A DNA stretch of 64,000 nucleotides from IMG/VR virus record IMGVR_UViG_3300042261_002385, positions 124,001 through 188,000 of that record; one strand, written 5' to 3'. Below the pieces are notes generated by a model that was given only the letters and a program-made list of their open reading frames with translations, was not told the origin of the DNA and ran no database searches. The first letter of the stretch is position 1. Every line of letters begins with the position of its first letter. Of the stretch, positions 1 to 64,000 are shown one piece after another. Made by a program: the position numbers and the translations under genes.

Positions 1-1875
1 TTTACCGATATTTAATATAAGTGATGATACCGCAATGACACCTGCTAAGATTAAAATAACAAGTCCACCTTTTAGTGCATCAACTGGTTTTAGAACTTTA
101 CCTATGATCTTAGTCGCAAAGGCGTAAGCAACAAATATAATTGCTGTTACTAATCCAAAAACTAACAACTTTAGTATCATACCAAGTGTGAGTTTGTCAA
201 ATGATGATTTAAACTTGGCGAATATAAAAGCTGACAACGCCAGTGATAGTGCCATCAAAGTAAACAACACCGGTAGTAGAATTACTTGTTTAAGAGACAA
301 TTTACCTAAGAATTTTGAGGCAAAAGCCACTATAAAAACTACTACACCCATAGCAAACCCTAAGAAAAGTATTCTTAATATTGTTCCATAACCTAATGCA
401 TCAATTGACTTTTTAAACATAGGTTTAGCAAATATAAATGCTGAAAGAGCCAAAGCTAATGACATAGTCGTCAAGAAAAGAGGTAGTAGTAAAACTTCTT
501 TTATACTTAATTTACCTAATTTATTAGTTGCCATAGCCATTAAAAACGCAACAACACTTATACTAGCTCCTAAAAATAATATTTTGAATATTGTGCCATA
601 TCCAAGTTTATCAAACGAAGATTTGAATTCTGAAAATATCGCAGCAGAAAGTGCGATAGCTAATGCAATAGCAACCATCGCAATAGGTAATAGTAATATA
701 GCAACTGGATTTGTTTTTTCTAATGAGTTTATCAGTTTCGCAATACCTAACGATACAACAGCAAACATACCGGCGATTAATATTGCGGTGATTGCTTGCA
801 TAAATCCGATAGGTTTAATCTGGTTTAAAGCGTGAGATGACCATGTGATACCTTTAGCAATCATAAACATTATCAGTGGTAGACCTAAAATAATTGCAAA
901 CATTTTACCCATTCCAATTGAAGTAGTCTTAAAACCAAAACCTCCACCACTCGCCTGTTGTGAGGTTGTTAAAGACGTAATCAAACCAGCGATACCTCTA
1001 GCGACTATAGCAAACATTACACCAATCAAAATTGCAGTCAATGCTTTCGGGATTGATATAGGTGTAATTTGTGCCAAAAATTTAGATGACATCATAATCC
1101 CTATTGACATAGAGACCATAAGAAGAGGAAGCATCACAGCTGCTTTTAGAACTGTTCCAAATGACATACTTTGCGTCTTCATCTTCATACCTCTGAACTC
1201 CACATCCTGAGATGTTGTCATCGCAGCAATTAATTTTGATATAGCCGGAGCTACTAAAGTGAAGAGTAGAGCTATTGAAGCAGCGGTCAAAATTTGAGGT
1301 ATAGTTATTGGTTTAATCTTTGATAATAACCAAGAAGAAACCATAATACCTAAAGATGCGATGACCATTATCGCCGAAGTAATTGCAGCTTCTCTTATAG
1401 TCATTGGTCCACCAGTTGCGCCCGTAATTTTAGCTACTCTTTCAAACGCAAAAGCTACTAACATAATACCAATTCCAAGTGCAATTACGGAAAGAATATT
1501 TACTTTACCTACAATTTTAAATGCTAAACCTATTGCTAATACGGCTATTGCGATTAATAAAATAGTTGCTACACCTTTTTTGAGTTGAGATTCTTTCTTA
1601 GGATCTCCACCTTCCATAGGTTCAGTTTTTTTATCATCATTTTTTTGTTTACAAAGACCAATTATGGTTTGTTGATTTTTAAGAATCTCTTGAGTATCAG
1701 TTTTTATAGATTTAATTTCAACACTTATTTGTTCCAAAGATTTACCAAAATCTCCAGATTGTAAGGCAGCACCCGTGTCTGACTTCTTTCCATCATCTTT
1801 CTTCTGTAAAGCCTCAACTAATGCTTCCAGTCCGAGTGATAAGTTATCTAATGCTGCTAATAATTGTTTATCCAT
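1..1875 (-). CDS. Tape-measure-like protein, 3'-truncated by window edge (not in ORF track)
   Basis: ATG at 1875 (MDKQLLAALDNLSLGLEALVEALQKK...), open to position 1; long Ala/Ile/Leu/Gly-rich hydrophobic helical repeats (e.g. SSFDKLGYGTIFKILFLG / KSIDALGYGTILRILFLG); late-type promoter at 1899-1909. The + strand ORFs at 188-1588 are its antisense shadows. Confidence 0.7.
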   Translation of the reverse strand, partial: MDKQLLAALDNLSLGLEALVEALQKKDDGKKSDTGAALQSGDFGKSLEQISVEIKSIKTDTQEILKNQQTIIGLCKQKNDDKKTEPMEGGDPKKESQLKKGVATILLIAIAVLAIGLAFKIVGKVNILSVIALGIGIMLVAFAFERVAKITGATGGPMTIREAAITSAIMVIASLGIMVSSWLLSKIKPITIPQILTAASIALLFTLVAPAISKLIAAMTTSQDVEFRGMKMKTQSMSFGTVLKAAVMLPLLMVSMSIGIMMSSKFLAQITPISIPKALTAILIGVMFAIVARGIAGLITSLTTSQQASGGGFGFKTTSIGMGKMFAIILGLPLIMFMIAKGITWSSHALNQIKPIGFMQAITAILIAGMFAVVSLGIAKLINSLEKTNPVAILLLPIAMVAIALAIALSAAIFSEFKSSFDKLGYGTIFKILFLGASISVVAFLMAMATNKLGKLSIKEVLLLPLFLTTMSLALALSAFIFAKPMFKKSIDALGYGTILRILFLGFAMGVVVFIVAFASKFLGKLSLKQVILLPVLFTLMALSLALSAFIFAKFKSSFDKLTLGMILKLLVFGLVTAIIFVAYAFATKIIGKVLKPVDALKGGLVILILAGVIAVSSLILNIGK

Positions 1876-1898
1876 AAAAAACTTTTAGTATTCACAAC

Positions 1899-1909
1899 TA
1901 TATATTAAA
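1899..1909 (-). promoter_or_regulatory. Putative phage late promoter TTTAATATATA
   Basis: Exact copy of a motif recurring upstream of ~25 genes in this window. Confidence 0.65.
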
Positions 1910-1956
1910 ATCAACATACTCTTTAGAATATATAATTAGAAGGAGAATGATTAATT

Positions 1957-2421
1957 ATGAAAATAAAACGACTTATTAAATATTATCTTTTAGGTGAATC
2001 TCTAAAAGAAATAGAAATGAATAGAATTCTAGATAAAATATCAAAAAAAGTAAAACTTACTGACAGAGAAAAGGGATTCTTAGAACTTTATAATCTAACA
2101 GTAACTAAATCAGAAGATAAAGATTGGATGATGTTATCAAAAAGTGCAACCTCAACAAAGGTAAAAGAACTAATCGACTCAAATAGAAAAGTAATTTGTG
2201 ACTTACACGATAGAAATGGAAAAATAGGTCTTCAAATTATAAATGTTTTAGATAGCATAGAAGAAGAATTCTCAATTTTAGAACTCAAAGGTGAAGAAAA
2301 TCACAAATTACAGGATAAATTTCTTTACAATTTAATATATAGTGTAAAGAAAAATGAATATTCTCTACAAGAACACGATGAGTATTTCGAAAAATTAACC
2401 GTAGAAGGTGGTGAAAATTAA
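1957..2421 (+). CDS. Hypothetical protein with DUF6576-like helical hairpin
   Basis: 154 aa; MNRILDKISKKVKLTDREKGFL resembles the ILDKIS..LT..E..FL motif; basic N-terminus weakly resembling the CTS-like peptide. Confidence 0.55.
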   Translation: MKIKRLIKYYLLGESLKEIEMNRILDKISKKVKLTDREKGFLELYNLTVTKSEDKDWMMLSKSATSTKVKELIDSNRKVICDLHDRNGKIGLQIINVLDSIEEEFSILELKGEENHKLQDKFLYNLIYSVKKNEYSLQEHDEYFEKLTVEGGEN

Positions 2422-2725
2422 AAAGTATCAAAATTTTATCTCTGAAGAAATATCAGGAACCGAGTTAGTTGGTCCAGTAGGACCGGCGTATGGTGAAACG
2501 AGAACTCAGAACAAAACAGTAAATAAGTCTCACACATCTCTTGTTGGAGTAGAAGATAGAAATAATCCAAATTCTCAGAACAGTCTCACAAGTGATCTTT
2601 TCTTTGAAGATGATTACAATAAAATACATAATGATTATCTGAAATCCGGTGGAAATCAGAATCAACTTACAGGTAACAAACAAGATGATATAGCTATAAT
2701 GTTAGATTTTTTACAAGAAAACTAA
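2408..2725 (+). CDS. Putative internal head protein (CTS-like N-terminus)
   Basis: Starts MVKIKKYQNFISEE, like T4 capsid-targeting sequence MKTYQEFIAE. Confidence 0.55.
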   Translation: MVKIKKYQNFISEEISGTELVGPVGPAYGETRTQNKTVNKSHTSLVGVEDRNNPNSQNSLTSDLFFEDDYNKIHNDYLKSGGNQNQLTGNKQDDIAIMLDFLQEN

Positions 2726-2765
2726 CTTTTTATATATAATTTGATAAAAACAGAAATCAAAATTT

Positions 2766-4112
2766 ATGAGTAAATTAATTAAACTAAACACAAGTGAGGA
2801 TAAAGCCCTTTTAAACGATATCTTAAATGATGAGTTAATAGTAATTGAAGACATACAGGGTTCTAAAATCTGGATTAAATGGGATGGTCAAAATTTTGAA
2901 ATAAGACCAAAGTCAATAACGAATGAACCAATCAATTTAATCGATTTAGCAATGCAGAATTACTATAATCCTGTCACTAAATTCTTCTCAGAATTAGATG
3001 ATAGAGTTAAAAGTTTACTTAATCGTAAGTGGTGGTTTTGTTTTGAGTATTTTCCTGATGAACAACCGGCTAATATTGAATATTCTAGAGTTCCAAAGAA
3101 TCATTTAGTATTGAGTTCTATAAATAAAGGTGGTAAATTTGAATTTAATATTGAAGAACTTGATGAATACGCAAGATTATTTGATGTAGATTTGATTCCA
3201 GTTATTTATCAAGGTCAATTGACCGAGACTATGAAAGAAGCAATTATCTACTTTCTAAACACATCTGAAGAAGATTTAGAGTATGTTTTTGGTGATAAAT
3301 CATTTTCTTACTTTTTTTACAAAATATTGAATCCAATTTCTGAAAACTCATTTTTGATGGAAGAAGATTTTCAACAGAATTTAGAAAAATTAATAATTCG
3401 AAGTTCAAAAAGAGATATATCTTTCGAGTTACTGAATCCACTATACAAAAGAATGAATGACTCAAACACAACTGAGTTTGTTGAAATCTACACACTAATA
3501 CTAATTAATTTCTTAAATTTCTGTCAATCAGTGCAATTAGAAAGTGTGAAATTAAAAGGTGATACAAAAGAAGAGATGTATATTTACTTAATTTGCAAAT
3601 TATTCAATATTTATGTATCAGAAGTAAAAGAAGACCTACTTAATTTTGATTTTGTTGTTCCGGAATTTTTTGATAAAGAAAAATTTAAAATAAACACTGA
3701 GTTAATTAAAAATAAATTGACTAAAGATTATCTTAAAGAAGATGATAAACTTGAATACATCTTCAAAGTAATTTTAGGCTCATTTAACAAGAAAAGAAAA
3801 AAACCAATTGGTATCTTTACAGAAAATACCGTAAAACTATTTAATAAATTTGTTGATGATATTGAAGTCTATTTAGGTCGATATCTAAATAAAATTCAAG
3901 AAATTGAACTTGGAAGAGCTGGATTGTTAGACTTTGGTGATTTCTTTGACATTCAGTATGATACAGATGCAGAAGGTCAGGTTTATCCAGATGTTTATGA
4001 TGAGTTTGAAAAAGAAGAAGAAACTGGTAAAAAGAAAAAAGGTAAAGGTGGTAAATTTCCAGTAGGAGCTCCAACTAAAGAGGCACCATCTAAAGAAACA
4101 CCTACTAAGTAA
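2766..4112 (+). CDS. RNA ligase 2-like nucleotidyltransferase-fold protein, probably catalytically degenerate
   Basis: IEDIQGSKI (motif I position, Lys absent), FCFEYF, HLVLSSI, ARLFDVDLIPVIYQG, LEKLIIRS follow Rnl2-type motif order; acidic/basic C-tail. Confidence 0.5.
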   Translation: MSKLIKLNTSEDKALLNDILNDELIVIEDIQGSKIWIKWDGQNFEIRPKSITNEPINLIDLAMQNYYNPVTKFFSELDDRVKSLLNRKWWFCFEYFPDEQPANIEYSRVPKNHLVLSSINKGGKFEFNIEELDEYARLFDVDLIPVIYQGQLTETMKEAIIYFLNTSEEDLEYVFGDKSFSYFFYKILNPISENSFLMEEDFQQNLEKLIIRSSKRDISFELLNPLYKRMNDSNTTEFVEIYTLILINFLNFCQSVQLESVKLKGDTKEEMYIYLICKLFNIYVSEVKEDLLNFDFVVPEFFDKEKFKINTELIKNKLTKDYLKEDDKLEYIFKVILGSFNKKRKKPIGIFTENTVKLFNKFVDDIEVYLGRYLNKIQEIELGRAGLLDFGDFFDIQYDTDAEGQVYPDVYDEFEKEEETGKKKKGKGGKFPVGAPTKEAPSKETPTK

Positions 4113-4312
4113 TGAACTCAATAAATCTAAATATGACTTCACTAGAAGTTAAAGCAGAGTTAAGACCCTTAAAGTGCGAATGGACACGTGAAATGGCTAA
4201 AGATTTACAACATCATAGAGATGTGGATATGAGTTCCTTTGAACTGTTTATTGCAAAACAAATAAGAGCTAATAATCGCAAAAATTCAATCAAAAATATA
4301 TTTCTTAATTAA
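4112..4312 (+). CDS. Small protein containing a gp23-type major capsid protein segment
   Basis: VKAELRPLKCEWTREMAKDLQHHRDVD resembles gp23-family AKSRQLKAxWxxELAQDLxAxHGxD; ends NRKNSIKNIF. Confidence 0.6.
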   Translation: MNSINLNMTSLEVKAELRPLKCEWTREMAKDLQHHRDVDMSSFELFIAKQIRANNRKNSIKNIFLN

Positions 4313-4344
4313 AAACCATATCTTCTATTCCATATATAAATTAT

Positions 4345-5574
4345 ATGAGAATCTCAAACGAATTAGAGTCAGTATACCGTTCCACAATCACTCAAAAGTT
4401 AGACAAAAAAACTAAATCTCTACAATTTTTACCAAAAAGTTTAGAAGAAATCAGTAAGAAAAAACATTTCTATTTTTCGGAAAAAAAACTGAAAACAGCT
4501 TATATTATTGACATCGTTCATAATATGATACTTAAGTACTACTTCAAAAAAGAAAACAAATTTACGATTAATGCGACTGTTTTAAAACAGAAATATGGAC
4601 ACGAGTATAAAGCTTATGTTGATTTTTTGATTTATAAACAAATTATAAAAATGAAATGTAACTATAAAGCAGGTGTTACTTCTAGAATTTATGAATTAAA
4701 TCCAATAACTTTTAAACAACCAATAAGTCGAGTAAAAAATGACGATAAGGTTCTTTTAAAAAAATATAAGAAAAAAATATACGACACAATAGATTTTGTT
4801 AAAAAAGATGACTCTTCAATTCAACCAGAAATTAGAGAAAAATTAATTTCAGACCTTTTTAGTGTTGATATTGACTTTCAAAGAAGTATATTCTTTTTGA
4901 ATTGCTTGAAAAAAGAAGATATTGACATATATAATAGAAATATCTATTCGGTAGAGTCTATTAACGACAAGCACATATTTTATCACTTCGATAACTATGG
5001 TAGATTACATACAAATTTTACAATACTAAAATCATTCATTAGAAAAAACTGTTTACTAATTGATGGAGAAGAAACTTGTGAGATTGATATCAATAATTCA
5101 CAGCCTCTTTTTTTGTGCAAGTTGATACAAGAAAGTGAAACTAATTGGGTGAATAAAGATGAATTTGATTTCTTTAGAAATTTAGTAATGAATGGTAACT
5201 TTTACCAGTATTTAATTCAAATTACCGGTGAAAAAGATAGAAATAAAGTCAAAGAAATGACCTATAAAGTTCTTTTTGGTCACAATAGAATAAACTCAAA
5301 ATCTGATAAAATATTTTCACAGTTATTTCCAACAATACATCATTTTATTAAGCTTTATAAAAAAGAATGGGGTAATCATAAAATAGTAGCTCATGACCTA
5401 CAAAGAGCAGAGTCAAATTTAGTCTATAACAAAATTATTAAAAAGATAATGTTACTACATCCAGAAATAAAGATTATCACAGTTCATGACTCAATAATAT
5501 TTGCAAAAAAATATAGACAAATTGTCCAATCTATTTTTGACTATGAATTATCAAATGAATTTAATTTAAAGTAA
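4345..5574 (+). CDS. Minimal family-A/T7-type polymerase-like protein with N-terminal winged-helix-like region
   Basis: HFDNYGRLHT, EIDINNSQPLFL (motif A), RNKVKEMTYKVLFG (motif B), TVHDSII (motif C); 409 aa, no exonuclease motifs seen. Confidence 0.6.
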   Translation: MRISNELESVYRSTITQKLDKKTKSLQFLPKSLEEISKKKHFYFSEKKLKTAYIIDIVHNMILKYYFKKENKFTINATVLKQKYGHEYKAYVDFLIYKQIIKMKCNYKAGVTSRIYELNPITFKQPISRVKNDDKVLLKKYKKKIYDTIDFVKKDDSSIQPEIREKLISDLFSVDIDFQRSIFFLNCLKKEDIDIYNRNIYSVESINDKHIFYHFDNYGRLHTNFTILKSFIRKNCLLIDGEETCEIDINNSQPLFLCKLIQESETNWVNKDEFDFFRNLVMNGNFYQYLIQITGEKDRNKVKEMTYKVLFGHNRINSKSDKIFSQLFPTIHHFIKLYKKEWGNHKIVAHDLQRAESNLVYNKIIKKIMLLHPEIKIITVHDSIIFAKKYRQIVQSIFDYELSNEFNLK

Positions 5575-5597
5575 ATTCAAAATTTAATATATAATTT

Positions 5598-6137
5598 GTG
5601 ATAGATTTAAACAGTCCTAGATTATCTTTTATTCTAATTTCATCTAATTCTTTAGATGATATGATGTCTATATTGTGGGCAAAAAACTACCAGATTATTC
5701 CTATCAAAGGATACTATAAAGGTCAGTATGAGGACTCTGCAATGGCTTTTGCTCCTGTTGATAATGATGAGCTAAGAAAGGAATTAATATTTTTATTAAA
5801 TCACTTTAAACAAGAATGTGGATTTATTAAATACTTTGGAGAAACTGACGTAACAAAAGTTTTTGCAGATGGTTCTGAAAAACCAATGGGTATAACTCTC
5901 TACAATACAGATGAAGAAAATATATCCTATCTTTATAACGGTATGAGTTTTTCATTTGTTGAAAAAGTAAGATATTGGAAACCTACAAAATTAGAAGATT
6001 TTAAAGTAGGAATGTTAGTTGAATATCTAAACAATAATAAGTGGTATCAGAAAAAAATTGAAGATCCAAAGAGTGACTGGGATAGTATGTTCAAGCTACT
6101 GACTAAATACGATAAAGTAAGAGTAGCTTCAATTTAA
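5598..6137 (+). CDS. Hypothetical protein
   Basis: 179 aa, GTG start 4 nt after TTTAATATATA (5583-5593). Confidence 0.6.
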   Translation: MIDLNSPRLSFILISSNSLDDMMSILWAKNYQIIPIKGYYKGQYEDSAMAFAPVDNDELRKELIFLLNHFKQECGFIKYFGETDVTKVFADGSEKPMGITLYNTDEENISYLYNGMSFSFVEKVRYWKPTKLEDFKVGMLVEYLNNNKWYQKKIEDPKSDWDSMFKLLTKYDKVRVASI

Positions 6138-6478
6138 TATTGTAGACTATCATATGTCTGTAGTAATCTCTGTGACAATTGTTCTTTTTGTTCTTCTGTG
6201 AGCTCCTGACTAAACTCATCTTCAAACCACTCAACTAACTGGTCAGCAACTACTTCTTCAGCCTCACCAGAACCGTGTTCATCATACCATTCTCTTTTAG
6301 TCTCGTATTCGTATCCGCCTCTACTAATTTCTTTGAGGTTTTCATCATCAACCCAGTTTTCGATTTCGTCATCTACTTTATTTTTAACATCATATTCAGG
6401 AAAATGGTGTTTTATCTTAGCCATCGTGAAATCAATGTCAAAGTCTCTAAAATTTTCATATTTTTTTAATACTCTCAT
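6134..6478 (-). CDS. Acidic putative internal head protein (CTS-like)
   Basis: Starts MRVLKKYENF; ATGA overlap with upstream gene. Confidence 0.6.
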   Translation of the reverse strand: MRVLKKYENFRDFDIDFTMAKIKHHFPEYDVKNKVDDEIENWVDDENLKEISRGGYEYETKREWYDEHGSGEAEEVVADQLVEWFEDEFSQELTEEQKEQLSQRLLQTYDSLQY

Positions 6479-7239
6479 AGTTGAAAAAAATCTTTTAATG
6501 ATTTAAGGAAATTATTTATTTGTTGAATCTCTTGTTCATTTCCTTCCTCTAATATATATTTAATAGTTTCATTTTCAGAAACATATTTATAAGCTCTTAA
6601 TTTGTCACCATATTCAAATTCACCAAGAGATTTACCGATATATCTTTCTAAGTCTTGTTGTAAACCCTCTGAAGTTTCCCATCTTTCGAATACATCTGAA
6701 TCATCTTCATCATTATAATCTAATTCTTCTAAATCTGTAGTATCTAAGATATCAATTGATTTTTTGACAGAATCACCGAATCCTTCTCTATATACCCAAC
6801 TGTCATCACACATGTCTAATATATCCTGAGCGGTTTTGTTAAGGTGATTGATTCGTCTTTCGGTTTTATCTTTAACAGTTGCCCAAAGAGAAGTAGTAAG
6901 GTCTTCAAATAAACCAAACATTGAATAGTCATCATCAGAGTCAATTCCAAATTGATTGTCATTGTAAAGTTTATTTTCATAATCTTTTACTAAGTCAAGT
7001 AACTCATCAAGACCACCTTCACCAGTCAATTTTGAATCTATGAAAGATTTCAAATCAGATTGAAAATCTTCACTATTAACAATTTTTGTATCATGATAGT
7101 AATGTTTTTCATGAACATCAATTACCTTATTAATAGCATTCTTACATCTACCAACAGCTACCAAAAAATCAAATTCTAAGTCTTCATTTTCTGAATTGGA
7201 TTTACCCCAGAATTCCTCATATAGTTTAATAGTTCTCAT
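6475..7239 (-). CDS. Acidic putative internal head protein (CTS-like)
   Basis: Starts MRTIKLYEEF; 254 aa, Asp/Glu-rich. Confidence 0.6.
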   Translation of the reverse strand: MRTIKLYEEFWGKSNSENEDLEFDFLVAVGRCKNAINKVIDVHEKHYYHDTKIVNSEDFQSDLKSFIDSKLTGEGGLDELLDLVKDYENKLYNDNQFGIDSDDDYSMFGLFEDLTTSLWATVKDKTERRINHLNKTAQDILDMCDDSWVYREGFGDSVKKSIDILDTTDLEELDYNDEDDSDVFERWETSEGLQQDLERYIGKSLGEFEYGDKLRAYKYVSENETIKYILEEGNEQEIQQINNFLKSLKDFFQL

Positions 7240-7242
7240 TTT

Positions 7243-8247
7243 TTATTTTATTTTTAAATGTATATAAAGCCAAAATGATTCTGGTTTAACGCTAATCAAT
7301 ACTTTATTAGACCATTTTTTTGTCATTAACCAATTTGTAAAATTGTTTTTGATATTTTGATATTCACCTTCATCAAGTTTTCCATTATCCCAACGACCAA
7401 CTCCGTAGTATCCAAAAGTTATAACTCTATCTCTCAACATAGGAGTAAGTTTTTTTTCAAAATAACCAGGAGTAAAAGTCTTCATATCTAGTTTAATCTG
7501 ACCTATTGTCAAAATATCTAAATAATTTAGATTGACTATCTCTTTCTTTAAGGAAGAGGCCGATTTTGATTCTAAACTTAGAATCCATTTTACAACTGAT
7601 TGTGATAGTTTAAATTGACCAATTGGAAATCTCATATCATATTCAATACCATATTCAAACTGACCAGAACAATTTAGTCCAAAATATAAACCAAGTTCAT
7701 TCTTACCATAGTCTATTAAATGAGTATATCTATCTAAACTTCTAAATCTTGCAAATATTTGTCTAACGAATTCAGAATTTAAATTCTGAAAAGAATAATA
7801 AAGTAGAAAATCTTCAGGACATAAAGACCAGTTAGGATTTGATTCTTTCAGACCCAAAGCTGTAAGTGACTTTAAAAATGAATTAAAAATACCTTTACCA
7901 GCTACACTCACTTCAGATTGAACCTCAATTGATTCACCCAATAACTCAGTTGTATCAGTAGAAGGTGTGACTACAGGTTGTTTATCCTGTATACCATTTT
8001 GTAGATAGTTTTCTATTTGAAGTTTTATTTCAAGTTTTGCTCTATCGTCTAATAAATTTACCGCATTTACTAAATCAATTGTTGGATTAATATCCTCTCC
8101 ACCATATAGTTTATTATGATCATCAATATATCTATTTACAATATTCAATATATATTCATCTTCACAAAGTGATTCTATCCACTTACCAAAAGACTCGAAA
8201 TCTTCAACAGATTCGGAAATAAATTGTAAATATCTTTTTATCAACAT
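7243..8247 (-). CDS. Putative internal head protein (CTS-like)
   Basis: Starts MLIKRYLQFISES; late-type promoter at 8252-8262, 4 nt from ATG. Confidence 0.6.
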   Translation of the reverse strand: MLIKRYLQFISESVEDFESFGKWIESLCEDEYILNIVNRYIDDHNKLYGGEDINPTIDLVNAVNLLDDRAKLEIKLQIENYLQNGIQDKQPVVTPSTDTTELLGESIEVQSEVSVAGKGIFNSFLKSLTALGLKESNPNWSLCPEDFLLYYSFQNLNSEFVRQIFARFRSLDRYTHLIDYGKNELGLYFGLNCSGQFEYGIEYDMRFPIGQFKLSQSVVKWILSLESKSASSLKKEIVNLNYLDILTIGQIKLDMKTFTPGYFEKKLTPMLRDRVITFGYYGVGRWDNGKLDEGEYQNIKNNFTNWLMTKKWSNKVLISVKPESFWLYIHLKIK

Positions 8248-8261
8248 AGTCTATATATTAA

Positions 8262-8894
8262 TTATAAATTTTGAAAGTATTTCAAAATTCTTTTACTTAG
8301 TCTGACTCTTGGATCTTCTTCATCTCTACCAAGGTCTTGATAACTCAAAATAAATCCAAAACTTAATAACATTCTATCAAATTTGAATTCTTCTGACCAG
8401 TGTTTATATAATGAGGCCTCAAAGCAGTATAAATCTTCTTCATCAATATTTAAAATATCTTTGTCTACATAAAAATCATAATTCTCTGATTTTAGACTAA
8501 TATTACATTTATAATTTATAAAACCATCAACAGTAGCATCATAATGTGGTCGGACTTTTCCACCAGAATTCATTTCAATTATTTGAAAAAAAACTCTATT
8601 TTGAGGTATTTCAATTGTCTGTGAAATCCTCTCAATAACACTATAGATTACACCAGGTATCTCTTGGTTGATAACATTGTTACTTGATTGAAATTTACAA
8701 ATTTCTATTGTTTCTTTTGTTTTAGAAACATCAAACATATAAGAATTTCCTTTTAATTCTTTACGAACCTCTTTGATGTGATTATTTGTCACTACCTGAT
8801 TTTCTATAGATAGTGAATTTATCCAATTAATAATTTCCGTCTTTTCATCTGAAGAGATGAATTTTTTTATTACTTTATGATTTTTAGATTCCAT
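8262..8894 (-). CDS. 2-oxoglutarate/Fe(II)-dependent oxygenase
   Basis: GGKVRPHYD (HxD) ... YKCNI ... LYKHWS (distal His) double-stranded beta-helix pattern. Confidence 0.7.
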   Translation of the reverse strand: MESKNHKVIKKFISSDEKTEIINWINSLSIENQVVTNNHIKEVRKELKGNSYMFDVSKTKETIEICKFQSSNNVINQEIPGVIYSVIERISQTIEIPQNRVFFQIIEMNSGGKVRPHYDATVDGFINYKCNISLKSENYDFYVDKDILNIDEEDLYCFEASLYKHWSEEFKFDRMLLSFGFILSYQDLGRDEEDPRVRLSKRILKYFQNL

Positions 8895-9115
8895 TTTGTC
8901 AAGAATTCTTTTGGTCCTGATATTTCCATAGTAGTTATTTCTGCCTTACTTAATAATTCCTGAGCTTTCTTCCCATCGACTACCATACTACAAAATCTGT
9001 GTGTTACTGGAAGTTCTCCAGATTCTGAACAAGGTATTGTTAAGATATTATCTCTTTTCATTTTTTCTCTCACTTGTTCTAATTTAGACTCCTCACATAA
9101 TATACAAATTCTCAT
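8870..9115 (-). CDS. Hypothetical protein
   Basis: 81 aa ORF in a tightly packed operon. Confidence 0.55.
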   Translation of the reverse strand: MRICILCEESKLEQVREKMKRDNILTIPCSESGELPVTHRFCSMVVDGKKAQELLSKAEITTMEISGPKEFLTKWNLKIIK

Positions 9116-9123
9116 ACATTTAT

Positions 9124-9372
9124 TTATTTTTTTAAAAGATTTCTTATTTCTCTAGCTTCAATTAGCGTCATTGGTTTTCTTTTTGAAAAATCTACAATTT
9201 CTTTCAAATCTTCGATTGAGTATGAATTTAATAATAGTTCTTTAATACTTTCACACTCATGATAAGTCATGAGTAAAGCTTCTGATATACTATCGCTCCA
9301 TGTATTATCTTCAGATGAAACTAGAAATTTATTATCCGATCTTCTTTTTATTAGTTTTACCATTTTTGTCAT
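9124..9372 (-). CDS. Hypothetical protein
   Basis: 82 aa ORF in operon; ends EAREIRNLLKK. Confidence 0.55.
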   Translation of the reverse strand: MTKMVKLIKRRSDNKFLVSSEDNTWSDSISEALLMTYHECESIKELLLNSYSIEDLKEIVDFSKRKPMTLIEAREIRNLLKK

Positions 9373-9378
9373 TTATTT

Positions 9379-10353
9379 TTAATCATTGAATACTTCAAAT
9401 GTTAGTTGATTTTCTTCAACAAATTTTCTTTTAAGACCAGCCTGCATAGTCAAAACAATATTTCCGTTATCAATTGAATAAGTCCCAAGATGGCTTGTGT
9501 CTGGATCTGTGTTTAGAGATGTGACTACTTCTGATAGATCATTAGAAGTCAAATTAGAGTAAAAAGTAGTAATTAGTTGAGAATCTCTGAGTAAATTTAT
9601 TGATGTATTGACAATTGGATAAGAACTAGAGACAGTGCCAGTTATTGTTATTGGAGTTGTATCTAAATCTTGTTTAAGATAAATTTCAACTGGAGTGTAG
9701 TATAGTCTATCACTCAAATAATCTACAGCTCCATAATCGTATACGTTGAGAATTATTGAATCATCTTTAAAAGACAAACTGTATATTTGAATCCACATTT
9801 GTAATTGTTCGGTTGTCATGTAATTCCAGTTATTTTTCTCTTGAGTGGAAACCATAACTTTATTTCTTGGAAAACTATTATAAACTGGACCAAAATCCTC
9901 ATGAAAAGCTACATAGTAACCTTCCCCACCAAAAGGTGTTTTGACCCAAGATAAATTAAAACCTAAATTGTTCTCTAAAACTTCAACAACAAGTGTTCCG
10001 CTTGAAATAATTGTAGAACCATTAGAAAAATTTGTTGGATAGCTACCATTCGCTATAAATACACAACCTGTTTGATTTATTGTTCCAGAAGTGACTGTAG
10101 CAATATTACTAAAATCATCACCAGACACATAATTAGATATTGTGTATTCCTCACCAATTATTAAAGCGTAGTCAAAAAAACTCATATCAGTGCCAGTAAT
10201 TACTTCTGTCTGGGTTAGTAGAGCCTTATAACTAGAAATACTATATGTTCCATCAGTGACAATAAGACCACCATCTACTCTAAGATTTCCACTAAGAGTT
10301 AGATCACCGGAAAGTGTCTGATTAGCTAAATTATCAACGATATATTTTCTCAT
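9379..10353 (-). CDS. Putative virion structural/fibre-associated protein
   Basis: Thr/Ser/Gly beta-rich composition; LSGDLTLSGNLRVDG fibre-like start; in structural cluster. Confidence 0.55.
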   Translation of the reverse strand: MRKYIVDNLANQTLSGDLTLSGNLRVDGGLIVTDGTYSISSYKALLTQTEVITGTDMSFFDYALIIGEEYTISNYVSGDDFSNIATVTSGTINQTGCVFIANGSYPTNFSNGSTIISSGTLVVEVLENNLGFNLSWVKTPFGGEGYYVAFHEDFGPVYNSFPRNKVMVSTQEKNNWNYMTTEQLQMWIQIYSLSFKDDSIILNVYDYGAVDYLSDRLYYTPVEIYLKQDLDTTPITITGTVSSSYPIVNTSINLLRDSQLITTFYSNLTSNDLSEVVTSLNTDPDTSHLGTYSIDNGNIVLTMQAGLKRKFVEENQLTFEVFND

Positions 10354-10368
10354 TCTATTTTTTAATTT

Positions 10369-12891
10369 TTATTGGTTTATATTTATAATTGTTAACACAT
10401 CATTCTCATCATAATAAGATAATCTATCTAATCCATTTGAATTTTTAAAAATATTACAACTATAATCTTCATAGACAGATGGAGTTCCTGAAACAGAAAG
10501 AACAGTCAATGTCAAATCAGTTTCACCACCAAAAGAAGCAGAAGCTATTGTAAGAGTATCATTAACAGAAAATCCAATTCCTGACGCACTGATAATAACC
10601 TGTGAGACAACACCGGATGAAACTTGTACATCAAAATATGAGTTTATACCAGAACCACCTGTTGCACCAACCGCCAAGTGTAATGTGTCAGGTGAAGCCG
10701 TGGCCGAGCTCCAAGTTATTGACGTGACTGTATTGTAATATGTAAGAAAATTATATTCATTAAGATTGTGAATTTTTACATCATTGTTTCTAAAATAGTC
10801 ACCAATTTCGTTGCCATTGAAAAGATCTTGAATAAAATTATTATAAAAATATTCCCCTACTGTATTTTGATTAAAATAGTTACCAATGATGTTACCAAAC
10901 GATTGAGCTCCACCATATCCGAAGTCATTCTGAATATTATTGTTGTTAAAATAATTACCAATTTTATTAAATGCAAAATTGTTAGCTAAAGTATTACTAT
11001 AAAAATTATCACCGATGGTATTAGAGAAAAAGTCATTACCAATATTATTATCATAAAAATAAGAACTTATTATATTTTTCTCAAAATTATCACCTATAGT
11101 ATTATAAATAGATTCACATCCAATTATGTTTTGATGTATGTTATTACCTAAATCATTATATGAAAAATTTTCTCCAAATTCATTACCAGTGGTATGACCA
11201 AAGAAAAGATTGCCTTTGACATTAGATTTACAAGAATTTTGTCTGAAATCATTAGCTCCATAGTTTTCAAAATCTCCTACAATATTATCATTGAAGTTAA
11301 ATCCAATTTCATTTCTGTAAAAGAAATTATAAATATCATTACTCACAAAATCATTAAAAATTTTGTTTTCATAGAAATCTCTATAAATATTGTTGTTTTC
11401 AAATCCATTACCAATATGATTTTCATAAAATTGAACTTCTCCAAAGTTTGCAATATCACCTATGATATTATTATAAAAGTAATCTCCTATCTTATTGTCT
11501 CTAGTAGTAGAGTAAAATTTATTAGCATTTCCTCCATTACCAAGAGTATTAGACTCAAACTCTCCACGAATTTCATTATTATTAAAACCAACACCAATAA
11601 TATTTTTTAAGAAACCATCAGAAAGAGTATTTATAATATTATTATTAAAGCCATTTCCAATTATATTATTTTGAAAGTCTTGTCCTGAGATTTTATTATT
11701 ATCAAATTGATTATTAATTCTATTTCTATAGAAACTACCAACAGTAATAATATTATCATTAAAATCTTCACCAACTGAGTTTCTTTGAAAATTAGCAGTT
11801 ATAATATTTCTTTGAAAATAATTTCCTATCTGATTCTGGTCAAAGTCATCATCTGTGATATTATGAGAAAAGAAATTACCTATTGTGTTATTGCTACAAT
11901 CATCATCAAAAGTGTTATTGTAACAATTATTTCCGAATCTGTTATTATAATAAGAACCATCTAAGAAAACGTTGTTTGATAATACAAAATTTCCTATACC
12001 GTCCTGTAGGTAAGAATTAGCATGATCCCCGATGTAATTATTAAAAGCAGTAACACCATCAAAAGTTCTAATATTATAGGATTCACTATCAACATTGGTC
12101 TTTTTAGGACTACCGAAGTTCATTATATAGTTGGCAGAATAGTATTTTATATCATTAGCAGTAACATCCCAAACTGAACCAGTCAATGACATGGCGGTAG
12201 CACTTGTTATTGTATCAATTTTAAAAACCTCTTCACTAAAGTATGGTAAAGCAATTACATCACCTTCTGAAAAGTTTGTGAAAACAGTATCAACACCAGT
12301 GACTATACCACCTACTACACTAACTGTTCCTGCCTGTGGATTATTTATATCATATAAATAATAATCATATCTCTTAAAATAAACTTCTCTATGGTCATAG
12401 TCAGTTCTATTATTCCACTCATCTATTCTTTCTGTAATTCTACCATATGCTGTTCCACCGGTATGCTCAGACTGAGTAAACGATATATCATATTTGATTG
12501 AATCTTTCGGAAAATCAGGCTGATATGCATCAATAGACAGAGCCGTGGCACTTATAGCCATCACAATAATTGAATGTGTACTACCGACTTTGTAACTATC
12601 TTCACTGTGAGTTGGATTTCCATAAATGTCATAATCTGGTTGGTCATAACAAGTTTTAAAATCCGATATTTCATAAAATCTACCAGGAACTAAATTTTCT
12701 GAAGTCACTAAACTAAGTAATGAGAAATATGTCACTATTGAATATGAACTAGAACCCCCTCCAGTATTGTTAGTATTTCCATTTTCATCTTTTTGACTGA
12801 AATTAGGCCCATCAAAACCAATATATTTAAATCCTGCTGGTGGGTTTGGCAAAGATGCGAAATCTGTCTCTTGAAAAATTAATCTTCTCAT
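10369..12891 (-). CDS. Putative tailspike/receptor-binding protein with Asn-rich parallel beta-helix repeats
   Basis: Dozens of ~10-11 aa N-x-I-G-x-x-F-x-x repeats (e.g. NNTIGNFFSHN, SNTIGDNFYSN); late-type promoter 12915-12925. Confidence 0.65.
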   Translation of the reverse strand: MRRLIFQETDFASLPNPPAGFKYIGFDGPNFSQKDENGNTNNTGGGSSSYSIVTYFSLLSLVTSENLVPGRFYEISDFKTCYDQPDYDIYGNPTHSEDSYKVGSTHSIIVMAISATALSIDAYQPDFPKDSIKYDISFTQSEHTGGTAYGRITERIDEWNNRTDYDHREVYFKRYDYYLYDINNPQAGTVSVVGGIVTGVDTVFTNFSEGDVIALPYFSEEVFKIDTITSATAMSLTGSVWDVTANDIKYYSANYIMNFGSPKKTNVDSESYNIRTFDGVTAFNNYIGDHANSYLQDGIGNFVLSNNVFLDGSYYNNRFGNNCYNNTFDDDCSNNTIGNFFSHNITDDDFDQNQIGNYFQRNIITANFQRNSVGEDFNDNIITVGSFYRNRINNQFDNNKISGQDFQNNIIGNGFNNNIINTLSDGFLKNIIGVGFNNNEIRGEFESNTLGNGGNANKFYSTTRDNKIGDYFYNNIIGDIANFGEVQFYENHIGNGFENNNIYRDFYENKIFNDFVSNDIYNFFYRNEIGFNFNDNIVGDFENYGANDFRQNSCKSNVKGNLFFGHTTGNEFGENFSYNDLGNNIHQNIIGCESIYNTIGDNFEKNIISSYFYDNNIGNDFFSNTIGDNFYSNTLANNFAFNKIGNYFNNNNIQNDFGYGGAQSFGNIIGNYFNQNTVGEYFYNNFIQDLFNGNEIGDYFRNNDVKIHNLNEYNFLTYYNTVTSITWSSATASPDTLHLAVGATGGSGINSYFDVQVSSGVVSQVIISASGIGFSVNDTLTIASASFGGETDLTLTVLSVSGTPSVYEDYSCNIFKNSNGLDRLSYYDENDVLTIININQ

Positions 12892-12943
12892 TTAATAAAA
12901 TTATTTTAATAAACTATATATTAAATGTTAAACTAAGACATTG

Positions 12944-14062
12944 TTAAAATCCTAATGCTTGTTTAATTCTTAGTGTAAAATTACTAACTACTGTCTTACA
13001 TTCTTCAGAGGTCACTAAAACACCACCTGATTTACTGAGTAATGTGTGTATTGCTAAAATGTTACTAGCTGTGGTTGAATAATAATAAATTCCATTTCCA
13101 CCATTAGCAGCTGTATCAGAAAAACTATTTAAAGTTCCGAATTGAGAATCCCAGTTTGTATGCCCTAAGAGTATTATTAAATTACAGTGAGATGGGTCAG
13201 TTGCATTATAAGTTTCTCTAAAGTATGCGTAGGTCGAAAATCCATTACTTTGAGTGCCATTCCAAATAACACTCGCAGTCATAAGACCACCACCATCAGC
13301 TCCTGAGTTACCACCTGACTGCCAACCAATTGGCCCAGAACCACTTCTACTACCTAATACAGTAAGTGGATGATATGTGCCACTTTGACTAGAACCATTA
13401 AACTGAGTATATCCTAAACTTGTGTAATAAAAATCCGTATCTACTAAAGTAGAAGTATCATTTGTGTAAAAAATAGACTGAGTAAAAGATGTTGTTGCAC
13501 CAGAAGAAGATGTGTAATTGACACCACTTCTTAACCATGGAGTCGTAAAGTTTCCAGAATCATACATGTCTCCACCTCCATCACTAATATAACTACCATT
13601 TCCATCAAGTCTATAAAAGTAAAAACTTGGATTTCTAAAATCAGACATATAGTTTCTTAGATATGAAGCAATAGTGTTTAAAGATAGGTATGGAGATGAA
13701 CTATAAGAAGTCCAGTAGCCATTAGTATTCAACCAAGCTGTGGCTTGTGTTGCAAAAACGAAATTCTGTGGACTACCGTGTTTGTTAGAAACATAATTTG
13801 CAATACTAATAAAAGATTCTCTGCTTGAAGTAGCACTACGCCAAAACTGCACAGATGCCGTTCTTCCATCAGGAACTGTCGTATCCCCTAAAACATTTTG
13901 ATTAGCAATGACATAACCTAGCTCTTCATCGGGCCCAGCAAACCATTCTAAAGAGGTAGTCAGTCCGGCAAAATTCGTTTCAGAAATAGATATATTCCCA
14001 ACTTGATTTAGACCAGGTATAGCCGTTCCACTATTATATGCAAATGCTCTTGATGTTGCCAC
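12944..14062 (-). CDS. Putative virion structural protein
   Basis: GTG start 4 nt after ATTAATATATA (14067-14077); Gly/Ser/Thr/Tyr-rich. Confidence 0.55.
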   Translation of the reverse strand: MATSRAFAYNSGTAIPGLNQVGNISISETNFAGLTTSLEWFAGPDEELGYVIANQNVLGDTTVPDGRTASVQFWRSATSSRESFISIANYVSNKHGSPQNFVFATQATAWLNTNGYWTSYSSSPYLSLNTIASYLRNYMSDFRNPSFYFYRLDGNGSYISDGGGDMYDSGNFTTPWLRSGVNYTSSSGATTSFTQSIFYTNDTSTLVDTDFYYTSLGYTQFNGSSQSGTYHPLTVLGSRSGSGPIGWQSGGNSGADGGGLMTASVIWNGTQSNGFSTYAYFRETYNATDPSHCNLIILLGHTNWDSQFGTLNSFSDTAANGGNGIYYYSTTASNILAIHTLLSKSGGVLVTSEECKTVVSNFTLRIKQALGF

Positions 14063-14101
14063 GTAGTATATATTAATTTTTAATAATATAGTTAGTGACT
14101 A

Positions 14102-16831
14102 TCAACTAAATGGATTTATCTGACCTAATACTTGACTCCAAGTAGCAGAAGTTCTTAAAAATGTGAATCCAACTACATCAACTTTATTAGCAGAGGCAGA
14201 ATAAGTTCCACCAGCCCATTTAACACTCTGTGTGACTCCCTCAATATGAACAATTGTTGGTGAGTAAGCTGTAGCTCCTTGGCTAATAATAATAGTAGCT
14301 GTGACCGCTCTGTTATTAGTTGTTGGAACATTGACAAATTTAGCTGTGTAATTAGTTGAAGCCGTTCCGTGATACCAAATCGAACCTAAAGTGAAATCAT
14401 AAACAACATTAGATGCTGTAGCACCTGTTGGTTCTGAGCCGATAACTTCTATGACTTCAGCCAACTCAGATAAACCTGTAGATGAGAATGTGGCAGTAAG
14501 AGTCAAACTGTCACCTACTGATGTTCCACTTGTTCCAGCAGTACCAGAAGTGCCATTTGTTCCAGAAGTACCATTAATTCCAGAACTACCACTTGTGCCA
14601 GAAGTTCCTGCCTCACCACTTGTTCCAGAGGTTCCGGTCGTTCCGGATTCACCACTAGTGCCAGAAGTTCCAGTAGTGCCAGAAGTTCCAGACTCACCAG
14701 TAGTCCCAGAGGTTCCCGATTCACCGCTTGTGCCAGAAGTTCCAGTGGTTCCAGATTCTCCACTTGTTCCAGACGTTCCAGTAGTTCCTGCCTCACCACT
14801 TGTGCCAGAAGTTCCTGCCTCACCACTTGTGCCAGAAGTTCCTGCCTCACCACTTGTGCCAGAGGTTCCTGTATCACCACTTGTTCCGGACGTTCCAGAT
14901 TCCCCGCTTGTTCCAGACGTTCCAGTAGTTCCAGATGTTCCTGCCTCACCACTTGTGCCAGAGGTTCCCGTATCACCACTTGTTCCGGACGTTCCAGATT
15001 CCCCGCTTGTTCCAGACGTTCCAGTAGTTCCAGTAGTTCCAGATGTTCCTGCCTCACCACTTGTTCCAGAAGTTCCATTATCACCGGAAGTTCCGGATGT
15101 TCCTGTATCACCACTTGTTCCGGATGTTCCTGTATCACCACTTGTGCCAGAGGTTCCAAGACCACTACTTCCAGAGGTTCCATTTAAACCACTAGAACCA
15201 GAGGTTCCAGTAGAACCATCTATTCCATTGACACCACTTAGTCCGCTTGTTCCGCTTGAACCAGAGGTTCCTCGAGTACCGGAAGTTCCGGAAGTTCCAA
15301 CCGTTCCAGATACACCACTAGAACCAGAGGTTCCTCGAGTTCCAGAAGTTCCGGAAGTTCCTAAACCAGAAGTACCACTAGAACCAGCAGATCCGGATGT
15401 TCCAGACGTGCCACTAGCACCTGACGAACCAGAAGAGCCACTGCTACCCGAAGTTCCGGAGGTTCCGGAAGTTCCTTTAGTTCCGCTAGTTCCAGATGTG
15501 CCATTATCACCTGAACTACCAGATGTTCCGTTGATACCTGAGCTACCGGATGTTCCGGAAGAACCATTAAGACCAGCGGGTCCTTGAATGGCTCCCATAT
15601 CAACCCAACCATCAGCATTTGAGGCGGCTGACGTTGGATCATATATGTATAGATGACTAGTATCTTGTAAGATATATGTATCTAAAAGATTTGGTTGTGG
15701 TATAGAATAGGATGTTCCTCTACTTTGAGTTAGTGATGAGTATGATGCTTCTACACCCTGTGGACTTAAAGTCTGACCAGGTATACCCTGTGCACCAGAT
15801 GTTCCAGAAGTGGCGGAAGTTCCACTTGTTCCAGATGAACCTCCACCAGAAGTTCCAGATGAACCGCTAGTTCCAGATGAACCGCTAGTTCCAGTTTCAC
15901 CACTAGAACCTGATGACCCACTAGATCCAGATGACCCACTAGACCCAGATGAACCCGAACTGCCGGATTCACCACTTGTGCCGTTTTGACCAGAAGTTCC
16001 GCTTGAACCCGAAGAACCAGTTTCGCCAGAAGTTCCAGATTCACCAGAACTTCCACTTGAGCCAGAAGAACCGGAAGTTCCGTATTCTCCTGAAGTTCCC
16101 GATGTTCCATCAACACCTGATGAGCCAGCATCACCTTCTGCGCCACTTATACCAGAAGTTCCGGAAGTTCCGGTCACTCCGGAGCTTCCTGAGCTACCAC
16201 TTGTTCCAGTTGTTCCACTTTGACCAGAACTTCCAGAAGTGCCATTTGTGCCGTTTACACCTGATGAACCACTTGTTCCAGTTTCACCGGAACTACCACT
16301 TGTTCCAGTTGTTCCACTTTGACCAGAACTTCCAGAAGTGCCACTAGATCCTGACGATCCACTAGACCCTGAAGAACCCGAAGCACCGGACACACCTGAA
16401 GTTCCTGACGTTCCACTTGTGGTGCTAGAACTACCACCAGCAAAAGCTGTACCGTTAATTATCAAAGATGATGTATCAGAAGATAAAATAAATGGTTGAG
16501 ATTCACTACCAAGATTGATGCTATTCATCATAACAGAATTTCCATCTGTTGATATAGTGACACCACCTATATAGATTGTATTACCAGAAACATGAAGACT
16601 CTTCCATCTCAAACTAGATGTTCCCAAATCATATTGAGAGTCAACATCCGGTAAAACATGACCTGAGACGACTGTATTACTTGAAAGTATGCTAAATGTT
16701 GGAGAAGTCACTTCGGTAAACTGAAATGGAACTCCAGCTACCCAACCTCTTCCATTCCATTTGTATCTTACACCTTGAGCATTTACATAAACGTCTCCAA
16801 CATTCGGGTTATTTGGCCAATTTGTATTCAC
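14102..16831 (-). CDS. Collagen-like (Gly-Thr/Ser-Ser) fibre protein
   Basis: N-term WPNNPNVGDVY..YKWNGRGW and HVLPDVDSQYDLGTSSLRWKSLHV fibre-type domains; two long G-X-Y tracts (GTS/GSS/GES); C-terminal beta domain (YDFTLGSIWYH...VKWAGG). Confidence 0.75.
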   Translation of the reverse strand: MNTNWPNNPNVGDVYVNAQGVRYKWNGRGWVAGVPFQFTEVTSPTFSILSSNTVVSGHVLPDVDSQYDLGTSSLRWKSLHVSGNTIYIGGVTISTDGNSVMMNSINLGSESQPFILSSDTSSLIINGTAFAGGSSSTTSGTSGTSGVSGASGSSGSSGSSGSSGTSGSSGQSGTTGTSGSSGETGTSGSSGVNGTNGTSGSSGQSGTTGTSGSSGSSGVTGTSGTSGISGAEGDAGSSGVDGTSGTSGEYGTSGSSGSSGSSGESGTSGETGSSGSSGTSGQNGTSGESGSSGSSGSSGSSGSSGSSGSSGETGTSGSSGTSGSSGTSGGGSSGTSGTSATSGTSGAQGIPGQTLSPQGVEASYSSLTQSRGTSYSIPQPNLLDTYILQDTSHLYIYDPTSAASNADGWVDMGAIQGPAGLNGSSGTSGSSGINGTSGSSGDNGTSGTSGTKGTSGTSGTSGSSGSSGSSGASGTSGTSGSAGSSGTSGLGTSGTSGTRGTSGSSGVSGTVGTSGTSGTRGTSGSSGTSGLSGVNGIDGSTGTSGSSGLNGTSGSSGLGTSGTSGDTGTSGTSGDTGTSGTSGDNGTSGTSGEAGTSGTTGTTGTSGTSGESGTSGTSGDTGTSGTSGEAGTSGTTGTSGTSGESGTSGTSGDTGTSGTSGEAGTSGTSGEAGTSGTSGEAGTTGTSGTSGESGTTGTSGTSGESGTSGTTGESGTSGTTGTSGTSGESGTTGTSGTSGEAGTSGTSGSSGINGTSGTNGTSGTAGTSGTSVGDSLTLTATFSSTGLSELAEVIEVIGSEPTGATASNVVYDFTLGSIWYHGTASTNYTAKFVNVPTTNNRAVTATIIISQGATAYSPTIVHIEGVTQSVKWAGGTYSASANKVDVVGFTFLRTSATWSQVLGQINPFS
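14510..16440 (-). repeat. Gly-X-Y (GTS/GSS) coding repeat tracts, ~14510-15585 and ~15775-16440
   Basis: 9-nt periodic, GC-richer sequence (e.g. ccacttgtgccagaagtt units) standing out from the AT-rich background; boundaries approximate. Confidence 0.85.
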
Positions 16832-16847
16832 TATTCATTTCTTATTT

Positions 16848-18479
16848 TTATATTACTCCATATACTCTTAAGCTATCTACTGTCCAAGTTCCACCAGAAG
16901 AACTTGTAGTTGTTATTGTTATAGTGGCTCCAGCAGCTATAGCCTCTGAATACTTTAAATTTCTACCAACATCATGTTGGTCAGATGTTCCAGTAGCATC
17001 GAGTCTAACTATTTTACTTCTTTTATTAACACCACCAACGACTATATTGAATGTTACTGTGGCATTAGTATTAGCATTAGTAAACAGACCACACTCTGAT
17101 TCAATTATAATTTTTGAATATGCATTTGCAGCTAAAGTATAGCTAAAAGCTGTAGTGTTTGTGCTACCACTCACCGGAGTTTCGTTTGCACTTAATAACA
17201 TAACTGTGCCAGAAGCTGGACTTAAACCTGAAGTTCCGGATGTTCCGGTGGTTCCTTGAGCACCTGAGGATCCACTTGTTCCTGATGTTCCTCTTGTTCC
17301 TCTTGTTCCTGATGTGCCATTCACACCACTGCTACCGGATGTTCCTGAGGTGCCACTGGAACCTAAGAAGTTCCCATCTACCCCAGAGGTTCCACTAGTA
17401 CCTATAGTTCCAGAAGTTCCACTGGTTCCTCTAGTTCCAGAAGTTCCCATAGTTCCTCTTGTTCCAGATGTGCCGTTTACACCAGAAGAGCCAGATGTTC
17501 CTCTTGTTCCACTTGTTCCTGATGTTCCGGTGCTTCCGGAAGTTCCAGAAGTGCCATTAACACCAGAAGTTCCACTGGTTCCTCTTGTTCCTGATGATCC
17601 ACTTGTTCCAGAGGTTCCTCTAGTTCCAGAGGTTCCGTTAACTCCGCTAGTTCCTGATGTTCCATTAATACCACTAGTTCCTGAGGTCCCTGATGTTCCA
17701 TCACCACCAGCAGCTCCATCAAGATTGACAACCCAATTTGAGTACGAAGATGAACCATATTTAGCCAATACTTCATATACTAACTCACCAGTAGAAGAAT
17801 TATAGCTTTCTACCTGACCTTCTATATAATTTGATGCATCATAAGATATTATTATTAATTGAGCGGCACTATATGATAAAGAAGGATCTACAGTAATACT
17901 ATATGTTGATGAAACAGCTGTAGTTGATAAATCAATAGCTGAGTTATATTCTACTCTAAATGAATCACCATCATAACCTGATGTTCCTGAAGTTCCAGCT
18001 GGACCTGTTCCACCAATAGGTCCAATTTCACCTACTGCAGTAACCCATTGATAATAGTCACCGTCATAAATATAGGTGTATAAGTTACCATATTCAGCAT
18101 CATACCAAAAAGAACCTGTTTTAATTTGACTTGTTCCAGTGCCTGTGGGTGTAGTTGATTGATAAAAGAATTTAGCAGATACAGCTGTTATGTAATTTTT
18201 AATTTCGTTGTTTATAAAAATTGGTGAGTTTTGTTGTAAAGTGTCTATCAGTTGTTTGATTCTTGGTAGTCCGAGTTTAGCTTCGTTATTAGAAGAAAAC
18301 GGAATATTTATCAATCTTTGACTTTTAAGACTGATAACAACCATATTGTTTTTTACATAAAGATTTATTACTGTAAATGGATTGACGGTGTATGTGACTA
18401 CTCCAGTATTATCCATTATTTGAATATTCGTATCGTTTGTTCCTAAAGGTCTTAAAAATTTATCCCAACTATAACTCAT
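16848..18479 (-). CDS. Second collagen-like (GTS/GTR) virion protein
   Basis: G-X-Y tract ~17215-17710 (GTSGTRGTSG...), GSFWYDAEYGNLYTYIYDG fibre-type domain. Confidence 0.7.
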   Translation of the reverse strand: MSYSWDKFLRPLGTNDTNIQIMDNTGVVTYTVNPFTVINLYVKNNMVVISLKSQRLINIPFSSNNEAKLGLPRIKQLIDTLQQNSPIFINNEIKNYITAVSAKFFYQSTTPTGTGTSQIKTGSFWYDAEYGNLYTYIYDGDYYQWVTAVGEIGPIGGTGPAGTSGTSGYDGDSFRVEYNSAIDLSTTAVSSTYSITVDPSLSYSAAQLIIISYDASNYIEGQVESYNSSTGELVYEVLAKYGSSSYSNWVVNLDGAAGGDGTSGTSGTSGINGTSGTSGVNGTSGTRGTSGTSGSSGTRGTSGTSGVNGTSGTSGSTGTSGTSGTRGTSGSSGVNGTSGTRGTMGTSGTRGTSGTSGTIGTSGTSGVDGNFLGSSGTSGTSGSSGVNGTSGTRGTRGTSGTSGSSGAQGTTGTSGTSGLSPASGTVMLLSANETPVSGSTNTTAFSYTLAANAYSKIIIESECGLFTNANTNATVTFNIVVGGVNKRSKIVRLDATGTSDQHDVGRNLKYSEAIAAGATITITTTSSSGGTWTVDSLRVYGVI

Positions 18480-18494
18480 TTTTTATAATTTTTT

Positions 18495-19637
18495 TTAAAT
18501 TATTATATCCAAATTTACATTCACTCCACCTAAAGTATTATGAGCCAAGTCTGTAAAATTGAATGTAAGAGAATACGTTCCTACTACAGATATTGAATTA
18601 ACAAGACCTTGAGTGCCCATAATTAATAAATCAGAAGCCATTATGTTTATATTTCCATCTCTATTATCATCAATATAATCAATTAATAAATCAGTCAATT
18701 TATCTTTATAAATTACACTTGAGGTTCCCCAATTTACTAATGAGATAGTCGTTGAATAAGTTAAACCATCAGTTCCAGTGTTGTAAGGAGTTCCTGAAGT
18801 AGCTCCTGTGTAGTTAACAATATAACTACCAGTAGCACCGGATCTAGAATTAAAATAAATGACCGGTGGTGTTTCATCCGGCAGAGTAATTGTATCAATA
18901 TCAACATTAGGATGTTCTAAAACATAATTTATTAAAGAAAATGCTTGATTAGCATGAAACTCACTAATAAAATTTAAAAAAACAGTTCCATAAGTTTGGT
19001 CATCAATTATTATAAAGGTAGAATCAATTGATAGTGATTCTATGTAAGGTAGACCAAAATAAACTAAAGCTCTTTTTGGTGTTCCTTTATCGTATATAAC
19101 AATAGACTCACCTACAACATAAGATTTTATATCTGTATATTCTAAACCGGTAAAAGAAGTCGCACTTTGATTCAAATCATCATTAAAGAATGTATAATTA
19201 TCATCAATGACCCCTATCATCAAATCCAATATAACTGGATATTTAGAATTTGGATTTGTTAAATATAATTGAGGTATTCTATTAGAAGAATTACCAGTCA
19301 ATACTAACATTTGTGCGAAAGTATAGCTTTTTACTGGATAGTCATAGTAAGAATAATTAACATAATTATCAGCTTCAATGACTGACTTTGGATCGAAAAT
19401 TGCTTTTATTGCTAAAAAAGTTGCATTGTCTCCTAATCCTAAATGATTGAGTAAATAATTTGTTTGTCCTTTCTTTAAAATAACTCTACCTTTGAGTAAT
19501 TGTTTGTAAGGCATTCTGGAATCAGATACAAGTAATCTATCTCTACTTGTTGAGCCTTCTATTGCAACAAACTCACCATTAGTTACTTTGATATATTGAC
19601 TTGAGTTTCCAAACAAGGATGAACCACATACTGCCAT
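18495..19637 (-). CDS. Putative virion structural protein
   Basis: 380 aa beta-rich ORF in structural cluster; late-type promoter 19659-19669. Confidence 0.55.
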   Translation of the reverse strand: MAVCGSSLFGNSSQYIKVTNGEFVAIEGSTSRDRLLVSDSRMPYKQLLKGRVILKKGQTNYLLNHLGLGDNATFLAIKAIFDPKSVIEADNYVNYSYYDYPVKSYTFAQMLVLTGNSSNRIPQLYLTNPNSKYPVILDLMIGVIDDNYTFFNDDLNQSATSFTGLEYTDIKSYVVGESIVIYDKGTPKRALVYFGLPYIESLSIDSTFIIIDDQTYGTVFLNFISEFHANQAFSLINYVLEHPNVDIDTITLPDETPPVIYFNSRSGATGSYIVNYTGATSGTPYNTGTDGLTYSTTISLVNWGTSSVIYKDKLTDLLIDYIDDNRDGNINIMASDLLIMGTQGLVNSISVVGTYSLTFNFTDLAHNTLGGVNVNLDIII

Positions 19638-19676
19638 AATAAAATTATAATTTTAATCTATATATTAAAATTATAA

Positions 19677-22430
19677 TCACATAATATCGTTTACTTCAAT
19701 ATAATATCGTTCCTCAAGATTTGTTGAATTAGAAATTCTTGTTAATGTCAATTTTTTTCCTTTGTTTAAAGACAAATAAGGAATATTAGACAAAGTTGTT
19801 GAACCTGTGCCATGTATTTCATATGGAAGTGTCACAGAAGAACTAAAATCCACTAAGCTATTATTTGGACTAACATCAAATACCACATATGAAGAAGTTA
19901 TTCCAGTGACAGAAGCAACTTTATACTGACCAGAAAAGTCATACACAGAAGATGTTCCAACAAATAAATTATTCATTACGTAAGCATCTCCAACTTTTAG
20001 AGTATTTGATAAAATATTCACATCACCTTCAAAAGCTACTTCAAGTAGATTATCTTGTAGCAAGTTTATTGGTTTTGTGAAATCTATATCTAAGTTAGAT
20101 GATTTCCACAAATATGCTGAATTCTGAAGTCCTAAGTCTTTATTATAACTTACTGGTAAATCTATATCACCTAGTAACAAAGTTTCTGATGTTATTCCTG
20201 AAAAATTAGTTCTTATAAAGACATCTAATTTTTTATTTTCACTAGAAAACTGACTCGGAACAATATTCAAATCCATACTTTGTCTCAAATCTAAATCCTT
20301 ATCCATTACAAGTGTCAATCTTTGACCTTGGGGAAGCTCAAGTTCTACTTCATCATTATTTACAATTTGAATTAAAAATTTCTTGTTGAATGGAACATTC
20401 AATACCACAGGAACTGAGCCTTGAGCATTATACATTGAAGATGTATTTACAACTCTAATTTCACTGTATGTAGTATCTACTGTTTCTAGAGCTATTTGAG
20501 GAGGTGAACCAGGTATTAATCTTGACCTTACAGAAGTCGTGTCAGTAATCTGCATAGTGGAGTATAGCCTCAAAAGGTTCTCTAAATTCTGAATTTTACT
20601 ATTCAATACATTAATATCTGTTTGTGTATAAAGAAGAGTTTTTATGTTCTGAAGTTCTTCTTTGAATAAGAAATTATCAGCAATAATATTTACAAAGCTA
20701 TCATTGAAACTTGCTAATCTTTGCATAGCTTCATTGAATCTTATCATATTGAACTGAGAATTTATCGCCTCTGGATTATAAGCAGGAACTGTATTATCAT
20801 TAATAATGTTAAAATTTAATAATAAATTAAAAGCGTAAGATGTTCCGTCTTGTTGTTTTGTGTCGTTTGCCACTAATTTTTTATAAGTTGGAAATCTTAG
20901 ACTTGTCTCACCCTCTGTTTGGTTCTGATCCGGATGATTTAAAAACGATATACCATAAAGATTAGTAGCAGATGAGAAATTAGTTGTTCCATCTGCATTT
21001 GTAGTCTCTTTTTCTACTGTATAATACCAAAGAATTGCATTAAACTCAAAATCTTGAGGAACTTCCTCATTTACTGCTAATGAATTAAATTCATCAAATG
21101 TAGTTAAATTTCTACCTGTAACTGATTTTGGTGTATTCATTTTAGCATAGTGTCTGTAATCGAAATCAATGTTTAATCCATCTAAAGAAGATCCATCATA
21201 TACAGGAACACTTGTATCACCAGTAACACCAAAGTAATCTCCCGATCTTCTCTGTGAGTCACCTGTAGAAGTTTCATAAGTAAAATCATTTGTGTCAAAT
21301 TGTCCATAATATGAACCTGGATAATCTTGTGGATCCGAAACAATAGGTGAATTAAAAGTCTCAGCTCCCATTATTTCTGATTGATATTGTCTTGGTAAAA
21401 TAGGATATGTTAGATTCGGACCATAGTTATAATCAACCATAGTTCTAAATAAAATATCAGGAGTCTGGCCTGTATGATCTGGTATGTGAGCATAGACTTC
21501 AGTATAAGCTCTATTTGCTTCTTGAACGTTTGATAATCCATTTACTTCACCTATATACTGAATTAGCTTATTATAAACCAATTTAAATGTTCCAATTCTA
21601 TTTCCAGAATCATTAACGTTTGTTCCAAAACCTATGTCAAAAACAACAGTCTGACCAGCAGTTGGACCTGATGGAGCTATAACTTCTAAAACCTCTAAGT
21701 TTAATCCAGTTTCTGCTGTGTATCCATAATCATCTATTTCATTCAAAATCGAAACTATTTCAACACCTGATAGATTGACAATGTCACCAACTTTGAAATT
21801 TGTAAGTTCAGTATCTGGTCCTTCAAAATCTACTTCTAATAAGTTAGAAAATGGAGCAGGTAACCCACTTTGTTTAAAGTTAATACCATAATAAGACTTA
21901 GTAGTTCTTTCTTTCCAAAGTTGTTCTTTAAAAAAATCTGTTCCACCTTGTCCTAAAGAATTTGGAGAAAAGTCAGCTAAATCTCCAACGTATTCATTAT
22001 CTGGATCAGCAGGTTCAAAATCGATTAAGTTTAATTTTCTACACCATTTAAAAAAAATCTTTTCAGAGGTCGTTTCTAAAGACTCAGTTTTGTAGTTATA
22101 CTCATTTGAATTTAGACGACTCTCTCTTAAAACAACTTCATGATTGGCAACATAATTTCTTAAAGATTCTACTACTCCTTCAGCGAAGTTTGTAACTGGT
22201 GTTGCTATTCCACTTTTACTAAATGCGTTATCAAAATCCCAATAAAGAGGTTTTGAAATTGTTCCCGAAATTAAATTCTGTTTAGGAAAGTTTACTAAAA
22301 CATACTTTGAAAAGTACATTTTATAAAGTGGATTCTGATATGAAGCAGAAATATCTTCAGCTGCACTTGGAAATGCATAAAATGAAGTTCCATTAGGTTT
22401 TAGTGATTTATAAAGTGGTGTAGACGCCAT
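19677..22430 (-). CDS. Large putative baseplate/tail structural protein
   Basis: 917 aa; central coiled-coil (FKEELQNIK...IQNLENLL); late-type promoter 22456-22466. Confidence 0.5.
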   Translation of the reverse strand: MASTPLYKSLKPNGTSFYAFPSAAEDISASYQNPLYKMYFSKYVLVNFPKQNLISGTISKPLYWDFDNAFSKSGIATPVTNFAEGVVESLRNYVANHEVVLRESRLNSNEYNYKTESLETTSEKIFFKWCRKLNLIDFEPADPDNEYVGDLADFSPNSLGQGGTDFFKEQLWKERTTKSYYGINFKQSGLPAPFSNLLEVDFEGPDTELTNFKVGDIVNLSGVEIVSILNEIDDYGYTAETGLNLEVLEVIAPSGPTAGQTVVFDIGFGTNVNDSGNRIGTFKLVYNKLIQYIGEVNGLSNVQEANRAYTEVYAHIPDHTGQTPDILFRTMVDYNYGPNLTYPILPRQYQSEIMGAETFNSPIVSDPQDYPGSYYGQFDTNDFTYETSTGDSQRRSGDYFGVTGDTSVPVYDGSSLDGLNIDFDYRHYAKMNTPKSVTGRNLTTFDEFNSLAVNEEVPQDFEFNAILWYYTVEKETTNADGTTNFSSATNLYGISFLNHPDQNQTEGETSLRFPTYKKLVANDTKQQDGTSYAFNLLLNFNIINDNTVPAYNPEAINSQFNMIRFNEAMQRLASFNDSFVNIIADNFLFKEELQNIKTLLYTQTDINVLNSKIQNLENLLRLYSTMQITDTTSVRSRLIPGSPPQIALETVDTTYSEIRVVNTSSMYNAQGSVPVVLNVPFNKKFLIQIVNNDEVELELPQGQRLTLVMDKDLDLRQSMDLNIVPSQFSSENKKLDVFIRTNFSGITSETLLLGDIDLPVSYNKDLGLQNSAYLWKSSNLDIDFTKPINLLQDNLLEVAFEGDVNILSNTLKVGDAYVMNNLFVGTSSVYDFSGQYKVASVTGITSSYVVFDVSPNNSLVDFSSSVTLPYEIHGTGSTTLSNIPYLSLNKGKKLTLTRISNSTNLEERYYIEVNDIM

Positions 22431-22486
22431 TATAATAAGATTTTATTTTACAATCTATATATAAAGAAATCACGTTCTCTTTTTAA

Positions 22487-22906
22487 TTACTTAATCATTT
22501 TGACTATTTCGATAAAAGCCTTTTCTGTTCCTTTTATAACATATTCATACAAACCGAATGCATTATTTTTAGTTGGAACTTCATCGAAAAATTTAAGATT
22601 GTTTAAAATCTCATCTATATCATTTCTCCATTTTAGATAAAACTCATAAATATCAGCATCATTTATAAAACCTCTTACTTTAACATCTTTTGGATTCTTT
22701 GTATATGATTTCATAAATGAACTAAATTCACCACCTGACTCTTCAATTGTCTTTTCAATCATTGATTTAACTTCTTCAATAACCTCGGTGTATTTTGAAG
22801 AATCAGACGCATCAGTTTCTTCCGCGGTGGCTTGGCTTTCCTCTGGAACTTGAGCTTCGGTCTCATCCGCTTCTGTTAAAAATTGAACGTATTTTCTAAG
22901 TTTCAT
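22487..22906 (-). CDS. Putative internal head protein (CTS-like)
   Basis: Starts MKLRKYVQFLTEADE; ATTAATATATA at 22911-22921. Confidence 0.6.
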   Translation of the reverse strand: MKLRKYVQFLTEADETEAQVPEESQATAEETDASDSSKYTEVIEEVKSMIEKTIEESGGEFSSFMKSYTKNPKDVKVRGFINDADIYEFYLKWRNDIDEILNNLKFFDEVPTKNNAFGLYEYVIKGTEKAFIEIVKMIK

Positions 22907-22934
22907 ATGTTATATATTAATTTATGAAATTAAA

Positions 22935-25900
22935 TTACATCCAAGTTGCTTCAAATACACCATTATACCAGATTCCACCTTCCCACAATCCTTTTTTGTA
23001 AATACCATTTGTCCAGATACCTGACTTCCAATTACAATCAGAAAACTTACTGACTACTCTAAGATTTAAGTCAACTGGTGGTGCTTGAACAATCGAAAAA
23101 GCAGTGGCTACATATACTTTCGTCCACTTATTAACTACATCTTCCTCTCTATAAAGAACTTTATAAGTTTTAGGAGAAGTATTTCTTCCGAATGTTGCGC
23201 TAATTGGAGAATTAGAGTTGTTATCGATAATAGTAAGTTCATCACCAGTATTAAATTTAAATATTCCGTTCAAAGTCAAATAGTAAGCACCGATTCCATC
23301 ATTACCATAACCAATCATCTGTATATCCTCTAAAATACCACCATGCCAAGTTCCGGTTTTCCAATTCATATTGTAGGCGACTCCACCATAGAAGTCACCA
23401 TCAAACCAGTTACCAGTATACCAAATTGAATATTTATGAACATCTGATACATCTTCTTCACCTCTATCATTTATGTTTAATCGTGAATGAAATTCACCAT
23501 TCAACCAGTTACCACTATGCCAAATTGATGTTCTACTGTTAAACGAATTGACTCCAAATCTTGATTTTTTTCCTTCTCTTTGATTCCAAGTTCCATCATA
23601 CCAAATTCCATTTTCAAAATCACCAGCATACCAATTACCATCTAACCAGAATGATGGTTCATTATCTGTATTGAAAACACCGTCATTCCAGTCACCTAGA
23701 ACCCAGATTCCACCTCCAAACCTACCTTGGTCCCAAGTTCCATCATTCCAGATACCTCTATACCAAGTTCCATTCTTCCAATTTCCACCATACCAACGAC
23801 CATCAACCCAAATTCCTTGATTCCATGTTCCATCAAACCATCGACCATTATACCATATAGATGCTGATGGTGATGGCACACTTCCATATCTTATTTCACT
23901 TACCCTATCTTCTATATCTTTAGAATCCCATACTCCACTATACCAGTCACCAGATATCCACTGACCACTAATCCACTTACCACCAAACCATCGACCGCTT
24001 TCCCAGACACCTTTATACCAAATTATATCATTGTCGACTCCAATTACAGCTTCAGATATTTCAGCCTCAAGTATCCAAGAGAATTTTTGATAAATTTGAT
24101 TCAAATCAAGACCATCAATTAGTCTAAATCTATATCTTGAAAAGTCAACATTTGTTAGTGCATAAGTTTTGTTTGTCAGTATTTGATTATCAACACTTAA
24201 TTCTATTGATTTTTTTCCCATTTTATTGACACTTACATCAATTAAGTCAACTGGACTAAATTCGAAAAATGGATCTTGTCTTGAATATTTAACAAAACCC
24301 GTATCATTTCCAGACAATGGAACATTTCCATATGGGAAGTCTATATAGAAATTAAACTCATTTACGACTATCACTGGATGATAACCAAAATAATTTTGAT
24401 TAATTTCTTGAGAAGAAGCAGTTCCTCCATTAAACTCTAAAACAACACTATCATTTGTCTTTAGACCGTGTTTTTCAGAACAAAATATAAATAGATTACC
24501 TAAATAATTAGCAGTATTTTTTATCGGAACTGTAACTTGCTCTTCAAGATTCAAAATGTTCATAGACATTTCATTTTTGTAGTCAATATACATTATTGCA
24601 GATAGAGCTTGAAATGTCTCAGCATCAGACAACAATATCTTAGCGTAAGAATCTGTAGGTATTTTAAAGTTTAATTCTCTTTCATAATTGTAGTATTCAT
24701 TACCTGGAGGATAAACTATTTCTCTTCTCTGAAAAGCGCCCTTTTGAATATTATTTAATTCTTGTAAATCATCACTAATTTGTTTTAGTTTTCTTCTAGA
24801 AACTATATCTATGAAGTAATGAAAATCACCAATAGTATAATTTATATTTTTGTGAAACTCTATTATATACAATTCATCAGCAGAGTCATAATATTTATTC
24901 AAAACCAATAATCTTTCAGTTGTTGAACTTGGATTTCCTGCGACGTAAGGTGTGGAATTCCACAAATGGATATCAACAAATGTATTTATGAAAATTGATT
25001 GCCATTCTAAAACTAAATCCTTACCAAACTTTAAAGTATTTGAAGTTTTTTGTATTGGTGAAGTATAATTTGAATATGTGATTCCATTACTAGCTAAGTA
25101 TACAACAGAGTTTGTAGCAATACCTACACCATTACCAGACATTGGAATACCTCTAAAATCAGGCATCGCGAAATATTCTTTGTCTGCTGTAAATTTCGGA
25201 TTAGGATTACCTACGTCATTTAGACCTTCTAAGTAACTTAAAATATTATAAGTTGGTGTGTATTTAAAATCTAAGAATCCTTCTGTATAAGACATTGTAA
25301 ATTGGTTACCGGTCAAATACACGTTAGTTGCTAAGTTATAATATGCAGTGTAGTTATTAAATTTTGGAGATAAATTCAATATTCTATTATTTGAATAAGT
25401 GATTCCATAATTTCCAATTTCGACATCTAAAAAACTCTCGGTGTAAAGACTAATATCTTGAATTGATATCCACATATATCCAGTTCCTAACGGATCTCTT
25501 TCTGCCACCGTAAAGTCAAATTTAAACTGTGAGAATGAACCATTCAAAGTCAAATCTATATGAGTAGGAGTTGAACTAAGTGAATAAGGTATGCTATATG
25601 TTGCTAACTCTATCCAGGAAGAAGCTGATAAACCCTGAACACTAATACTTGAATATGTTCCTGTCGTTGCGTAAGTTCCTGATTGATAGTCATATGAAAA
25701 AGATACATTAGTGACGCCACTCATTGTAGGACTTATTATAGAAGCTGTTTGAGCTCCTGAACCAGAAGATGGTGAAATTTCAAGTGAGTTAGTTGATGAA
25801 GTCGTAAAACCAGTTACATTAAAAGTAGCAGCATGTGTCAAGCCTTGAACTAACCAATTTGAATAAGTAGCTCCTGTTTGTGGGTAAAGATTTACAGCTG

Positions 25901-28622
25901 TAATTTCATCAACATAGTTAGATTGAATTGCATAAGCTAGCGAAATAGGATGTGAATTAAATCTATTTTCAAATTCATCAACATCAGTATAAACGTTCAA
26001 ATTTACAATTGAAGCGGTGTAACCTTTCATATTGGTTATGATTGTGTCATTGAATTCAGTAAACATATAAATGAATTTACCGGATGCTAAAACGACTATT
26101 TTGTTTACAGTAAAATTACCATTTACATATGATGAAGATAATTTCATAGTATCTCCTACTTTTACTGGATATCCAAAATCAGTAGTTTTAAATATCATTA
26201 AATATTTGTAAATATAAAGTTCATCATTTGTTAGTGGATCACTAATCGCGGTAAGACCCATCGCGTTGTATCTTGATAGGAAATGATTATAAGTCGCTCC
26301 AAAAGTATCAGTTATCGTCGGAGCTAAAGGTTGTATTATTGAAGCCGTATTTGTAATTCTAGTAATTAAAGTCTCAGATTGAGTTGGTGAATATGAAAAA
26401 GTAGGTGAAATTAAAACCATAGACGATTGGTCTAAAGGATTACTACTATTATAATACTCAAATGTTTTTTGATTATCTGTCCAGTATGTCCACCAGTTTG
26501 TTTCACTTTGAGTCAAATAATCTGGAAAATCAGCAGGATATGTTATTGTTTCAAAATATAAATTACTGTTATTTGAAAATGATTTACCTCTTAAATTTAT
26601 TTCGTTTGGTAATCTATAGTCGCCAAAATCAGTAAAGAAATTAAGTTTAGAAGCAGCGTCATAGTCTAAAAATAAAAATTTAGATTTCAATCTGTTTTCA
26701 AAAGAATCATCTAATTTTATAAAATCTCCTGACGAATAAGTAGCATATCTATAAAGAGATTCATTACCACATATCATCAACTCTGTTCCATTGTAGTCAA
26801 AAATTTCATTTGGAAAATACGTTGTCAATATCGATGGATTAGAAGAGGTTATAGATATTGTGTTAGAGTATGAATTACCATATCCTATTGTTGGAAAGTT
26901 ATTTATATTGAAAGTGAAAATTCCGGTTTCGGATGATGACATTTTCATACCAGTATAGATGAAATTATCAGTTGTTCCTTTTCTTGTAATATTAAGTATA
27001 TCACCAAAATCTTCACCTAAGTCAAGATATAAAAAATCGAACAGACCATTTGACTTATTTACATCATAAACAATTATTTTACTATCATCCGTAGTTATAA
27101 ATACTAATTCTTTATTGGCTGGTATAGATTGTGTAAAATATTGAAAGCTTAAATTCCAAGTGCTTGTATTAGTATAATATAAATCATTTATATTATCTAA
27201 TAATAAATAATCGTCATCATCATCAATAATTTGTGATATTCTTCTTCTGTAGGCGGTCCATCCAGCTATTGTTTCTTTGAATTCAATAAAAACACCATTT
27301 CTACCACCAATTATAAAGTTGTTGTTTTGATTAAAAATAACTTTGTTATAATAGAACGTATCAAAATCTCTAATTCTTAATCTTCTCCAGTTATTACCAC
27401 TATCATCTGTCAAATAGATAGAGTTCAAATCACCAACTACCACACCTCTTAAATCACTATAGAAAGATATAGAACGTAGGTTTATCGAATATTTATTGTC
27501 TAAATCTAAATTATATTTCTGAATCTGAAAATCATGTTTTCTTATTCTTAGTAATATACCAGTATCTCCACATATCCAGTAATATTTAGAAGTCTGTGAA
27601 ATACTTCTTAAGTTAAGTTTGTATTTGTTAGAAATCAAATTTGAGACGCCATTTTGATGACAAATTATTGTTCCAAATTCACCAATTGTTATAGTTCTTT
27701 CAGGAATGGAGTATGTTATTCCATCAAGTGCATAAGACTGAGTGCCGTGTTTAATGATATCATAATGATTTATTTCAAATAGGTTATTATAATTAACTTT
27801 ATTTCTTAGCATCCAGTTTTTGTTTTGAACAAACTCAAATGGATCGCCAAAGTCAATAGGATAATATCCTTTTCTTAATCTTTGTAGATGAAATTGTCTT
27901 CCCGCATTTACATTACCCAGTTTTACATAAACACTGTATCTGACACAGTTCTGATAGTTTTGAAAAATAGTGCTTCTCACTAAGAAACGATTCTCAACGG
28001 TGTATATTCCATTCTGTTCATCTAAATACTCATACTCAATAGTTGAACCCAAATTTCTAAGTATTGTATATTCACCTTTGAAATATACCTCAGGGTCTAT
28101 TGTATTGGCTAAAACAATTCTTGTTTTTTGGTCTTTAAGTAGAATTCTGTGCCCCTCTAAAACTAAAACACCGTCAATAGTAAAGTTATCTTCAAGTCTT
28201 GAATCCAAGTCTGTAATTTCAATAGTAGATGCAATATCAACTTGATTATAATTTTTTATTGAATCATCAATCAATCTTCTTGGTGTAAATAAAGTTTTTA
28301 ATGAAAGTCCATATTCACCTAAATACTTGTCATAATATTCTACTGAAGTTGTCGCATTTATTGGCTCTGCGTTAAATGCCGGTATTAAAGTGTTTGTATA
28401 TTGAGAACCATCAATGCTGATATACCAAGATCTTGGAGTGTGAGCTCCTAAGACATCATAAATGTTATTAAAATTATTTATTGGTAGATAAGTTGCACCA
28501 CTTAGTGCTTTTGAATAAAATCTTACTAAAGATAACTCCTGTAAATAAAATTGATAGTCATCATCTATCAAGTTATCACTAGACATATTCCATCTATTAT
28601 ACTCTGAGTTATATTCCCACAT
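22935..28622 (-). CDS. Very large virion protein with beta-propeller-like and W-x-x-G-x pentapeptide repeat regions
   Basis: 1895 aa; TIGEFGTII / ICGDTGILL / VVGDLNSIYLTDDSGNNW (BNR/Ycf48-like propeller); C-terminal WYNGRWFDGTWNQGIW... repeats. Confidence 0.65.
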   Translation of the reverse strand: MWEYNSEYNRWNMSSDNLIDDDYQFYLQELSLVRFYSKALSGATYLPINNFNNIYDVLGAHTPRSWYISIDGSQYTNTLIPAFNAEPINATTSVEYYDKYLGEYGLSLKTLFTPRRLIDDSIKNYNQVDIASTIEITDLDSRLEDNFTIDGVLVLEGHRILLKDQKTRIVLANTIDPEVYFKGEYTILRNLGSTIEYEYLDEQNGIYTVENRFLVRSTIFQNYQNCVRYSVYVKLGNVNAGRQFHLQRLRKGYYPIDFGDPFEFVQNKNWMLRNKVNYNNLFEINHYDIIKHGTQSYALDGITYSIPERTITIGEFGTIICHQNGVSNLISNKYKLNLRSISQTSKYYWICGDTGILLRIRKHDFQIQKYNLDLDNKYSINLRSISFYSDLRGVVVGDLNSIYLTDDSGNNWRRLRIRDFDTFYYNKVIFNQNNNFIIGGRNGVFIEFKETIAGWTAYRRRISQIIDDDDDYLLLDNINDLYYTNTSTWNLSFQYFTQSIPANKELVFITTDDSKIIVYDVNKSNGLFDFLYLDLGEDFGDILNITRKGTTDNFIYTGMKMSSSETGIFTFNINNFPTIGYGNSYSNTISITSSNPSILTTYFPNEIFDYNGTELMICGNESLYRYATYSSGDFIKLDDSFENRLKSKFLFLDYDAASKLNFFTDFGDYRLPNEINLRGKSFSNNSNLYFETITYPADFPDYLTQSETNWWTYWTDNQKTFEYYNSSNPLDQSSMVLISPTFSYSPTQSETLITRITNTASIIQPLAPTITDTFGATYNHFLSRYNAMGLTAISDPLTNDELYIYKYLMIFKTTDFGYPVKVGDTMKLSSSYVNGNFTVNKIVVLASGKFIYMFTEFNDTIITNMKGYTASIVNLNVYTDVDEFENRFNSHPISLAYAIQSNYVDEITAVNLYPQTGATYSNWLVQGLTHAATFNVTGFTTSSTNSLEISPSSGSGAQTASIISPTMSGVTNVSFSYDYQSGTYATTGTYSSISVQGLSASSWIELATYSIPYSLSSTPTHIDLTLNGSFSQFKFDFTVAERDPLGTGYMWISIQDISLYTESFLDVEIGNYGITYSNNRILNLSPKFNNYTAYYNLATNVYLTGNQFTMSYTEGFLDFKYTPTYNILSYLEGLNDVGNPNPKFTADKEYFAMPDFRGIPMSGNGVGIATNSVVYLASNGITYSNYTSPIQKTSNTLKFGKDLVLEWQSIFINTFVDIHLWNSTPYVAGNPSSTTERLLVLNKYYDSADELYIIEFHKNINYTIGDFHYFIDIVSRRKLKQISDDLQELNNIQKGAFQRREIVYPPGNEYYNYERELNFKIPTDSYAKILLSDAETFQALSAIMYIDYKNEMSMNILNLEEQVTVPIKNTANYLGNLFIFCSEKHGLKTNDSVVLEFNGGTASSQEINQNYFGYHPVIVVNEFNFYIDFPYGNVPLSGNDTGFVKYSRQDPFFEFSPVDLIDVSVNKMGKKSIELSVDNQILTNKTYALTNVDFSRYRFRLIDGLDLNQIYQKFSWILEAEISEAVIGVDNDIIWYKGVWESGRWFGGKWISGQWISGDWYSGVWDSKDIEDRVSEIRYGSVPSPSASIWYNGRWFDGTWNQGIWVDGRWYGGNWKNGTWYRGIWNDGTWDQGRFGGGIWVLGDWNDGVFNTDNEPSFWLDGNWYAGDFENGIWYDGTWNQREGKKSRFGVNSFNSRTSIWHSGNWLNGEFHSRLNINDRGEEDVSDVHKYSIWYTGNWFDGDFYGGVAYNMNWKTGTWHGGILEDIQMIGYGNDGIGAYYLTLNGIFKFNTGDELTIIDNNSNSPISATFGRNTSPKTYKVLYREEDVVNKWTKVYVATAFSIVQAPPVDLNLRVVSKFSDCNWKSGIWTNGIYKKGLWEGGIWYNGVFEATWM

Positions 28623-28624
28623 AT

Positions 28625-28855
28625 TTACTTTTTAACTTTTAAAGTCCAAATGGCTGTTTTACTATCAACAGTTACCACAGATTTTAATACTTTAACTTTT
28701 GATTTTTTAAGTATAATTTTCATTTCCTCTATGAAGTCGTCATATTGATAAATATCTTCAACGTATTCAGCAATGTCAATTTTAAACTCAAATTTTTCTG
28801 AAAAAATTAAGTCATAAATTAATTCCTCTTTATTTCCCACGTTGGAAGCTACCAT
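28625..28855 (-). CDS. Small hypothetical protein (start revised to 28855)
   Basis: MVASNVGNKEELIY...; TTTAATATATA at 28864-28874 lies inside the longer ORF call, favouring the downstream ATG. Confidence 0.55.
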   Translation of the reverse strand: MVASNVGNKEELIYDLIFSEKFEFKIDIAEYVEDIYQYDDFIEEMKIILKKSKVKVLKSVVTVDSKTAIWTLKVKK

Positions 28856-28932
28856 TTTCAGTTTATATATTAAAACTTTGAAGTTCTTAATCAAATATAA
28901 TTGGGTAAACAAAAACTAATGATATATAAATT

Positions 28933-29019
28933 ATGAAACTAATCAACTTTTTTCTAAAACCATTTGATGCTATAATGAGATGGAAAATTAAAAAACAATT
29001 AAAAGTGTATAAAAAATAA
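28933..29019 (+). CDS. Possible 28-aa cationic peptide (not in ORF track)
   Basis: MKLINFFLKPFDAIMRWKIKKQLKVYKK*, a few nt after a TGATATATA promoter variant, directly before phoH. Confidence 0.3.
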   Translation: MKLINFFLKPFDAIMRWKIKKQLKVYKK

Positions 29020-29028
29020 TCTTTTTTT

Positions 29029-29784
29029 ATGAGTAAATCTAAGTCCGAATTAAATCGTGAAATCCAAGAAGGAGTAAACGACTATGAGTATAAAAAAAAT
29101 ATTCGAAAGAAAAATTCTCTAACTAAAGAAGAATTTCAAAAAAATGGAGTTAGATTGTCTGATAAACAAAATGACTTATACAAAGGAATCAGAAATAACA
29201 TTTTGACTGTTGTGCATGGACCAGCTGGAACAGCAAAAACTTTTGTGACTTGTTATACTGCTCTCGCGTTACTTGCAGACAAAAAAATTGAAAAAATAAT
29301 TATTACAAAACCTATACAAGAAAGTGGCGAAAACTTAGGATTTCTACCAGGATCATTAGAAGATAAATTACATCCATACAAACAATCCTACTACACTACA
29401 TTTTGTAAAATTATAGGTAAAGTTACAACTGACTTTTTGTTTTCTACTGAAGAAATAATTTTTGAACCATTAGCTTATATGAGAGGTTCAACTTACGACA
29501 ACTGTATTATGTTATTAGACGAGTGTCAAAACGCATCAATCAAACAATTGATGTTATGGATAACCAGATTAGGAACAGATTCACGAGCCGTAATGATGGG
29601 TGATACTTCACAATATGATGTAAGAAAAAAAGATTCAGGATACAACGACTTCATCAAAATGGTTGATGGGATGGTTGACCTAAATCTTTTTGAATTTACG
29701 AATGAAGATATAGTTAGAAATAAGTTTCTTATTGAGATCGCTAACAGATACGATAAATATCGAAGTGAGCAGAAGGATTTTTAA
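29029..29784 (+). CDS. phoH: PhoH-family ATPase
   Basis: GPAGTAKT Walker A, PLAYMRGSTY, LLDECQN, GDTSQYD, IVRN. Confidence 0.92.
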   Translation: MSKSKSELNREIQEGVNDYEYKKNIRKKNSLTKEEFQKNGVRLSDKQNDLYKGIRNNILTVVHGPAGTAKTFVTCYTALALLADKKIEKIIITKPIQESGENLGFLPGSLEDKLHPYKQSYYTTFCKIIGKVTTDFLFSTEEIIFEPLAYMRGSTYDNCIMLLDECQNASIKQLMLWITRLGTDSRAVMMGDTSQYDVRKKDSGYNDFIKMVDGMVDLNLFEFTNEDIVRNKFLIEIANRYDKYRSEQKDF

Positions 29785-30737
29785 TCTTCTTCTTCATCAT
29801 AATATTCTTCAGTATCTTCTTCTCTTTGAACACGTCCGCTGCTTTGAATTAAAACATAATCAAAGTTATAGTTTTGAGAGTTTGAAAATCTTCCCTTATA
29901 AGTATCATAGAATTTGAAGGTGTCTAAATAAGGATAATAACTTAGATTATGGTTTTCTAAAATAACATAGAGATGTCTTCTCTCGGGATTCCCATCAATA
30001 TCTACATAAAGTTCAGACTTTGCGTTTTGTTCCCATTTTGTAAGATAACCATTATCTTTTGCCCACTTTTTAAAAATATCTACATCGTGATCGTAGACAG
30101 TGTAGATACGGTCCATAAATTTATAAACATTGTCTGAATTAAATTCTTTTATTTCATCCCACAAAAGAGCTCTAGCTCTGACTTGTCCATCATCAGTCAG
30201 TAGGACTAACATTTTGACTGGATTTACAGCGTATAGAGTCATGAATTTATTTCTATCGGGTTGTCTCATACAAGAATTCCAAAGAGAACCGTATCGACAA
30301 CCATCTGGTCTAAAATAATTATCTTCTAAATAGTATTTTTTTATATCTTCACCTTCAACAACGATAAGTTTTTTTGGATCGTAGTTGAAATATGATTTGT
30401 AGTAGTTAACAAACTTCTCTACATCAGAGTCAGCAATTCCGAATTCATTAAATGCTTCTTTAGACAAAAATCGTTTTATAAAACGACCAACTTTAATTTT
30501 AGTTCTACCCACACCATCACCAAAAGGATCTTTTCCTTCATCATTTTTGATGATGTCGTATTTAGATTTAGGCAGATAAGAAAGAGTATCAATTTCATCA
30601 TCTTCTCTTTTAACAAAGTTTCCTTCTTCTTTTATCAATCCACTCATGCCGTGAATTAAAATTTGAGAGATTCTAAAATGTGTGCTTCTATCTAAGAAGT
30701 TCATCATTTCATGGTCAAAAATAAGTCGATTATACAT
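29781..30737 (-). CDS. Conserved phage hypothetical protein
   Basis: GSLWNSCMR, RARALLWD, FMDRIYT, YYPYLDTF pattern recognised from large-phage hypothetical proteins; function unknown. Confidence 0.55.
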   Translation of the reverse strand: MYNRLIFDHEMMNFLDRSTHFRISQILIHGMSGLIKEEGNFVKREDDEIDTLSYLPKSKYDIIKNDEGKDPFGDGVGRTKIKVGRFIKRFLSKEAFNEFGIADSDVEKFVNYYKSYFNYDPKKLIVVEGEDIKKYYLEDNYFRPDGCRYGSLWNSCMRQPDRNKFMTLYAVNPVKMLVLLTDDGQVRARALLWDEIKEFNSDNVYKFMDRIYTVYDHDVDIFKKWAKDNGYLTKWEQNAKSELYVDIDGNPERRHLYVILENHNLSYYPYLDTFKFYDTYKGRFSNSQNYNFDYVLIQSSGRVQREEDTEEYYDEEED

Positions 30738-30754
30738 TTTAATATATAGTTTAT

Positions 30755-30967
30755 ATGCAGTTTATTGTAGAATTTAAGTCTTTTTATAAAGTAGGTGATG
30801 TAGTCAAAATTGAATACTGGTGGGATGATATGATCACACCTGTAAAAGTTATTGAACAAACATCACCAAGAACAATCAAAGTTACTCATAATATTCCAGA
30901 ATCTAAAATTCAAAATGCTCCTGATGAAATCATTAGCACTTCAGATATTATAGATATTGCTAGATAA
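30755..30967 (+). CDS. Small SH3-like hypothetical protein
   Basis: YKVGDVVKIEYW; TTTAATATATA at 30738-30748; N-term MQFIVEFKSF. Confidence 0.55.
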   Translation: MQFIVEFKSFYKVGDVVKIEYWWDDMITPVKVIEQTSPRTIKVTHNIPESKIQNAPDEIISTSDIIDIAR

Positions 30968-32159
30968 TCTCACCTTTTCCATCTTCATACATTTTATCTA
31001 AAAGATAATCATAGAAGAATTTATCATATTCAAGATTCATATCTAAATATTGTTCTTTAATTATTTGTAACTCCCAATATTCTAAATTAGAATCGGTGAA
31101 CTTACTCATAATCCAATCATACTTAGGATCTTTATTCGAAACCGAATCAATGTTTATAATATTAGAAATTGGCTTGATGTCATAAAAATCATCATATTGG
31201 TCATAAGCATATGACATATCCATTAAACCGGAACCACTGTCGTAATATTTTTTACCACTTCTTCGATTTCTCTTCTTCTTTTTACCTCTGTTTGAGTAAA
31301 TTTCAGACATACTATCACCATATCCGACACTATCATCATATTGACCATAGTCATATGTTTCATATCCATAATCTTTACGACCGTAGGTAGGGTAAGAATA
31401 ATCTTTCCATTCGTGAACCTCAGGATTACGTTTTGTAGGAAGACTTTCCCAATTAACTTTTACACAAGCTTCAGCCAAATCTGTTAAGTGAAGAATATCT
31501 TGAGACTCATTAGTAGTATGTTCTTTGTAATAACCAACAGAAACATTAGTACACTCTGGAATTAAGTGAGTAAACTCAGCAGAGTCGGTATAAACACCAC
31601 CTGTATCTTTTTTATAAGACAAACTACGAGTCTGATTTAATTCTTGACACAGTGCGTCAGCGAAATCATCAGAACAACAACGAGAAGAAGATTGATAAGT
31701 AATAATAGAAGATACATCACGTCGGTCAAAAGAAATGATGCGGTCATAATTTCCTTTGAAGAATCCGAATTTAGCGGCATTTCCCGAACCAATACATCCA
31801 ACTTCCTCACCAATGAAGAAATAGTAAAGACCTGGAACTTCATTTTTAATCATCCAAAGAAGAACTGTGATACCAGCTTTGTCGTCAGCTCCTAAAGTAG
31901 TTTTACCATCAGTTTTGATTAAATTCTGGTCAAAAACGTGAGTTACTGTGACATAGTCTTTTGATACCGTATCTAGGTGAGCTGCGAAAATTGAACGACT
32001 TTCACCAATTTTATAAAAGTAGTTTCCCCACTCGTCTTTTTGCATACCTTTTGGAAACAACTCTCTCATTGATGCTACGAGTTGGTCCTCGTGTCCATAA
32101 GGAACTGTTTTAGAGGTTAATCTTAAAAATGTTTCAAATACAAATTCTTCTACTTTCAT
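30960..32159 (-). CDS. M20/M28/M42-clan zinc peptidase
   Basis: AHLDTV, LGADDKAG, GEEVGCIGS, ISFDR, YTDSAEF, NVSVGYYKEHT; Tyr/Asp/Gly-rich C-terminal half. Confidence 0.8.
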   Translation of the reverse strand: MKVEEFVFETFLRLTSKTVPYGHEDQLVASMRELFPKGMQKDEWGNYFYKIGESRSIFAAHLDTVSKDYVTVTHVFDQNLIKTDGKTTLGADDKAGITVLLWMIKNEVPGLYYFFIGEEVGCIGSGNAAKFGFFKGNYDRIISFDRRDVSSIITYQSSSRCCSDDFADALCQELNQTRSLSYKKDTGGVYTDSAEFTHLIPECTNVSVGYYKEHTTNESQDILHLTDLAEACVKVNWESLPTKRNPEVHEWKDYSYPTYGRKDYGYETYDYGQYDDSVGYGDSMSEIYSNRGKKKKRNRRSGKKYYDSGSGLMDMSYAYDQYDDFYDIKPISNIINIDSVSNKDPKYDWIMSKFTDSNLEYWELQIIKEQYLDMNLEYDKFFYDYLLDKMYEDGKGEII

Positions 32160-32163
32160 ACTA

Positions 32164-32195
32164 CAAAGATACGGAACTTATTAACAAAATACAAA
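32164..32195 (-). promoter_or_regulatory. Bacteroidota-type primary-sigma promoter
   Basis: TTTG-N20-TATCTTTG, ending 4 nt before the peptidase ATG. Confidence 0.7.
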
Positions 32196-32361
32196 TATTC
32201 CTCTATAAATATCATTGTTTATAAGAAAAATACTCAAACAAACAAAATATTTTTTGATATATAACATTAGCTGTTCGCTAACTTATGTCGGGTATCAAAA
32301 GGATACCTTTGAGATTTAGAAATGAATCAAAGATATAGGTCTAAAAATAAAATGAATAACT

Positions 32362-33294
32362 ATGGCAAAACAAATTGCAAGTAGCAATTCCAAGCCAGGA
32401 GCTTGGATTGTATCTCCTAAAGATAGGGGAAGAAAACAAATCAAAAGTGGAAAAGTCTTCTTAAAAGACGGAGACGAATTCGAAATCGAATTATTTAACT
32501 CACTAACCGTTTCAGTTCTGTCTGATATAAAATTAAACGGTCAATCAATCTCAAAAACAGGATTAGTCATAAAACCAGGTCAACGTGTTTACTTAGACTG
32601 CTTTATTGATGATAGAAAAAAATTCAAATTTTCAACATACGAAATTGAAAACTCTGGAGAAGCATTAGATGCTACTCAGAACAATGGTGTATTAGAAGTT
32701 TTCTTTTATAAAGAAGATGTTATTACTTTAGATAACTGGCAAAGAAAGTTTGATAGAGTGATAGTTGAAAAATACTACCCTTATAATCCTTACCCGTGGT
32801 ATAATCCATATAGAGTCTATTGTGGTTCAGGAACAATTAGTGGTGGAACAGTAGTGACTACAAACGGTAATCCTTTTAATATTAATGCTTCTAGTGGTCT
32901 AATTGGTGAAACAACAACTGCTTATAACTCATCAAATAATATAAATTGTAGTTATACTTCTCAAGTTGATTTATCTAATTTAAATGTTGCTGGTTCTCTT
33001 TCAACAAACTCTATTGAAACAGGTAGAGTTGAAAAAGGTGAAAAATCAAAACAACAATTCACTGAGGTAGATATGGAATTTGAGAAACATTATATTGCTT
33101 CTACTATTATACAAATTCTTCCAGAAAGTAGAAAACCAGCTGAAGTAAAGCAAATGAAAACTAAACAAAGTCAGTTACTTTCTTCAGATGAAGTGATTAA
33201 TCTTATCAAAAAGTTAGGTGATTTACATTCATCAGGAATCCTAACAGATGAAGAGTTCTCAAAAAAGAAAGCAGAACTACTTTCTAAAATCTAA
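32362..33294 (+). CDS. Hypothetical protein with C-terminal SHOCT domain
   Basis: C-term INLIKKLGDLHSSGILTDEEFSKKKAELL fits SHOCT; N-terminal beta-sandwich-like region of unknown function. Confidence 0.65.
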   Translation: MAKQIASSNSKPGAWIVSPKDRGRKQIKSGKVFLKDGDEFEIELFNSLTVSVLSDIKLNGQSISKTGLVIKPGQRVYLDCFIDDRKKFKFSTYEIENSGEALDATQNNGVLEVFFYKEDVITLDNWQRKFDRVIVEKYYPYNPYPWYNPYRVYCGSGTISGGTVVTTNGNPFNINASSGLIGETTTAYNSSNNINCSYTSQVDLSNLNVAGSLSTNSIETGRVEKGEKSKQQFTEVDMEFEKHYIASTIIQILPESRKPAEVKQMKTKQSQLLSSDEVINLIKKLGDLHSSGILTDEEFSKKKAELLSKI

Positions 33295-33321
33295 AACTAA
33301 ATAAACGAACAGCTATAAATG

Positions 33322-33349
33322 AAAAGAGAGACTTAGGTCTCTCTTTTTT
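33322..33349. terminator. Intrinsic terminator, probably bidirectional
   Basis: aaaagagagac-ttag-gtctctctttt between convergent genes. Confidence 0.8.
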
Positions 33350-34213
33350 TTAGAAATGTTTTTTGACTTCCGATGAAACCTCATCAATAGTCATTTGACC
33401 ACCTGATTTATTTCTTGTATTTACAACAACATCATAATTTCCTTCAGGTTGAGGTTTAGTATAAATCCAATACTCTTTTTCATCTTCTTTTATACCTAAT
33501 TTATTTAAGAATTCATCAACCCAAGATTGATCTGTAAATAACTCTTTTACAGAATTTTTATTCCATGATTTTTCACTATCTACACCACCCTTCTCAGGTT
33601 TTGCCTCATACTTAAAACAATAAGCACCAACAAAAACTCCTTTAGGATCTCTAGCATCAGTTCCTTTTCTTCTTTCTATATTCAAAATTAAATGATCAAT
33701 TGGAGCATGTACTAAAATCCATTTTGGTTTTGATAGTCCTGATTTAGTAGCGCACTCTAATATTGTTCCTTGAACATCATCATATATTACATTTTTTTGT
33801 TGATTAGTTCTTCCAAATGTTCCATTTTTATCTTTAAGACCTATTTTTGATATTTTACCACTTTTTGCTTCTTGTGCCATAAACCATCTAGCCGCTTTTT
33901 CAAAATCATCAGTACCGGGACTTGTTTTATAAGGACATCCAGGATATATTTCAGATAACTTAGGTTTATCTTCATTACCAAAATTTTCCATTCCCGCCTC
34001 CTCATACATCAAATTATAAAATGAGTCTACGGCTAGAACACACCAATCAGGTGATAGATTTTTAAGAGCTGCACTTTTACCAGAACTAGAAGTTCCATCT
34101 AAAAGTATTTGTTTTGATGGATTTGATAATTCTTCAATGCTTGATTGTTTGACATCAATCCCCGGAAGTGATTCACCTTCCATAAAATTTTCGTATAACT
34201 TTAAGTATTTCAT
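33350..34213 (-). CDS. P-loop kinase (chloramphenicol-phosphotransferase-like) with CTS-like N-terminus
   Basis: ILLDGTSSSGKSA Walker A, LAVDSFY, IYDDV; starts MKYLKLYENFME. Confidence 0.65.
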   Translation of the reverse strand: MKYLKLYENFMEGESLPGIDVKQSSIEELSNPSKQILLDGTSSSGKSAALKNLSPDWCVLAVDSFYNLMYEEAGMENFGNEDKPKLSEIYPGCPYKTSPGTDDFEKAARWFMAQEAKSGKISKIGLKDKNGTFGRTNQQKNVIYDDVQGTILECATKSGLSKPKWILVHAPIDHLILNIERRKGTDARDPKGVFVGAYCFKYEAKPEKGGVDSEKSWNKNSVKELFTDQSWVDEFLNKLGIKEDEKEYWIYTKPQPEGNYDVVVNTRNKSGGQMTIDEVSSEVKKHF

Positions 34214-34215
34214 AA

Positions 34216-34233
34216 TTTTAATATATATTAAAA
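34216..34233. promoter_or_regulatory. Palindromic bidirectional late-type promoter
   Basis: Perfect 18-bp palindrome ttttaatatatattaaaa in the 21-bp gap between two divergent start codons. Confidence 0.7.
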
Positions 34234-34234
34234 G

Positions 34235-35596
34235 ATGAAACTTAAAAGATATTTACAATTTATAAAAGAATCTCTTAAAGAAGATTTAGAGTCAGGTAAA
34301 ATCTGGGAATTAGATGAAGACCAGATTCGTGAATATCTAATAGAATTAGATGATGCTGGATATTTAATCACTGTAGGTTTTGGATTTGTAAAAAGAGAAA
34401 CTATACATCGTTACCATAGACCTTCAGTAGAAAAAGATTTTTATACTGAAAAAATGCTTGCTGGTGAAGAAATTAGACCAGCTTACAATATAGTAATAGA
34501 AAAATCAAGTGATTTAAGTAAAGAAGATGTGACAGACTCATTGAAGTTTGCTTGCTCAATTATAGAAGGAGAAGGTGACTGTGATGTAGAATTAATAGCT
34601 GGTGATGGTGGAGTTTTAGATATAGATGCAGTATTAGTTCAGGGTGGATTTTTTACTGATGTTGATCCAGAAGATGAAAATTCTGGTATAGAATTAGAAG
34701 GATATAATGCATCACTATCAATTTTTGCTAAACAAAAAAACACAATTAAAATCAAACCACAAGATTTAGAAGACTATTACGGATGGGATGTTTCAGTAAA
34801 AAAAGAAGGTCAGTTATGGGCTGAAATTGATTTAGAAGACTTAGCTGATTTTATCCTATCACCAAGATCCGAATACAAAGATTCTTTAGTTAAAGGACAA
34901 GAATATATGTGGGATTATTATGATATTTCAGCTTACTATCCAGATATAATTTCGCTTTTTAATTATAGTGTAGATAAAGAAAATGAAGTTTTAGTAGTCA
35001 AAGCAATAATTAAAGAATTAGGTGGATATGAACAAGCTATAAATCATATCGGAGATGAATGTGATAATCAAATTTATGAAGAGGTTAAAGATATGACAGA
35101 AGAAGAACTTATTGAATATCTGCTATCAGAAAGGTTTTATAAAACTATCAAACAATTAGCAAGTCATTCAATGGTCCTACAAGAAATCAGGGACACAATA
35201 GCTAACTGGGAGATGTCAGCTCATTGTGACGAAAATTATGACCAAATAGTAAGTAATTTTGATGGTATAGTTAATGATGAATTAGGTCAATATGAAAAAG
35301 TAGTGAAAGAAGTCACTAAATATTACAACTCAAAAGACGCTGAAGGAAATCAAGTAAGAAGAGAGTATAAAGATAATGTTACTTATTATCAATTTCCATA
35401 TAGTAATGATTGGATTTCGGAAACGGATTCTGAATATTTATACAATAAAGAATTAGATGACCTTTTTAGAGACTTTGTTAGAGAATCAGATATTGATAGA
35501 ACTTTAAATCCAAGAATTTCTGACTACGGTGATGTCAATAAAGAAGAAATGAATAAAGATATTAAAGCTTACTTAACTAGATACTTATCTGAATAG
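34235..35596 (+). CDS. Acidic putative internal head protein (CTS-like)
   Basis: Starts MKLKRYLQFIKES; 453 aa. Confidence 0.6.
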   Translation: MKLKRYLQFIKESLKEDLESGKIWELDEDQIREYLIELDDAGYLITVGFGFVKRETIHRYHRPSVEKDFYTEKMLAGEEIRPAYNIVIEKSSDLSKEDVTDSLKFACSIIEGEGDCDVELIAGDGGVLDIDAVLVQGGFFTDVDPEDENSGIELEGYNASLSIFAKQKNTIKIKPQDLEDYYGWDVSVKKEGQLWAEIDLEDLADFILSPRSEYKDSLVKGQEYMWDYYDISAYYPDIISLFNYSVDKENEVLVVKAIIKELGGYEQAINHIGDECDNQIYEEVKDMTEEELIEYLLSERFYKTIKQLASHSMVLQEIRDTIANWEMSAHCDENYDQIVSNFDGIVNDELGQYEKVVKEVTKYYNSKDAEGNQVRREYKDNVTYYQFPYSNDWISETDSEYLYNKELDDLFRDFVRESDIDRTLNPRISDYGDVNKEEMNKDIKAYLTRYLSE

Positions 35597-36166
35597 TTAC
35601 ATATTCAAATATTCCTTTAATTTCATTAACATATAGTCTGTAATTAAATCAGATGAGTTTACTGAATTAATGAACTTAATATCTACTTTGACGGATTTAC
35701 TAATCTTCTCTTCTTCAGAACCATCCCCTTTCGGTATTACTTCGTGGTAGTCTCTTTCGTTTAAAGGTAGAATAAAAGGGTGATATCTATTAGTATGACC
35801 TTTACTAATATAAAGAGGTTTATACTCTTCTTCAATTTGAAAATCCTCTCTTAAAACAATTCCAGCTTCTTCTTCTAATTCTCTTAAAAGAGCCATTTTC
35901 GGTGTCTCACCTGTTTCAATTCCACCACCAACAACAGTTGCATGGAATTCCTGACTATCTACATACTTAAATGTTGGAATATATTCATATCTTAAAACCA
36001 TTTGATTTGATTCAATTAAGTAAGGAATACAAACAACACAATCTTTTTCTTTAATAAGTGACCAGTCTTCATATTTGACGACCTTCATTTTATCATCTTG
36101 ATAAAGGATTTCATCATCTGGTTCAGTGAATTCGTTTTTTGGTTTAAGTTTTGAGAATTTTTCCAT
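35597..36166 (-). CDS. Nudix hydrolase
   Basis: Nudix box GGGIETGETPKMALLRELEEEAGI; ATTAATATATA at 36171-36181. Confidence 0.88.
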   Translation of the reverse strand: MEKFSKLKPKNEFTEPDDEILYQDDKMKVVKYEDWSLIKEKDCVVCIPYLIESNQMVLRYEYIPTFKYVDSQEFHATVVGGGIETGETPKMALLRELEEEAGIVLREDFQIEEEYKPLYISKGHTNRYHPFILPLNERDYHEVIPKGDGSEEEKISKSVKVDIKFINSVNSSDLITDYMLMKLKEYLNM

Positions 36167-36169
36167 AAA

Positions 36170-37366
36170 TTATATATTAATTTCTGGTTTAATAAAATTA
36201 TTGTTTTGTATACAAAGTTTAATCTTTTCAATAACCATTTCGGATGATATTTCAGTTGAACACTCATAATTTTTATTTCTTGGGCAATATGACCAACCAT
36301 TTTGACTATGATTTGGAACAGTTATATCATTCCAACAAGAATTACAAACATTAGGATTGAAGACTCTATATGGATTTGAAAACTCACTGTTTGGATTTGA
36401 AAAACCTGAAATCATAACAACTGGTTTATTGAGAGCCCAAGCTAACCATGAAAGACCAGAACCAAGACCAATAAAAAAATCACAATGAATTAAGTCCGTA
36501 ATTCTTTCTTGTAATGGAAAATCACCAGTTTTATTAACAACTCTATTGGGTGCTGAGTTGACAATTCCATCTTTTCCGAAATTGTCATTTTTATCTATAC
36601 ACAAAACATCATAACCTATTGATACTAAATAGTCAACAACTTCTTGCCAACCAGTTTTATTGTTCCAATATTTATACTGTGCCGTGCTTTGAACTCCAAT
36701 ACAAACATATGGTTTTTGATGGAACCTATCAGTGTTCTCAACAAATATATTTGGTCTTTCTTCAACATAATCCATACCCAACATATCAGAAGCAACTTTA
36801 GAAAGAGTTACCGTTCTAAGACTTGGAATTCGAGAGTAGAAACCTAAATCAAAACTAGCATAATAACAATGACATGGTGTATAAAAACAAAAGAATTTTC
36901 TACAAGAACTATTTTTTAGACCAGGAATTATTGTATTATCACCTCTATCTGGATTTGGTTCAACATCAGTAAATGAAATATCAGTATAGACATTTTCAAA
37001 CAAGTCTTTGAATGCGCAACTAACATATAATTCACATTTATGAAGTTTTTGAAATCTATCTACTTGAGCCATCCATGCAATACAATCACCTAAAGCGTGG
37101 CTATCAAAATTCAATTTAACTTTTTTTCCTTCTAAATTCATTTCATCAGAAAAAATTAAATTATCTTCAAAATATACTTTTACTTGATATTTTGTGAATT
37201 TATAATTGATAGAGTGAGGATCGTAACTAGTCAAACTCTCATTTGTAACAACATTTAAAAGTTCAGTCTTACCATCAGTGATTATTATGTTATATGACCT
37301 CCAATTAGGACAAATGATTTGAATATGACAACCATCGCAATAACTAACTGTAATTTTTGGACTCAT
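36170..37366 (-). CDS. Autotransporter O-heptosyltransferase-like (TibC/Aah, GT9-like) glycosyltransferase
   Basis: ALGDCIAW, KPYVCIGVQSTAQYKYWNN..GWQEVVDYL, FFIGLGSGLSWLAWA, PVVMISGFS, and Cys cluster CNSCWND...CPR...EC. Confidence 0.82.
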   Translation of the reverse strand: MSPKITVSYCDGCHIQIICPNWRSYNIIITDGKTELLNVVTNESLTSYDPHSINYKFTKYQVKVYFEDNLIFSDEMNLEGKKVKLNFDSHALGDCIAWMAQVDRFQKLHKCELYVSCAFKDLFENVYTDISFTDVEPNPDRGDNTIIPGLKNSSCRKFFCFYTPCHCYYASFDLGFYSRIPSLRTVTLSKVASDMLGMDYVEERPNIFVENTDRFHQKPYVCIGVQSTAQYKYWNNKTGWQEVVDYLVSIGYDVLCIDKNDNFGKDGIVNSAPNRVVNKTGDFPLQERITDLIHCDFFIGLGSGLSWLAWALNKPVVMISGFSNPNSEFSNPYRVFNPNVCNSCWNDITVPNHSQNGWSYCPRNKNYECSTEISSEMVIEKIKLCIQNNNFIKPEINI

Positions 37367-37396
37367 TACAATTATATACTAATAAATGATACAGGT

Positions 37397-38035
37397 TTAG
37401 TATTTATAGTTCTTAGTAGATTTACGACACTTAATTTGACTTTTCACATTATTCATTTCTGAACTACCAAACTCAAGTCTAGCATTTTTTCTTTTCATTA
37501 CTAAGCCTTCAATCATATCAATTGGTGTTAGTTGATTGAAAAGATCGTAGAATCCATTAAGATAAGATTTGACTCGTAATACATTTTCAGAAACTGTGAA
37601 TAAGTAATCTTTTTCTGAATTAATTTGACCATAAAGCTGGTCTAAAAGACTGACTCTTTCTTCAAATGTTTTACCAACTAAATATTCGCCATCAAAGCAT
37701 AGAATATCAAAAATTACAAACTTATGATTGAATGGTTGACTAGTTTCATCCAATTTTGATTTATTGAGATATTCGCCATTAAGTATCATCCATCCACCAT
37801 TTCCTCTATAAAGAGACTTGACTTCTTCATCGGTCAGTCTAAAATTAGTTAGTCTTTGATTGTGACGGTTCATCACGATAAATTTAAGACCATTTGTAAA
37901 AATCAAACAGTTAGAACCATTGAGTTTTGGCTGTGCTAAAAGACTATCATTGTCCCAGAAGTTTAAATCATCCGGCGATATAGCATTTTTAGGTCGAGGA
38001 GGATAAATATAACGATAGTTTATATATTTTGGCAT
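37397..38035 (-). CDS. ATP-dependent ligase, adenylation domain only (RNA or DNA ligase)
   Basis: QPKLNGSN (motif I, Lys intact), LNGEY (III), FVIFDIL (IIIa), IEGLVMK (IV), KCRK (V); 212 aa. Confidence 0.8.
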   Translation of the reverse strand: MPKYINYRYIYPPRPKNAISPDDLNFWDNDSLLAQPKLNGSNCLIFTNGLKFIVMNRHNQRLTNFRLTDEEVKSLYRGNGGWMILNGEYLNKSKLDETSQPFNHKFVIFDILCFDGEYLVGKTFEERVSLLDQLYGQINSEKDYLFTVSENVLRVKSYLNGFYDLFNQLTPIDMIEGLVMKRKNARLEFGSSEMNNVKSQIKCRKSTKNYKY

Positions 38036-38039
38036 ATCA

Positions 38040-38071
38040 CAAAGATAGTAAATTAGGTATTAATTGACAAA
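38040..38071 (-). promoter_or_regulatory. Bacteroidota-type primary-sigma promoter
   Basis: TTTG-N20-TATCTTTG, ending 4 nt before the ligase ATG. Confidence 0.7.
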
Positions 38072-38091
38072 TTTGTAAAATAAATTTTTAG

Positions 38092-38162
38092 AGGTTGGGG
38101 ATAGAATTTCACTACCGTAATGGACTTTGCGAGTCCACGCCTAAATACTCAGCCACCCAACC
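38092..38162 (-). tRNA. trnC: tRNA-Cys(GCA), non-canonical
   Basis: GGTTGGG/CCCAACC acceptor stem, D arm GCTGAGTATTTAGGC, anticodon arm TGGAC-TCGCAAA-GTCCA, T arm GGTAG-TGAAATT-CTATC, discriminator U73; CCA not encoded. Confidence 0.8.
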
Positions 38163-38169
38163 GTGTTTA

Positions 38170-38310
38170 TTAAGAATTAATTTCCTCTTGAAGTTGATAC
38201 ATTAATTGTTGATACTGAAAATCTTGAGCCATTGATATCAAATCAGGTAGATTTTCAAAATCAATTTCAGGATTTTCTAAATAATCATTGATAACTTGAG
38301 TAGTGTCCAT
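38170..38310 (-). CDS. Small acidic hypothetical protein (46 aa, not in ORF track)
   Basis: MDTTQVINDYLENPEIDFENLPDLISMAQDFQYQQLMYQLQEEINS*; TATATTTG promoter box at 38325-38332; would be co-transcribed with the tRNA. Confidence 0.55.
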   Translation of the reverse strand: MDTTQVINDYLENPEIDFENLPDLISMAQDFQYQQLMYQLQEEINS

Positions 38311-38356
38311 TTTTTTTATTTATACAAATATACAAATAAAAATTAAAAGTCAATAA

Positions 38357-39178
38357 TCAATTAAATATATTTTGTTTAAATCTCATGGTCCCATCAGGAT
38401 TTAAGGTGCAAATAAATTGAAATTGTGTTTGATAAAATCCATCGATTTCTTTATCCGAGATGAATTTATCAGAAACGCCTTCGAAGACTGACCAATTCTG
38501 TTTACTTATTAATTCACAACTATAAGAGTCACAAACTCTTACCACTAAATATTCACTACTACCAATATTTAGATTTATTATCTGACCTGGTTCAAATTTT
38601 AGATTTGAAGTAAATGCAACTTTATATTCATTTTTAATTAAATCAAAGTAATTGAAAACTGACTTCTCTAAATATTCACTTCTGAAATAACTATTATTTA
38701 CCGGAATTAAGCAATCTGATATATTTACATATTCAGCTAAGTTAAATTCATCAAAAGATGGAATATATTTCCAATTTTTACCAGTATCATTATCATATCC
38801 AAAAAAACTTCTTAGAGAGTTTAGTAGGAAGTCATAAGTTTTTGGCGCTTTTTGTTTTAACATAGAAAGACCAGTTCCATACCCACCATCGGATAAAACT
38901 ATTTGAACACCAGAAAGTTGGTAGAATTTTATTTGTAGAATATCTTGTAATATTTTTTGTGTATTAAATTCATACTCAGTATCAGAGTAGTAAGAATCAT
39001 CAGTAATAGAGGGTCTTTTTTTAGTTCTTATACCATAGGTGTTAGAATTATTTCTTATTACAGCTTGTCCACCGGTTCCTATTCTTAAGTCATTATCACC
39101 AAAGATAAATAACTTTTCAGGAGTGGATTTTACATCATCAACTGACCAATATCCGTTAAAAATTTCAATTTCTTTCAT
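38357..39178 (-). CDS. Conserved phage protein with FIFGDN..GGQA..R motif (possibly macro-like N-domain)
   Basis: FIFGDNDLRIGTGGQAVIRNNSNTYGIRTKKRP, GYGTG; fold assignment tentative. Confidence 0.5.
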   Translation of the reverse strand: MKEIEIFNGYWSVDDVKSTPEKLFIFGDNDLRIGTGGQAVIRNNSNTYGIRTKKRPSITDDSYYSDTEYEFNTQKILQDILQIKFYQLSGVQIVLSDGGYGTGLSMLKQKAPKTYDFLLNSLRSFFGYDNDTGKNWKYIPSFDEFNLAEYVNISDCLIPVNNSYFRSEYLEKSVFNYFDLIKNEYKVAFTSNLKFEPGQIINLNIGSSEYLVVRVCDSYSCELISKQNWSVFEGVSDKFISDKEIDGFYQTQFQFICTLNPDGTMRFKQNIFN

Positions 39179-39530
39179 TTGTATTTTTGTAATTTATGTG
39201 ATCTGAAATTGTTGGTAGTTTTGTTTCTTTCCACTTATCAATTCCAAGTAAATAGTCTATTTTCTTTTGTCTGAGTGTTTGTTTATCATAAATACTCATC
39301 ATATCGATATAATTTCCAATTAATTGTCGGTCAATAGAACACCTAATGCCTCTTTTTGAAACATATTCTCTATAAACAGGTGTGTGATATTCATAGGCAT
39401 AGTATTGACCATAATCGTGGTCAAAATAATCCCCATCATCATACCAATAATAAAACCAATCATTATACTCTTGATAACTTTCTTTATAAATATCTCGAGC
39501 TAAAATGTCCCATTTATTCTTTTTCATCAA
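39165..39530 (-). CDS. Hypothetical Tyr/Asp-rich protein
   Basis: 121 aa; contains LRQKKIDYLL motif. Confidence 0.55.
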   Translation of the reverse strand: MMKKNKWDILARDIYKESYQEYNDWFYYWYDDGDYFDHDYGQYYAYEYHTPVYREYVSKRGIRCSIDRQLIGNYIDMMSIYDKQTLRQKKIDYLLGIDKWKETKLPTISDHINYKNTNERN

Positions 39531-39861
39531 CTAGTTTTCCTATTCTCCAATCTCTTACATTAATCTTGAAGTCCTCAAAAGAATGAGATTGTGACATTAT
39601 TTCTATTTTAGTATTTATTTCTTCTATTAAGTCTTTTAATTCCGAATCTCTTACTCTACCCCATCCATCATAAACACAAACTATTTCGTCTCTTTTAGAT
39701 GCGACAAACCACATAGTTGCGTTTTTATAGATATCTAAATATTGTTGAGTTTGTTGGACATACTCAATTCCCGATTGACGAGTTTTACCATCAACGTTAA
39801 TATAAACTACAAATATAGGATTGTTTAGGTCTAGCTCTTGATTTTTTTGAGATTGAAACAT
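39514..39861 (-). CDS. Hypothetical protein
   Basis: 115 aa; ends VRDWRIGKLV; TTAGTATATA promoter variant upstream. Confidence 0.55.
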   Translation of the reverse strand: MFQSQKNQELDLNNPIFVVYINVDGKTRQSGIEYVQQTQQYLDIYKNATMWFVASKRDEIVCVYDGWGRVRDSELKDLIEEINTKIEIMSQSHSFEDFKINVRDWRIGKLVDEKE

Positions 39862-39897
39862 AAGTTTTCTCTTTTATATACTAAAAAAGAAAAAAAG

Positions 39898-40377
39898 TTA
39901 ATCTAGATATCTTACGTCTTTATGTGGGTCTTTAGATTGACCAGAATGTGTCCATAGTCTAGCAAATGGTGTAGTGAAAAAATTGTTATAAATTAATGTA
40001 TCATCTATATGTAGGTTTATTCCCATCTCTTTACAATATTCACCTTTGACTTTGTCCCAGTCTTCTGGATTAAATTTTCTTTGAACTGTGCCATCAGGAA
40101 ACTGAATTTTTCCAGTCTGTTCAGCTCCAATGCTTTTTAAATAGTCATATACTGAAAATTTGTGCGTCCATTTAATACCAAAGTCATTTAATTGTTTTTC
40201 AAATTCACTATCCCAACGACCACCTGTAATAATATGGACTTCACCTCCTGAGTTTACAAAAGATTGTGTAAGAAATGCGAAGAACTCTGGCATTCCATCA
40301 ATAACACCGTGAACATCAAGTCCAATTTTAAATTTAGAACCTAATTCTTCATTTACCATATTAGTAAATTTTTTCAT
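39898..40377 (-). CDS. HAD-superfamily phosphatase (nucleotidase-like)
   Basis: IGLDVHGVID (motif I, DxH variant), K..YC, LHIDD (motif IV); N-term MKKFTNMVNEE; TTTAATATATA at 40384-40394. Confidence 0.7.
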   Translation of the reverse strand: MKKFTNMVNEELGSKFKIGLDVHGVIDGMPEFFAFLTQSFVNSGGEVHIITGGRWDSEFEKQLNDFGIKWTHKFSVYDYLKSIGAEQTGKIQFPDGTVQRKFNPEDWDKVKGEYCKEMGINLHIDDTLIYNNFFTTPFARLWTHSGQSKDPHKDVRYLD

Positions 40378-40396
40378 AGAAAGTATATATTAAATA

Positions 40397-40789
40397 TTAA
40401 AAATATCTTCTTAAAACCTTATTCAGCTTAGCTTCTCTTATTTCATCAGGTTCAAGTGACAATTCAGTATATTCAATAAATATAGTAAAAATTAAACCAG
40501 GTAAAAAGAAAAATAAAAAACTTATCAAGTATCCTAAAAAAATTGATACTATCACATTTAAACTTAAATAACTATCAACTAAATAGATAGAAAAAAAATT
40601 GATAGAAGTAAATAACAAAGAAAATAATACTAGATATTTTTTTTCAGATTTTGCAAAATCATCACTGTAAATTGAAAAGAAGATACCTGCAAAAGAACCA
40701 AAAGATGCTAATGCTGATAAAGATAGAGCTGATATCAAAAGATTTTTAAAGCTTTTTCTGAAAATCTTTTGCATTTTATAAAAGAACAT
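40397..40789 (-). CDS. Membrane protein (about 3 TM helices)
   Basis: Hydrophobic stretches; ends EIREAKLNKVLRRYF. Confidence 0.6.
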   Translation of the reverse strand: MFFYKMQKIFRKSFKNLLISALSLSALASFGSFAGIFFSIYSDDFAKSEKKYLVLFSLLFTSINFFSIYLVDSYLSLNVIVSIFLGYLISFLFFFLPGLIFTIFIEYTELSLEPDEIREAKLNKVLRRYF

Positions 40790-40793
40790 TAAT

Positions 40794-41420
40794 TCAATTA
40801 TTTTTTTCTAAGAATGTCTTAGTGTAGACATCTTTTATAGCTTGAACACCATTTGGTTTAATTTCTCGAGTTCCTATTCCAGCAAAATTTTGATATAGTA
40901 TTTTTGGACAATTACACTCAACATATGACAATGAAGAATAAGACCACCTAAACCATTTGTCTCTCATTTGGTCAAAAACATAAACTTCTTTTTGATTATT
41001 TATAGCCATTTGACAAGCGTATCCGGTTCCACCGTCTACCATATCATATTTTCCTTTATTGTAATATCCTTTTGGATTCTTTTCACCTTTTTTTACAATT
41101 GAACCAATTGCGATTACTTGTTCAGAATACTTTACTTGTGCCCAATTACGAGCAAGTAGATTCATATATTTATGAATACCATATCGATTTAACCATTTAT
41201 TTGCCCTATTTACCTCAACAACGCCTTCTTTATAATCATCTTCTGATATTTCAACTTTATTATCCGAGACGTGATAAGATGTTTTGTAAGAGTAAGCACG
41301 AGTTTTGACTCCAAATTCTTTTCCAATATTTTCCCATTCAGTGTCTGAACCAACAGCACCTCCGGAATGACAAACAATATTTGTCAAATCTAACTTTTTG
41401 TTATCAAAAATATCAATCAT
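40794..41420 (-). CDS. SLOG-superfamily (DprA/YspA-like) nucleotide-binding protein
   Basis: CHSGGAVGSDTEW, VDGGTGYACQMA, FAGIGTR. Confidence 0.65.
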   Translation of the reverse strand: MIDIFDNKKLDLTNIVCHSGGAVGSDTEWENIGKEFGVKTRAYSYKTSYHVSDNKVEISEDDYKEGVVEVNRANKWLNRYGIHKYMNLLARNWAQVKYSEQVIAIGSIVKKGEKNPKGYYNKGKYDMVDGGTGYACQMAINNQKEVYVFDQMRDKWFRWSYSSLSYVECNCPKILYQNFAGIGTREIKPNGVQAIKDVYTKTFLEKNN

Positions 41421-41673
41421 CTAACAATTCTCTTAGTAAAAATTCTCTGTTAAGTTCAGTATTTTTGTCGAAAATGACACTAATTTGTGAAAAAACTCTT
41501 CCTTCAAAATAAGTATTTGATACAGTGATTTTATATTTTGAATTAAGATAAAATGGATTAACATACTTTATAAGTAACATTCTTGCATTGTCTATATTAG
41601 TTACAACTTCCGGAAAGGTGTATGTTTTTAAAATCTGTTCTTTATTTTCTAAATATAAATTTACCTCTGTCAT
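41413..41673 (-). CDS. Hypothetical protein
   Basis: 86 aa; ends LNREFLLRELLDD. Confidence 0.5.
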   Translation of the reverse strand: MTEVNLYLENKEQILKTYTFPEVVTNIDNARMLLIKYVNPFYLNSKYKITVSNTYFEGRVFSQISVIFDKNTELNREFLLRELLDD

Positions 41674-41858
41674 ACACCTAAATTTTTTTTATATATTCTT
41701 TTTATTTTCAAAACTCTACTTTGTATTTTAAAAAACTTATTTTTTTTATTTATCATTTCATCATAAAGAGAAATACTTACACCACCCATACCATAAGAAG
41801 AGTTTATTTGCATCTTTAACAACATCAATTCATTCCTTAGTTTATTCATGATGGTCAA
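41670..41858 (-). CDS. Hypothetical protein
   Basis: 62 aa; ends SRVLKIKRIYKK. Confidence 0.5.
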   Translation of the reverse strand: MTIMNKLRNELMLLKMQINSSYGMGGVSISLYDEMINKKNKFFKIQSRVLKIKRIYKKNLGV

Positions 41859-42441
41859 TTTGATGAATTTCTCTTTTTTCCATAATTCTCATAATATCTC
41901 CTATATTAAAAGGTCGATATTCTCCAAAAATTCTATAAGCTACATCTACTCCGACATCCATAGAACGACCGTAATCAGGAATTGAACCGTGACTGTGTCC
42001 ATAAAGATGAATTACTCCTTTGTGACTTCCATTCCAAACTCTATGTGAATAGTGTGAAAGGAATAACTCAGTTTTTCCTAAACTAAGATGTAAAACATCT
42101 TGAACAGATGAAAAAAGGTCGATGGGATTAAAAGTAGTGTCGTGAAATTTTACTTCTTTGTCAACAATATGTTGGTCGTGATTTCCTAAAATAAGATGTA
42201 TATTCTGACAAACAATTGAGTCTCTGAACAATTTGATATTATGTATGCCTCCAAAACTCCAGTCTCCTAAATGATAAAGTATATCGTCTTCTTTTACATA
42301 GCGGTTGATACCATCAACTAAAGCTTGGTTCATTTCCCAAACAGAATTAAAGTTTCGATAACCTCTTTGCCAACGAGAAACACCGGGTCCGGCTATATTT
42401 GTATGGCCATAGTGAGTGTCTGATGTTATCCATATATTCAT
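41842..42441 (-). CDS. Calcineurin-like metallophosphoesterase
   Basis: SDTHYGH, HLGDW, LILGNHD, SHY, HLYGHSH; TATATTTG box at 42446-42453, 4 nt before ATG. Confidence 0.88.
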   Translation of the reverse strand: MNIWITSDTHYGHTNIAGPGVSRWQRGYRNFNSVWEMNQALVDGINRYVKEDDILYHLGDWSFGGIHNIKLFRDSIVCQNIHLILGNHDQHIVDKEVKFHDTTFNPIDLFSSVQDVLHLSLGKTELFLSHYSHRVWNGSHKGVIHLYGHSHGSIPDYGRSMDVGVDVAYRIFGEYRPFNIGDIMRIMEKREIHQIDHHE

Positions 42442-42514
42442 AAGACAAATATAGTTATTTTTTTAGAACTTTAATAATGTCAATATATAAAATATAAAAA
42501 TTATTAATCACTTA

Positions 42515-43387
42515 ATGAAAAAACTCTCTTCTCAAGTCGGTAACACTCCTCTTTTAAAAATCTCAGATAGAATATTTGCAAAATTTGAAGGTCAAAATCC
42601 TTCTGGTTCAGTGAAAGACAGAATGGCATCTTATATTATAAATGACGCCGAAGAAAGGGGATTAATAAAAAAAGGTGATACAATTATTGAAGCTACTTCT
42701 GGAAACTCTGGTATTGCTTTTGCTTTTTTGGCTTCCGAAAGAGGATATAAGTGTATTATTGTTATGCCAAGAAATATGTCAGAAGAAAGAAAACAAATGT
42801 TAAGACTATATGGGGCAGAATTAATCGAAGTTGAAGATGGTAAATTTGATGAAGCAATTGCACTCAGAGATAGATTAGCTGAAGAAAACGGATACTTCAA
42901 TCCAAATCAATTTCACAACCCACTCAATATAGAAGCTCATATAAAAGGAACAGGAGTTGAGATTTTATATCAACATACAAACACTATTTTAGCTTTTGTT
43001 GATGGAACAGGAACAGGTGGAACTCTTATGGGAACTACAAGACTTTTAAAAATGTATCATCCAAATATGCACGTTGTAGCAGTAGAACCAGCAGAATCTC
43101 CAGTAATGTCTGGTGGAGAACCTGGTTTACACGGAATTCAAGGAATCGGAGATGGTTCTAAATTTATGGTCGATTTGAAAGAAGTTGATGACATTATTGT
43201 TATATCTACAGAAGAAGCCATTCAAAGAGCAAAAAGACTTGCTACTGAACAAGGTCTATTTGTTGGAATAAGTTCTGGGGCTAACATCTTAGCGTCTGAA
43301 AGATTTTTAGAAAAGAACAGTCACTTAGAAGGTAATATCATAACTATTCTTTGTGATAGAGGTGAGAGATATCTTTCTTGTTTTTAA
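42515..43387 (+). CDS. cysK: Cysteine synthase (PLP-dependent, CysK/CysM family)
   Basis: VGNTPL, AKFEGQNPSGSVKDR (PLP Lys), EATSGNSGI, GTGTGGT, HGIQGIG, GLFVGISSGAN, DRGERYLS. Confidence 0.93.
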   Translation: MKKLSSQVGNTPLLKISDRIFAKFEGQNPSGSVKDRMASYIINDAEERGLIKKGDTIIEATSGNSGIAFAFLASERGYKCIIVMPRNMSEERKQMLRLYGAELIEVEDGKFDEAIALRDRLAEENGYFNPNQFHNPLNIEAHIKGTGVEILYQHTNTILAFVDGTGTGGTLMGTTRLLKMYHPNMHVVAVEPAESPVMSGGEPGLHGIQGIGDGSKFMVDLKEVDDIIVISTEEAIQRAKRLATEQGLFVGISSGANILASERFLEKNSHLEGNIITILCDRGERYLSCF

Positions 43388-43427
43388 TTTTTTAAAATTA
43401 ATATATATCTAAAACTTATTGATAATA

Positions 43428-43952
43428 ATGAGATATTTACAACTATTTGAAAACTTTGACGATAATAAGCCAGTAATCGATGCTCTTAAAACTATCCTAA
43501 GATGCATTAATAGTGGAAAAAAAATATCATCTGAAATAAATGGCGGTAAGTTAATGGACTTACACGATAAGTGTGAAGATCCGCAAGTGCAAGAATTTTT
43601 AGTGAAAGCAGCTGAAGTAGCAGGAGAAGAAATTCAAGGAACTATTATTGATTTAAATTTTGAATTTGATAAAAATGAATTAGAAGGTTTAATTAGAATA
43701 TTAGAGGCGAATCCAGAAAAAGATGAAGATTCTAATTTTAAAATCGAAAGATTTACAAAATTAACAAATGAGTCTTTACACAATTTTCATCATATATCCG
43801 AAGAAGAGTTAAATCTATTTTCTCAAGTTCCAGCCCTCGAAGAACTAATTACTAAAATGAAAGTTAGACTTGAAAAAGATGGTATACATTTCGATGAAAA
43901 CGATTTAGAGACTGTAGAAATTCTTAAGTCACAAGGAATAATCACTGAATAA
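43428..43952 (+). CDS. Putative internal head protein (CTS-like; start revised to 43428)
   Basis: MRYLQLFENF; second internal copy KIERFTKLTNES; ATTAATATATA at 43397-43407. Confidence 0.55.
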   Translation: MRYLQLFENFDDNKPVIDALKTILRCINSGKKISSEINGGKLMDLHDKCEDPQVQEFLVKAAEVAGEEIQGTIIDLNFEFDKNELEGLIRILEANPEKDEDSNFKIERFTKLTNESLHNFHHISEEELNLFSQVPALEELITKMKVRLEKDGIHFDENDLETVEILKSQGIITE

Positions 43953-44646
43953 AAGATTTTAGACTATCCCAAAGTATTCTAAAAACATCATCTATCTGAT
44001 CATATCTAATTTTAATTAGATTAATAAAATTCTCTTCAGAGAATATTTCTTTCTTTTTATCTAATTCTTTGAATTTATCAAAAGTCTTTACACCACCGAT
44101 TTCACTTATCGGTTCAAAATGGTGTCTACCTAAAAAATCAACACAAATAATATATTTAGGTAGATAAAAACTGAAACCATTCCAATTTTCAATATATTCT
44201 ACATTCCATTTATTTAGAAAATCTTGGATCTCTTTTTTTCCGACTAAATCTGATTGAGTAATTTTATCTAAAATAATTGACTCTTCATTTTGTCGAAATT
44301 CAGGTGCTTTTCCTTCTAAGTGACTTGTGGGCCTTTGTTCATATACGACTCCATTATAAACAATTTTAATATTATTTAAAGCACCTGTATATTGAGTCAA
44401 TGAGTAATCATATTTTTCTCCCCAAACTTTTTTAGATTCTTTTATAAACTCTTCAGTTGTTTTTTTATCAATTTTTTTCTCTGGGCATCTTCCAGATAAA
44501 TGCTTGGAAACATTTTGATTATAAACTACACCATCAAGCTCAATTTGAACTTGCTCTGTAAGCGTAATTTTATCAGGTAAGTTAGGATAATTATACTTAT
44601 ATCCGTGTTTATTTCTAGCCTTTTCTAAGAAATCTCGTTTTTTCAC
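43942..44646 (-). CDS. Homing-endonuclease-like protein (DUF723-type repeats plus Vsr/PD-(D/E)xK-like domain), possibly inactive
   Basis: FLEKARNKHGYKYNY and EEFIKESKKVWGEKYDYSLTQY repeats; FSFYLPKYIICVDFLGRHHF where FDFYLP...IEYDG.QH is expected. Confidence 0.6.
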   Translation of the reverse strand: MKKRDFLEKARNKHGYKYNYPNLPDKITLTEQVQIELDGVVYNQNVSKHLSGRCPEKKIDKKTTEEFIKESKKVWGEKYDYSLTQYTGALNNIKIVYNGVVYEQRPTSHLEGKAPEFRQNEESIILDKITQSDLVGKKEIQDFLNKWNVEYIENWNGFSFYLPKYIICVDFLGRHHFEPISEIGGVKTFDKFKELDKKKEIFSEENFINLIKIRYDQIDDVFRILWDSLKSFIQ

Positions 44647-44752
44647 ATATTATATATAAAAAATCCTCACCCTCTTTCAAGATTTTTTTTATTTTTATTG
44701 AAAGGGGGTGTTATTAATTTAATATATAAAAATAAAAAAATAGAATTTAATT

Positions 44753-45973
44753 ATGGCTAAAAAACAAGAATCGGGCAAAAAATTTGAATTCTCTAAGATT
44801 GGAAATATTATGAACAACATTGCTAAAAATGTTCCAATTATTATTGATGACAAAATCAAAGAAAAAAGTTTTATCTCTACAGGAGTTTATTTATTAGATG
44901 CTGCATTATCAGCTAAATTACTCGGAGGTGGAATTCAATCAAACAGAATCACTGTATTCGCAGGTGAGTCTGGAACAGGTAAATCATTCTTAGCATACTC
45001 AGTTGCTAAACACGCACAAAAAGCAGGATATGGTATCGTCTATATCGACACAGAATATTCAGTAGAATTAGGAGAAATTAATAAATTTGGAATTGACGCA
45101 TCACCTGAAAAATTCATTTTAGTTCGTTCAAATAAAGTAGAAGATATCAATATTACATTGAGTCAATTATTAGACGAATTGAAAGAAGCTAAATTATCAG
45201 GTCAAGAAGTTCAACCACTTATGATTGTATTAGATTCAATTGGACAGATGGCTTCTAATAAAGAAAAGGCTGACTTACTTAAAGGAGATATTAAACAGGA
45301 TATGACTAAAGCTAAAGCAATTGGTTCACTATTCCGTTCAATTAATACAGACTTAGGATTCTTAGAAATTCCTATGGTGGTTTGTAACCATACTTACTTG
45401 ACTCAGGATTTATTTCCACAAGAAGTACTAAAAGGTGGTCGTTCATTAGTTTACTCAGCATCTGTAATTGGTATGATGTCTAAATCAAAACTTAAGACAG
45501 GAGAGGAAGATGATATGGACTTAGGTCAATCTGGTATTAATGTTCTCTTCAAGACAGCTAAAAATCGTTTAGCGAAACCTAAGAAAATTAGATTTGATAT
45601 CTCTTTTAATCATGGTATGAATCCTTATACAGGACTTGATGCTTTCTGTCGTCCAGAATACTTTGAACAAATTGGAATTGCTCAAGGTAAAATGGACGTA
45701 GACAAGAAGACCGGAGAAATGAATTTCACACCAGGTGGAAACAGATGGTATGTAAGTCACTTAAGTAAGTCGTTTACAACTAAACAATTATTTACACAAG
45801 AAATATTTACAGAAGAGGTTCTTAAAAGAATGGAGCCTATCGTGAATGAATATTTCCGTTACAAATCTTTAGATGAAATTGAAGAGATTGAAAAACAATT
45901 TACAGAAATTGAAGAAGAAGATGATACAAACGGATTTGTAGATTCAGCAGATGCTGATGATATCTTTGGATAA
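44753..45973 (+). CDS. recA: RecA/UvsX recombinase
   Basis: ISTGVYLLDAAL, FAGESGTGKS Walker A, IDTEYS, IVLDSIG, VVCNHTY, GGRSLVYSAS (T4 UvsX-like); TTTAATATATA at 44718-44728. Confidence 0.92.
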   Translation: MAKKQESGKKFEFSKIGNIMNNIAKNVPIIIDDKIKEKSFISTGVYLLDAALSAKLLGGGIQSNRITVFAGESGTGKSFLAYSVAKHAQKAGYGIVYIDTEYSVELGEINKFGIDASPEKFILVRSNKVEDINITLSQLLDELKEAKLSGQEVQPLMIVLDSIGQMASNKEKADLLKGDIKQDMTKAKAIGSLFRSINTDLGFLEIPMVVCNHTYLTQDLFPQEVLKGGRSLVYSASVIGMMSKSKLKTGEEDDMDLGQSGINVLFKTAKNRLAKPKKIRFDISFNHGMNPYTGLDAFCRPEYFEQIGIAQGKMDVDKKTGEMNFTPGGNRWYVSHLSKSFTTKQLFTQEIFTEEVLKRMEPIVNEYFRYKSLDEIEEIEKQFTEIEEEDDTNGFVDSADADDIFG

Positions 45974-46011
45974 ACTAAACCTAATAAGGTTATAAAAAAT
46001 AAAAAGCTAAA

Positions 46012-46182
46012 ATGTCAAAACAAGAAGTTTATGAACAATTGAAAGCACTGTGGGCTGAGTTTGAAGCAAACCACAACGCAACAAGCAAAGTTTCTGATAC
46101 AAGAGCGCGTAAAGCTTTAGGTGAAATTAAGAAATTGGTTACTCCTTATAGAAACGCATCTGTTGAAGAAGCAAAAAAATAA
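46012..46182 (+). CDS. Histone H1-like (Hc1-family) small DNA-binding protein (not in ORF track)
   Basis: MSKQEVYEQLKALWAEFEANHNATSKVSDTRARKALGEIKKLVTPYRNASVEEAKK*; the RARKA..E..KL...YR..S signature matches Bacteroidota Hc1-type proteins. Confidence 0.72.
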   Translation: MSKQEVYEQLKALWAEFEANHNATSKVSDTRARKALGEIKKLVTPYRNASVEEAKK

Positions 46183-46192
46183 TTTTCAATAA

Positions 46193-46411
46193 ATGAAATA
46201 CAAGATTAAAGAGATTCTTTCAGAAAGAAATGTTAATGTTGATAACTTTCCAATTGAGACCCTATATAAAGTAGGAATGGACAATGTGAAAGAAAACATT
46301 GAGTTTTATTTTGATAAGACTTATACTTGTGAATCAGTTATAAAGGAATTATTTATTCGAGGTATAATTAATTATATCCAGAAAAAGAGTTTTCCTTATT
46401 TAGAAAAATAA
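46193..46411 (+). CDS. Hypothetical protein
   Basis: 72 aa ORF following the Hc1-like gene. Confidence 0.5.
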   Translation: MKYKIKEILSERNVNVDNFPIETLYKVGMDNVKENIEFYFDKTYTCESVIKELFIRGIINYIQKKSFPYLEK

Positions 46412-46451
46412 GGTGGTGGAGTCGGAAGTAATTTCGAGCCTTTTTACAGTT

Positions 46452-46482
46452 AAAACCTTCAGATTATTCTGAAGGTTTTTTT
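46452..46482. terminator. Intrinsic terminator, probably bidirectional
   Basis: aaaaccttcaga-ttat-tctgaaggtttttt between convergent units. Confidence 0.8.
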
Positions 46483-46934
46483 ATTGAAATAAAATATAAT
46501 TTATAAAAAAGTATTGAGTAGAAAATTATATTCAAAGTTCCATAAATTGGCCACAAATGTAATCTATGACCAAAAAAAATACTTAAAACATCAATTAAAA
46601 TTATTGAACCAACAAAGAGAGGAAAAATCCAGTAAATTTTTTTAAAACTTTTTGAAACAATATAATTGTGAAATTTATATTTCCATTTTAGATACGGATT
46701 TTGTAGTTGAGATATTTTGATTTCTCTATCACAAGATTTACAAAGAATTTTAAAGTCTTTAAGATCAAGAATCCTTGATAGTAGGACACCATCTACCAAG
46801 TCAATTTCTTCTTTACAGTTGTAACAAACTTGTCCTTTTCGAATATTCCACTCTAAGTTTTTTCTCCTATTTGAATAAAACATAAGAATAAAAAACAATA
46901 GTATTGGAAGTAAGCAATAAATTAAACTAAACAT
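46464..46934 (-). CDS. Membrane protein with Zn-finger (CYNC...CKSC)
   Basis: N-terminal TM, two CxxC, two C-terminal TM helices. Confidence 0.6.
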   Translation of the reverse strand: MFSLIYCLLPILLFFILMFYSNRRKNLEWNIRKGQVCYNCKEEIDLVDGVLLSRILDLKDFKILCKSCDREIKISQLQNPYLKWKYKFHNYIVSKSFKKIYWIFPLFVGSIILIDVLSIFFGHRLHLWPIYGTLNIIFYSILFYKLYFISIKKPSE

Positions 46935-47389
46935 TAAGCTAAAATTAATTCTAAGAATTTATCTCTTTTTTCAGATTTAGAGAGTTTTTTTATACAATCT
47001 GGACCAATTCCGGACAAAATTGAAGTTGGAACTGTCAATCGCTTACCACATTTTCCACAAAACCCTTCGTGCCAAACTTCTAAAAAATCACTTACACTGT
47101 CATTGATTAGATTCTTCAACATATAGGTAAAAACTTTTACTGATTGTGAATTTTCACTTATCGGTGATTTTTTTCCGTGTTTAAAATTTCCCTGTATACA
47201 AGTTCCAATATATGTATACTGGTCAGGACCAGTAAGAACACTCACAAAAAATAGATTAGAATCTTTAGCTTGTTTTATTTTGTAAGTAAATCTATTACTT
47301 GTTTGAGTATTCAAAAAAGTAACAACTGATTTACCAGAAAACATAAATTTGAGAGCATCTTTTGAGTTAGAAATTTTGTGACCGTTCAT
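46934..47389 (-). CDS. DUF6011-like Zn-ribbon protein (start revised to 47389)
   Basis: CGKCGKRLTVPTSILSGIGPDC; TTTG-N19-TATATTTG promoter at 47407-47437 lies within the longer ORF call. Confidence 0.65.
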   Translation of the reverse strand: MNGHKISNSKDALKFMFSGKSVVTFLNTQTSNRFTYKIKQAKDSNLFFVSVLTGPDQYTYIGTCIQGNFKHGKKSPISENSQSVKVFTYMLKNLINDSVSDFLEVWHEGFCGKCGKRLTVPTSILSGIGPDCIKKLSKSEKRDKFLELILA

Positions 47390-47406
47390 AGTGGAATTAT
47401 TTACTA

Positions 47407-47437
47407 CAAATATAATATAAATAAACGTCAAATCAAA
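47407..47437 (-). promoter_or_regulatory. Bacteroidota-type primary-sigma promoter
   Basis: TTTG-N19-TATATTTG. Confidence 0.6.
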
Positions 47438-47445
47438 ATTTGCAT

Positions 47446-47473
47446 AAAAAAACCGAGATTAAATCTCGGTCTA
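47446..47473 (-). terminator. Intrinsic terminator
   Basis: On - strand: accgagatt-ta-aatctcggt-ttttt (small loop) after ORF 47476-48036. Confidence 0.75.
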
Positions 47474-47475
47474 AA

Positions 47476-48036
47476 TTATTCAGAATATCTTTCTTTATGA
47501 AGCTCTTCAATTTTTTGAATTTCTTCTTCAGTCAATTTATCCCATATTGAACTTAATGACTCTTTAACGCCTTCTAAGCTGTCCCACTCACACTGATAAC
47601 CAATCTCTTCCCAGAAGTATTCTGTATCAGTCTCAATCATATATTCCCAGTAGGTCATTTCTTCTCTTGCTATTTCTTCACCATCGTTCCATCTAGTAAT
47701 TCCAGCAAAGTCCATGCCTCTTTCAGAATATTCACATTCAAGAGAAACTTCAAAATCTTTAGATATTTTTTGCCAAAGTCCTTCAGTTGGTGACCAAGCA
47801 GAATAACCTTCAATAAACATCATTGAGTCTCCTTCATAATATTCAATGTTAGAAAAAACAGTCCATTTTGAACCCCAGTCTTCAACGTCTTCACAAGATT
47901 CAAAAAGTATATTGTAGTTATCAGCATGAAGAGAACCTTTAGTTTCAATTTCTTCACATTTTAAAGATTGGTTTAATTTTGTAAGATTTTCTGGTTCTCC
48001 AGTAATTCTTACTTTGTAGTCACAGTCATTTGCCAT
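47476..48036 (-). CDS. YubB/DUF1281 ferredoxin-like domain protein
   Basis: WGSKW, YSAWSP, YSERGMDFAG. Confidence 0.65.
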   Translation of the reverse strand: MANDCDYKVRITGEPENLTKLNQSLKCEEIETKGSLHADNYNILFESCEDVEDWGSKWTVFSNIEYYEGDSMMFIEGYSAWSPTEGLWQKISKDFEVSLECEYSERGMDFAGITRWNDGEEIAREEMTYWEYMIETDTEYFWEEIGYQCEWDSLEGVKESLSSIWDKLTEEEIQKIEELHKERYSE

Positions 48037-48120
48037 AATTTATAAGATTTAGATATTTTCTATCATATAACTTATGATATGGAAAGTTTAATATATACAA
48101 TAATAAAAATAATTTTAATT

Positions 48121-48414
48121 ATGAAAATATTAAAATATGAATCTTTCTTAGAAACCATGCAGTTTGCAGCTCTTACAAATGCTCAGAGATTAGCTAAACA
48201 AGAAGCTGAAAGAAGAAAAGCTAAAAAAGAGGAAGAAGACTCTAAGAAGAATATTCCAGCAGAAGATAAGGATGATTCTAAATACATTAGTCATCATGAT
48301 GTTCAAATGGAAGGAGAAGAAGGCCAAACTCAAATGGAAGGAGAAGAAGGCCAAACTCAAATGGAAGGAGAAGAAGGCCAAACTCAAATGGAAGGAGAAG
48401 AACCAGAAAGATAA
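48121..48414 (+). CDS. Small acidic CTS-like protein with tandem repeat (start revised to 48121)
   Basis: MKILKYESFLE; TTTAATATATA at 48087-48097 lies inside the longer ORF call. Confidence 0.6.
   Translation: MKILKYESFLETMQFAALTNAQRLAKQEAERRKAKKEEEDSKKNIPAEDKDDSKYISHHDVQMEGEEGQTQMEGEEGQTQMEGEEGQTQMEGEEPER
48304..48402 (+). repeat. Perfect 27-bp tandem repeat, ~3.7 copies (QMEGEEGQT)
   Basis: caaatggaaggagaagaaggccaaact x3 plus 18 nt. Confidence 0.95.
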
Positions 48415-48443
48415 GGAAAACATGAACAATTCATATATAGTTT

Positions 48444-49151
48444 ATGAATATTGTAGCAATTGACCCCTCACTTATATCAACAGCACTTGTGGTAAGTTCA
48501 GGTGATACATTCAAAATCTATAATTATTGTAGAGAGTCTAAAGTTTATGGTAAAAAAGGAATTACCAAATGGTTTAAGTCTGCAGAAGAATTTGTAGAAT
48601 ATAAGTTCATAGAATATAGAGAATTTCAAGACTATTCAGAAGGAGAGTTAACAAAACTAAAAGACTATGATAAAATTACTGACCAAATTATAGTAGATAT
48701 CTTATCAAATATAGATCCATCAAAAGAAACTAAAGTAGGTATCGAAGGGTATAACTTTGGAGCTCAAGTAGGTGACCTTATTGATCTAGTAACTTTTTCG
48801 ACACTTTTAAGAAAAAAACTTTATGATAAAGTTAGTAAAGACATATGGGTAATGTCACCATCTACTTTAAAACTAGAATCCTGTAAATTAACTTATGAAC
48901 CAATTAGAACTGAAATTGGAAAAAAAGTAGTTAAAATAAAAGAAGAGTATCGAAATAAAATAGGTATACCTGGTGGTAAATTCACTAAGAATGATATGGC
49001 ACTTGCAATAATTGAAAATGAAAATCTAAATGATTATTGGTCTAAACATTGCAAATTGATTAGAGATGACCTTAATTCTGTATCAACAATACAAAAACCC
49101 TATGAAGATGTGAATGACGCTTATCTAATCTATCAAATACTAAACAAATAA
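48444..49151 (+). CDS. RuvC-like (RNase H fold) nuclease / Holliday junction resolvase
   Basis: IVAIDPSLISTAL, VGIEGYNFG, EDVNDAYLI. Confidence 0.72.
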   Translation: MNIVAIDPSLISTALVVSSGDTFKIYNYCRESKVYGKKGITKWFKSAEEFVEYKFIEYREFQDYSEGELTKLKDYDKITDQIIVDILSNIDPSKETKVGIEGYNFGAQVGDLIDLVTFSTLLRKKLYDKVSKDIWVMSPSTLKLESCKLTYEPIRTEIGKKVVKIKEEYRNKIGIPGGKFTKNDMALAIIENENLNDYWSKHCKLIRDDLNSVSTIQKPYEDVNDAYLIYQILNK

Positions 49152-49173
49152 ATAATTTTTTGATAAAATTCAT

Positions 49174-49893
49174 ATGAAAGAAATAGTCTATCCATATGGA
49201 TCTAGTCACTTAATTGGTGAAAAAACAAGAGAAAAACTTTTAGCTAATAAGATTGATAAAATTGAGATACCGAGTTCCAAAGACGCAACACAAGCCACAA
49301 CTTTAATACAATTTAGTGGAGGAATTGACTCAACTTTTGTGCTTTGGTGGTGGCTTTTAAATCACCCGGATGAGTATTGTGTTGTGCATCATATTGATAT
49401 GATGCATTTTGAAAAAAGAAACAAAGAAGAATTAGATGCTGTTGATAGAGTTTTGAGATGGTTGGATTCACAAGGTCTTAAAAACTATTTTTATTTGCAA
49501 AATCCATTTGATTATGGTAATATACCGGGTGTAGTTTATGACGTAGAAGTTTGTGGTTTTTTAGCTGGAATAATTTTGTATTCAGAAAGATTCAAATCAA
49601 TATCCAAAGTTTTTTTTCCAATATATGGACATGAGACAACAAGAGAACAAATCAGAAAGGAAGTTATGCATTTGACTGCGAAAAGAAAAGTAGAGTGTAT
49701 TTATCCACTTGTTGGTTTATCAAAAACAGATGTTATGAAAATGATGCCTTATGAGCTTTTAAAACTGTGTTGGTATTGTAGAGTTCCCTTAGATGGTAAA
49801 GCTTGTGGTAATTGTCATACTTGTGAACAAGTTCTTAAAGGAGAACCTGAAGTCATAGAAGAAAATCTAAAAAACTATTTAAAAGATTTCTAA
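49174..49893 (+). CDS. QueC-like PP-loop ATPase
   Basis: FSGGIDST PP-loop; CWYC...CGNCHTC Zn motif. Confidence 0.7.
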   Translation: MKEIVYPYGSSHLIGEKTREKLLANKIDKIEIPSSKDATQATTLIQFSGGIDSTFVLWWWLLNHPDEYCVVHHIDMMHFEKRNKEELDAVDRVLRWLDSQGLKNYFYLQNPFDYGNIPGVVYDVEVCGFLAGIILYSERFKSISKVFFPIYGHETTREQIRKEVMHLTAKRKVECIYPLVGLSKTDVMKMMPYELLKLCWYCRVPLDGKACGNCHTCEQVLKGEPEVIEENLKNYLKDF

Positions 49894-51960
49894 TTACATT
49901 TCATCGACCCAAGGTTTCTTACCTCTTCTATCTAATTTAGCTAATAATTCTTTCCACTCTTCCGGTTCAAATTTAATAGCATTTTCTTTTAAGAATGTTC
50001 CAATTTGTTTCTTAATATCCTCATTAGGTAGTTTAGTAGTGTGTCCCATCCAAGCAAATGCATCAACAAAACCACTTTTACAACCTCTATTCATTTGGTC
50101 ATTTATGATGTCCATTCTACCATATTCTGCAGCCCATTTGATTACGAAGTTTTTACCATTTTCCTCTTGTTTAACACCATACTTTAGAAGCATTTGATAC
50201 CCAGCAAAATAAGATTCACCAATCTCAGTTCTACTTTTCCAAGAACCTTTACAAACTTTTCTTATTGGTAAATTAGAATTGAAATTAGGATCGGCTCCTG
50301 CTTTCAGACAAAATTCTAAAGCGTCCTCATCACAAACTATATTATTGAACACATCACCAGTTAGAACTGCGTGATTTTGAACTAAAAGTTTTATCATTTC
50401 CATATTCTTAGCCTTAGCTATTGCTGAATCTGAACCTTTTTGAAGATTTGCAGTTCCACCTAAAGCGAATATCATTTTAACTCTTTCAATATCATCATCT
50501 TCTACAGCATTTATCAAAGCTTTTCCATTGTCTCTGTTAATATCAGCTCCGTACTCCTTAACATATCTTTGTAAATCCTCGGCTGTTATCTGTCTTTCTC
50601 TACCGGTCTCTGGGTCTGGAATTGTTTTTTTGATAATAAATTTCTCGGCTTCTTTTGCCTTTTTTCTTCGTTCAATTTCATCTTGACTAAGAGGCTGTAA
50701 AATGTCCCAAATACTATCACTTATTCCATACTCACTTTCCCATTGTCTTAAAAGAGATTTAAACTCACCACCAATATAACTGTTATTTACAGTCTGACAA
50801 GCACCATTTGAATAAGTTCTATCAGGTTTGATAGTAACTCCAAGAGTCCACCTACTATTTGTGGATGATAAGTTAAAATTATAAATATAATATTGAATGT
50901 TATACTCACCAAGATAGCTATTCCAGTAGCTTTCAGAATTTACAATACAGTGAGAACAGTGAGCATTTAACATTTTATTAGCAGCATATGAATTTACTTC
51001 AACTACCATAATACCAGATTCATTATAAAGAACTTTACAACCTTTTACACCAAGTAAATCATTAACTTTATTTATCTTTTCTACTCTATCTGAATAACCT
51101 TCAGAGCCAGATGCATCTAAGTGTTGTTTAGCGGCTCTAATAAATTCAACAAGTGGATTATCCATTGTAGTGAATCTAAATAAACGGCTTCTCCATACTA
51201 ATTTACCAAAATTAGGATTTGGTTTTCCATCTCTTGTAGTTTCATATCTATCTTCTAACATCTCACCAAAGAAAGTTTTCCAAACGATTTCTTTCTTTTC
51301 TTCTGGTTCGATACTTTCAAAACCATTAGCAATCTCCACAAGCTGTTCCATTTGAAGTTCAGTAGCAGCATTAGCAGCTTTCTTTAACTTTGGAGGAAGA
51401 GTATCAACAATCTTTTTAACTTTTCTATACTCACCCAATTTATCTAACTCATCAGAGAGAATTTCAGCATTTGTATGATTGTTCGAAGGATTCGGAATTG
51501 ATTCATCTATAAAGTTGATATCAAACTTCTTAGGTAGTTTATCTAAAAGGTCTTTATATTCAATTAGAAGTGCATAAAGTCTTTCAACTTCTTCGTAAGA
51601 AATATTCTCAACAAAATACATATAAACAAAGTTATAAAGATATCCAATGTTTGGTTGAAACAACTCTCTTAGTTTAACAAACTCTTCATTTCTTTCAAGA
51701 TTTCTTACTTGTTCATCTGTAAGTCTAACATCTCTCATTTTCATTCTGATTTCGTTATACTGTTCAGGTGAGAAATCTCCTTTAGAAAGACCTCTCTTTT
51801 CACCGTGTCTAAGTTTATAATCTAATTCGGAATCGATTAATTTTAAATCTGTAGCCAATTTTTTAATAATAAATTGGTCTTTCAAAAACTTTTTAGACTT
51901 ATCTAAATTTTCATTTAGAGGTTCTAAATTCCTAAATTGATTATATCTAAATAATTTCAT
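49894..51960 (-). CDS. Ankyrin-repeat protein with CTS-like N-terminus
   Basis: C-terminal GADINRDNGKALINAVE, GADPNFNSNLPIRKV, IKWAAEYGRMDII; starts MKLFRYNQF...LNE. Confidence 0.7.
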   Translation of the reverse strand: MKLFRYNQFRNLEPLNENLDKSKKFLKDQFIIKKLATDLKLIDSELDYKLRHGEKRGLSKGDFSPEQYNEIRMKMRDVRLTDEQVRNLERNEEFVKLRELFQPNIGYLYNFVYMYFVENISYEEVERLYALLIEYKDLLDKLPKKFDINFIDESIPNPSNNHTNAEILSDELDKLGEYRKVKKIVDTLPPKLKKAANAATELQMEQLVEIANGFESIEPEEKKEIVWKTFFGEMLEDRYETTRDGKPNPNFGKLVWRSRLFRFTTMDNPLVEFIRAAKQHLDASGSEGYSDRVEKINKVNDLLGVKGCKVLYNESGIMVVEVNSYAANKMLNAHCSHCIVNSESYWNSYLGEYNIQYYIYNFNLSSTNSRWTLGVTIKPDRTYSNGACQTVNNSYIGGEFKSLLRQWESEYGISDSIWDILQPLSQDEIERRKKAKEAEKFIIKKTIPDPETGRERQITAEDLQRYVKEYGADINRDNGKALINAVEDDDIERVKMIFALGGTANLQKGSDSAIAKAKNMEMIKLLVQNHAVLTGDVFNNIVCDEDALEFCLKAGADPNFNSNLPIRKVCKGSWKSRTEIGESYFAGYQMLLKYGVKQEENGKNFVIKWAAEYGRMDIINDQMNRGCKSGFVDAFAWMGHTTKLPNEDIKKQIGTFLKENAIKFEPEEWKELLAKLDRRGKKPWVDEM

Positions 51961-51962
51961 AA

Positions 51963-53651
51963 CTATCTTCTTATGTGTAATTTTTCAAATATTCTTTTTA
52001 GTTCCATATCCCAAACTTTCTTGGATTCTCCTTTGAGATATTTATTTTTTAATTCAGCAGCTAATTCATAATTCTCTTCTTCAACTGCGTTTTCAATTTC
52101 TTGTTGAATTTCACTAATCGTCATCTCATCATAAGACTTTTTCTGAACAGGTTGTTCCTCATCTTTATTTTGTAAAGACTGTCTAACAAGTCTATCTACA
52201 TCAGATTCTTCTTCAGACTCTGTTTGAGTTTGTTTCCATCTTTGCTCATCTTCAATTTCTTTTTGTTGTCTTTCCCACTCTTCAATTTCTCTTTTGTAAT
52301 CTTCAATATCATCAACAATATATTTGATAATCTTTTGAATTTCTGATTTAGCGTGTGAGGAACTAAATCTTTCTTGATTAATTACAAAACGACCACCTTG
52401 TAAGTCAAAACTTGAAAATATGCTATTCATAATTTCTAAGAATTGTTCATCAGTTCTACAAACATCTGCTCTTTTCTTCAAATATTCTTTAAACTCAGGT
52501 GATGATTTTTCAGCTTCTGAATATGCTCTTTCTTTATCATAAGCTAAAATTGTGAAAACTCTTGTTTCTAATCTTTTATATTGATTAGACTCTGGAAACA
52601 TATTTACGAATGTCAGTAACATTTCAAGTGCAGGTGGACCATATCTAAAATCCTGAGCTTCATCTTTAAAAGAAGAAGTAGCTTTTTTAATAATTTTAGC
52701 AGTTTCTTTATCCTTTTTGACAGCTCCTGATTGTAAAAATAAGTATATGCCTTTAATAGTTTCATGAATCAACATTGGAAAATCAATACCAGCTGCTTTA
52801 ATTACAATTTTAGTAGCTTCTTTTTCCAATAACATTGACATTTCATAATAGTTACCAGATTGACTTTCCCAGATTACTTGACAAGCACCTGCCATACCCT
52901 GAGGCATATTTTTCATCATCTCTGACTTTCTATTGATTGGAATAACCCAGTCCATTTTATCAGCTAAGTCAGACATTCTAACCCAACAATCTAAAATTTG
53001 TTTTCCTCTATTTCCAAAAATATTTTGTAATTCAGTCTCAACCGTTTCAGAAAATCTTATGATATCTTTAGTTGCTTTACCAGCAGCTTGAGTAATCATA
53101 TTTAAAATCTTTTTCTTTTCAATTGCTGCAACTAAATTCGTTCCAGGAGTCTGTTCTCCTTCTTCTTGAGTCTGTTCTGCTTGTTGTCTTCTATTTTCTT
53201 CATCTCTTTCATCCTGTTCTTCTTGTTGCTCAGGAGTAGGTTGTTGAGATTGTTGAGGCACTTGTCTAACATCAGATATCTCAGAAGAAACCTGACCTTG
53301 TGGAACTAATTTTATTTGTAATTCAATAGGCTTTATAGATGTCTGTAGAATTTCATCAAACTCTTCTCTAACGACTGTCTCTGCTAAAACCTCTAAACTT
53401 CTAATTCTAGCTGACATTTGTTCAGGATTAAGTTGCCGACCATCTTGAGATGTCATCAATATTTGATTAGATTGTCTCATATTCTGGTCAAACTCTGGCC
53501 AAATTCTTGGCATTTGACCTCTTTCATCATCAGGACTAACACCCAATGCTCTTCTGGCTTGTTCTTCAGATTTAGCCATAAAATCCGATGGAACACCTTT
53601 ATTACCTTCTAAATCAACTTCTTCATTTATAAATTTATCAAATGATTTCAT
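51963..53651 (-). CDS. Putative internal head protein (CTS-like), helical, Gln/Glu-rich
   Basis: Starts MKSFDKFINEE; C-term UVR-like IENAVEEENYELAAELK. Confidence 0.6.
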   Translation of the reverse strand: MKSFDKFINEEVDLEGNKGVPSDFMAKSEEQARRALGVSPDDERGQMPRIWPEFDQNMRQSNQILMTSQDGRQLNPEQMSARIRSLEVLAETVVREEFDEILQTSIKPIELQIKLVPQGQVSSEISDVRQVPQQSQQPTPEQQEEQDERDEENRRQQAEQTQEEGEQTPGTNLVAAIEKKKILNMITQAAGKATKDIIRFSETVETELQNIFGNRGKQILDCWVRMSDLADKMDWVIPINRKSEMMKNMPQGMAGACQVIWESQSGNYYEMSMLLEKEATKIVIKAAGIDFPMLIHETIKGIYLFLQSGAVKKDKETAKIIKKATSSFKDEAQDFRYGPPALEMLLTFVNMFPESNQYKRLETRVFTILAYDKERAYSEAEKSSPEFKEYLKKRADVCRTDEQFLEIMNSIFSSFDLQGGRFVINQERFSSSHAKSEIQKIIKYIVDDIEDYKREIEEWERQQKEIEDEQRWKQTQTESEEESDVDRLVRQSLQNKDEEQPVQKKSYDEMTISEIQQEIENAVEEENYELAAELKNKYLKGESKKVWDMELKRIFEKLHIRR

Positions 53652-53659
53652 ATAATTAA

Positions 53660-54031
53660 TTATTTTTCAAAATAAGAATCAATCTTTTCTTTTTCTTCTT
53701 TAGAAACTTCTGTGTAGATTCTCTCAAATCTATCCATCACTTCTTTTGCTGCGGCTAATGGAGCATCTTCTTCAGATGGAATTTCTGTTGGGGTAATTCC
53801 TGGACGAGTTGGTCTTGGAATTGTAGTTGGAGCCGGAGTTGTAGTCGGAGATGGTTTTGTCTCTGTTCCAGCCAACGGAGCATCTTCTTCTGACGGAATT
53901 TCTGTTGGTGTGATTCCTGGACGAGTTGGTCTTGGAATTGTAGTTGGAGCCGGAGTCGTAGTTGGAGATGGTTTTGTTTCCGTCATCACAAACTCTTCGA
54001 CAAATCTCTGATATTTTTTGATATAACCCAT
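53660..54031 (-). CDS. Pro/Thr-rich CTS-like protein with internal duplication
   Basis: Starts MGYIKKYQRFVEE; TTTAATATATA at 54051-54061. Confidence 0.65.
   Translation of the reverse strand: MGYIKKYQRFVEEFVMTETKPSPTTTPAPTTIPRPTRPGITPTEIPSEEDAPLAGTETKPSPTTTPAPTTIPRPTRPGITPTEIPSEEDAPLAAAKEVMDRFERIYTEVSKEEKEKIDSYFEK
53760..53983 (-). repeat. 117-bp-period tandem duplication (TETKPSPTTTPAPTTIPRPTRPGITPTEIPSEEDAPLA x2)
   Basis: Copies begin at 53760 and 53877; peptide identical, about 8 nucleotide differences, all silent. Confidence 0.92.
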
Positions 54032-54139
54032 TGTTATAATTTATTTTTAGTATATATTAAAAATGAATATTTACTTTTTTAGACTAAAAAAAGAGTTTTA
54101 CATTTAAATATATAAGTAAGAAAAAATTAAATATTTAAA

Positions 54140-54718
54140 ATGAAAAGATTTTCAGAATTACAAAAGAAATCAAAAGTTAGAAGAATTTTCGAAGCAGAAG
54201 AAGGAGCAAATCTTCCATCTAACTACAAAGATATGTCAAAAGAAGAACTTATAAAATTGATGTCAGGTCAAGCTGGTAAAGAAGAAGATAATGAAAAAGA
54301 AGATGAAAAAGAAGACAAACAAGAATCATCAAAAGAAGGTGGTGATGTGGTAAAATTCTTTTCTAAATTATTCGAAAGTAGAGAAATGGCTCACATATAT
54401 CACTTAACGGTAAAAGGTGAGATGGGTTCACACGCAGCTCACTTAGCACTAAATGAATACTATGATGGAATTCTTGGTTTTATTGATGAAATGATTGAAG
54501 TTTATCAAGGTCAATATGGTATAATTGAGGGTTATGAAACAATTGATACTTCGGAGACTCAAAGTAAAGATAAAATTGATTATTTTGAAGAACTTGTTAA
54601 ACAAATCAGAGAAGATAGAAAATCAATCAATAGCGAAGATACTCATATTCATAATATCGTTGATGAAGCAATTGCTTTAATGTATAAAACACTATATAAG
54701 TTAAAATATAACAAATAA
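54140..54718 (+). CDS. DUF5856-type ferritin-like protein with N-terminal extension
   Basis: AHIYHL...SHAAHLALNEYYDGI..FIDEMIEVYQGQYG four-helix pattern; starts MKRFSEL. Confidence 0.68.
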   Translation: MKRFSELQKKSKVRRIFEAEEGANLPSNYKDMSKEELIKLMSGQAGKEEDNEKEDEKEDKQESSKEGGDVVKFFSKLFESREMAHIYHLTVKGEMGSHAAHLALNEYYDGILGFIDEMIEVYQGQYGIIEGYETIDTSETQSKDKIDYFEELVKQIREDRKSINSEDTHIHNIVDEAIALMYKTLYKLKYNK

Positions 54719-54722
54719 AAAT

Positions 54723-54750
54723 AAAACCCACTTACAGAGTGGGTTTTTTT
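54723..54750. terminator. Intrinsic terminator, probably bidirectional
   Basis: aaaacccact-tacag-agtgggtttttt between convergent genes. Confidence 0.8.
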
Positions 54751-55031
54751 ATTTCTATATTTTTGTAATATCTAATTTTTATAATATTTTTAGAGTATCT
54801 ACTCATTATTGATTTATTTAATGAAAATTCATCTTTAACATTTAAACCTAAATCAAATATCTTACTAATCGTTCTTTTTCTATTTACATTTTTAGAACCA
54901 TATTCAACTATTTCTGAGGAAGTAGTCATTGGTATATAAGGTACCCAAACGTATCCAGGTTCTAAATTAGAACTCTTCTTTCCTATTTGAATTTTCTGTT
55001 CACCAGGTATTTGATTTTGGTTAACAAACAT
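54732..55031 (-). CDS. Small protein containing the C-terminal segment of a gp23-type major capsid protein
   Basis: LEPGYVWVPYIPM ... KSIMSRYSKNII..RYY resembles gp23-family GYVYAPYxPL ... KGxMTRYAKxxV...FY; interrupted by NRKRTISKIF. Confidence 0.65.
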   Translation of the reverse strand: MFVNQNQIPGEQKIQIGKKSSNLEPGYVWVPYIPMTTSSEIVEYGSKNVNRKRTISKIFDLGLNVKDEFSLNKSIMSRYSKNIIKIRYYKNIEIKKPTL

Positions 55032-55227
55032 TTTTGTAGATTTTATTTATAGAACTTTTTCTTCTTAAAGGTCTTTCGAAAATACCTAACTTTCTGAGTA
55101 TTTCTAAGTCTATTTCTTTTGCTACTTGCTCAGATAAAATTTTAGTAAGTTCAGATTCTATGTCTCTTGTAGAAGTAGAAACAGTATTATTACTATCAAC
55201 CACACCTTTGACTTTATACTTTTTCAC
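55021..55227 (-). CDS. Small protein containing the spine-helix segment of a gp23-type major capsid protein
   Basis: DIESELTKILSEQVAKEIDLEILRKL resembles gp23-family DAEAELxxILSxxIxxEIxREIL; ends RRKSSINKIY. Confidence 0.65.
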   Translation of the reverse strand: MKKYKVKGVVDSNNTVSTSTRDIESELTKILSEQVAKEIDLEILRKLGIFERPLRRKSSINKIYKNVC

Positions 55228-55250
55228 TAATTATTTTAGTATTAGATAAG

Positions 55251-55568
55251 TTATTTGTTTTCAGTATAAAGATACTTTCTACCTTCATCATTATAACTAT
55301 TCATGTTTTGTAGAAAAGTATCTAATTTATCTTGTGTATCGTCTAAATTTTTTTTAATTACTTGAAGAGCAAAAATTGAATCATCTATCTGATCATTACC
55401 TTTTTGAGAATCACTTACATAATTATTTAACTCACTTGTTAAAGACTCAATAGTTTTAGTCTTATCTTTGATAGAATCCGATATTTCAGTAATCTCTTTT
55501 ACAATTTCTTCAATTCTGTCAGGTGATATATCAACCTCTTCAGTCTCATAAAATCTTTTAATTCTCAT
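55251..55568 (-). CDS. Coiled-coil CTS-like protein (start revised to 55568)
   Basis: MRIKRFYETEE; palindromic promoter at 55583-55604. Confidence 0.6.
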   Translation of the reverse strand: MRIKRFYETEEVDISPDRIEEIVKEITEISDSIKDKTKTIESLTSELNNYVSDSQKGNDQIDDSIFALQVIKKNLDDTQDKLDTFLQNMNSYNDEGRKYLYTENK

Positions 55569-55582
55569 AGAAAGTGTTTTAA

Positions 55583-55604
55583 AATTTAATATATATATTA
55601 AATT
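55583..55604. promoter_or_regulatory. Palindromic bidirectional late-type promoter
   Basis: Perfect 22-bp palindrome aatttaatatatatattaaatt between divergent genes. Confidence 0.7.
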
Positions 55605-56285
55605 ATGAAACGTAGAAATAAACATCTAATACTAGAGTTCACCGAATTCAATCTTCAGCGTTTTAATCCTGACTCAGCTAGAGCATCAGTTCATGTTGAC
55701 GATCCTAAATTGAGTATCGATGCATTTGATAAACATCAAGATGCAATTAGAGCAGCGATGTCAAGAATCACTGATATCTTAATGAATGTTAAGGGAACAA
55801 CTGCTTACTCACAACTGAGAAGTAAACTAGCTCTCGAAAAACAAGATATTCAAAATTTAAAAATTCAGAAAATTGTTAAGAACGGTATTAAATATGATTG
55901 TTACGTTGTAGTCACTATTGATGATGAAGATTATTGGGGCGTAGTTGAAGATATTTTAGGTCAAAATACAGAATTTACTTCAGAATTGTTTAAAGATATG
56001 GACCTTTATCAACCAATAGAATGGACTATTAAAATTAAAGGTCTTGTAATCAAAACAATTAAAGAGTGGTTGAAACCAGAACCCGGAAATTATAGATTAT
56101 TAAATAATGAAGTAATTTGCTATTCACAAGAGACAGGAAAACTCTTAAAAATGGAACAGGGAATTGAAATAGAGTTGATAAGAGCCTATGACGAAAAACT
56201 ACTTATTCGTTATGAGTCGAATGTTTATAGTTTAGTAAATGATAATTATATCTATTTTAATTGGTGGTTTGAAAAAATAGATTAA
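55605..56285 (+). CDS. Hypothetical protein (CTS-like variant HLILEFTEF)
   Basis: 226 aa ORF starting immediately after the palindrome. Confidence 0.55.
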   Translation: MKRRNKHLILEFTEFNLQRFNPDSARASVHVDDPKLSIDAFDKHQDAIRAAMSRITDILMNVKGTTAYSQLRSKLALEKQDIQNLKIQKIVKNGIKYDCYVVVTIDDEDYWGVVEDILGQNTEFTSELFKDMDLYQPIEWTIKIKGLVIKTIKEWLKPEPGNYRLLNNEVICYSQETGKLLKMEQGIEIELIRAYDEKLLIRYESNVYSLVNDNYIYFNWWFEKID

Positions 56286-57553
56286 ACTATTCTAACTCTC
56301 AAAGCTCCAGCATTATGATAAAACTCACCTAAAGATATACCACCAGCAGCGGCTGCAGCATCATTAGCATAGTTTCGACCGGAAGCGTAACTTGACATCT
56401 TAAGTCTATCCGCAGAAAATGTTCCATTTACTTGCAAATTTGTATGTATGTATATACCATATCCACCAACTGTAGGAACGGTGGAGCTATTTCCTATCAT
56501 GTAAAATCTGATTTCGCCTATTGCAGGGTTGCCAAATGTTATTAATCTTGAATCACTAGTTCCACTTCCAGTTGTATTAATATAAGCGCGACTGCCAAAA
56601 TAAAGTTCATCATATGGACTTGTAATACCAGCCGGGACCGAATAACCGTACGAAATAAGACCGGATGATTGTGAAGCACCTGTGCTAAGTTTTTTCCAAA
56701 GTCTTATTCCCGCGCTTTCATTGGTCTGTGTAATTTCAAAATTTGTCCAACTATCCGACACACCAGTAGTAAAAGGCGAAAAAGAAGATGACGTTTGCAC
56801 TCTAAGCTGTGACCTAGACAAATTTCCGGTAGTTGAAGATCCTATAAATATTCTACCATTACTTGGATTAATTTTCGGAGAAACAGTTGTATTAGTATAT
56901 AAAAGTGTAGTTCCAGTCGAATTTGCAAATATTAGATATGAAGTACCAGACACTGAGTAAGAATTAACACCAACATTTGTAGCATTTGTGGCAAATGTAG
57001 AGTAAACAGCACTTGTTGCGTTACCTACTGTAATAGATCCAGGGGCAATCCAAGATGATTGACCAGAACCACCAACACCGGAAGTCATTATATAGTTTGC
57101 GTTTGAAGAATTTTGTAGTCTATTCAAAGTCAAAGTTCCAGACGTCACATGGTCTGCATCTAAGTTTGTGATTAAAGAACCGTCTCCTATAAAATTGCTT
57201 GAGGATTTTATAACTCCAGTCACATCTAATGCGTATGCGGGTGAGTTATTTCCAATTCCAACATAAACACCGTCATCATAAATATTTGAGTCAGCTACAG
57301 TAGTCGATGTAGTAAATTTAGGTATTTTATTCACCGTTCCTGAGCCACCAATTGAAACAGAATTCTCACTACTATAAGTAGAACCATCCCAAACATAAGG
57401 TAGTCCATCATTTAAGTCCCAGACTCTCATACCTACATATTTCCATTCAATAAAGTCACGATGAGTGTAAAAAGATTGAGAACCAACAACAAATCTATTA
57501 TCTATTGGAACTGATGAATTTAGATAAAACTGGTCTATAATCTGTATTGCCAT
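56282..57553 (-). CDS. Tail-fibre-like virion protein
   Basis: PIDNRFVV..YVGMRVW, GTVNKIPKFT, VGIGNNSPAYALDVTG, NLDADHVTSGTL fibre-type motifs; TTTTATATATA at 57558-57568. Confidence 0.68.
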   Translation of the reverse strand: MAIQIIDQFYLNSSVPIDNRFVVGSQSFYTHRDFIEWKYVGMRVWDLNDGLPYVWDGSTYSSENSVSIGGSGTVNKIPKFTTSTTVADSNIYDDGVYVGIGNNSPAYALDVTGVIKSSSNFIGDGSLITNLDADHVTSGTLTLNRLQNSSNANYIMTSGVGGSGQSSWIAPGSITVGNATSAVYSTFATNATNVGVNSYSVSGTSYLIFANSTGTTLLYTNTTVSPKINPSNGRIFIGSSTTGNLSRSQLRVQTSSSFSPFTTGVSDSWTNFEITQTNESAGIRLWKKLSTGASQSSGLISYGYSVPAGITSPYDELYFGSRAYINTTGSGTSDSRLITFGNPAIGEIRFYMIGNSSTVPTVGGYGIYIHTNLQVNGTFSADRLKMSSYASGRNYANDAAAAAGGISLGEFYHNAGALRVRIV

Positions 57554-57583
57554 ATACTATATATAAAATTTTAATTACTCATA

Positions 57584-59107
57584 TTAAAAATTAAACTCAT
57601 ATAAAGTAGAGTTTGTAAATGTTGGAGGTGAAGTCCATTTATAAATATAAAATTTCTTACCAGCCCATAGACCAGTAGGAGAAGAAAAAATAGATGAAGT
57701 AGCTGAAAAGGAGGCCGAGAACGTTACTCCGAAATCATCATAAATATTTGATAGTGTTCCCCAATCAAAATCATAAATAAAATAAAAATAAGCCCCTGAA
57801 CCAAACAAATCTAGTTCTTTATTTTGTTTGAAAGACAATTCTTTATTCAAAGATAATAAACCTATATTTGTCATAGTAGCTAAAGTAGAATAACCATAAA
57901 AATATGGATATATCCCTGTTAAGGTTGTAGAAGCAGAGCCCGACTGTGTTCCATCACTAACTACTATTTTAAATTCAGTCGAAGTCGCTGATATAGGTGA
58001 TATTACTATTCCAGTGGAAGTTCCTTCAACATTTTGTTCTCCTACTCCTGATATAGCAGGGTAAGCTCCCGGTATCATGTTTTGTAAAGATGTAATAAGA
58101 GTTGGAAAAGTTCTTTTTTTAATTTTCCATTTGACTTGAGGAGATGGAAAAGTTCCAACTTCAGCATATCCACCAGAATAGGCACCAGTCAACTCAATTT
58201 GACCTTCAGGTGGTAAGTAAGGAAAAACAATTCTTTTTAACATCTCAACAATCGGTGATGAAGAAAAAGTAGAGCCAATAGCCAAATCATTAAAATCTAT
58301 AGGCATCATTCTACTATCTGTAAATTCAAGAGGATAGTCATTCATATAAACTGGCTGACCATAAAAATTTAATGATGATCCAGTTACTCCTAAAAATCCT
58401 CCAAGTGCTGAAAGTGGTGGAAATGAAATCTGATCCCAGCTAGTAGAAGCAGTTGACCCGGTCAATCCACTAAACATCAGTGTCTCTAAGTTACCTGGAT
58501 TATTAGAAGATAATGGAAAATTTATTTCATTAACAGAAACTGTTCCATAGTCACTTATCACTGAAATATTTCCGGAATTTATAAAATCTAATGATGTTGA
58601 GTTCTGTGTCAATCCGGTCACTATCTGAGATTGTATCAGCGGAGAATCCTGAAAAGTTGACGCACCAGTTCCGGATATTATTAGAATTTTAGTCGCCTCG
58701 TTTGATACTGTATCTAATTTAGTATTATAAAAAAAATGGTCAGTATCACTAGATAATAATGTAGAATCCATTATATTCACTGTTTGAGGATCAGTATAAG
58801 AATACGTTCCAGAATAAGCTCTTTTTCCGAAATATAATTTCCGACCTTTCAAATCTCTACTAGATGGATTGAGAGTGTCTATTCCAATGTATGAAACTGT
58901 TGAACCTGTTGTGTTTTTTGTTTCTTTGAATGGAAAACTTACATTTAGTGAGAATACCGCATTTCTAACAGATTCTGCTAAAATTAAACCAGAAGTATTG
59001 TTTCTTAGATTATAAAGAATTACATTGTTTAAATCAGAGCTTGTTCCACCAAGCTCGTAACCAGTAGATTGAGTAGCGGTTCCTATATTTATACTAAATG
59101 TAGCCAT
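57584..59107 (-). CDS. Virion structural protein (paralogue of 59110-60765)
   Basis: Shares YIGID..NP..RD.K, FFYNTK, PIVE....PY..P and YAEVGT with its neighbour. Confidence 0.6.
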   Translation of the reverse strand: MATFSINIGTATQSTGYELGGTSSDLNNVILYNLRNNTSGLILAESVRNAVFSLNVSFPFKETKNTTGSTVSYIGIDTLNPSSRDLKGRKLYFGKRAYSGTYSYTDPQTVNIMDSTLLSSDTDHFFYNTKLDTVSNEATKILIISGTGASTFQDSPLIQSQIVTGLTQNSTSLDFINSGNISVISDYGTVSVNEINFPLSSNNPGNLETLMFSGLTGSTASTSWDQISFPPLSALGGFLGVTGSSLNFYGQPVYMNDYPLEFTDSRMMPIDFNDLAIGSTFSSSPIVEMLKRIVFPYLPPEGQIELTGAYSGGYAEVGTFPSPQVKWKIKKRTFPTLITSLQNMIPGAYPAISGVGEQNVEGTSTGIVISPISATSTEFKIVVSDGTQSGSASTTLTGIYPYFYGYSTLATMTNIGLLSLNKELSFKQNKELDLFGSGAYFYFIYDFDWGTLSNIYDDFGVTFSASFSATSSIFSSPTGLWAGKKFYIYKWTSPPTFTNSTLYEFNF

Positions 59108-59109
59108 AT

Positions 59110-60765
59110 TTAAAATATAAATTCAAATTCACCAACACCGATATAACTACAAGTTCCTAAAGTCCTATACAAATAGTAATTTCCAAAATAAGTATAAGGA
59201 GTTGCTATAGTAATAGAATTTGAATAAGTAAATGATGAATATGTAAAATTGTTATAATCATGTAAGTAAAAGCCATTTGGGTCCTTAATATATTTTAGGT
59301 ATCCATACGTTGAAGGATAAGCAAAATATAAATATCCACTACCATCAACATCCATATTAATAGATTGGCTTAGACCAGGATAAGGAACAATTTTCTTTGT
59401 AGAAGAAATAGTCACACCAGTAAGAATACATCTTACCGAATCAGCTCTATCTACTTGCTGTTGAGCAGTTCCATCAACAACTAAGAAGTCTAAACTACTA
59501 GTTCCAACAAACGCACTCACAAACGGTTGTATAAAATTAATTGAAGCAGTAGCACTATATGAATAACCCCAAGGAGCTATCCATTGGTTTGAAACCTGTA
59601 GTCCATAATCAATCGAACCAGTTGCTGAACTATAGGTCGAACCACTAGCAGATAAGATAAGAGTGTTACCTGGAGCAGCCGAGTAACTGTAACCACCAAC
59701 ACTAAATGTAGGAGTAGAATAAGTTACTGAGTTTACTATGTAATAGTCTCTTATGTATTCATTTGAATCTCTAGCATAAGTCTTGATAGAAAAATTCAGT
59801 GTTATTGAAGGAGTTGTTCCAACTTCAGCATATGTTGTTCCAGTCACATTATTTACTGCAGTGATGGATAAGTCTGGAGCTATATACGGATATAATAACT
59901 TCCTAATCACTTCAACTATAGGCCAATTTTGATAAGCAGAGTTTATTGTTGAGTAATATGATGATGAAGTAAATGAGTCACCTTGTAAGATTCCACCAAT
60001 AGTCTCAGGAACAACTTGTCCATTTACTATAAACTCTAGAGGATATCCATTTACATAGCTTGAGCTACCATAAATGTAAGTTGGTGAACCAGTAGAACCA
60101 ATTACCGATGTTGTGACATCAGGATCAGCCCATCTCAAAAATCCGTTAGGATAAGTTCCATAATATTTTAAAATTTTACCATTAGATGCAGTGGCATTAG
60201 TTTCAGCAACTGTTGGAAAAGCTACTCCATTTATTCCTACTCTGCCAGAACTGGAATAAATATTTATAGCCCCACCTGCTAAAGACGGATTTTTAATGTC
60301 TAGATTTATCGCACTTTGAGTTAAACTATAACTAGCAGCTATAAAAGGAGCTGTATAAAAAAGACTAGAATCAGTTCCAGCCAATATGGAAATTTTCGTT
60401 TGGTTCTGTGAAACACTCTCTGGTTTTGTATTGTAAAAAAAGATATCGGCATCTGACGTATTAAGTAATGCATCACTGACGACATCTAAATTACCAACAG
60501 TTCTTTTACCTAAAAGAATTTTTTTCTTTATGTCTCTGTCTTCTGGATTTGCCGAATCGATTCCAATGTATTCAGTAGATATTGCATCTGGTGTGGTAAG
60601 TTTAAAAGCAGCTGAGGCCCAAGATGTAAAAATTGCGTCTCTTAAGTCCTTAGGAGATATTTTTTTCTGAACGTTATCAGGTAAATCAATTAACGCTGAG
60701 TAAATATCTGTTTTTCTTAGAGATTCTGTTATAGTTCCTACATTTATACTATAAGTTGCTGACAT
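59110..60765 (-). CDS. Virion structural protein (paralogue of 57584-59107)
   Basis: Same shared blocks; TTTAATATATA at 60785-60795. Confidence 0.6.
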   Translation of the reverse strand: MSATYSINVGTITESLRKTDIYSALIDLPDNVQKKISPKDLRDAIFTSWASAAFKLTTPDAISTEYIGIDSANPEDRDIKKKILLGKRTVGNLDVVSDALLNTSDADIFFYNTKPESVSQNQTKISILAGTDSSLFYTAPFIAASYSLTQSAINLDIKNPSLAGGAINIYSSSGRVGINGVAFPTVAETNATASNGKILKYYGTYPNGFLRWADPDVTTSVIGSTGSPTYIYGSSSYVNGYPLEFIVNGQVVPETIGGILQGDSFTSSSYYSTINSAYQNWPIVEVIRKLLYPYIAPDLSITAVNNVTGTTYAEVGTTPSITLNFSIKTYARDSNEYIRDYYIVNSVTYSTPTFSVGGYSYSAAPGNTLILSASGSTYSSATGSIDYGLQVSNQWIAPWGYSYSATASINFIQPFVSAFVGTSSLDFLVVDGTAQQQVDRADSVRCILTGVTISSTKKIVPYPGLSQSINMDVDGSGYLYFAYPSTYGYLKYIKDPNGFYLHDYNNFTYSSFTYSNSITIATPYTYFGNYYLYRTLGTCSYIGVGEFEFIF

Positions 60766-60798
60766 TAAGAATTACTTTTTTGATTATATATTAAAAAG

Positions 60799-60825
60799 AA
60801 AAAGCCTGATGATGTCACCAGGCTT
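60799..60825 (-). terminator. Intrinsic terminator
   Basis: On - strand: aagcctg-gtgacatcat-caggcttttt after ORF 60841-61242. Confidence 0.6.
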
Positions 60826-60840
60826 AAAATAATTTTCTTT

Positions 60841-61242
60841 TTAATTAAATAGAAACTCTAGCTTCATTAAGTCTTTAACTTTAGCAGTTTGTAGTTCTAA
60901 ATCTTCAAAGTTTATTTTTTCAAAAGGAATTTCATTCTCTACATCCATAAGACTTTTCATCTCCTGAGTAAAAGATTCAGGATCTGTCAGACTTACAGCA
61001 CCTGTAATTGTATTACCATCATTGTCTAGTGCTGGTCTAGGAATTCCATTTTCATCTTTTTCTACCCACTTATCTAAAATTCTCTTTTCCATTTTTAGCT
61101 TATCCTCAACAATTGAAGAAAGTTCTTTAATTATTCTGGATAAACGAAAAGCTGTTGATGCTTTAATATCTAATTCTATAAGAATATTTAAAGACTCGAT
61201 AGTTTCATTAGTTAGTTGAGAATTTTTTACTATTATTGACAT
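60841..61242 (-). CDS. DUF1617-like hypothetical protein
   Basis: TAFRLSRIIKEL...ILDKWVEKDENG pattern recognised from phage proteins near fibre genes. Confidence 0.5.
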   Translation of the reverse strand: MSIIVKNSQLTNETIESLNILIELDIKASTAFRLSRIIKELSSIVEDKLKMEKRILDKWVEKDENGIPRPALDNDGNTITGAVSLTDPESFTQEMKSLMDVENEIPFEKINFEDLELQTAKVKDLMKLEFLFN

Positions 61243-61266
61243 TGTTGATTTTTTTTTATTTTTATA

Positions 61267-61974
61267 TTATTTAATTGACAAATTGTTTAACCTGTTTTTC
61301 ATCATTTCAAAATAAGATTCTTCTTTTTCTATAAGAATGAAATCTCTTTGTAACCTCTGACATGCTTCTCCAACAGTTCCAGTTCCAGCAAAATTATCAA
61401 GAACAATATCACCTATATTAGAGTGCTTTTCAATCAAATTTGTTATAAGTGAAAGTGGTTTTTGAGTAGGATGTTTAAGTCTCTCTTTACCATGACAAAT
61501 AGGATACTTGTAAAAACCATTATCATATTCTGAATTAAATACAGGCTTGCTATCTTTTACAAAAGTAAAGAAATACTCAGTAGCGTTAGATAAATAATTT
61601 ATTTTAGAGTTAATTGGAACTGGGTTTGTTTTAATCCAAGCACAGACTCTTGGTTGTTTAAAGTCAAATTCTTCAGCCGCCTCTTTTATCTCATTCGATT
61701 TCCATATATCATAAAATACGATAAGAGTTCCTCCTTTTCTAAGAATTCTAGACCATTCTCTGAACAAACTTCTAAAATCAAGTTCGATTTTATCCCAATC
61801 ACCAAAATCTATTGATATATTATATTTTGTTGCCATTTCTTCCGGTGTGTCTTGAGAAATTTGTTTAAAGTTTGAACTTCTAGATATCAAATATGGTGGA
61901 TCTGTGATTATTAAATCAACACTTTCACTGTTGATTTTTGGTAATTCTTGTAAACAATCCCCTAAAATAATCAT
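61267..61974 (-). CDS. DNA N4-cytosine/N6-adenine methyltransferase (beta class)
   Basis: LIITDPPY (motif IV) precedes HPTQKP and VLDNFAGTGT (motif I). Confidence 0.9.
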   Translation of the reverse strand: MIILGDCLQELPKINSESVDLIITDPPYLISRSSNFKQISQDTPEEMATKYNISIDFGDWDKIELDFRSLFREWSRILRKGGTLIVFYDIWKSNEIKEAAEEFDFKQPRVCAWIKTNPVPINSKINYLSNATEYFFTFVKDSKPVFNSEYDNGFYKYPICHGKERLKHPTQKPLSLITNLIEKHSNIGDIVLDNFAGTGTVGEACQRLQRDFILIEKEESYFEMMKNRLNNLSIK

Positions 61975-62025
61975 TAACTATATATTTGAAAGACATGTTC
62001 TCTACAATTTAATATATAAATATAA

Positions 62026-62811
62026 ATGAAGAAAATTATGTTATCTGTTTATAACATACTCAAAGACTTGATTTTTTCTCAGAAGAAAATTGATAAATCA
62101 AAACTTCCATCTCAAGGACTTTTTTATAAAGATGACCTTAATATATTTATTAAAAGGGCAAAAGAAGAGGATATAAACGAGTATGAAAGAAATTTCGTAA
62201 AGAATAATTTAGGTCTAATAATTCAAAAAGTAAAACAGATAGTTGAAAATAATATTATTTTATCTAAAGGTTATTTATTTGAAGACCTAAAAAGTATAGA
62301 CGTTGTTTTCATTTTTCTTGAAATTGTAAAATATACTAAAAACCAAAGCATTGTCATAAATTATGTTGATGAAATTAATAACAAACTAGACGATATTGAG
62401 TTTAATCAAACTACATTTAACTATCATAAATTAAGTGACGAAGTTATGAAAAACTATAACCGTGAAGAAAAAAACTTTAAACTTAATGGATACACATACA
62501 CATTACCTTCAATTGGAGTAGAAAATAGTTTAACCTTCTTTTTGTTCCACAAATCAACATCACAAGATTCTCACGTTTATCAGAATCTTTTCTATGACTT
62601 CACATATTTTGTTGGAGATAAAAACTTTTTGACTTTTCAAGAGATTGAAAATCTGATACAAATTTTCAATCAAGATATTGAAAAAGAAGAATTAGAGAAA
62701 GTTAAAAAAACCTTAGAAGTCTTTATTCCGCTACAAAAATATTCTCTAATAAAAGACGGCAAAGAAATAGATATAAATTCTAAAATAGATTTAGAAAATA
62801 TCTGGAAATAA
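62026..62811 (+). CDS. Putative baseplate hub / tail assembly protein (T4 gp26/gp51-like)
   Basis: LPSQGLFY motif, DVVFIFLEI; TTTAATATATA at 62008-62018. Confidence 0.5.
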   Translation: MKKIMLSVYNILKDLIFSQKKIDKSKLPSQGLFYKDDLNIFIKRAKEEDINEYERNFVKNNLGLIIQKVKQIVENNIILSKGYLFEDLKSIDVVFIFLEIVKYTKNQSIVINYVDEINNKLDDIEFNQTTFNYHKLSDEVMKNYNREEKNFKLNGYTYTLPSIGVENSLTFFLFHKSTSQDSHVYQNLFYDFTYFVGDKNFLTFQEIENLIQIFNQDIEKEELEKVKKTLEVFIPLQKYSLIKDGKEIDINSKIDLENIWK

Positions 62812-62836
62812 AAAAACCTCCCAATATGAGAGGTTT
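62811..62836. terminator. Intrinsic terminator, probably bidirectional
   Basis: aaaaaacctc-ccaatat-gagaggttt between convergent genes. Confidence 0.65.
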
Positions 62837-62840
62837 GAAG

Positions 62841-64000
62841 TTAAACGAGTGATATAGATTTAATATCATTATATAAAGCCATTTTATCAGTCTCCATAAG
62901 TTTCATAATATCAAAAACTTTATCAGAAAAACCAGCTAAACAAAAAACATTACTTTCAGGTAACTGTAAAGTTCCATAACCAGCCAAGTCCCAAGAGTAA
63001 ACAAACGGATTAGCATCAAATCTTTTCTTGTAAGCTTTGAACTCAGAAGAAGGACTAGTATAACCCACCCAACCTTGCATATCACTTAAAATAATAACTC
63101 GGTCATATTTTTTGTTTGCTTTTTGAAAAATTGATTTAAAGTTAGTTCCACCACCAGAATACTTGAAGCTGTTTCTGATAGACATAACAGAATCTAATGG
63201 ATTATATGATTTATAATTAGCATTTGTTGCAAAAGTCATAACATCACAGTTATTAACTTTAGCTAAAATAGCACCAAATAGTGACGCTATTTCAGATGCT
63301 CTACCCATCATAGAACCAGAAACATCCATAACTACTAGTGTTTCACCATCAAATTTAGGAACGTTCTGAACAGAAATTTCCAACGCTTGGTTGATAGCAA
63401 CTAAGACCTCTCTAACTTCTTTTGATTGACCAACTTTTTCAATCTCATCAAAAGCTGTAGTGAAACGAAAAGGTAAAACTCGTGATTTTTTAATTAAATT
63501 CTCATCAACTAACATCTCACAAGCAGCCTTAACAGATTGAGGAGACTGAGTAATTATGTTTCTTAGATTTCTAAGAAGAGCAAAATATCCAATCTTTCTA
63601 GTTTCAATCAACTCAGACCAAGCATTTGATTTTAAATCAGCTAATTCTTCTTCAGACTCAGCAACTTGACCAACTTTAGACAATTTAGCTTCCCAAGTGT
63701 CTGTATTTTTAAGTTCACCTTTAATAAGTAACTCAAGTGCCTCTTTATTTCTAAATGTAGGAACCGGGTGAACTAAATTTACAATATCCACAAGTTTAAC
63801 TTCTTTATTCTCACCTTTATACTTAGCTAATTGATAACCATCAAATTTATCAAAAGCCTTAGCAAATCCTTTTTTCAAAGCATTTGGAAACTTTGGATTG
63901 TCTTTTTCGGTTTTATAAGCCAAATAATAAGAAAGAATTTCGGTCATATCATCAACTCTAACGACAACTTTGTTGTAAAAATCTTTACCCCAATCAGCCC
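62841..64000 (-). CDS. TROVE-domain (Ro60/Rsr-like) RNA-binding protein with vWA domain, 5'-truncated
   Basis: Frame open to window edge (ADWGKDFYNKVVVRVDDMTE); YQLAKY, LVHP, YFALLRNLRN, VLPFRF, DVSGSM (MIDAS), GGGT, LSDMQ. Confidence 0.88.
   Translation of the reverse strand, partial: ADWGKDFYNKVVVRVDDMTEILSYYLAYKTEKDNPKFPNALKKGFAKAFDKFDGYQLAKYKGENKEVKLVDIVNLVHPVPTFRNKEALELLIKGELKNTDTWEAKLSKVGQVAESEEELADLKSNAWSELIETRKIGYFALLRNLRNIITQSPQSVKAACEMLVDENLIKKSRVLPFRFTTAFDEIEKVGQSKEVREVLVAINQALEISVQNVPKFDGETLVVMDVSGSMMGRASEIASLFGAILAKVNNCDVMTFATNANYKSYNPLDSVMSIRNSFKYSGGGTNFKSIFQKANKKYDRVIILSDMQGWVGYTSPSSEFKAYKKRFDANPFVYSWDLAGYGTLQLPESNVFCLAGFSDKVFDIMKLMETDKMALYNDIKSISLV

Follow-up and report, generated by a model that had tools for sequence, protein, structure and literature searches.

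Two overlapping small genes in the genome of a huge phage encode short pieces of a T4-type capsid protein joined to a shared basic helix, and they belong to a widespread, conserved and apparently undescribed family of such tagged mini-proteins, whose role can at present only be inferred from sequence. The genes were found in a 64,000-nucleotide stretch of DNA (the window; positions 124,001 to 188,000 of IMG/VR record IMGVR_UViG_3300042261_002385). A previous sequence-only reading had described two mini-ORFs that overlap by 11 nt, keep capsid order, derive from different pieces of a gp23-family capsid protein and each carry an RKxxIxKI helix. That observation is confirmed by our analysis. Its interpretation, that these are repurposed capsid fragments acting as immune decoys, as dominant-negative blockers of a competitor's head assembly or as adaptors, is only partly supported: the ORFs are intact, conserved capsid-derived fragments, but nothing we computed shows binding or an effect that would establish one of the three roles.

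Architecture of the mini-ORFs

The window is AT-rich (about 30% G+C). Its closest GenBank relatives are the uncultured phages LR745206 and LR756502 (634 and 642 kb), which belong to the Mahaphage clade, predicted to infect Bacteroidetes (PMC7162821), and a 436-kb IMG/VR contig carries the region at 99% identity. The features are as follows.

55021-55227, minus strand: ORF B, 68 aa, GTG start, TAA stop; a disordered N terminus, a capsid-type spine helix, a short linker, then the tail 4 aa before the stop.
55087-55164, minus strand: B head, residues 22-47 (DIESELTKILSEQVAKEIDLEILRKL), the gp23/gp24-type spine-helix segment.
55036-55065, minus strand: B tail, residues 55-64 (RRKSSINKIY).
54732-55031, minus strand: ORF A, 99 aa, ATG start, TAA stop; capsid C-terminal block 1, an internal tail, then capsid C-terminal block 2.
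54921-54956, minus strand: A block 1, residues 26-37 (GYVWVPYIPMTT), matching the capsid motif G-Y-V-Y-A-P-Y-V-P-L.
54855-54884, minus strand: A internal tail, residues 50-59 (NRKRTISKIF), inside an insertion of about 21-22 aa relative to canonical capsid proteins.
54750-54830, minus strand: A block 2, residues 68-94 (EFSLNKSIMSRYSKNIIKIRYYKNIEI), matching the capsid C-terminal D-F-T-P-R-K-G-V-M-T-R-Y-G-K-K-M-V...F-Y-G-T-V-T-V.
54723-54747: bidirectional terminator hairpin that overlaps the last codons and the stop of ORF A and closes the convergent DUF5856 gene; similar hairpins overlap the ends of related mini-ORFs.
4112-4312, plus strand: ORF C, 66 aa, a third family member; a capsid segment (the stretch just before the spine helix plus its first half) followed by the tail NRKNSIKNIF at 4274-4303. 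Its ATG overlaps the stop of the upstream 448-aa gene, and the gene order is the same in LR745206.
55251-55625, minus strand: conserved acidic coiled-coil gene (124 aa) directly upstream, which marks the start of the mini-ORF array in relatives.
54140-54718, plus strand: convergent DUF5856 gene (Pfam, E 3e-16), which bounds the array on the other side and holds the same position in relatives.

ORF A lies in the +1 frame relative to ORF B. Each ORF holds an R-K-x-K/S-I-x-K/N-I-F/Y motif, here called the tail. One correction to the original description is needed: the first 10 residues of the window's ORF A (MFVNQNQIPG) are the start of a neighbouring mini-ORF ('MFV'), fused on by a deletion, and the ancestral A is 82-90 aa.

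Similarity to gp23-type capsid proteins

The capsid similarity is real. Pfam Gp23 (PF07068) is the top hit for B, whose residues 22-47 match profile positions 169-194 (E 4e-4, 20 bits), for C (profile 132-183, E 5.5e-5) and for the A-type ORF of LR745206 (E 2e-4); each falls below the 24.4-bit cut-off, as expected for fragments. We next used a genuine 544-aa gp23-type capsid protein from another huge phage for a tblastn search of the whole window, which gave only three clearly significant places. These are B (capsid residues 335-360, 61.5% identity over 26 aa), A (capsid residues 479-542, with a 22-aa gap exactly where the NRKRTISKIF stretch sits) and C (E 1.7e-4). A fourth HSP at 3960-4073, in the low-complexity end of the 448-aa ORF upstream of C, shares the linked E-value of C and looks like chance. 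Canonical capsid proteins from IMG/VR contain ELTKILSEQVA, a run of 11 residues identical to B, and end in ...GYVYAPYVPL...EDFTPRKGVMTRYGKKMVRSDFYGTVTV, which is colinear with blocks 1 and 2 of A.

A profile of the A family hits full-length capsid proteins, at block 2, with E about 1e-7 in a library of 1.84 billion proteins, and a profile of the B family has T4 gp24 (residues 164-214) as its best three PDB matches, although weakly (E 0.18). For A alone, PHROGs and Pfam gave no hits, tblastn against GenBank phages found nothing, and the A profile found nothing in the PDB. No parent capsid gene was found in the window.

The ORFs cover only 26-65 capsid residues each and, at 66-99 aa, cannot form a complete HK97 fold. 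AlphaFold predicts B as one long helix (residues 18-46, pLDDT 85-95) plus a short helix over the tail (57-67), and gives A no confident fold on its own, with only the tail helical.

Conservation and selection

The sequence-only reading would have been refuted had the ORFs lacked a gp23 profile match or been non-conserved, neutrally evolving debris, and neither is the case. In metagenomes, B has at least 80 homologue clusters at 90% identity, of 59-93 aa (nearly all 62-76 aa), conserved along the whole length including the tail, with 12 invariant alignment columns. A has at least 232 clusters, typically of 82-90 aa, in which the internal tail is conserved, and C has 17. The homologues are unnamed or labelled 'hypothetical', apart from a few with an evidently spurious JGI label.

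Pooled Nei-Gojobori estimates on DNA retrieved from metagenomes gave a dN/dS for A of 0.40 overall, 0.18 on block 1 (GYVYAPYIPMTT), 0.18 on the tail and 0.43 on block 2. The values for B were 0.34 overall, 0.32 on the helix, 0.96 on the linker and 0.12 on the tail, although dS may be depressed by the AT-rich codon bias. The tail is therefore the most constrained part (0.12 in B; 0.18 in A, where block 1 has the same value), while its synonymous sites vary freely (pS 0.65 in the B tail, nearly saturated). Arg codons vary among CGC, CGT, AGG and AGA, Ile codons vary as well, and the DNA after the motif is unrelated between copies; hence the constraint acts on the protein and not on the DNA. Start codons and terminators are kept.

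These results led us to reject several other readings of the tail and the split genes. A DNA element (promoter, leader, intron end, mobile in-frame repeat or other regulatory motif) is ruled out by the synonymous variation and the unrelated flanks. Exons of an intron-split gene, or a recoded, read-through capsid gene, are not supported, because no conserved sequence follows the pieces, the stops are a mix of TAA, TAG and TGA, and the window has long ORFs under the standard code. The tail is not a copy of the conserved N-terminal motif KQKAMKKW of the resident capsid protein, which scores -3.7 in a tail scoring matrix against 20 or more for true tails. A membrane-targeting helix of the MinD/FtsA type, for which a mean hydrophobicity near zero would be expected, may be less likely but is not rejected: the tails are amphipathic (hydrophobic moment 0.2-0.45) but much more hydrophilic (mean hydrophobicity -0.3 to -0.76) than two approximate MinD anchor sequences. 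PIP-box-like clamp binding and a MuA-type ClpX tag were considered by analogy only.

A larger modular family

The sequence-only reading had treated A and B as a pair. However, B sits next to A in only 8 of 46 related loci, so that an obligate pairing is rejected, and in LR745206 and LR756502 B lies in a different neighbourhood. The two ORFs are members of a larger modular family, which includes the third capsid-derived member in the window. The strict motif R-[RK]-x-[KS]-I-x-[KNR]-I-[FYW] occurs twice in the window against 0.0 in shuffles, and 15 times in the complete genome LR745206 against 0.38 in shuffles, all on small ORFs. Looser scans place the motif near the end of ORFs of 40-90 aa. The tail scoring matrix gives true tails 20-30 bits, while none of 465 larger ORFs (150 aa or more) exceeds 17.6, although weaker tail-like motifs sit at the termini of a few larger proteins.

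The heads in LR745206 are of several kinds. In addition to further capsid segments, one tail-bearing ORF is a clear scaffold-repeat fragment, 51-55% identical to the repeats of the resident protease-scaffold protein (E 1e-17). Short motif matches suggest other origins: a DLVADPGF motif like the resident protease, the motif DFASLYPSTQR like the resident family-B polymerase, and a tail-fibre-like motif. The polymerase origin was not confirmed by Pfam and rests on a 14-aa match to the resident polymerase. Our evidence for conservation comes from the A, B, C and MFV types and does not extend to most of the other tail-bearing ORFs of this genome.

In relatives, the locus between the coiled-coil gene and the DUF5856 gene holds an array of one to three overlapping mini-ORFs, each in the +1 frame of the one before; the upstream members change from genome to genome, and A is the constant last member. 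Programmed +1 frameshifting between successive ORFs could not be excluded, but each downstream ORF has its own ATG in the overlap, which favours coupled reinitiation. Across the protein library the same modules (blocks 1 and 2, tail T, further segment X) appear in the orders 1-T-2, 1-2-T, 2-1-T (circularly permuted), 1-T-2-T and X-T-1-T-2, both as fused proteins and as split overlapping ORFs, and also fused with further capsid segments in one frame. Some tail-less small hits are only partial capsid genes at contig ends.

Heads compared with canonical and resident capsid proteins

The capsid protein used by this phage clade, here called resident, was not recovered from the window's own contig and was taken from close relatives. 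It was located in LR745206 (locus L010, 4752-6434) and is 69-80% conserved in at least 223 IMG/VR contigs. Its spine helix is near-invariant in 76 relatives (IVQKMESILVNELSQTISKQIVAKIFEMG) and unlike the B helix. The B head of the window scores 35.8 bits (73% identity) to canonical capsid proteins against 18.1 bits (27% identity) to the resident one, the C head 32.7 against 13.9 bits, and the A head 39.7 against 27.3 bits. On what appears, from matching lengths, to be a single 122,303-bp contig carrying both the array and the capsid gene, B scores 36.6 against 21.9 bits, but A only 32.3 against 30.4. Over these tests the B head reaches 35-37 bits (59-73% identity) to canonical proteins and 18-22 bits (27-29%) to the resident one. 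The B and C heads are therefore not tracking the resident capsid protein and keep the canonical gp23/gp24 signature, whereas in the single-contig test the A head is about as similar to one as to the other.

Possible roles

Taken together, A, B and C belong to a conserved family of modular microproteins in a clade of huge Bacteroidota-type phages, in which a head, a short and highly conserved segment copied from a phage protein (here a gp23/gp24-type major capsid protein), is combined with a common basic helix of about 9 aa. The analysis establishes that the genes are real, widespread and under purifying selection, that selection on the peptide is strongest in the tail, that the heads keep residues conserved in real capsid proteins without being able to form a capsid fold by themselves, and that the modules occur in varying order, split or fused. 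Binding, docking and any effect on a capsid are inferred from sequence alone. In this view, the head would be a bait that binds whatever its counterpart binds inside a gp23-type capsid protein, meaning the rest of the fold or capsomer during folding and assembly, and the tail would be a handle that docks all these baits to one shared, hypothetical partner. As the B and C heads match canonical T4-like capsid proteins and not the near-invariant resident one, we tentatively favour trans-dominant interference with capsid formation by co-infecting T4-like phages, while the resident capsid would stay insensitive. This reading would explain the canonical-like heads and their turnover at one conserved locus. 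Huge phages of this clade also reportedly carry other anti-competitor tools, such as CRISPR arrays aimed at other phages. However, the scaffold-like head and the short protease- and polymerase-like motifs resemble resident proteins, which fits self-directed or packaging roles better, and a polymerase motif-A fragment is an unlikely dominant-negative. The A head does not clearly discriminate between the two capsid types, and the spine helix and C-terminal strands lie in the core of the HK97 fold rather than at capsomer interfaces, so that interference would have to act during folding.

The closest competitor, possible but less likely, is that these are prohead-core or internal head proteins, the tail being a capsid- or scaffold-targeting peptide that loads many unrelated small proteins into the prohead, where they would help to size or shape the giant head or be injected with the DNA. 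In T4, a ~10-aa targeting sequence plays this role, and the small core proteins gp67 and gp68 are present in hundreds of copies (PMC9958956, PMC9026906). A short motif shared by otherwise unrelated small proteins in variable arrays, recognisable heads that come mostly from head-morphogenesis proteins (capsid, scaffold repeats, a protease motif), arrays lying among structural-looking genes and after an acidic coiled-coil gene, a basic tail that would suit the very acidic scaffold, and the weaker tail-like motifs at the termini of a few larger proteins all agree with it. Yet the T4 sequence is N-terminal (PMC9958956) and removed by the prohead protease at L/I-x-E (PMC9026906), whereas the present motif is basic, lies 1-11 aa before the stop or is internal, is unrelated in sequence and has no Glu cleavage context; no link to gp67, gp68 or internal proteins appears among the Pfam or PHROG hits (E up to 1 for gp67 and gp68); and packaging does not explain why heads must keep canonical capsid residues or why they differ from the resident capsid. 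An unlikely alternative is that the proteins are decoys or antagonists of host immune sensors, the head occupying the sensor and the tail preventing activation or removing the complex. The heads are the most conserved segments of proteins that bacterial defences sense, as in the capsid-sensing systems Lit/Gol and CapRel, head turnover between close relatives looks like an arms race, and a 169-aa ORF in LR745206 ends in the N-terminal capsid motif LPSG.LFY.D.QYG followed by a basic run. A decoy, however, should mimic the resident capsid that the host actually sees, which the B and C heads do not; no padloc or anti-defence similarity supports this reading, and no sensor is known in these hosts.

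Less likely still, the ORFs could be accessory parts of the phage's own capsid, separately encoded or permuted pieces of a second, gp24-like capsid or vertex gene that assemble together, or with the resident capsid protein, into a small P-domain-like unit. B, MFV and A lie in capsid order at one locus in successive +1 frames and occur fused in one frame in other genomes (library protein P0233), as if derived from one gene; tail-less mini-capsid proteins (P0331 and P0342) join the N-terminal block to the C-terminal blocks in either order; gp24 is the best, albeit weak, PDB hit of the B profile; and all faces of the B helix are conserved, as for a buried helix. Against this, B and C overlap in capsid coordinates, A occurs without B nearby in 38 of 46 loci, AlphaFold sees no fold for A, and non-capsid heads carry the same tail. 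Finally, functionless remains of a decayed second capsid gene, or of gene fragments carrying a selfish in-frame insertion element, might be suggested by the successive +1 shifts, by the deletion fusion in the window's ORF A and by the partial capsid genes among database hits, but this is very unlikely and largely refuted by the narrow typical sizes, the low dN/dS and the variation at synonymous sites.

Relation to known systems

Full-text literature searches found no description of capsid-fragment small proteins or of this motif, in agreement with the sequence-only reading. The heads of A, B and C are colinear with conserved segments of the gp23/gp24 capsid and vertex proteins and keep their signature residues: the stretch before the spine helix, the spine helix, and the C-terminal G-Y-V-Y-A-P-Y-x-P and S/T-R-Y...Y-Y-G blocks. 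They are, however, 60-100 aa instead of 400-630, lack the A-domain, E-loop, N-arm and insertion domain, are not predicted to fold alone, and carry a basic helix that capsid proteins lack. The T4 internal proteins (IPI, IPII, IPIII, Alt) and gp67/gp68 are likewise small, otherwise unrelated proteins, sharing one short terminal peptide and encoded in variable arrays near head genes, but the T4 signal is acidic-hydrophobic and cleaved at Glu, no sequence or profile similarity was found, and the heads described here are fragments of conserved phage proteins. Trans-dominant capsid-derived inhibitors (Fv1 and enJS56A1 in mammals) and plant and animal microProteins such as Id or LITTLE ZIPPER follow the logic proposed here, a fragment or copy of an assembly protein that keeps only an interaction surface and acts on the full-length protein. 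Those are host-encoded or regulate transcription factors, and none is known to be a phage-encoded set of peptide-sized capsid segments with a common tag. Satellite capsid remodellers (P4 Sid, SaPI CpmB/Ccm, PLE TcaP) interfere with another phage's capsid assembly, and Ccm is a capsid-protein homologue, but they are full domains or external scaffolds that redirect capsid size, whereas the present genes sit in a huge phage, are peptide-sized and carry a shared tail. Rickettsia palindromic elements are also short modules inserted in frame in many unrelated ORFs, as the tail is inside a loop of ORF A, but here there is neither DNA-level conservation nor a palindrome.

On a broader and still doubtful reading, huge phages would carry a library of tagged peptide mimics, the most conserved segments of capsid, scaffold, protease, polymerase and fibre proteins, each fused to one common docking helix, and would use it as a protein-level, broad-spectrum weapon or shield. 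It would either poison the folding and assembly of competing T4-like phages, whose capsid proteins match the baits while the resident one does not, or blind host sensors of those segments, and would represent a new class of phage conflict system built from fragments of essential genes. If the mimic-plus-handle reading is right, this would be the first example of a virus of bacteria turning peptide-sized pieces of conserved viral proteins into trans-acting agents. It would reveal a new short linear motif with a dedicated partner in megaphages, and give a simple experimental handle (60-90-aa peptides and tail point mutants) on how giant capsids assemble or how huge phages compete. Even on the most sober reading, the finding defines several large, conserved families of phage small proteins, hundreds of clusters in all, that are currently annotated as hypothetical, and it warns that weak Gp23 domain hits on tiny ORFs in metagenomes are not all partial genes.

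Other genes of the window and of related genomes

Four further features of the window were noted:
14102-16831 and 16848-18479, minus strand: two large collagen-triple-helix repeat proteins
53660-54031, minus strand: a 123-aa ORF with an internal tandem duplication
4345-5574, plus strand: a 409-aa ORF directly after mini-ORF C, the capsid-segment mini-ORF
44753-45973 and 30960-32159: a RecA/UvsX-like recombinase and an M28-type peptidase homologue

The two collagen-repeat proteins (Pfam Collagen, E 3.5e-76 and 1e-23) sit in a stretch of 42-46% G+C, against about 30% elsewhere, and are probably fibre or whisker proteins. The 123-aa ORF contains a perfect tandem duplication of a ~38-aa Pro/Thr-rich unit (TETKPSPTTTPAPTTIPRPTRPGITPTEIPSEEDAPLA), and is conserved next to the mini-ORF array in relatives. 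The 409-aa ORF has no Pfam hit, but carries an ...ITVHDSIIF... motif reminiscent of single-subunit polymerases. The same gene order, in which a 448-aa ORF with an IKWDG ligase-like motif is followed by C and then by this ORF, holds in the related megaphage genome LR745206. The recombinase was recognized at E 1.6e-10. Since the peptidase gene follows the capsid gene directly in LR745206, the head-gene region is rearranged in the window's genome. In LR745206, the family-B DNA polymerase looks split: motif A (DFASLYPT) lies in a 515-codon ORF at about 234.0 kb on the plus strand (locus L010), while motif C (YGDTDS) lies in a 476-codon ORF at about 131.7 kb on the minus strand (locus L008), about 100 kb away.

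Neighbourhoods and possible further tagged proteins

In two relatives, a ~190-aa ORF with a 2OG-Fe(II) oxygenase hit just below the Pfam cut-off (E 3e-5) is inserted at different positions of the mini-ORF array (relative locus L020, 6201-6770, and relative locus L059, 4291-4872); this ORF is absent from the window. In two relatives (locus L075, 5318-6745, and locus L085, 5319-6116), ORF A, the mini-ORF with the capsid C-terminal blocks, stands alone in a different neighbourhood, after a GDTH-motif phosphoesterase-like (possibly Mre11/SbcD-type) gene and close to ORFs with GIY-YIG-like N-termini that may be homing endonucleases. The arrangement hints at how modules move; these family assignments were made by eye only.

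Capsid C-terminal mini-ORFs may also exist outside this phage clade, since a G+C-rich, unrelated metagenome contig (locus L091, 3169-3510) carries a 113-aa ORF made of a canonical capsid C-terminus, without the insertion, followed by a Lys run. In addition, a 169-codon ORF at 291.3-291.8 kb of LR745206 (locus L011) ends with the conserved N-terminal capsid motif LPSGKLFYMDYQYGS followed by a Lys/Arg run, and may be a further, differently tagged capsid-fragment protein. Finally, three larger ORFs of LR745206, at 377.66 kb (+), 252.9 kb (+) and 226.4 kb (+) (169, 359 and 187 aa), carry weaker tail-like motifs at their very N- or C-termini (MGRKSSINKIK..., ...LKKKINRLY..., ...RRDKKINDIF...). The motif may therefore tag some full-size proteins too.
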